Assembly: GCA_039809905.1 (NCBI GenBank)
Contig: JBDHVY010000001.1
Location: 60,001-92,000, forward strand
Reading direction: 5' to 3'
DNA length: 32,000 nucleotides
From: Candidatus Babelota bacterium
GTDB taxonomy: Bacteria > Babelota > Babeliae > Babelales > Vermiphilaceae
In this document: piece by piece, positions 1-32,000 of the stretch
How positions within the stretch are numbered: the stretch's first letter is position 1
How the letters are laid out: the number at the start of each line of letters is the position of its first letter
Position numbers and translations under genes: made by a program
Notes under the pieces: generated by a model
The model's database searches: none
What the model was told of the DNA's origin: nothing
What the model saw: the letters and a program-made list of their open reading frames with translations, nothing else

Positions 1-568
1 ACAACGATATTATTTCTGCAGGTGTATGGAATGTGCTCAATTGTTTTCTAACGCCATCAAATCCTGTAGTATCGAAAATATCTCTTATTACGTTAGCAAG
101 CCCTGCCGTATGACTTAATAAGTGATGCAGTGTAATTCTATGAGCCCAATCTGGCATTGTATTATTCCATATTGATGAGTCAGCCGAAAGAAATTGTGAT
201 AGAGGTTTGTGGAGTTGTTTTTCGACAAAAGAAAATTTTTCTGCTTCAGAATTACCATCGCTTATTGTATGAAGTGCATGCAACAACCCAACTGCTGTAA
301 ATTGCTTGGATAAAGAACCGATTAAAAATTGTGATTCATGAGGCAAATTTACCATTATACTGCTGCTTTTTGCATGCAGAATCATATTGCCATTTTTAAT
401 AATACACACTTCTCCATCAAGGACATTTTTTTGTTGTAATCCTTCGACTAATACACAAAAAGAATTTAGATTTTTTTTAGAGTAAAAAGATATGGTGTAA
501 AGAGTTAACAGAGCGATTGCGCAAAAAATACAAATTTTTGCAAAGCGTACACACTTAGTTGATGACAT
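1..568 (-). CDS. Beta-lactamase-family serine hydrolase (AmpC/esterase/PBP-like), N-terminal part; the gene runs off the window start
   Basis: Not in the ORF track because it is truncated by the edge. My translation of the minus strand from the ATG at 568..566 gives MSSTKCVRFAKICIFCAIALLTLYTISFY (signal/anchor), then ...HESQFLIGSLSKQFTAVGLLHAL. That is the S-x-x-K active-site context typical of this family. Confidence 0.6.
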   Translation of the reverse strand, partial: MSSTKCVRFAKICIFCAIALLTLYTISFYSKKNLNSFCVLVEGLQQKNVLDGEVCIIKNGNMILHAKSSSIMVNLPHESQFLIGSLSKQFTAVGLLHALHTISDGNSEAEKFSFVEKQLHKPLSQFLSADSSIWNNTMPDWAHRITLHHLLSHTAGLANVIRDIFDTTGFDGVRKQLSTFHTPAEIISL

Positions 569-591
569 ACAATTCCTTCTCATCGTATAAA

Positions 592-795
592 TTAATCTAC
601 TTTATAATTGTATACTTCTAAAATACTTTCATGAGCATTAGAAGGATTACTACTTAATACCACAAATCTATTATCACCAAGAAATCTGATTTTTAAAAAT
701 ATAAATCCTGAGCCAGGATTTAAAATATTTTTATGCTTATCATATAATAACTCTATTTTGTTTTCATAAATAAAAAACAACGTTCCGTGATGCAT
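592..795 (-). CDS. Small hypothetical protein (67 aa), possibly a gene remnant
   Basis: ORF track only. An in-frame stop lies immediately upstream. No convincing RBS and no recognisable motif. Confidence 0.25.
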   Translation of the reverse strand: MHHGTLFFIYENKIELLYDKHKNILNPGSGFIFLKIRFLGDNRFVVLSSNPSNAHESILEVYNYKVD

Positions 796-858
796 TCAAT
801 AATCAGAAAATACAGTTTACCGTTAGTTGACATACCATATAAACGCTTTTTTCATCAA

Positions 859-1596
859 CTAGTCGACTAATCGCAAAATCATCTTTTTAATGAAACAATA
901 AAAATCAAAGAATGGCGTAATAATTATATAAAATAAGAGACGATATTTTGGAATTAAATCTTCACGTATAAATCTAACATTTGAATTTGTTAGATAAATA
1001 CCCTTAATATGTTCATTAATATATTCATCTATATCAGTCACATCAGGATGAGTAATCCCATCGTATATTTTGGTAATATTGCTTAGCGCTTTATAAATTA
1101 AACTATTAACTTCGAGATAACGTCCCTGTTGTTTGTATAGTTCCATAAGATTTATGTAATTCCAAACATATTTATCACATAATTTGATCGATTGCTTAAG
1201 AAGTTCTTCTTCTACATTACAATCATCTTTTTTGCTTTTTTTATAAGACCAAGAAGCTACATATTTAAGCATTGAATTAATTTCATCGGAACCTGCATCA
1301 AGATTTTTTATCTGGTGTAAGAGCATGTCGTCAATACCTCCCAACTGATATTCATATACATGCGCGAGCACAATAAGTGCTATTGGATTATTGTATTCAA
1401 TAGCAAGTGCTTTTTCTAAACATGCTATACTCTTTTCATAATCCACAATTGGAACAGTTATGATAGCAATAGCAAGCTTTATCCAAATTTCGCTGGTATG
1501 AGTAGCAGTTTGCAATTCTTTTTCAACTACATTATAAAGCTCATCATAATTGTCTTGTATTTCTAATCTATCCAAATATGATAATAAATCTTTCAT
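859..1596 (-). CDS. Helical-repeat (TPR-like) protein; candidate immunity/partner of the upstream 634-aa protein
   Basis: 245-aa ORF. Its ATG overlaps the stop of the upstream gene (ATGA at 1593-1596 on the minus strand), indicating translational coupling. TPR-like helical segments by eye (EKSIACLEKALAIEYNNPIALIVLAHVY; LMELYKQQGRYLEVNSLIYKAL). Hydrophobic C-terminal tail. Confidence 0.6.
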   Translation of the reverse strand: MKDLLSYLDRLEIQDNYDELYNVVEKELQTATHTSEIWIKLAIAIITVPIVDYEKSIACLEKALAIEYNNPIALIVLAHVYEYQLGGIDDMLLHQIKNLDAGSDEINSMLKYVASWSYKKSKKDDCNVEEELLKQSIKLCDKYVWNYINLMELYKQQGRYLEVNSLIYKALSNITKIYDGITHPDVTDIDEYINEHIKGIYLTNSNVRFIREDLIPKYRLLFYIIITPFFDFYCFIKKMILRLVD

Positions 1597-3497
1597 CCCT
1601 GAAGGTTCCTTGCATCAATAAAGTTATTAAATATTCTACCAAATGTACTGAGAAATGCATTGATACCAATAACTTCGCCTTTTTGTATAAAACATCTTAC
1701 TTCTATATTATCAATTCCATTAAGCATGATTCGTAATTGATTATTGCCTTCTCTTAGACATCCTTTTTTATCTAAAAATAAAAGAGTCTCGCATAATGAA
1801 TCCATAATAGCTTCTTGGTTTTCACCTACTGCCATAAGACCTGCCTGCTCATGCTTTTCTGAAAATATATGTCTTCTATATTCCTCTATTTTTGCTCGTA
1901 AATTTCCTTGACGGATGATACCTTGATCCCCAACAGTAACAGTTGGTAAAGTATTTTTCTGGGATATCTTATTTTCAACAGTTTTTTTTAGACCAGAAGC
2001 GGCAGAACCTTTTCCATCTAATTTAATTTTATTCGATTTATGCGTAGCCTTAAAGAGCAAACCTTCCGGTGTTGTTAAATATTCCTGTGGATTTAACAAT
2101 GAATTATTTTTAACAAAGCTAATGCTTTTGTGTTTAATGGTGGTACAAAACTTACTTAAGCCACCAAGCAATTTGCTTTGTGCTTTATAACCAACTACAA
2201 AAGCTGTGCTACCTTTAATCGCATCTCTTACCGTTATTTCTTTTTTGTTTATGGCATCGATAATATTATTGAGTGGCCCAGCATATTTATTCCATTTTTC
2301 TTTCGCACCATCCATATTATGCATGGCAGTTAAGCCAACATCGGCAACGTTATAAAGAACCTTACACAATTGAAATGCAAGAATCTGTTTACCTGCAACA
2401 ATCGATACCGTTGCTTCAATTGGATTGGTGAGAATATCATGCATAGCAGAATACATTCCAAGCGCAGCCCCTTCAGCAATTGCTTGGCCATAATCAAGCA
2501 ATGTCCAACACAAATCACCAATTGTCATAGCTTTATCTGTCATGCCTACATGATTATAATCGACCATTGCAGCAGTTAAATCGACCAATGCTTCTTGATG
2601 ATCATATAAAACTGAATGATGCATTAAACTATCAATACTCTCAAGAATCTTGAGCGATTCTTGGTGGATAACTTGCTGCAATTGATTCCCAGAACAGTGA
2701 GTAAAAAGAACTAATTCATGTCCATAGTGAGATAAAAGCTCTTTGACATTCTTATTCAGATTGTAGGGTTTATTTATTCGCTCCAATACAAAATCGCGAT
2801 CAGCAATATTATAGTATATAGCTGATCGCGTATTAATCGCTTTTGCTAACGAAGGCGTGTAAATATCATAAACAGCCGTTAATTCTTTATATTCTGCACA
2901 TTGATTAGCAAAAGTTGCAACATCAAAGGTTGCTACTTTTGTGCTAGCAACAGGTAACGTATTATGAGAGCCACTATCCTGCGAAATTGCTTTAACTGCA
3001 TTAAGCTGCTTATATAAATAGGCAATACGCTTTTGTAATTTTCTACAATATGTTCCCTTCGCTACACGCCAAGCCTTTTGAAACAGATTAAGATTTTTTA
3101 ATTCAGCATATAGTCTTTGGATTGTACCTTTGTAGCTGGGATATGTTTGGGCATATTGTACAAATGCATCATATATGTATAAACAGCGCTGATTTAATAG
3201 CTCTGATTCTGTGTAGCCGCAGCCGCCAAAACGATGTTGAAAATCTTCTATTGTATATGAGTCAAAGTTCTTTGCATTCCTAGATGATCCATGATCATTA
3301 AAATTATTCCACGTATGATCATAAGAAAAATCACCATGAACACTATTATTACCAGAATCTTTTTTGTATTCATGAGTAAATACGGAAAGCTTTATTTGAG
3401 CGCAATTCGACCAATCGGAACTAAAAGATGTGGAATATAAAACAGAAAAAAGTGCAACAAAAAACCGTAATGTTTTATATAGACTATTCATACTCAC
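1593..3497 (-). CDS. Large secreted protein with a discrete C-terminal ~110-aa module after a Lys/Gly-rich linker; candidate toxin, family not recognised
   Basis: 634-aa ORF. N-terminal Sec-type signal (MSMNSLYKTLRFFVALFSVLYSTSFS). Linker ...KLDGKGSAASGLKKTVENKISQKN.... The C-terminal module starts ...YRRHIFSEKHEQAG... and ends with beta-like segments (IEVRCFIQKGEVIGINAF). Confidence 0.75.
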   Translation of the reverse strand: MSMNSLYKTLRFFVALFSVLYSTSFSSDWSNCAQIKLSVFTHEYKKDSGNNSVHGDFSYDHTWNNFNDHGSSRNAKNFDSYTIEDFQHRFGGCGYTESELLNQRCLYIYDAFVQYAQTYPSYKGTIQRLYAELKNLNLFQKAWRVAKGTYCRKLQKRIAYLYKQLNAVKAISQDSGSHNTLPVASTKVATFDVATFANQCAEYKELTAVYDIYTPSLAKAINTRSAIYYNIADRDFVLERINKPYNLNKNVKELLSHYGHELVLFTHCSGNQLQQVIHQESLKILESIDSLMHHSVLYDHQEALVDLTAAMVDYNHVGMTDKAMTIGDLCWTLLDYGQAIAEGAALGMYSAMHDILTNPIEATVSIVAGKQILAFQLCKVLYNVADVGLTAMHNMDGAKEKWNKYAGPLNNIIDAINKKEITVRDAIKGSTAFVVGYKAQSKLLGGLSKFCTTIKHKSISFVKNNSLLNPQEYLTTPEGLLFKATHKSNKIKLDGKGSAASGLKKTVENKISQKNTLPTVTVGDQGIIRQGNLRAKIEEYRRHIFSEKHEQAGLMAVGENQEAIMDSLCETLLFLDKKGCLREGNNQLRIMLNGIDNIEVRCFIQKGEVIGINAFLSTFGRIFNNFIDARNLQG

Positions 3498-3587
3498 TCC
3501 TTTTTTAAAGCAACTAGATGCAGTTTAAAAAAAAGAGTATGCAAGATTTAAAACAAAGAAAAGAAAATAGTAGATGTCATTAAAAAC

Positions 3588-3662
3588 CTGGCCCCGCAAC
3601 TCTAGCTTTACGCGTAGGCTGGTATGCCCGATCCTACTTCGCCAAGGCTACGTCGGACACGG
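3588..3662. repeat. GC-rich palindromic repeat element (same family as 3903-3950 and 18831-19003)
   Basis: A GC-rich block in AT-rich surroundings. It contains gatcctacttcgccaaggctacgtcgga, closely matching the reverse complement of 18957-18985 (tcctacttcgctaaagctacgaagga). Confidence 0.55.
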
Positions 3663-3704
3663 CAGGAATTGAACCTGTGACCTGCAGATTAGGAATCTAC
3701 CGCT
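3663..3704 (-). pseudogene. Partial duplicate of tRNA-Arg(CCT): anticodon arm to T arm only
   Basis: 42 nt match 3815-3856 of the intact tRNA with 1 mismatch (36 nt perfect: caggaattgaacctgtgacctgcagattaggaatct). No matching acceptor or D arm could be folded from the flanks. Confidence 0.7.
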
Positions 3705-3802
3705 TTAAGCCCATCTTCACTACATTACGACGGGCACCCATATAGAGAACCAAAAATAAAAATCATATTCAAAAGTACGATATCCCCTGATGGGGAACCA
3801 AG

Positions 3803-3879
3803 TGGTGCGCCCAACAGGAATTGAACCTGTGACCTGCAGATTAGGAATCTGCCGCTCTATCCGACTGAGCTACGGGCGC
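3803..3879 (-). tRNA. tRNA-Arg (anticodon CCT), CCA encoded
   Basis: The reverse complement folds by hand into a cloverleaf: GCGCCCG-TA-GCTC-AGTCGGATA-GAGC-G-GCAGA-TTCCTAA-TCTGC-AGGTC-ACAGG-TTCAATT-CCTGT-TGGGCGC-A-CCA. Confidence 0.85.
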
Positions 3880-3902
3880 TCATTATAAATCATTTAAAAA
3901 AA

Positions 3903-3950
3903 GGCAAAGCCAGACGTCCTTCGACAAGCTCAGGATGAGCGGGTGCGAAG
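3903..3950. repeat. GC-rich repeat element immediately 3' of tRNA-Arg(TCG)
   Basis: gtccttcgacaagctcaggatgagcgg resembles the reverse complement of 18980-19003 (gttcgtatccttcgacaggctc). GC-rich island in an AT-rich context. Confidence 0.5.
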
Positions 3951-3952
3951 TA

Positions 3953-4029
3953 TGGCGCGCCTGGCAGGATTCGAACCTGCGACCTACTGATTCGAAGTCA
4001 GGCGCTCTATCCGACTGAGCTACAGGCGC
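3953..4029 (-). tRNA. tRNA-Arg (anticodon TCG), CCA encoded
   Basis: The reverse complement folds by hand: GCGCCTG-TA-GCTC-AGTCGGATA-GAGC-G-CCTGA-CTTCGAA-TCAGT-AGGTC-GCAGG-TTCGAAT-CCTGC-CAGGCGC-G-CCA. There is one C-U mismatch at the top of the anticodon stem. Confidence 0.85.
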
Positions 4030-4223
4030 AATATCTTTTATTCTATCAAACTCTCTTATCTTCACCGGGGTCCCCATTCGTAATGAAATGAAGGATGGGG
4101 CAAAGAAGCTCTATCCGACTGAGCTACAGGCGCAAATTTTTTATTATTCTTTCAATCTTTCTTACTCTTCACCGGGGTCCCTATTCGTAATGAAATGAAG
4201 GATGGGGTAAAGCTACAGGCGCA
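4030..4223. repeat. Two tandem ~90-105-bp units upstream of tRNA-Arg(TCG), each ending in a copy of the tRNA 5' end
   Basis: Unit A is 4030-4134 and unit B is 4135-4223. Both contain cttcaccggggtccc(c/t)attcgtaatgaaatgaaggatgggg(c/t)aaag. Unit A ends with ctctatccgactgagctacaggcgc (25 nt, equal to tRNA positions 1-25). Unit B ends with agctacaggcgc (12 nt). Confidence 0.75.
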
Positions 4224-4347
4224 TTAAGTTTATTATATTTTACCAACTTTTCTTGATTTGACCAGTAAAATCGAGGCTTTTGAACTATTTTCAATTTATT
4301 GTTACCCTGAAAATAGGGATAGAGCACATAACCTGGGGGAAAATCTT

Positions 4348-4836
4348 ATGCATTATTCATTTTTTAGCCGAATCAGAGATATTTTATTTCTTGGCGCATT
4401 AGCCTTCTTAATCAATATTGCGTTTAATCGAACAAAATCTTTTATTGGTGAACACAAAAAATCTATTGTTCATGAACTTGATCGTAATTTTATTGATGAA
4501 ATTTATACAGCACAGCGTCAATTGCATTTTTTAGAGGAAAATTATGCACATAATGATGAAATTGTTCATATAATTTCTGATATTAAAGAACGATTAGCAG
4601 TAATAGAAGAAAAATATAAAACCAATTCACCAGGCACAATGTTATTAGGCCCTATTGGATCTGCTGCGATTGTCACCAAAGAAGAAAAATTACAAAAAAA
4701 TTTACTTGATGTGGTAAATGATATCAACAAACTATTACACATAATTAACAGTAAAGAAAATACATTTCAACATATACCAACAATCACTGCAGCACTTGAA
4801 AATAATAAGCTGTTATTGCAATCAATAACAGCTTAA
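4348..4836 (+). CDS. Hypothetical membrane-anchored helical protein
   Basis: The ORF track gives 4258-4836. I prefer the in-frame ATG at 4348, preceded by GGGGGA 8 nt upstream. The N-terminus has one hydrophobic helix (ILFLGALAFLINIAF); the rest looks helical or coiled. No family recognised. Confidence 0.55.
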   Translation: MHYSFFSRIRDILFLGALAFLINIAFNRTKSFIGEHKKSIVHELDRNFIDEIYTAQRQLHFLEENYAHNDEIVHIISDIKERLAVIEEKYKTNSPGTMLLGPIGSAAIVTKEEKLQKNLLDVVNDINKLLHIINSKENTFQHIPTITAALENNKLLLQSITA

Positions 4837-4846
4837 TGTTGTTGGA

Positions 4847-6343
4847 TTACCAACCGAAAAACATTTTTATTTTATTCTTCACTCGTCGCCATATTGAATC
4901 ATTTTCCAAAGTTTTTTCACTCAAAACTCCAAATATTTTTTTTACATTTTTTTCGAGAAAAATATTAATCAATGGATTTTGCAATTCTGCTATCGTAGAA
5001 CAGCACGCAGCAGCCGGATCTCCTGATGCAGTAAGCATCCCAGCCCAGTATTCATTACCGGGATATGAATTACCATCCCACGCATAGCACGCAACAAGTA
5101 ATTTGCCTTTATTTCCACCATTTAATGTATCAGCAGGATTTCTTTTAGAAAAATGAATTGCCATTCTTTTTTTAATCTTTTCCCATGTTAATACATCGAT
5201 GGCACTTCTAGTCTGCTGCACATGTGCAGGAAACCAACTAAAATCAATATCACTAACGTTAAATAAATGACTATCACTGATGACATCCGCATATACGCTC
5301 AGCATATAATTTGCCTGTTTTTCATGTATTTGCCAAACACCCAGCCCAAGACCAACCACATGTACATATGCTCTTTTATTTTCTAGCTTAGCACGCTTAT
5401 TGGCATCCATTAAAAATGGTTTTACCACTAAACCAATACGCTTTTTGTATACCGATGTGTTCAAATAAAACCCATTCTTGAGCAAAAGATATTTTCCTGA
5501 ACGATCTGATTGCGCTTCAGCAAATGTTGGAAATTTTTCACCATATAAATTGGACCACAAAGCAAGAATCCCTTGATTTGTTGCTTTTAAACCATATCCT
5601 TTTTCTTGCGTATTCTGTTGGGGAGTTATTATCATCTGTTGCCATTCCATATAACCAGGCTTTTCAAAACGAGCACCTACTAATCCAACATAAATACCTT
5701 CTTCTTCATAAGAACCATCAATACCCACAACAGCTTGATTATTACGCGCACCATTATTGATAAAATATGTTGGAACAGAAACACCAATAAGAGCCGCTAC
5801 TGCCATTTCATCGTATGAAAGATAATCTTTAAGCACTAAAGGATTTTGTTCTTCTTCCATTCCAATTGTTTCAAAACCACCAAATCCAGATTGATTATGA
5901 GATCTCAAAAGATATTGGTCTTGCTCAGTCATAAACATTAATGGTCGCTTAATTAAAAGACGCATAATAAACTGGTCCAAAGACATATTTTTATACACAG
6001 CTTTTTCTTTTGATGTTCCATTATTCTTTTTATATTCTAAAAACTGTTCTATAAAAGGTTGTACTTTTGGATGTATCAATGGATACGTATTTTCTGCATG
6101 ATATGCTATACGATCTTTTTTTGTCTGATCATTACCTGCAATTTTAGCAATCCTATTATTTTGCGTAGGAAATTTTCCAATTTCATCATTAAACTTACAA
6201 GATTGATCTGCCAATATGCTAAACCGATCTTTGTCAGTCAATATTGATTTTTTGACGCTCTGGTATTTTGCATGCACAAAAGAAAAACACACACTGCTTA
6301 CTATAAGGAGCACAAGTGTTTTTTTTAAAAAAATTTTGTTCAT
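4847..6343 (-). CDS. Secreted hypothetical protein (498 aa)
   Basis: Long ORF with a signal peptide (MNKIFLKKTLVLLIVSSVCFSFVHA). Its ATG overlaps the tlyA stop (TAATG at 6341-6345), suggesting an operon. Conserved-looking motif ACYAWDGNSYPGNEYWAGMLTASGDPAAA, but I cannot name the family. Confidence 0.75.
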   Translation of the reverse strand: MNKIFLKKTLVLLIVSSVCFSFVHAKYQSVKKSILTDKDRFSILADQSCKFNDEIGKFPTQNNRIAKIAGNDQTKKDRIAYHAENTYPLIHPKVQPFIEQFLEYKKNNGTSKEKAVYKNMSLDQFIMRLLIKRPLMFMTEQDQYLLRSHNQSGFGGFETIGMEEEQNPLVLKDYLSYDEMAVAALIGVSVPTYFINNGARNNQAVVGIDGSYEEEGIYVGLVGARFEKPGYMEWQQMIITPQQNTQEKGYGLKATNQGILALWSNLYGEKFPTFAEAQSDRSGKYLLLKNGFYLNTSVYKKRIGLVVKPFLMDANKRAKLENKRAYVHVVGLGLGVWQIHEKQANYMLSVYADVISDSHLFNVSDIDFSWFPAHVQQTRSAIDVLTWEKIKKRMAIHFSKRNPADTLNGGNKGKLLVACYAWDGNSYPGNEYWAGMLTASGDPAAACCSTIAELQNPLINIFLEKNVKKIFGVLSEKTLENDSIWRRVKNKIKMFFGW

Positions 6344-7089
6344 TATTTTTTCTCACTTTTTCGTGTAAAATATGCCAAAAATTCTTTATTTCCTTTAGTT
6401 CCGGTAATAGGCGATTCTATCACCCCCACACAATCAAATCCGTATTTCTTGATGCCATCAACGGTAGTATCAACCAGTAGTTGCCTGACATGATCATCTC
6501 GAACAATGCCACCTGCTCCAATTTCATGCTTACTTGCTTCAAATTGTGGTTTAATAAGCACTATTAAGCTACCATCTTTTTTTAATACTTTACATACAGT
6601 AGGCATAACTTTTAAAACAGAAATGAATGATAAATCCAGCGTTACCAGATCAACCAACTCACCAACTGTTTCCAAAATTCTCAGATTTGTTTTTTCCAAT
6701 AAAATAAGCCGTTCATCTCTGCGAATTTTATCATGCACATCACCGTAACCAACATCCACACCATAAACTTTTTTTGCACACCGCTGCAATAGGCAATCGG
6801 TAAACCCTCCCGTTGAAATACCTGCATCAAGCACAATTAAACCAGTAACATCAATAGCAAAATGATCTAAAGCTTTTTCTAATTTAAAACCCGCACGACT
6901 CACAAATTTTTGCTCTTCAATAGTATGCGTAATTTCTTGCTCTTCAGTTACAATGGTACCTGGTTTTGTAACTTTTTCTCCATCTACAAAAACTTTTCCT
7001 TGCATGATCCAACCTTGAATATGCTTTTCATCGTGTCCTGGTAAAAGTTCCTGAAGTTTAGCATCAAGGCGTTTTTTTATTTTGGCCAT
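6343..7089 (-). CDS. tlyA: TlyA-family 16S/23S rRNA (cytidine-2'-O)-methyltransferase (hemolysin A-like)
   Basis: S4-like N-terminus (RLDAKLQELL...GWIMQGKVFVDGEKVTKPG). FtsJ-type SAM motif (VLDAGISTGGFTDCLLQRCAKKVYGVDVGYG). Start chosen at MAKIKKRLD (ATG at 7089), rather than the upstream ORF-track start at 7143, which would overlap a terminator hairpin. Confidence 0.85.
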   Translation of the reverse strand: MAKIKKRLDAKLQELLPGHDEKHIQGWIMQGKVFVDGEKVTKPGTIVTEEQEITHTIEEQKFVSRAGFKLEKALDHFAIDVTGLIVLDAGISTGGFTDCLLQRCAKKVYGVDVGYGDVHDKIRRDERLILLEKTNLRILETVGELVDLVTLDLSFISVLKVMPTVCKVLKKDGSLIVLIKPQFEASKHEIGAGGIVRDDHVRQLLVDTTVDGIKKYGFDCVGVIESPITGTKGNKEFLAYFTRKSEKK

Positions 7090-7123
7090 AAGTAACTCAC
7101 ATTCTTTATGTATTAATATAATT

Positions 7124-7153
7124 AAAAAACGGCATATAAACATGCCGTTTTTT
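7124..7153 (-). terminator. Rho-independent terminator downstream of the 7194-8273 gene
   Basis: Hairpin cggcat(7130-7135)/atgccg(7142-7147), flanked by A-run/T-run (aaaaaacggcatataaacatgccgtttttt). Confidence 0.6.
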
Positions 7154-7193
7154 AATTATATCATTGTTACGATCTTTTATTTATCTCATATTT

Positions 7194-8273
7194 TTAGGGT
7201 TTTGTTTTATCTGCCTTAGCATTCAATTCATTAACATATTCAAAAATAGTTTTCTTCTTATTTTCATAAAGATCTTGGCAAGAACCTACAATTCGATCAG
7301 CCCAATAACCATTAAAAAGTCTACCACTAGCAAATTTCTTTGCCTGGCAATTAGTTGTGATACGTTTAACTGCATCGTATTCGACCCGATCTCGTGTGGT
7401 ATACGTTGGAATAGTAACTGCTAATCCACTAAAATTGTTGAAGGCAACAAGAGGTTTGTCATTTTTCGATTCACCACGCAATTGACATAATTCATTTTCA
7501 TCGGTTGTGCTATATCTATTTTCGACCATGTAGTCAAATTGACCGAATGTTATATCGGTATTTGGACTTCTTTGCGTAAATAAAACAAGTCGTTTGTTAT
7601 TAGATCTCATCCACCCAAGAGTAGGCCATTGTGATTTATTAGCAGTATAATCCGCAACTTTATATATAGGATCATATTGTGCTTCAGCTACTAGTTCTTT
7701 TATTTCCTTGGCAAGATCTGCATTACCAACATAATCCTCAAAGATGATAGTAATAACCGCTTTTGGATTTACTCTCATAAATTCAATAATACGGCGCATT
7801 TCATGTTTAAGAGATTGATATTTCGTAATTCCTTTTTGGGTAAATGCCAAAACTCCTGGTGCCGGATGCGACAAACAAATTTTGTTTGATGTTTTAGGCC
7901 CTATCAAAGAAGATGGCCAGCCAAGATCCCAACGATAAGTATCTAACATTAATCCACGTACTCCATAAGAAAGATGCCCTAGTATTGTTTGATCTTGCTG
8001 GCGTACTGTTTTAAAAAAGCGAGGATAAACATGCGCATTATGAGCCCCTACATATCGGTAATCAGCATAACTGAGCGTATCTGCTGGCTCTGTAAAATGA
8101 TTCGCATTTCTATTGGCTTCATTAGCATCCTCAGCCCAATAAGGATCATTGATAGAATCACGTTGAGCAGCAGGAAGTTCCACCGGAAGTGGTGCCGCTA
8201 TACTATTTGATTGTTGAATCATAATACATGATACAACAAATAATAATCTCTTTTCCATCAATGATATTTTCAT
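7194..8273 (-). CDS. Secreted PLC-like phosphodiesterase (PI-PLC X-box-like TIM barrel)
   Basis: Signal peptide. Motifs YVGAHNAH and SYGVRGLMLDTY resemble the catalytic His and strand motifs of PI-PLC X-domain proteins. Assignment is from memory of family motifs only. Confidence 0.55.
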   Translation of the reverse strand: MKISLMEKRLLFVVSCIMIQQSNSIAAPLPVELPAAQRDSINDPYWAEDANEANRNANHFTEPADTLSYADYRYVGAHNAHVYPRFFKTVRQQDQTILGHLSYGVRGLMLDTYRWDLGWPSSLIGPKTSNKICLSHPAPGVLAFTQKGITKYQSLKHEMRRIIEFMRVNPKAVITIIFEDYVGNADLAKEIKELVAEAQYDPIYKVADYTANKSQWPTLGWMRSNNKRLVLFTQRSPNTDITFGQFDYMVENRYSTTDENELCQLRGESKNDKPLVAFNNFSGLAVTIPTYTTRDRVEYDAVKRITTNCQAKKFASGRLFNGYWADRIVGSCQDLYENKKKTIFEYVNELNAKADKTKP

Positions 8274-8411
8274 ATTAGCCCCCTAATAATATATAATTTT
8301 TCTATCATGCTTTATATATATCAAAAAAATTAAATACAAATCAAGAATGTTTTGAAAAGTAAAAAATTGTTTTTGCACTAATAGGTTTTTGTGAAAATTA
8401 AAAGCTAAAGC

Positions 8412-8459
8412 AAAAAAGCAGCAGACAAACTACATTATTATAGTTTGTCTGCTGCTTTT
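8412..8459 (-). terminator. Rho-independent terminator after the GMC oxidoreductase gene
   Basis: 15-bp perfect stem gcagcagacaaacta(8418-8432)/tagtttgtctgctgc(8441-8455), followed by a T-run on the minus strand. Confidence 0.7.
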
Positions 8460-8480
8460 ACTTAAAATGATACTACTTTA

Positions 8481-10145
8481 TTAGAGTGCAGGCGGCGTTG
8501 GAACTCCTAAAACCTGGCACAGTACCAATGCAACAATATATGCTGAATAACAGGTATTACCATTGATTGTTTCTGGTACAACACTGTTATCACCAATATA
8601 CACATTTTGCAAACCGAATACTTTCAAGTTGCCATCAACAACACCATTGGAGATATCAGTTCCCATGCGAGCAGTTCCTACAGCATGTGATTGTATAGTC
8701 ATTTGACTCAATGCTGCTTGTACTAAATCTGCATCAGTTGCAAACTGTGCCGGTGCAGGATATAAGAGAGTTTCTCCTGATAAAGTCGCAACTTGCTGCA
8801 TAATTTTATAGAAAGAAGCTTGTAAATATGCATCAGTTCCTGGTGTAGTTACTGGACCATCATTAAACAATCCAATCTCTACCTTAGGCTGTAAGAAGGG
8901 ATTACTAGAACTTATCGTCACAGAACCTCTGCTTGATGGATTTGTTAATGCTGAAAGCGCCTGTAACAATTCTGCTGCGATTGGTATATTGATTATTTGT
9001 ATACGACGTTCACCATCATTTGGCATATAAGGAAAACCGGTAATGAATGCTTCTGCTTCAAATTCTACGTTTCCGGTCATAATTGCTGATCCACCATATT
9101 GGCACTGTAAGTTTTGACCTACCTGTGGACTATCTAGTACAACAGGAATACCAACTTCATCCAGTTGTGCTGCTGGTCCAACACCAGATTGCAATAATAT
9201 TCTTGGTGTTTGAATTGAACCGGCTGCTAAAATAAGCACACCTGTATCTTTTGTTAGGCTTGCTTTTGTAATTTCATATTCGATTTCATCTTTTTCGTTA
9301 TTACGAACCGTGTAGTGAACTGATGTCGCACGTTTATTACTATTAATTCTAATATCTAATGCTTGAGCATTGGTAATAACAGTCAATTTTCTACCACCTA
9401 TACCATGTCCATTTGCATCGATTACATTATTAAGATATTCAAATGCTGAAAAACTTCTACGGCTATTAGGCGCTGGCGTAATAAATTGTTGTACTGCTGA
9501 AATACCAATGTTACCAGATGGTGGATTATTATAATCCGCAACAAAAGGAGATTCTGTAACTGTTGATAATGCACTTAAATAATTACCTGCAGTTTGATCA
9601 ACAGGAGGATTTTGTGTTACTGAAATTGGACCATACAATCCTCGTTCTGCCGGGTTTATAGGTGTTCCATTCGGCGTATATTTTTCCAGCGTTTTCATCA
9701 AATTCAAAACATTGCCAAAATATGACCAACGTGGATTTCCTGTTGTTTCTGCCCATCCATCATAAATGTCGGGAGTTCCTCGTACAGCTATAAGAAAATT
9801 GTGAGCTCCACCACCACCAAGCTCGTGTCCTTCAGAATAGGTATACAGCGTTAAAGGTGGCAACAACGAAGGATAAACAATTGAATATTTTGGATCAGCA
9901 AGTAATGCTCCTGCATTATTGAACCAAATAGGATCAAGCGTTACCGGATCAGTTACATAATCACCACCCGCTTCAAGCAGCAATACGGATTTGTGAAAAT
10001 TATCACTTAGCTTGCGTGCTTCGATGCATCCAGCAGCACCACCGCCAATAATAATATAATCATAGCGTTTTTTTCCTTTTGCACTCATCATACCCGTACA
10101 TAAGAAAAGCATTGCTATGCTAATGCCTTTAAAACAGATCTTCAT
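8481..10145 (-). CDS. GMC-family FAD-dependent oxidoreductase (choline dehydrogenase-like), with signal peptide
   Basis: N-terminal YDYIIIGGGAAGCIEARKLS (GxGxxG FAD fold). C-terminal GMC signature region HAVGTARMG...VVDGNLKVFGLQNVYIGDNSVVP. Confidence 0.85.
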   Translation of the reverse strand: MKICFKGISIAMLFLCTGMMSAKGKKRYDYIIIGGGAAGCIEARKLSDNFHKSVLLLEAGGDYVTDPVTLDPIWFNNAGALLADPKYSIVYPSLLPPLTLYTYSEGHELGGGGAHNFLIAVRGTPDIYDGWAETTGNPRWSYFGNVLNLMKTLEKYTPNGTPINPAERGLYGPISVTQNPPVDQTAGNYLSALSTVTESPFVADYNNPPSGNIGISAVQQFITPAPNSRRSFSAFEYLNNVIDANGHGIGGRKLTVITNAQALDIRINSNKRATSVHYTVRNNEKDEIEYEITKASLTKDTGVLILAAGSIQTPRILLQSGVGPAAQLDEVGIPVVLDSPQVGQNLQCQYGGSAIMTGNVEFEAEAFITGFPYMPNDGERRIQIINIPIAAELLQALSALTNPSSRGSVTISSSNPFLQPKVEIGLFNDGPVTTPGTDAYLQASFYKIMQQVATLSGETLLYPAPAQFATDADLVQAALSQMTIQSHAVGTARMGTDISNGVVDGNLKVFGLQNVYIGDNSVVPETINGNTCYSAYIVALVLCQVLGVPTPPAL

Positions 10146-10314
10146 ACAACTCCTTTAAAAAAAATAAAACAATACCGACCGTCATTCTACTATTATGTCG
10201 TGCACAAATCAACGGTATTGCCTAATGAATAAAATCAACAAAAAAACAATTGAATTTATATGAGATCTTGCAGTAGCTTATAAAAAATATATTACCATAG
10301 CACAAAGGTTTTTT

Positions 10315-12789
10315 ATGAAATTACTACGCGCTATCGCTTGCATTATATTCTTTTGCATCGTTCATGCCAGCAAAGCAGAATACCAATATATAACATTTCT
10401 CAAAGATGTATCTCTCTCAGATATTCCACTGGTTGGCGGAAAAAATGCCTCACTAGGACAAATGATTAATTCATTAACCTCTCAAGGCATTCGAGTTCCG
10501 AATGGATTTGCTATCACAGTTGATGGATATGCTCGTTACATTACATATAATAATTTAACTGAAAAGATAACTGATTTAACGAATCAGATTACTGATATAG
10601 ATGACTTAAAAAATCTCAAAATCATCAGCAGTGCAATTCGTTCTCTTATTGAAAATGGAATTATTCCTGATGATCTTGCAGATGAAATCACTTATGCCTA
10701 CCAGGAACTTTCCGATCAGTATAATGAAGCATATTGCGATGTAGCGGTACGCTCATCTGCAACGGCAGAAGATCTTCCTGATGCTTCTTTTGCAGGACAA
10801 CAAGATACTTATCTACACGTACAAGGAATTGATAATGTTCTTACGTATTACAAAAAATGCCTTGCATCATTATTTACCGATCGAGCAATTGCATATCGTG
10901 TAGAACAAAATTTTGATCAATCAGAAGTAGCACTTTCAGTTGGCATTCAAAAAATGATTCGCTCTGATCTTGCATGTTCAGGCGTTGCATTTTCACTTGA
11001 TACAGAAAGTGGATTTACTGATGCCATAATTATTAATGGATCATATGGTCTTGGTGAAGCAATAGTTCAAGGATCAGTTACTCCCGATGAATACATTGTA
11101 CATAAAACAACTCTTGAACAAGGATTTGCTCCGATCATCAAAAAACAACTGGGCGTAAAATCAACAAAAGTTATTTATAGCAATCGAAATAATAATCTTA
11201 TTGAAACAACTAATGTATCTGATGAAGATCAATTACACTATTGTCTTACCAATGATGAAATTCTAGAGCTCGCGCATATGGTTATGACAATTGAAAAACA
11301 TTATTCACAACAATACGCAAAACGCAATAAAACGTATACTGCTATGGATATCGAATGGGCAAAAGATGGCATCGATGGTAAATTATATATCGTGCAAGCA
11401 CGCCCAGAAACCGTACATACAGGAAAACAAACAAACATTCTTCAGCTCTATTCTTTATCCGAAAGTAATGGCACGCTTGCTGATTCTATTTTGGTTAAAG
11501 GAATCAGTGTTGGTCAACAAATTACCAATGGAATAGCACGAATTATTAACTCGGTAGAAGATATCGATACTATCAATTCAACAGATATTATTATCACTGA
11601 TATGACAAATCCCGATTGGGTTCCTGCAATGAAACAAGCTGCTGGAATCATTACCAATCAAGGCGGTAGAACGTGTCATGCAGCAATTGTCAGCAGAGAA
11701 CTTGGCATTCCCGCAATTGTTGGCACACAAAATGCTACAGAAAAAATAGTTTCAGGACAAGCGATAACACTTGATTGCAGCAATGGAACAATCGGATATG
11801 TATATGATGGCATTATTCCTTTTGATGTAATAAACGTGCAATTAGATACTCTTGCTACACCACCTGTGCCAATAATGGTTAATATTGCTGATCCAGATAG
11901 CGCATTTAAAATATCAATGTTGCCTACAGCAGGAATTGGTTTAGTACGCCTTGAATTTATTATCACTAATGCACTCAAAATACATCCGATGGCTCTTATC
12001 TATCCTGAAATTATCACGGATCCACATATTACCGAAAAAATTGAACAAACAACTGCTGCATACACCAATAAAACAGATTTTTTTGTTGAACAACTTGCCT
12101 GTTCTGTTGGCATGATGGCAGCAGCATTTTATCCACGACCTATCATTGTTCGTTTTTCTGATTTTAAAAGTAACGAATATTACAATCTCATTGGTGGATC
12201 ATATTTTGAACCAACAGAAGAAAATCCTATGATTGGTTTTCGTGGCGCATCGCGCTATTACCATGAACGTTATAAAGATGCATTTGCTCTTGAATGCCAA
12301 GCAATGAAAATTGTTCGTGAAAAAATGGGTCTGACAAATGTAAAACTCATGATACCATTTGTTCGTACACTCACTGAAGCAGGAAATGTTCTGGATGAAA
12401 TGCACATTAATGGATTGGAACGCGGCATCAATGGATTAGAAGTTATTATGATGTGTGAACTGCCATCAAACGTTATGCTTATTGAAGAATTTAGTAATTA
12501 TTTTGATGGATTTTCTATTGGATCTAATGATCTGACACAAACCACTCTTGGCATTGATCGCGATTCTGCACTGATCAGCCATATCTTTGATGAACGGGAT
12601 CCGGCAGTAAAAAAAATGCTCACCAAAGCTATAAAAAAAGCTAATGAAATTGGAACATATATTGGTATTTGTGGACAAGCCCCATCAGATTTTCCTGAAC
12701 TTGCACAATATCTGATAGATATTGGCATAAACTCTGTTTCTCTCACACCTGATACAGTTATTCCGTTCTTAATGCGCTACGCGCAATAA
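10315..12789 (+). CDS. ppsA: Phosphoenolpyruvate synthase (pyruvate, water dikinase) with an unusual N-terminal signal-like extension
   Basis: 824 aa. VGGKNASLGQM ATP-grasp start. Phosphohistidine region GGRTCHAAIVSRELGIPAIVG. C-terminal PEP-utilising TIM barrel (GFSIGSNDLTQ). The first 21 aa, MKLLRAIACIIFFCIVHASKA, look like a Sec signal. Confidence 0.9.
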   Translation: MKLLRAIACIIFFCIVHASKAEYQYITFLKDVSLSDIPLVGGKNASLGQMINSLTSQGIRVPNGFAITVDGYARYITYNNLTEKITDLTNQITDIDDLKNLKIISSAIRSLIENGIIPDDLADEITYAYQELSDQYNEAYCDVAVRSSATAEDLPDASFAGQQDTYLHVQGIDNVLTYYKKCLASLFTDRAIAYRVEQNFDQSEVALSVGIQKMIRSDLACSGVAFSLDTESGFTDAIIINGSYGLGEAIVQGSVTPDEYIVHKTTLEQGFAPIIKKQLGVKSTKVIYSNRNNNLIETTNVSDEDQLHYCLTNDEILELAHMVMTIEKHYSQQYAKRNKTYTAMDIEWAKDGIDGKLYIVQARPETVHTGKQTNILQLYSLSESNGTLADSILVKGISVGQQITNGIARIINSVEDIDTINSTDIIITDMTNPDWVPAMKQAAGIITNQGGRTCHAAIVSRELGIPAIVGTQNATEKIVSGQAITLDCSNGTIGYVYDGIIPFDVINVQLDTLATPPVPIMVNIADPDSAFKISMLPTAGIGLVRLEFIITNALKIHPMALIYPEIITDPHITEKIEQTTAAYTNKTDFFVEQLACSVGMMAAAFYPRPIIVRFSDFKSNEYYNLIGGSYFEPTEENPMIGFRGASRYYHERYKDAFALECQAMKIVREKMGLTNVKLMIPFVRTLTEAGNVLDEMHINGLERGINGLEVIMMCELPSNVMLIEEFSNYFDGFSIGSNDLTQTTLGIDRDSALISHIFDERDPAVKKMLTKAIKKANEIGTYIGICGQAPSDFPELAQYLIDIGINSVSLTPDTVIPFLMRYAQ

Positions 12790-12805
12790 TACCCATCTTA
12801 AACCA

Positions 12806-12836
12806 AACACGCTCTGCATTTTTTGCAGAGCGTGTT
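12806..12836. terminator. Stem-loop between convergent genes (ppsA and the ankyrin gene), likely a bidirectional terminator
   Basis: aacacgctctgca-ttttt-tgcagagcgtgtt: perfect 13-bp arms. No strong T-run on the + side. Confidence 0.5.
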
Positions 12837-12861
12837 GTCTATTCTAGAAAAAATCAATACT

Positions 12862-13647
12862 TTATTCGTAACATGTTTGTAGAGAGCCAGTTTCTGAACA
12901 ACAAGCAATTTTTAAAAAATTATCTTTTTTTGAAAGAATATCATTATCAGAAGAAAAGATATCATTATTGCAAGCTTTCCAATAAAGCATAAGTGCCATT
13001 ATTCTTAATTCTTGCTTTTGCTTATCTGTAGTATTGCCTCTTTTTAATAGTTTTTCAAAAAGAAGAAAATCTCCGTCCAGGCATGCCCTTGCAATAGGAT
13101 TCATCGATACCCAATGACAAGGTACTCGAAACTTTTTAATAATCTGCGGAATGGTTGATTTTTCAGGTGAGCCATAGCTTTTCAGTAATTTTGACATTGA
13201 TTCTGTAGTGGCAAGATCTATTGGCTTCGATCCGTTTACATCATACACATGAAGAAAATCTTTATTTTTTGGCAATAAAACCTTGGCAATCTCAAGACGA
13301 TTATACTCTGCTGCAAGATGTAGATTTATATCATGACAACACGGAATCGAATCTACATCTGTTTTAATTTTGGATAAATCAGCAATCTTTTGAGCATAAT
13401 TTGTTTCAAAAGCTGGATATCGAGTTGCTTCTATAATAAGTTTTTCTACAGAGCGATTACGAAGACATATTGGACGATTGCATAATTCACCTTTACATAA
13501 CACATCATTAGAAGAATGTCTTCTAAATAATGGAGAAAACGAAGAACGCTTTGCCAAAGTCAAAAACATGCATTCAGTCATTAGTGGAACTATAGCTAGC
13601 ATGCAGACTAAATAATTCATTTTATTGTGATTCATAATAATCCTCAT
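12862..13647 (-). CDS. Ankyrin-repeat protein with N-terminal hydrophobic signal/anchor
   Basis: ANK consensus visible: NLHLAAEYNRLEIAKVLL...DVNGSKPIDLA, and ARACLDGDFLLFEKLLKRG. Start uncertain (several in-frame Met). Confidence 0.6.
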   Translation of the reverse strand: MRIIMNHNKMNYLVCMLAIVPLMTECMFLTLAKRSSFSPLFRRHSSNDVLCKGELCNRPICLRNRSVEKLIIEATRYPAFETNYAQKIADLSKIKTDVDSIPCCHDINLHLAAEYNRLEIAKVLLPKNKDFLHVYDVNGSKPIDLATTESMSKLLKSYGSPEKSTIPQIIKKFRVPCHWVSMNPIARACLDGDFLLFEKLLKRGNTTDKQKQELRIMALMLYWKACNNDIFSSDNDILSKKDNFLKIACCSETGSLQTCYE

Positions 13648-13671
13648 TTTTTGTAAATTTAAATGTCTTTA

Positions 13672-15306
13672 TTATTTCATGGCTACTTGAGTCATCTTCA
13701 ATATCTCTTTTGCAGTTTCAGATAATTGATAGCGATAATCATGCGCGAGTCGTTGTTCTTCTTCAATGAGTTTGCTCATTTCCAAAACAATAAAAATTGT
13801 TTCTGCTGCACGTGTTACATTATCAGATGCGGAAATGGTCAAATATTCTTGCGTTGCTCCTTCTTTTATGACTCGTCTGAAATCATCAAGTGTTTTTATT
13901 TTGATGCCATTGATTTCATGCAACGTTGCACCAAGCGGCATATTGCGCCCACGATATAGTTGAGAATCAGGAAATACATGAGTAATAATCAAAACTGGTT
14001 CTGATTGATATTTTAGTTCTCCATACTTACGCAATCCTGGAGCATGGTCACCAAGCATACGAACATGATTCAAATTAAGCTCTTGAACTACCATTCCTCC
14101 AAAAATTTCATAATGAACTGATTCATATCCTGGATATATAGCTCGAATGGCTTGTAATTCAGGCAAACTAAAAGTTACCGTAAATATCTTTTTTTGCCCT
14201 TTACGATATACTACCAATGTAATGGAATCACCAATTGATAAGCGAAGCGGATAATCAACAATAGAAATTTTATCTTCACTCCATGGTACACTCATATCAC
14301 CAAACATATCAACTGCATGTCCATTGATTTCATAAATCATATCCCCTTTCATAATACCTGCTTTTTCAAGAGGACTGCCTTTAACTGTTTCAATAACATA
14401 ACAGCCACCAGGTAAAGGATTGCCTAAAAATTTAGTTAAACTTTCAGTGCTATTATTAAACCGCACACCCAAAAATGGCTTTCTCAAAATTTTTATTTCA
14501 TATAAATCATTTAAAATAGTTTTGAGGGTATTAATAGGAATTGCATAACCAACATTTTGAGCTTCAGTAACACCAGATGAATTAACACCAATTACTTCTC
14601 CACGTAAATTAAGCAATGGCCCACCAGAACTTCCTGGATTAATCGGTGCACTCATTTGAATTAAATGATGCTCATGACCACTAATAATTCCATTCGTACT
14701 CTTAAAGCATTGTTGGCCCAAAGGATATCCAACTGCAAGAACTTCATCAGAGCGTCTGACTAAGTCAGAATCACCAAGCGGCAAGTAAGGAATTCCTCCC
14801 AACTCTCTCGTTATTAATTCTTTGCTTTCATCTGTTACTCGCAGTAAAGCCAAATCACGTTCAAAACTAATCCCAACAACTTCCATATCAATAATGCGTT
14901 TACCCAATGATGGCACTTGTCCCCACACCGATTTTGCAGAACTAATCACGTGCGCATTAGTAATCAGATACCCTTGATCATTAATAAAAAAACCACTACC
15001 ACAAGCTGTGCCTTGTTGTGGTGTTTTATACGGTTCTAGAAGATCAATCGCTGAAATTTGCACAAATAATTGCACCACAGTATCACGAATACGGTCTTGA
15101 ACTGGTCGCCATAGTTGCGCACTTGAAATAACACTATCAACTATATGAGGATTTTGGTTGATAGGAACAAACGAGGTTTTTTGTTGTGATTGTTCCCACT
15201 GATTTTCTAATCGGAGTTGATTACGATAAAGATAAAACACAAAAGTGCTCAAAAAAAGAATAAATACTACTAAAATACTTATAACTACTCTATTTTTAAT
15301 TGACAT
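13672..15306 (-). CDS. HtrA/DegP-family (S1C) serine protease with PDZ-like C-terminal region, N-terminal membrane anchor
   Basis: Catalytic triad contexts: ITNAHVI (His), DLALLRV (Asp), GSSGGPLLN (Ser). PDZ-like GDMIYEINGHAV. Confidence 0.85.
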   Translation of the reverse strand: MSIKNRVVISILVVFILFLSTFVFYLYRNQLRLENQWEQSQQKTSFVPINQNPHIVDSVISSAQLWRPVQDRIRDTVVQLFVQISAIDLLEPYKTPQQGTACGSGFFINDQGYLITNAHVISSAKSVWGQVPSLGKRIIDMEVVGISFERDLALLRVTDESKELITRELGGIPYLPLGDSDLVRRSDEVLAVGYPLGQQCFKSTNGIISGHEHHLIQMSAPINPGSSGGPLLNLRGEVIGVNSSGVTEAQNVGYAIPINTLKTILNDLYEIKILRKPFLGVRFNNSTESLTKFLGNPLPGGCYVIETVKGSPLEKAGIMKGDMIYEINGHAVDMFGDMSVPWSEDKISIVDYPLRLSIGDSITLVVYRKGQKKIFTVTFSLPELQAIRAIYPGYESVHYEIFGGMVVQELNLNHVRMLGDHAPGLRKYGELKYQSEPVLIITHVFPDSQLYRGRNMPLGATLHEINGIKIKTLDDFRRVIKEGATQEYLTISASDNVTRAAETIFIVLEMSKLIEEEQRLAHDYRYQLSETAKEILKMTQVAMK

Positions 15307-15444
15307 TCCATAGATCCTATAAAAACCATTTATTCACTATATATACGTAACTTGCTACAGTGTATAACAGAATTGAAAAAAACCAAAAATGATATATCAT
15401 GTAACGCAATATAAAAATATTTCACAACTAAAGGAGTTCGTATA

Positions 15445-16386
15445 ATGCTATCAATGAGTCTATCATGTATTTTTATACTGTGTATTTCTTCTTATATATT
15501 TCCTTGCACAAAACCAGGAGAAAATCTTGCTATCGTCATGACAAATGTAAGATCAATCATTAATCCTCTTATCTCTGGTTATACCGAGCCTATTCCTGCA
15601 ATTACTCATTTAAAGGATAGAGCACCATTGGATGATGAAGTAAAAAATATTTCGCAAAAACAATCGCTACCTCTTATTAAAGTTCTTTCTGAAACATTCA
15701 AAAAATCGAATGAAACAATTGGTTTATTAATCGAAACTGATAAATCTAACCAAATAATGAGAAATCAACTGTTTCTTGCGTGCGTTTTTCGTGATGCCGC
15801 CAAGAACTCTTTGAGTGATCATCTCAATCCAAAAAATGAAAAACTCATTTCGGATGGATCTATGGATTTTAACTTCACTTATGGAAATGATGCACGGACT
15901 CAATATATGATAGCGGCACGTTCTAGCGCAATCTTATCCGCAAATGGTCCTATCTATTCTATGGTAGTAATGAAATGGCTAAAAGAACATGGAGCTCAAA
16001 CAAATATATTGGATAATACAGGCAGAGATGCAGCATTGTGGTCAATTGGATCATTTCCTGGAGAAAATCCTCACCCAATTAATTTATTTTTTGATCAAAA
16101 AGAATTTGATATCAATAAAGTATATAACGTTCAAGATATTGGCGATGAATTAATACAAGTCTATTTACCAACAACAACGCTTTTAATGGAAGCTATTTGT
16201 GTTGCATGGAAAGAAATTTATCAAAATGAGACCGCACAATTAGTTTTAGTAAAATTATTATTAGAACATGGAGCTGATGCTGACAAAGAAGTAGCAGGAG
16301 TAACACCTCTGCAATTAGCAAAAGGATATAAAAATCTTACATATAATGAAGCAGTGGTTAGATTATTACAAAAACATTCAAAATAA
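15445..16386 (+). CDS. Ankyrin-repeat protein with signal peptide
   Basis: RBS AAAGGAG 7 nt upstream. ANK-like segments MKWLKEHGAQTNILDNTGRDAAL and LVKLLLEHGADADKEVAGVTPLQLA. Confidence 0.65.
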   Translation: MLSMSLSCIFILCISSYIFPCTKPGENLAIVMTNVRSIINPLISGYTEPIPAITHLKDRAPLDDEVKNISQKQSLPLIKVLSETFKKSNETIGLLIETDKSNQIMRNQLFLACVFRDAAKNSLSDHLNPKNEKLISDGSMDFNFTYGNDARTQYMIAARSSAILSANGPIYSMVVMKWLKEHGAQTNILDNTGRDAALWSIGSFPGENPHPINLFFDQKEFDINKVYNVQDIGDELIQVYLPTTTLLMEAICVAWKEIYQNETAQLVLVKLLLEHGADADKEVAGVTPLQLAKGYKNLTYNEAVVRLLQKHSK

Positions 16387-16429
16387 ACCTTAAAAAAATT
16401 ACTTATTATTACTCTGTTTTTTAACATGC

Positions 16430-16463
16430 AAAAGGACTCCGTATGATCAAGGAGTCCTTTTTG
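16430..16463. terminator. Bidirectional rho-independent terminator between convergent genes
   Basis: aaaggactcc(16431-16440)/ggagtccttt(16451-16460), with T-runs on both strands. Confidence 0.65.
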
Positions 16464-16547
16464 ATGTATCACCGATTAAGAAAGATCAGGAAGAGCAGAT
16501 AGAGAAATTGATGATTGCTATAAACCAAAACTCAACAGAACATATCA

Positions 16548-17816
16548 TTATTTCTTATAAAACGTATTTAATTCTGTGCCAAGCCATGAATCAATAATGG
16601 CAAATCCTAAATCCTTCAAAACTTTCGGATCTGAGTTTTTCATCGCACTTTGTTTCTTCACAATATCATCATCAAAAGAAATAATGGTGCCATGGCCAGA
16701 AAAACTGATCCAATTTTTATTGCCATGTTTTTCAGATAATTTTCGCGTAATTTTTTTCCAGACATCCATGTATGATATAGCATCCAGCGGCACACCAACT
16801 TGTTGTTTAACATACGCGCCACTTTTATACGAGGACCACTTAATGCCTAATGCTATACTTCTTATTGATCCAGTATCATCAGTAAGAGCTTTATAAAAAG
16901 CTTCATTATTAATTCTTCCAATTGCAAGATACCAGGCATTTTTGGTAAGAGCATATGCAAGAACATATTCTTCGCTTGGTAAAAAATATTTTGCTAAATT
17001 AACATAATAGCCTTTACCATTCCCATTAAAACAGTTCGCATATCCCATACTCGTCAAATACCTATCATAGGTGCCCCACACAGGAAAATAAAAATCCGTT
17101 ACTGCTTTTACCTGCTCGTATAAATCCTTATCTTCCAGTAAGAATTACTTGGGCCTACGAAAGGAGAAGATAAATCATCATGATAAAATAATACTTTTTG
17201 ATGAGGATATTTCCCGCTCACCAGAGGAAATTGAAACTCATCCTCATTTTTATCTTTGAATACTGGCAAGAAAAGACCCAATGATGCTGCTAAATCCCCC
17301 ATAGAAAATACGGGCCAGCCAAATATAGTAAATTGAAACCGCTGGACAGCTTCAAAATTAATAAGAAAATATGGTACTTGAAGCGTTCCTGAATAGACAT
17401 TACTCATTTTATCATCAATTAAGCTATTGCCTTTTTTATCATAAAAATGAGGAAATACGGGTCCATATTTTTTAGCATTTTCAACGAATTGCACCAATGC
17501 TGGAAAATGCTTGCCTTCCCGCCTCATGATTAAGACTTTCAATAATTCCATGCCATTTCAACAATGGAAATATGTTTAAGGCCATCCATTCTCTGCGAGA
17601 ATAACTGGCAACTTTATTCAAATCATAAGAACCATCAGGATTTTTCATCAATTCAAGTAGTTTTAAATTAAGCATTGGTGCAATCATGCACATATCATTA
17701 CTTTGTTGATGAAAAAAATATGTTGCTTCTTTTTTTGATCCATAGCAGGATCCATTGAATAAGAAGAATGGTAGTAAAAATAATACAACTGATGCAATAA
17801 CTATTTTTTTCATCAT
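16548..17816 (-). pseudogene. Secreted-protein gene X broken by two frameshifts (ORF-track fragments 17481-17888, 17108-17551 and 16548-17081)
   Basis: Three consecutive same-strand ORFs in three different frames with overlapping or abutting ends. The first starts MMKKIVIASVVLFLLPFF (signal; AGGGA RBS before the ATG at 17816). The reading frame continues across 17081-17110 if shifted (…YTS / QVKAVTDFYFPVWGTYDRY…). Confidence 0.6.
17625..17761. repeat. 137-bp perfect direct repeat, copy A (5' part of gene X)
   Basis: Identical base for base, by my comparison, to 19200-19336. Confidence 0.85.
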
Positions 17817-17840
17817 AATATCCCTATTGTTTACAATAGC

Positions 17841-17880
17841 AAAAAGGCAATAGCTTTCAATCTGAAAACTATTGCCTTTG
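17841..17880 (-). terminator. Rho-independent terminator after the 17919-18587 gene
   Basis: aaaggcaatag(17843-17853)/ctattgccttt(17869-17879), followed by a T-run on the minus strand. Confidence 0.6.
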
Positions 17881-17918
17881 GAAAACAAATAACGACTTTA
17901 ATTGAAATCAAACAAAGC

Positions 17919-18587
17919 TTAACTAACAAAACAATGTTTATGAGACATAAAAAAATGATATCCCCACAACAACGCGCAAACGCCCATTAGTATCACAGCT
18001 GTTCGATAAAAATGTGAAGGCTGCTGCCGAGTCGATGTGTACGACATAGTTGCATCAGCGCCTCTGTGGCTATGCCAATCTCTTATTCTTTGTGAAAATT
18101 CACGGCTATGAGAATAAATACAAACTTTCCATCCCTTTTCTTGATACTTTTCTATTCTTTGAGTAAATGAATTAAAATCAAAATCTTGCTTCGGATCGGT
18201 AAAATAAAAAACAAGACCCTTTTTTTGCTCATTTCGAGCAACATATGGATTATCTATTTGAATATCTTCAATATCTCTATCAAATAAATTGTGAGCTTCT
18301 ACTCCTTGTGACACTACTCGATAAAGCCTATTATCCCCAATAAACCAATCTATTTTGCATCGATTTAATAACTGTTTTGTATACCTTAAGTCAACTACCT
18401 TTGATGCAAATCCTACCAAGTCAATTTTAGCCTCTGAATCAACAAGAATAATATGCTTAGAATTCTTACTGTTGTCCAATTCAAAAATATTTGTTCTTAA
18501 TTCACTTTTACAGACCTCTTCTATAGATACTTCTGCTCCACTAGCAATATTATTTAAAAATAAAAACAGCAATAAAAAACATTTCAC
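17919..18587 (-). CDS. Hypothetical protein with signal peptide and C-terminal transmembrane anchor
   Basis: 222-aa ORF. N-terminus MKCFLLLFLFLNNIASGA. C-terminus AVILMGVCALLWGYHFF. No family recognised. Confidence 0.6.
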   Translation of the reverse strand: MKCFLLLFLFLNNIASGAEVSIEEVCKSELRTNIFELDNSKNSKHIILVDSEAKIDLVGFASKVVDLRYTKQLLNRCKIDWFIGDNRLYRVVSQGVEAHNLFDRDIEDIQIDNPYVARNEQKKGLVFYFTDPKQDFDFNSFTQRIEKYQEKGWKVCIYSHSREFSQRIRDWHSHRGADATMSYTSTRQQPSHFYRTAVILMGVCALLWGYHFFMSHKHCFVS

Positions 18588-18830
18588 AATAATTCCCTAC
18601 TTAAATATATATAATTATTTTAACATGCTATTGCTAAATAACATACAGCATTTGCCAAAATTAAGGTCCTATCCAAAAACTCTCAATCCAACAATGATTT
18701 TTTCACATTAAAGTCTCTTATTTTCTTTTAAAAAACAAAATAACAATACCTTCCCAGACTTAATTTGTCAAAATGAGCCTAAACAGCTATTCTATATAAC
18801 ATCTCTATTGAAAACTATGTATTTTTCAGC

Positions 18831-19003
18831 ACGTTCGTATGGTTCGACCCTCTTTCGCTAAAGCTTCAGAGGGCAGGCAGTAATCCGATATAGCCTTGGC
18901 AAATCGAATTAGGACGAACATATTAAATAAATTAATTTACCCGTTCGTTCTGACGAGTCCTTCGTAGCTTTAGCGAAGTAGGAGCCTGTCGAAGGATACG
19001 AAC
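18831..19003. repeat. Composite GC-rich palindromic element (two sub-units, each bounded by gttcgt...acgaac), inserted in the leader of the glyQS 5' fragment
   Basis: Absent from the otherwise homologous leader at 26463-26495. Internal inverted repeats ccctct/agaggg, and tccttcgtagctttagcgaagtagga. GC-rich against an AT-rich background. Confidence 0.65.
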
Positions 19004-19018
19004 AAATAAAGGACCTTT

Positions 19019-19200
19019 ATGTCAGCACAAAGACCAACCTTAGACGATATCGTTGCACTCTGCAAAAGACGTGGTTTTGTATTCCAGTCATCAGAAATTT
19101 ATGGCGGCCTGAATGGGGTATATGATTTTGGTCCATTGAGCACCTTGCTTAAAAATAATATTAGAAACGCATGGTCAAAATCTATCAAATCTCCCGATAA
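19019..19200 (+). pseudogene. glyQS 5' fragment (codons 1-60), truncated at a rearrangement junction
   Basis: [60 protein letters not shown] is identical to the intact GlyRS N-terminus apart from one Ser/Gly difference. Homology stops abruptly at 19200. Confidence 0.9.
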
Positions 19201-19387
19201 TAAGAACCATCAGGATTTTTCATCAATTCAAGTAGTTTTAAATTAAGCATTGGTGCAATCATGCACATATCATTACTTTGTTGATGAAAAAAATATGTTG
19301 CTTCTTTTTTTGATCCATAGCAGGATCCATTGAATAGATATGAAAACAAAATGGTAATAATAAAAGTAATCCAATTATTTTTTTCAT
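19200..19387 (-). pseudogene. 5' fragment of a gene-X paralogue, truncated at the glyQS junction and out of frame with its own ATG
   Basis: 19200-19336 equals 17625-17761. It encodes ...[46 protein letters not shown]. The ATG at 19387 (MKKIIGLLLLLPF...) is in a different frame from the conserved part. Confidence 0.75.
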
Positions 19388-19472
19388 GATAACGTCTCAC
19401 CCTTCCCATAAGCTATTTATTTCAATTGCAAAAAAATAACTATTTTAAAGTAAACATTTTACAAAATTTAAA

Positions 19473-19540
19473 TATAATGAGGGTTTCTAAAATAAAATTA
19501 TAGGAAAAACACAAAGGTCCTACAGATTTATTTATCTGTA
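19473..19540 (+). promoter_or_regulatory. Candidate island promoter/operator: perfect -10 hexamer plus a 7-bp-arm inverted repeat just upstream of the RBS
   Basis: TATAAT at 19473-19478, with no good -35. Inverted repeat tacagat-ttattt-atctgta at 19521-19540, followed by AAGGAG and the ATG at 19558. Confidence 0.25.
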
Positions 19541-19557
19541 TATAAGGAGCTTATACC

Positions 19558-20055
19558 ATGTCAATGAATTTTATAATAATAAAAAATCTAAATAATTTTC
19601 AGCAAATAATAGAAAGCCCTATTTTTATAGGTTGCGATAAAGCTCGTCTAAATATGGAAATATCGACGAATATGTGGGCTATTTCAATAGCTCCTAAAAC
19701 ACTTAAAAATATATCTTTAGATTATTTATCTGAATTTGTAAAAAATCTTTTACACAAAAAGCTTCAACAAATATCACAATTAGCTATTTCTTGTCCTGTA
19801 ATTTTTTATATGTGGTTCGATGAAATGCCTTCTCAATTAAGATTTAATATAATATCGGAATCGCATAATCAACTCCCCTTTGCTTGTAAATTAAACATTA
19901 TAAATTTACCTGAGAAAATTTTAATAAATTTTTTAAAATCTCAACATAATCAAATAATTCCTTGGACCGATTTAATAGAAATCACAGATGATTCTGATGA
20001 AGTAGAAGAAATTCCTTTTATATTGGATGTATTTGTTATCCAATTAAACAAATGA
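19558..20055 (+). CDS. Putative immunity-type protein, family immA (copy 1)
   Basis: 165 aa with a strong RBS. Paralogue of 23813-24298 (shared NMW.IS, F.VK.L, IFY.WFD....LRFNII.E, LPF.CKL, acidic tail). Followed directly by a toxin-tail remnant. Confidence 0.7.
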   Translation: MSMNFIIIKNLNNFQQIIESPIFIGCDKARLNMEISTNMWAISIAPKTLKNISLDYLSEFVKNLLHKKLQQISQLAISCPVIFYMWFDEMPSQLRFNIISESHNQLPFACKLNIINLPEKILINFLKSQHNQIIPWTDLIEITDDSDEVEEIPFILDVFVIQLNK

Positions 20056-20059
20056 ATAG

Positions 20060-20131
20060 CGCATGGATTCTATAGATTCAAAAACTTTAAAACTTTATAA
20101 ACCTGCTGTTACTACAAGAATAGTAAAATAA
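20060..20131 (+). pseudogene. Orphan remnant of the toxin C-terminal tail
   Basis: Translates as (M)DSIDSKTLKLYKPAVTTRIVK*. Compare HIGSIDPKTLRIYKGPKHAKLKI* in the intact toxin and GSIDPKTLKFYKPAVAAKRIAK* at 24446-24514. Followed by taataattttaggagtcatc, the leader that precedes immB2 at 24513-24532. Confidence 0.7.
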
Positions 20132-20256
20132 TAATTTTAGGAGTCATCTTTTAAATATTATCTTTTTATAAATTAAAGTATTTTATTACTTGTTGAACAA
20201 TTGTATCCATTATATACTGAACCGAACTTTTATTTTTTTAACCACAAAGGTTTATC

Positions 20257-21480
20257 ATGATACAATTACACCGGTTTATTTTCTGCTTAACTTTCATCAG
20301 TAATACCTTGCATACACAAACAGCAGAGGAACAATATAATTCCCACAACCAACAAATCCCTGCGCTTAAAAAGCTTAGTCCCTCTAAAGAATCTAAAGAT
20401 CTTTTAAAACGGCTCGGTAAAGAACTTGCCATGTGTAAAGATATTCTAAGCTCTAATTTTTCTAATCTTTCTGAGCTTGATAACAATAATATTGCTGAAC
20501 CTGATTCTTCTGCATTTCATAATGATGACATTGCCGAATTAGAAATGGTATTTGAATCATCTCCCGAAGAAGCACAACACATTGTAAATTATCTCAAAAA
20601 TAATAATGCTTATAAAAAAAAACGCGGATATATTTTTTTTGTGGGAAAACCAGGAGTAGGAAAAACAACTATGGCAAAAGCTATAGCATATAAAATGTCA
20701 CTAGAAGGATGGGATTGCCGACATTTCACAAGCAGTGATTTTATAAAAAGCAATCGCAACCAAACAGCTACCTATCTGAAACAAAAATTGGAATCGGCTA
20801 CACTCTCTCCTAGACCAATTATAGTAATTATAGATGAAATTAATGGTTTATTAGAAAACACACATAGTGAAAATTATGATACAGATTCCACCTCAAAAGC
20901 ACTATGGAGTTTTCTTGATGAGCAGAAAGATAATCATCAATTCTTTTTAATTGGTACAGCCAATGATATTTCGAAACTACCGCAGGCTTTGCAAAATAGA
21001 ATATTGGGAAGAATAATTGAATTTCCCGAAATAACAAGCATGGAATCTAAAATTAAATCTTTACGTAGAAATCTAATAGAAGCAGGGTTGAAATTCGATA
21101 AAGAAATAACGGATGCCTTTTTAGAAAGTGAACTCAAAAAAATATCCGATCACTCTAATCGTAGCATAGATCGGCTTGCAGAAAGCATATATTTCAATCA
21201 TCAAGCAAATACTTCTCTGATGATTACAAAAGAAACTATTACAAAAAACATTCTGAAACGTATTCAAGAAGAGAAAACAATGGGTTATAACGTTAAAAAA
21301 GAAACCGATGCTGAAAGACAAGAACGGCACCACCAGGAAAATAAATCAGCACAAAACTCATATATTCTTAAACAGGCTGGTGTTCAAACTGCTGTTCATG
21401 TTGGTCTTACCTACGTCCTACCAGTAGTAATATCGGTCATTACCGGGGGAAAAACCCCTCCTACCCCGCCTATTCTATAA
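20257..21480 (+). CDS. AAA+ ATPase (classical AAA clade) with hydrophobic N-terminus and C-terminal TM helix plus Pro-rich tail
   Basis: Walker A FFVGKPGVGKTTMAKA. Walker B PIIVIIDEINGL. Sensor-1 LIGTAN. Arg-finger region ALQNRILGR. N-terminus MIQLHRFIFCLTFISNTLHT. C-terminus AVHVGLTYVLPVVISVITGGKTPPTPPIL. Confidence 0.85.
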   Translation: MIQLHRFIFCLTFISNTLHTQTAEEQYNSHNQQIPALKKLSPSKESKDLLKRLGKELAMCKDILSSNFSNLSELDNNNIAEPDSSAFHNDDIAELEMVFESSPEEAQHIVNYLKNNNAYKKKRGYIFFVGKPGVGKTTMAKAIAYKMSLEGWDCRHFTSSDFIKSNRNQTATYLKQKLESATLSPRPIIVIIDEINGLLENTHSENYDTDSTSKALWSFLDEQKDNHQFFLIGTANDISKLPQALQNRILGRIIEFPEITSMESKIKSLRRNLIEAGLKFDKEITDAFLESELKKISDHSNRSIDRLAESIYFNHQANTSLMITKETITKNILKRIQEEKTMGYNVKKETDAERQERHHQENKSAQNSYILKQAGVQTAVHVGLTYVLPVVISVITGGKTPPTPPIL

Positions 21481-21540
21481 ATATATGTATATATCATATC
21501 CAACCCTACGAAATATAAATTTATATCTCGAAAGAACTAT

Positions 21541-22905
21541 ATGAAACGTTTTTTCCTATTGTATTACCTCGCTTTATCAGTTATGCTTTGGCCTTCTGAT
21601 ATTACTTGTAATCCTTCCAAGCTTACAATAGCCGTTGCTCCGGTTACATCTTTGGGGTCTTTAATAATAATCAATCCCATTACTGCAATACTTGGTGCTG
21701 CAACACAACTTGCAACAATAGCCCAAAATGCACTTCAAAAATATATGGAGCAAAATTCGCCTCTAAGCCACAATATACCATTACCACCAGAGGTTATCCT
21801 GGCAGAACGCTCTTATTATGAACAAAGAATTGTTGCATTAGAAGCTCTTAAACAAGAATTTCTTTCTCTTAAAAAAGATTTAGAAGCTTTTAGGTTTCTT
21901 AAGGGTACTAATCAAACAACATTCACTTACGAGTTTTTAAACCACATTAATCAATTAGATCCTCATCACAAAGATCCATTACTGCACATTTCTCGTCAAC
22001 GCGAAAAGTATCTAACAGATAATCAGAAAGAAAATTTAAGACTTTTACGAGAAACTCAATTACAACGTATTGGACAAGAAATTACTTCTCTTCAAACTAG
22101 TCTTGTTGTTCATATTTATGTCCTTATGGAACAAGTATCTGTTGCTTACGATGAATACCACGTATTTCAAGAAAAAATAGAGGGAGATATTAAGCTATGG
22201 AACAAGAATATCAATAATATCACTTATAATACAGCACTGCAATTATACCGAACAGAGCTACAGCAAGCATATTTACTCAACAGTCTCAAACAAAAAGTTG
22301 ATGAACTGCAAATGATAGCTCATTACTATCGCAATAATGTGAATATCTCTTGCATAGAAAAAAGCACAAATATCATTCCTATTTTAGAAACACTTGACCC
22401 ATTAATAACTGACTTAAACCTATTCATTCCAAATCAAAAAACTGTTAACGATAATAACATTCGCATAACAGAACAGCATTTTATTGCCCAGGGCATTAAT
22501 ATACAGCAGATAAGAAATGATATTAAAAAGAATCTTGAACAAAATAGAAATAATCGCGCTAAACAAACTATTGCTCAAGCCAAAAACAAATTAGAAAATA
22601 TTGTTGTTGCCGGTGGACCAAGTAAAGACCCTAAAGATAATGATAGAAACAAAGAACGAATATTTAATGCAATTTCTAAAACAGAATTCTTTAAAAAAGT
22701 AGAAGAGCATTATGAATACTATAAAGACAATATCTATAAACGAAAAAGAGGAACTGATGGAATTGAAGATGCTGAATATCTTAAATGGGATAAGTTACAT
22801 AACGATGTTGAAGCATATGGAAAAAATAAATGTCACATTGGTTCTATAGATCCAAAAACGCTCCGTATATATAAGGGACCAAAACACGCTAAACTAAAAA
22901 TATGA
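21541..22905 (+). CDS. Secreted coiled-coil toxin with a colicin E3-like 16S rRNA endonuclease (cytotoxic) C-terminal domain
   Basis: Signal peptide MKRFFLLYYLALSVMLW, then a long Q/E/L-rich helical middle. The last 55 aa (22738-22902) are KRKRGTDGIEDAEYLKWDKLHNDVEAYGKNKCHIGSIDPKTLRIYKGPKHAKLKI. The colicin E3 tip, as I recall it, is KRKRWTGDKGRKIYEWDSQHGELEGYRASDGQHLGSFDPKTGNQLKGPDPKRNIKKYL. Same W-D-x-x-H-x-x-x-E spacing (D417, H420, E424). Confidence 0.85.
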   Translation: MKRFFLLYYLALSVMLWPSDITCNPSKLTIAVAPVTSLGSLIIINPITAILGAATQLATIAQNALQKYMEQNSPLSHNIPLPPEVILAERSYYEQRIVALEALKQEFLSLKKDLEAFRFLKGTNQTTFTYEFLNHINQLDPHHKDPLLHISRQREKYLTDNQKENLRLLRETQLQRIGQEITSLQTSLVVHIYVLMEQVSVAYDEYHVFQEKIEGDIKLWNKNINNITYNTALQLYRTELQQAYLLNSLKQKVDELQMIAHYYRNNVNISCIEKSTNIIPILETLDPLITDLNLFIPNQKTVNDNNIRITEQHFIAQGINIQQIRNDIKKNLEQNRNNRAKQTIAQAKNKLENIVVAGGPSKDPKDNDRNKERIFNAISKTEFFKKVEEHYEYYKDNIYKRKRGTDGIEDAEYLKWDKLHNDVEAYGKNKCHIGSIDPKTLRIYKGPKHAKLKI

Positions 22906-22929
22906 TTCATTATTAAGAAAGTAATATTT

Positions 22930-23220
22930 ATGTTCATTTGTTGTAATGCCTTAAAAGAAACAGTAGAAGATCTAAGAGTATACATTAGTTATGACGACAG
23001 ATATAGAGAATATTATATAGAGACAACAGATCCTGTTGTAATTTATGTAATCAAGTATTGTCCATGGTGCTCTAAAAAATTACCCGAAAATTTAACTGAT
23101 GAATGGTTCAAAGCTCTTGAAACAGAATATGGCCTGGATGATCCCGATAGCAAGGAACAACAAAATCTAGTTCCTAATGAATTTAAAACTGATGAATGGT
23201 GGAAAAAGCGTGGTTATTGA
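22930..23220 (+). CDS. Putative cognate immunity protein, family immB (copy 1): small Cys-rich (CC...CPWC) protein
   Basis: 96 aa, starting 24 nt after the toxin stop. Paralogues at 24536 and 26045. Conserved CC near the N-terminus, CPWC.KKLP, and a near-identical C-terminus DDPDSKEQQNL.PNEFKTDEWWKKRGY. Confidence 0.8.
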   Translation: MFICCNALKETVEDLRVYISYDDRYREYYIETTDPVVIYVIKYCPWCSKKLPENLTDEWFKALETEYGLDDPDSKEQQNLVPNEFKTDEWWKKRGY

Positions 23221-23736
23221 ATAATGAAATATTGCTGGCGAATAACAAAATATGATCCAGAAAAACGTAATTCTCAAGGATGGTTCCTTGAAGATACATG
23301 GATTTCTTATGGAGAGATTGGAGAGTCATATCAAGGAAAAATACTCACTTATGATGAGTATATACGAGTGGAAAACCTCTATATAAATGCAATAGTGGAA
23401 TTTATGAAATGCTTAGATATTTCACATCTACAAATTCAAGGATTAGAAAATCATGGTAGCGTAAATGAAGATCCATCTATTGACCAAGAAGAACGAGTAT
23501 TTGTTAATACATTGCAAGAAAATGATTTATTATCCTTAGAACAAATTAAAACGGCCTCAAAACTGATATTACGAAATTATTTTTGGTGTCAATTAATAAG
23601 CAAGCACAAAATGTTTGTCCACTTTGGTTATGATTATTATATGTATATAGGAAGTAGATCAGAATGCAAAGATACTCTACAAAAAATAAAAAATTCTGGA
23701 TTATTTGTTGAAGACTTTGAATCTCCTTATAGGTAA
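23140..23736. repeat. Cassette homology block, copy 1 (immB 3' end plus the whole of immC)
   Basis: High nucleotide identity by eye to 24752-25347. The last 83 bp (23654-23736 vs 25265-25347) differ at 1 position. The immB 5' halves upstream are strongly diverged. Confidence 0.8.
23224..23736 (+). CDS. Putative immunity/accessory protein, family immC (copy 1, intact)
   Basis: 170 aa. Start 4 nt after the immB1 stop (TGAATAATG). MKYCWRITKYDPEKRNSQGWFLEDTW... Paralogue at 24836. Confidence 0.75.
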   Translation: MKYCWRITKYDPEKRNSQGWFLEDTWISYGEIGESYQGKILTYDEYIRVENLYINAIVEFMKCLDISHLQIQGLENHGSVNEDPSIDQEERVFVNTLQENDLLSLEQIKTASKLILRNYFWCQLISKHKMFVHFGYDYYMYIGSRSECKDTLQKIKNSGLFVEDFESPYR

Positions 23737-23751
23737 GAAAAAGAATTAAAA

Positions 23752-23816
23752 AAATAATTTTTTATGAGTCATCAACTATGCATTCCTGTCAGTTAGAGGT
23801 AATTTTTATAACATGA
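23752..23816 (+). pseudogene. Remnant of an immB leader plus first codons (MHSCQLEVIFIT*)
   Basis: aaataatttttt-atgagtcatcaactatgcattcctgtcag matches the immB2 leader and start at 24510-24552 (aataattttaggagtcatcaactatgcattgctgtcaa). The ORF stops after 12 codons, overlapping the immA2 ATG. Confidence 0.6.
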
Positions 23817-24298
23817 ATATTATAGGCATATCTCATTTAGATCAGCTTGATTTTATTTTTAACGATCAATTGTATCTCTCAGGAAAACAAGAAGAAGAAA
23901 TCTATCATAATATGTGGTGCATTTCTCTAGAAAGAAATATTATAGAGAGTATTACTTTGGAGCAATTAAAATTTTTTGTAGATAAACTAATTAAAAACAG
24001 AGAACAGCAATTGAAAGGTATCTATTCTTCTAAAAATGCGATTTTTTATATATGGTTTGATAAACAAGCCTTACAATTAAGATTTAATATTATTACAGAG
24101 ATAACATTCTTGCCTTTTGGATGTAAACTTCAATTACTTACCGCTCCAGATTCTATTTTGACTAGTTTTATCTCTACTATCCGAGATATTGCTAATTATG
24201 GAGACCTTATTCAATTCAATGATGAACAAGATGTGCCAGATGAAGATGAAAACAAAGAACAATATGTTTTAAATGTTTTTGCTAAAAAATTAAATTAA
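23813..24298 (+). CDS. Putative immunity-type protein, family immA (copy 2)
   Basis: 161 aa, paralogue of 19558-20055. Followed in the same frame by an orphan toxin tip. Confidence 0.7.
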   Translation: MNIIGISHLDQLDFIFNDQLYLSGKQEEEIYHNMWCISLERNIIESITLEQLKFFVDKLIKNREQQLKGIYSSKNAIFYIWFDKQALQLRFNIITEITFLPFGCKLQLLTAPDSILTSFISTIRDIANYGDLIQFNDEQDVPDEDENKEQYVLNVFAKKLN

Positions 24299-24514
24299 AC
24301 ATTGATAGGATTTCCAATATCAGAATCACAACAAATATGCATCGGGATCAATGAGGGAAATACGAAAAATATATATGAATACACAACAGATAAATTACAT
24401 ATATTTGATGCGATTGAAGCATATGGCAAAAATAGGTGACATATGGGCTCGATAGATCCAAAAACTTTAAAATTTTATAAACCTGCTGTAGCTGCAAAAA
24501 GAATAGCAAAATAA
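24299..24514 (+). pseudogene. Orphan colicin-E3-like toxin tip with an internal stop
   Basis: My translation: TLIGFPISESQQICIGINEGNTKNIYEYTTDKLHIFDAIEAYGKNR*HMGSIDPKTLKFYKPAVAAKRIAK*. TGA at 24437-24439 sits where the intact toxin has Cys (TGT). No start codon or N-terminal region. Confidence 0.75.
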
Positions 24515-24535
24515 TAATTTTAGGAGTCATCAACT

Positions 24536-24832
24536 ATGCATTGCTGTCAATTAATGGCCGATTCTATCAATGATCAACGCATTCAAATTGGCTATGATCC
24601 AATAACTGGAGATTATTTTATACCTCTTCTTTATAAAGGAAAAACAACCGCATTACAATGTCTATATCTCTGCCCTTGGTGCGGTAAAAAATTACCCACT
24701 AGCCTCAACAATCTATGGTTCGAAATACTTGAAAAAGAATACAATCTCAATGATCCCGATAGTAAGGAACAACAAAATCTAATTCCTAATGAATTTAAAA
24801 CTGATGAATGGTGGAAAAAGCGTGGTTATTGA
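24536..24832 (+). CDS. Putative immunity protein, family immB (copy 2)
   Basis: 98 aa: MHCCQLMADS...CLYLCPWCGKKLP...DPDSKEQQNLIPNEFKTDEWWKKRGY. RBS AGGAG. Confidence 0.8.
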   Translation: MHCCQLMADSINDQRIQIGYDPITGDYFIPLLYKGKTTALQCLYLCPWCGKKLPTSLNNLWFEILEKEYNLNDPDSKEQQNLIPNEFKTDEWWKKRGY

Positions 24833-25347
24833 ATAATGAAATATTGCTGGCGAATAACAAAATATGATCCAAAAAAACGTAATTCCCAAGGATGGTTTCT
24901 TGAAGACACCTGGACCTCTTATTCAGATATTGGAGAGTCATATCAAGGTAAAAAAATTACTTATGATGAATATTCACAAGTGGAAAATCTCTATATAAAT
25001 GCAATAGTGGAATTTATGAAATGCTTAGATATTTCACACTTACAAGTTAAATACCTAGAGAACCATGGAAGTATAAATGAAGATCCATCGATTGAGAAGA
25101 CAGAAGTTATATTTGTTAATGCAATGAAAGAAAATGATTTGTTATCGTTGGAACAAGTTAGAATGGTATCAAGACTAATCTACGAGGATATTTTTGGTGT
25201 CAATTAATCAGCAAATATAAAATGTTCATTGATTTTGGTCATGACTATTATATGTTTATTGGTAGTAGATCAAAATGCAAAGATACTCTACAAAAAATAA
25301 AAAATTCTGGATTATTTGTTGAAGACTTTGAATCTCCTTATAGGTAA
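24752..25347. repeat. Cassette homology block, copy 2
   Basis: See 23140-23736. Confidence 0.8.
24836..25347 (+). pseudogene. immC copy 2, disrupted by a 1-nt deletion frameshift
   Basis: The ORF ends at 25207 (…RLIYEDIFGVN*). The next frame continues QLISKYKMFIDFGHDYYMFIGSRSKCKDTLQKIKNSGLFVEDFESPYR*, which matches the immC1 C-terminus. Comparing aaactgatattacga (copy 1) with agactaatctacga (copy 2) shows one base missing near 25178-25183. Confidence 0.75.
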
Positions 25348-25357
25348 ACTATTTTAA

Positions 25358-25945
25358 ATGAAAATATTGATAGTATTTCAAATTTCAGAATCACACCTAA
25401 TACACGTTGCAGTCACTCAGCAGGTGAAGACAAATATATATGGCTACAAAACACATGAATTGCATATATTTGATGAAATTGAAGCAAAATATATTCACAA
25501 CAACAAATCGATCATTTTAATTCGTGATAGTGCACAATATGTGATAGAAACATTTTGTAATTCTTTAGAAATGGCACTTAAGAATGAATTGATGTTAGAT
25601 CCATCCCTTGTTCCAGGAAAAATCGGATATTTTTTTAGTAAAGAAAAAGCTGATAATTTTGATGAAATAAAGGATGCGAAGAATATTTTTTCACAATATT
25701 GGGTATGGTCTTCTTTAGATAATGTACAAACATGGCTTTATAATGCAAATAATAAAATATATCTTGAAATAAGTCTCACTTATCCCTGGTTATTTTCAGA
25801 TCCAGAAGAAGGCGAAAATTATATTTCTTTCGATGAATACATGAGTAGCTATAAGCCCGTAGCTTTAATCGAATTGGAAAAATCACTTGTTTTGTCATGG
25901 ATAAATGAATGCCGTAGGCTGTTACAGAAAATGGAAACAGTTTAA
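25358..25945 (+). CDS. Chimeric ORF: N-terminal ~45 aa homologous to the toxin tip, fused to an unrelated ~150-aa domain ('immD')
   Basis: ILIVFQISESHLIHVAVTQQVKTNIYGYKTHELHIFDEIEAKY parallels the orphan tip at 24299 (LIGFPISESQQICIGINEGNTKNIYEYTTDKLHIFDAIEAYG). The remainder (…VWSSLDNVQTWLYNANNKIYLEISLTYPWLF…) has no counterpart elsewhere in the window. Confidence 0.55.
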   Translation: MKILIVFQISESHLIHVAVTQQVKTNIYGYKTHELHIFDEIEAKYIHNNKSIILIRDSAQYVIETFCNSLEMALKNELMLDPSLVPGKIGYFFSKEKADNFDEIKDAKNIFSQYWVWSSLDNVQTWLYNANNKIYLEISLTYPWLFSDPEEGENYISFDEYMSSYKPVALIELEKSLVLSWINECRRLLQKMETV

Positions 25946-25961
25946 TTAATAATATCCCAAT

Positions 25962-26044
25962 CACATTGGATCAATCAATGCTCAAACGTTAAAATTATAC
26001 AAGCCAGAAAACTTCCCGGAAAGTAACAAAGAAAGTAACAAAAA
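25962..26044 (+). pseudogene. Orphan toxin-tail remnant (the other half of the tip split by 'immD')
   Basis: Translates as HIGSINAQTLKLYKPENFPESNKESNKK, cf. HIGSIDPKTLRIYKGPKH. Different frame from 25358-25945. Runs into the immB3 start. Confidence 0.6.

Positions 26045-32000: not shown

Follow-up and report, generated by a model that had tools for sequence, protein, structure and literature searches.

A HINT-less polymorphic toxin with a predicted colicin-E3-type tip in an immunity-gene island of a Babeliales bacterium

The window, meaning the whole 32,000-nt stretch of DNA analysed here, carries on its forward strand (as for all features given below) an ATG-started ORF at 21541–22905 whose reading frame is intact and whose product is 454 amino acids long. 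A sequence-only reading had described this product as a toxin built of modules, namely a Sec-type leader, a long helical stretch and an E3-type RNase tip, a description with which hydropathy, AF2 modelling and the PF09000 and phmmer matches agree. The same reading held that polymorphic-toxin features do not apply. The homologues speak against this, as they combine one trunk with varied tips, and 65 of these relatives contain a HINT domain. Judged by its homologues, the 454-residue protein is a polymorphic toxin with a colicin-E3-type tip, and a HINT-less member of its family.

About 100 sequence clusters make up this family, 98 cluster representatives having been found among 1.84 billion proteins, and as known to date it is confined to Babeliales/Dependentiae. 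The window itself comes from an amoeba-associated Babeliales bacterium, and the best named matches of its PEP synthase are to Candidatus Babeliales, with 83% identity. Its members are built in a common order: putative signal peptide, HINT (usually), a conserved hydrophobic helix, a helical trunk of ∼300 residues, a linker with GGP and many Asn and Asp residues, and finally a tip that varies. The one trunk is found with at least six types of tip. Those recognised by Pfam are E3, Ntox21, Ntox37 and EndoU, all of them families described as bacterial toxin nucleases or RNases.

The first 27 residues (21541–21621), MKR followed by FFLLYYLALSVMLW and PSDITC/NPSK (slash, putative cleavage site), resemble a signal peptide in hydropathy and conservation. 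In this leader (MKRFFLLYYLALSVMLW), two basic residues precede a hydrophobic run of ∼14 residues with a mean Kyte-Doolittle hydropathy of 1.6–2.1. It is kept at the protein level in the extended ORFs of two relatives (L003 and L004), and hence in three genomes including that of the window. A crude test for the n- and h-regions of signal peptides was passed by the window leader and by 57 of 68 complete family members (49/59 HINT-bearing, 8/9 HINT-less). None of four immunity proteins passed, but four of seven other window proteins did, so the test separates toxins from immunity proteins only. The putative cleavage site, I-T-C/N, obeys the –3/–1 rule and yet is non-canonical; of the cleavable-looking signal proposed earlier, the basic residues and the hydrophobic run hold up. 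Cleavage by signal peptidase is plausible from the sequence. In distant HINT-less members, a textbook signal peptide is joined straight to the hydrophobic helix. Three relatives bear the JGI name 'PilE', and we considered a pilin-like N-terminus. The likeness extends over just 12 residues (LSAIAHKAYQAY versus LAAVALPAYQDY, the latter from a PilE sequence, E = 0.27). Pilin and N_methyl models gave no match at E ≤ 1 for the window protein, P0007, P0008 and P0027, nor at E ≤ 0.01 in ten further relatives, and this candidate was rejected.

A second hydrophobic stretch, also noted from the sequence alone, is indeed present at residues 28–62 (21622–21726), and its core, xNPhxAxxGAxxxLxxIAxxAxQxY, is conserved family-wide. 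The segment, a small-residue-rich helix with a central Asn-Pro (NPITAILGAATQLATIAQNAL), is of marginal hydrophobicity. A crude Hessa-scale sum for residues 28–62 comes to +2 to +6 kcal/mol, which argues against a strong stop-transfer segment. It could serve as a membrane anchor, in which case the trunk and tip would be left in the cytoplasm.

In 65 full-length relatives, a pretoxin-HINT or bacterial-intein-like domain lies between the leader and the trunk. Its profile matches the bacterial intein-like structure 2lwy (E = 1.8e-13) as well as Pfam PF07591. All 65 domains end in His-Asn, the pair needed for cleavage by Asn cyclisation in the BIL and pretoxin-HINT domains, whereas the nucleophile at position 1 is mostly missing, with Cys in only 13 of 57; for these relatives, therefore, only C-terminal cleavage is plausible. 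The hydrophobic segment comes after this His-Asn, its NP-type motif lying 19 residues (median) further on. HINT, an optional element (PT-HINT) of the Sec/T2SS class of polymorphic toxins, is absent from the window protein, which has lost the whole domain, and from the whole window DNA. We also asked whether the leader might be a HINT remnant, as MAFFT aligned LLYYL...PSD..CN with the last HINT strands of relatives. In comparison with shuffled sequences, the best outcome was 28/2000 and the usual one ∼5%, and the HINT HMM scored –1.7 bits, lower than many shuffles. The likeness is not significant, and this origin for the leader was dropped.

The helical trunk spans residues 63–358 (21727–22614, ending in AKNKLENIVVAG) and constitutes a lineage-specific constant domain, rich in L, N, I, Q and E. 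For residues ∼83–357, AF2 predicts five long helices with pLDDT values of 70–90. The trunk matches no Pfam or NCBIfam family, and Pfam finds nothing in the first 370 residues of the window protein. Nor did the trunk find a PDB relative: the profile search matched HINT only, and Foldseek returned generic helical bundles (best E = 0.06). Neither structure nor sequence searches gave a relative pointing to receptor binding or translocation.

Conservation ends abruptly after IVVAG, between residues 358 and 359 (IVVAG/GP, nt ∼22615), where homologues with other tips diverge and the DNA, ∼0.9 identical to L004 before this point, is only ∼0.5 identical after it. Across the family alignment, G358 is invariant and P360 nearly so, and the junction reads (V/A)(A/S)G(G/S)P, behind which comes a linker rich in Asn and Asp. 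Residues 359–371 (GPSKDPKDNDRNK, 22615–22653) form the junction and linker of the window protein. The linker had been called basic. It is present, but it is not strongly so, having mixed charge over residues 359–399 (Asn/Asp/Lys-rich, with a net charge of ∼+4 by hand count). We considered the trunk end as an exceptionally conserved 'homology arm', but the full-length profile shows 83–98% identity throughout the AAA ATPase and trunk genes, and just the break is solid. The position of this break also bears on the earlier suggestion that an ISK/ISE motif marks the recombination boundary. The homologue alignment breaks 16 residues upstream of FNAISKTEFF (residues 375–384), with no conservation break at the motif itself, the outcome that the earlier reading had given as refuting it; FNAISKTEFF is conserved in E3-type tips only and already contains the first part of the RNase domain's own N-terminal helix.

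Several lines of sequence evidence identify the C-terminal ∼83 residues (372–454; 22654–22902) as a colicin-E3-type RNase cassette with its Asp, His and Glu intact. PF09000 matches residues 401–448 (22741–22884) with E = 5.6e-5 and 23.8 bits, above the cut-off of 22, and phmmer against the PDB finds colicin E3 chains 1e44_B and 4udm_B at E = 1.4e-4, in agreement with the E3-like tip of the sequence-only reading. The catalytic-equivalent residues D417, H420 and E424 align to D55, H58 and E62 (D510, H513 and E517 of colicin E3), and H432 aligns to the QHLGS histidine. In a comparison of 12 tips, they show almost no variation. The equivalent of colicin E3 R90 is a Lys in the window copy, according to the phmmer alignment and the sequence. 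The AF2 model of the tip consists of one helix and six strands (pLDDT 81.6), for which the best Foldseek match in the PDB is colicin E3 (1jch_A), a weak one (probability 0.91, E = 0.03, TM 0.43). A protein search using the tip alone returned five sequences. The E3 cassette also occurs on short HINT-only scaffolds (P0012–16), and in a neighbouring relative (L003) the E3 tip is truncated.

The toxin gene stands at the head of an immunity-gene island. Directly behind it, 22930–23220 encodes a 96-residue DUF6980 protein (PF22400, E = 1.7e-16), the candidate cognate immunity protein. Seven more immunity genes or fragments follow. The first (23224–23736) is an orphan immunity gene of the Ntox21 type, whose 170-residue product is 72% identical to that of the gene right after the Ntox21-tipped toxin of L009. 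A disrupted second copy of it (24836–25347; repeats D2/D3) is split into ORFs of 123 and 41 residues, the two parts being 76% and 88% identical to 23224–23736. The orphan 'type D' gene at 23813–24298 (161 residues) shares 54–55% identity with the L006 and L007 gene that overlaps the stop codon of P0008, and upstream of the toxin lies a distant paralogue (19558–20055, 165 residues) that is 35–36% identical to 23813–24298 and to the L005 and L006 immunity genes. An orphan 'type C' gene (25358–25945) encodes 195 residues, 86% identical to the product of the L004 gene overlapping the stop codon of P0003 and 53–55% identical to its L005 and L009 counterparts; the same pairing is seen in L016 and L018. 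Two further DUF6980 genes lie at 24536–24832 (98 residues; PF22400, E = 7.7e-13) and at 26045–26365 (106 residues; PF22400, E = 6.2e-14; 89% identity to the DUF6980 protein of L003).

Over the fetched loci, four pairings of tip and immunity gene emerge. The E3 tip is paired with DUF6980 at six loci (in the window, three times in L008, and in L013 and L015), and the type C tip with the 195-residue protein at four loci, frequently with a 4-nt overlap; these two pairings recur in several independent loci. The type D tip goes with a protein of 161 or 162 residues and the Ntox21 tip with the 170-residue protein. On this evidence, DUF6980 is likely to provide immunity to E3-type RNases, and the three unannotated protein families likely have immunity roles as well. 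A full-text search of one literature collection returned no paper on polymorphic toxins in Dependentiae and none on DUF6980.

The remaining downstream element, at 24302–24511, is a chimera of an immunity 5′ fragment and an E3-tip 3′ end, as seen by tblastn, repeats D5/D6/D7 and translation. Its first ∼40 codons come from an immunity gene of the 195-residue type and encode a sequence 75% identical to that of the L004 protein at its N-terminus; at ∼24414–24421 they are fused by microhomology to the final ∼30 codons of an E3 tip, which end in an in-frame stop. Two further E3-tip remnants were found by tblastn and translation, one downstream (the last ∼15 codons, NHIGSINAQTLKLYK, 25959–26003) and one upstream of the toxin (SIDSKTLKLYKPAVTTRIV, 20051–20125; repeat D7), which brings the 3′ stumps in the island to three. 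No complete orphan tip lies within the island. The strings GFPISESQQI and VFQISESHLI, earlier read as the starts of orphan tips at 24302 and 25358, are there, but they are N-termini of the 195-residue immunity family, the first 'orphan tip' being the chimera and the second (25358–25945) the type C gene. The downstream array consists of immunity genes for tips absent from the genome and of 3′ stumps left by E3 tips that were displaced. For three or more tip types, the genome stores an immunity gene but encodes no tip, and DUF6980 is present in three copies.

The island is bracketed by a 182-nt direct repeat, whose left copy (19019–19200) is the 5′ end of a glycyl-tRNA synthetase gene and whose right copy (26496–26677; 181/182 identical) is the start of an intact class II aminoacyl-tRNA synthetase gene (26496–27818). 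Sixty nucleotides upstream of the toxin, 20257–21480 encodes a 407-residue AAA ATPase of the classical clade (PF00004, E = 6.8e-21) that is hydrophobic at its N-terminus and in one C-terminal segment; its closest PDB relatives are Cdc48 and Msp1/ATAD1 (E ∼ 1e-8). Any functional tie to the toxin is putative, and an obligatory partnership is not supported, as the ATPase gene lies upstream only in the ∼90%-identical L003 and L004 and is absent at the more distant L005, L006, L009, L021 and L025, HINT-less loci among them. The neighbourhood also contains eukaryote-interaction genes, namely a MavL-like ADP-ribosylhydrolase and ankyrin-repeat proteins. No secretion genes were found anywhere in the window, and a scan for promoter and terminator consensus sites found them no more frequent than in shuffled sequence. 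A role in anti-phage defence was considered and is not backed, PADLOC giving no match for the toxin or immunity genes.

Polymorphic toxins that depend on Sec and carry N-terminal domains specific to one lineage form an established category, in which a signal peptide, HINT and such an N-terminal domain define the T2SS/Sec class and among whose tips Tox-ColE3 is listed (Zhang et al. 2012, PMC3482391; Table 1, section 37). The Babeliales toxins resemble Neisseria MafB (MAFB-N/DUF1020), Microscilla-N and Amoebophilus APD1/APD2 (PMC3482391) in having a (here putative) signal peptide and a lineage-confined constant domain, variable C-terminal cassettes that are each followed at once by the cognate immunity gene, arrays further downstream that hold spare cassettes or immunity genes, an optional HINT releasing peptidase, and an occurrence among amoeba-dwelling bacteria. 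However, their constant domain is unrelated (no Pfam match, DUF1020 included) and opens with a conserved hydrophobic helix; the HINT of the long relatives is far N-terminal, ahead of the trunk rather than next to the tip; and the spare modules are immunity genes with mere 3′ stumps of tips. Unlike MafB, the toxin has no MafA-like lipoprotein gene beside it, a membrane AAA ATPase lying upstream instead in the closest relatives only.

With colicin E3 and cloacin DF13, the window toxin shares a homologous RNase domain, the catalytic residues, an immunity gene directly downstream and a long helical region between N-terminus and tip. It differs in lacking a T domain, homology to the BtuB-binding R domain and a lysis gene, in having a putative Sec-type leader and an exchangeable tip, and in residing in a chromosomal island rather than on a plasmid. 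The immunity candidate is the Cys-rich DUF6980 protein, not a member of the Im3 family. On the absence of colicin T and R domains and of release by a lysis protein, the earlier reading agrees with the Pfam, NCBIfam, PDB and Foldseek searches and with the lack of a lysis-type gene in the island. CDI systems likewise exchange nuclease or RNase tips at a defined junction and have cognate immunity genes and orphan modules. Zhang et al. 2012 (PMC3482391) assign the CdiA-CT of Enterobacter cloacae ECL (PDB 4ntq) to Ntox21, a family that is also among the tips on the same trunk in Babeliales relatives; 4ntq_A is a weak fold match of the window tip model (rank 8, E = 1.8). In contrast to CDI loci, Pfam and sequence searches of the whole window give no TPS domain, FHA repeats, VENN motif or CdiB gene, and in place of VENN the Babeliales junction is (V/A)(A/S)G(G/S)P plus the Asn/Asp-rich linker.

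The best overall explanation, in which we have good though not full confidence, is a Sec-exported polymorphic toxin of a Babeliales family whose E3 tip serves in competition between related bacteria, the most likely function of the toxin. The store of orphan immunity genes suggests that related strains compete, for instance when they co-infect one protist host. We infer the following route of delivery. Sec would export the precursor. In most relatives, HINT would then excise itself by cyclisation of its C-terminal Asn, making the hydrophobic helix the new N-terminus, and in the HINT-less window protein signal peptidase would produce an almost identical mature N-terminus. The mature toxin would leave the cell, possibly by a type II secretion system, components of which are among the TM6 core genes (PMC4776705). 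The trunk and hydrophobic helix may mediate attachment to, and entry into, a related neighbouring bacterium, where the tip, unless blocked by the matching DUF6980 protein, would cut 16S rRNA at the decoding centre, in which RNases of the colicin E3 type cleave between A1493 and G1494.

Could the protein instead be directed at the host? The hydrophobic hairpin and trunk would then insert in a host membrane, in the manner of chlamydial Inc proteins or self-translocating toxins, and the RNase would cut cytosolic or organellar small-subunit rRNA of the host, DUF6980 serving for self-protection only. Characterised Dependentiae live inside protist cells, and the site that colicin E3 attacks, in the decoding centre, is conserved universally. 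A Babeliales bacterium as source and the MavL-like and ankyrin-repeat proteins nearby fit this reading, as do the APD1/2 endosymbiont effectors, which combine a signal peptide, a lineage-specific N-domain and toxin-like tips (Zhang et al. 2012, PMC3482391). However, stored immunity to at least three non-encoded tip types, along with three DUF6980 copies, makes sense only under exposure to the toxins of other bacteria; serial tip replacement with 3′ stumps is the pattern of polymorphic toxins that act between bacteria and not that of effectors used side by side; and each Pfam-recognised tip belongs to a bacterial toxin nuclease or RNase family. We consider a host target unlikely.

A bolder proposal, on which we would not place much weight, is that the constant part is an unrecognised self-delivery module, in which the marginally hydrophobic helix and the five-helix trunk would carry the RNase across the target membrane. 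The helix would be exposed by signal peptidase or by Asn cyclisation of the N-terminal intein-like domain, and in the window lineage the upstream Msp1/Cdc48-like membrane AAA ATPase might extract or hand over the hydrophobic N-terminus. If true, a bacterium with Sec and T2SS only (no T3SS, T4SS, T5SS or T6SS) would have a diffusible, colicin-independent means of nuclease injection, aimed at competitors or at the protist host.

It is quite improbable that the gene is a decaying relic, an N-terminally deleted HINT-bearing toxin neither exported nor used, whose signal peptide is an accident of the deletion. HINT is missing here and present in most relatives (65 full-length), LLYYL is common to the leader and the last HINT strand, L003 has a truncated E3 tip, and pseudogenised immunity copies lie within the island. 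On the other side, the 454-codon ORF is intact with its catalytic residues kept, the same leader is retained in three genomes, distant HINT-less members have textbook signal peptides next to the hydrophobic helix, and the resemblance between leader and HINT falls short of significance. Moreover, comparison with two relatives gave dN/dS values of 0.35–0.41 over the constant part and 0.31–0.32 over the leader. The window copy is under purifying selection, and these values, together with the recurrence of the HINT-less form in distant members, argue that this form is functional. Finally, a new colicin-like three-domain class without polymorphic-toxin hallmarks and with (F/I)-x-I-S-(K/E)-(T/S) as its VENN-like boundary, as the three-part layout, the E3 tip, the adjoining immunity gene and the lack of Pfam matches in the N-terminal 370 residues might suggest, is very improbable indeed, since the boundary is at residue 358/359 rather than 375, the motif is part of the RNase domain and restricted to E3-type tips, the strings compared with it are N-termini of immunity proteins, and relatives have PT-HINT in a Sec/T2SS class already established.

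The toxin is thus a new, lineage-specific version of a known bacterial weapon and does not found a new class of toxin system. With competition between related bacteria as the preferred reading, the Babeliales/Dependentiae, reduced parasites of protists, carry a classic arms-race system in which a constant domain of their own is combined with six or more exchangeable nuclease tips and with islands where immunity genes are hoarded. This combination points to frequent toxin exchange between related strains, presumably in shared hosts. In a phylum known to export by Sec and T2SS only, the trunk is a candidate for a new domain of toxin delivery or anchoring.

The toxin gene is an ATG-initiated open reading frame on the forward strand (21541-22905), encoding 454 aa in a window whose GC content is ~30-36% across most of its length. 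Hydropathy analysis reveals two hydrophobic regions at the N-terminus (aa 3-19 and 28-61). In an AlphaFold2 model built on 11 homologues, aa ~83-357 form five long helices, with pLDDT mostly 70-90; L (12.6%), N (10.6%), I, Q and E are abundant there. The variable C-terminal domain, or tip, matches PF09000 ("Cytotoxic", the colicin E3 RNase domain) over aa 401-448 (E=5.6e-5), its 23.8 bits exceeding the curated cut-off of 22 bits. This match nearly coincides with the E3-like tip placed at 22738-22902 by a sequence-only reading, and the four-part layout proposed there is borne out by the ORF, the hydropathy, the modeled helices and the PF09000 match.

When aa 365-454 were compared with all PDB sequences using phmmer, the only top matches were to colicin E3 chains 4udm_B and 1e44_B (E=1.4e-4). 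In the phmmer alignment, D417, H420 and E424 correspond to E3 residues D55, H58 and E62 (D510/H513/E517), and H432 aligns with the QHLGS histidine of colicin E3. This second histidine is reported to be kept throughout the fold (Zhang et al. 2012, PMC3482391). Across 12 related tips, the four positions vary little or not at all; at the position equivalent to E3 R90, the window tip has Lys. An AlphaFold2 model of the tip alone (pLDDT 81.6) contains one helix and six strands. Its best fold match in the PDB is colicin E3 (1jch_A), and because this match is weak (prob 0.91, E=0.03, TM 0.43), the fold evidence is supportive, not decisive. Judged from sequence, the tip is a colicin E3 homologue.

Used as query in a word-indexed search, the toxin recovered 16 relatives. 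When 1.84 billion cluster representatives were searched exhaustively with the constant part (aa 28-365) in phmmer, 98 matched at E<=1e-3, 23 of them at E<=1e-30, and the only taxonomic names attached to these relatives are Candidatus Babeliales. The typical member is ~600 aa long and consists of a leader, a ~130-aa intein-like HINT domain, a hydrophobic segment, the helical trunk, G(G/S)P plus an Asn/Asp-rich linker, and a variable tip. Tips with Pfam names are Cytotoxic/E3, Ntox21, Ntox37 and EndoU_bacteria; others are unannotated. For the trunk, no Pfam or NCBIfam match was found; the family profile matched only HINT/intein entries among PDB sequences, and Foldseek of the toxin model against the PDB returned only generic helical bundles (best E=0.06). 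Several relatives carry additional sequence ahead of the HINT or hydrophobic helix, amounting to the first ~230 aa in P0066 and P0077 and to 220-430 aa in P0068, P0072 and P0098.

Where does the constant part end? In the protein alignment, conservation stops at AKNKLE.IVVAG(G/S)P, with G358 invariant among 11 relatives and P360 nearly invariant among 27. In a DNA comparison with L004, a relative with the same trunk and another tip, the window is 83-98% identical through the AAA ATPase gene and trunk, and identity falls to ~50% at about nt 22615 (codon 359). Conservation thus breaks after IVVAG and not at the ISK/ISE motif, where the sequence-only reading expected it: FNAISKTEFF, the proposed recombination boundary, spans aa 375-384, 16 residues past the break. 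This motif is conserved among E3-type tips only, including the trunkless short proteins P0012-16. In the tip model it lies in blocks of 82-93 pLDDT, and its second half starts the N-terminal helix of the RNase (aa 380-387). Both its restriction to E3-type tips and its helix position argue that FNAISKTEFF belongs to the predicted RNase cassette and is not a universal pretoxin motif.

The family HINT profile matches a bacterial intein-like domain (2lwy, E=1.8e-13) and also Pfam PT-HINT. A C-terminal His-Asn is present in 65 of 65 full-length examples, the +1 residue is A, S, F or M, and position 1, scored in 57 cases, holds Cys in only 13 and mostly L, A, G, I or V in the others. Inteins and BIL domains are known to cleave at their C-terminus through cyclisation of an Asn. 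Given that His-Asn is kept and the position-1 Cys mostly missing, the relatives' HINT sequences fit only this C-terminal cleavage. Such cleavage would make the hydrophobic segment the new N-terminus; the median distance from the His-Asn to the conserved NP-type motif further downstream in that segment is 19 residues.

No HINT is present in the window toxin, no HINT remnant was found in the window DNA, and the leader is fused directly to the hydrophobic segment. The closest relatives, L003 and L004 (78-81% identity), have the same leader after ORF extension to a conserved ATG, and clear signal peptides are directly fused to the same helix in the distant proteins P0019, P0023, P0027, P0029, P0032, P0035 and P0074. 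This predicted leader-to-helix layout without HINT recurs, then, beyond the window copy. Just upstream of both the HINT-less L021 toxin and the HINT-bearing L006 toxin, on the opposite strand (-), lies a nucleotidyltransferase-type gene (L021 4709-5424; L006 9278-9819; 37% identity), and the second gene of this upstream pair matches weakly (E=0.002), which hints at a common chromosomal site with HINT lost in place. We also considered the leader motif LLYYL as a derivative of the last HINT strand; the comparison could not demonstrate descent. In the E3-tipped P0018, aa 1-23 are the last 23 HINT residues (MLYCLTVEGHIFCIAPHGLCIHN; E=2.5e-11 versus the HINT profile), so that either the domain is partly deleted or the gene call is cut short.

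For the window versus L003/L004, dN/dS is 0.35-0.41 in the constant part, indicating that the toxin gene is maintained by selection, and about 0.31 in the leader. A crude signal-peptide test was passed by 49 of 59 complete HINT-bearing members, 8 of 9 HINT-less members and none of four immunity proteins. Of seven other window proteins tested, four also pass; the test can therefore tell toxins from immunity proteins and is otherwise unspecific. A signal-peptide-like stretch (MKLLRAIACIIFFCIVHASKA) begins the window PEP synthase (pyruvate, water dikinase; 10315-12789), an odd feature for a central-metabolism enzyme; its Babeliales homologues have the same ~824-aa length. The enzyme shares 83% identity with a protein listed as "Candidatus Babeliales bacterium", and the remaining named matches are all Babeliales or Dependentiae. 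The product of 4847-6343 (minus strand), a strong match to the MavL-like ADP-ribosylhydrolase family (PF16062, E=2.4e-122), likewise has a signal-like N-terminus; the family name comes from a Legionella effector. The hydrophobic segment of the toxin could possibly hold it in the producer membrane. By a crude sum of its hydrophobicity (+2 to +6 kcal/mol), itself a weak estimate, the segment does not look like a strong stop-transfer anchor.

Downstream of the toxin lies an array of small genes, beginning with a DUF6980 gene (22930-23220). Next come a 170-aa gene, 72% identical to the gene after the Ntox21-tipped toxin of L009, and a 161-aa gene, 54-55% identical to the gene after the tip of P0008, here called type D. 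These are followed by a chimeric fragment (24302 onward), a second DUF6980 gene, a disrupted second copy of the 170-aa gene, a 195-aa gene (25358-25945), a 15-codon E3 stump and, last, a third DUF6980 gene. On the upstream side, the toxin is preceded by the AAA gene, another E3 stump and a gene distantly paralogous to the 161-aa one. Across the fetched loci, E3 tips are followed by DUF6980 (in the window, L013, L015 and three times in L008), type C tips by the 195-aa family (four loci), type D tips by a 161/162-aa family and Ntox21 tips by the 170-aa family. As every tip type is paired with its own immunity family, DUF6980, unrelated to Im3 by Pfam, is likely the E3 immunity protein here.

The remaining array would then consist of orphan immunity genes, not orphan toxins. 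GFPISESQQI and VFQISESHLI, earlier taken as the starts of orphan tips, both belong to the 195-aa family, a putative immunity family. The 25358-25945 product is 86% identical to the product of a gene overlapping the stop codon of the type C-tipped toxin of L004 and 53-55% identical to those of the corresponding L005 and L009 genes; the pairing is seen again in L016 and L018. The copy at 24302 retains only the first ~40 codons of a 195-aa-family gene, followed by ~30 codons from the end of an E3 tip, a stop codon among them, which explains the E3 likeness previously noted there. Its junction at ~24414-24421, where ...LHIFDAIEA is joined to ...EAYGKNR*HMGSIDPKTLKFYK within a shared ...EA... stretch of ~8 nt, is a probable illegitimate-recombination junction. 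A Dependentiae-like MAG (L008, 7181-12400) encodes two short toxins without trunk, both complete (leader, HINT, hydrophobic segment and E3 tip), as well as a 55-aa E3 fragment; a DUF6980 gene follows each of the three, and AAA_14/DUF4143 ATPase genes are interleaved with these units. In the closest relative, L003 (1554-2732), the E3 tip is shortened (...NKERKINSVTK, then stop) and appears inactivated, with the DUF6980 gene still next.

Two copies of a 182-nt direct repeat, matching at 181/182 positions, flank the ~7.5-kb island, suggesting that it was acquired as a unit. The repeat corresponds to the initial 182 nt of the glycyl-tRNA synthetase gene: on the left (19019-19200) it makes up a truncated ORF of 75 aa, and on the right (26496-26677) it begins the intact gene. 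The arrangement looks like insertion into the 5' end of this gene with target duplication; no integrase or transposase was seen in the island interior. The AAA ATPase gene (20257-21480; Walker A GKPGVGKT) ends 60 nt upstream of the toxin. Its product, which has a hydrophobic N-terminus and a C-terminal hydrophobic segment, belongs to the classical clade, with Cdc48 and Msp1/ATAD1 the nearest solved relatives (E~1e-8). Msp1/ATAD1 is a membrane-helix extractase. As the gene lies beside the toxin only in the closest relatives, L003 and L004, we treat its involvement as unproven.

Building on the domain identities, junction, tip-immunity co-variation and purifying selection, which the sequence comparisons directly support, we propose the following mechanism. 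The toxin would be exported by Sec, and leader removal, or HINT self-cleavage in relatives, would give a mature toxin that begins with the hydrophobic helix and leaves the cell. The core genes of TM6 include T2SS components (PMC4776705); no such gene was seen in the window. The trunk may mediate binding to and entry into a related bacterium, where 16S rRNA would be cut unless blocked by DUF6980. A toxin aimed at the protist host instead is less favoured, since the genome hoards immunity genes for tips that it does not itself encode; this is our main argument for a bacterial target, and the same argument has been made for other polymorphic toxin loci (PMC3482391).

Although the locus had been read as a new toxin class, it fits an established class of polymorphic toxins, T2SS/Sec, whose defining features are a signal peptide, an optional HINT and lineage-specific N-terminal domains (Zhang et al. 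2012, PMC3482391, Table 1), and agrees with it on every feature testable here. MAFB-N, Microscilla-N and APD1/2 are examples of this class, some from amoeba symbionts (PMC3482391, section 37), and Tox-ColE3 is listed among polymorphic tips (PMC3482391). A full-text literature search found nothing linking Dependentiae to polymorphic toxins and no mention of DUF6980. New here are the trunk domain, a mature toxin whose N-terminus is hydrophobic, a HINT that sits ahead of the trunk and has repeatedly been lost in favour of a plain signal peptide, and the phylum; DUF6980 and three immunity families without names also gain a functional context.
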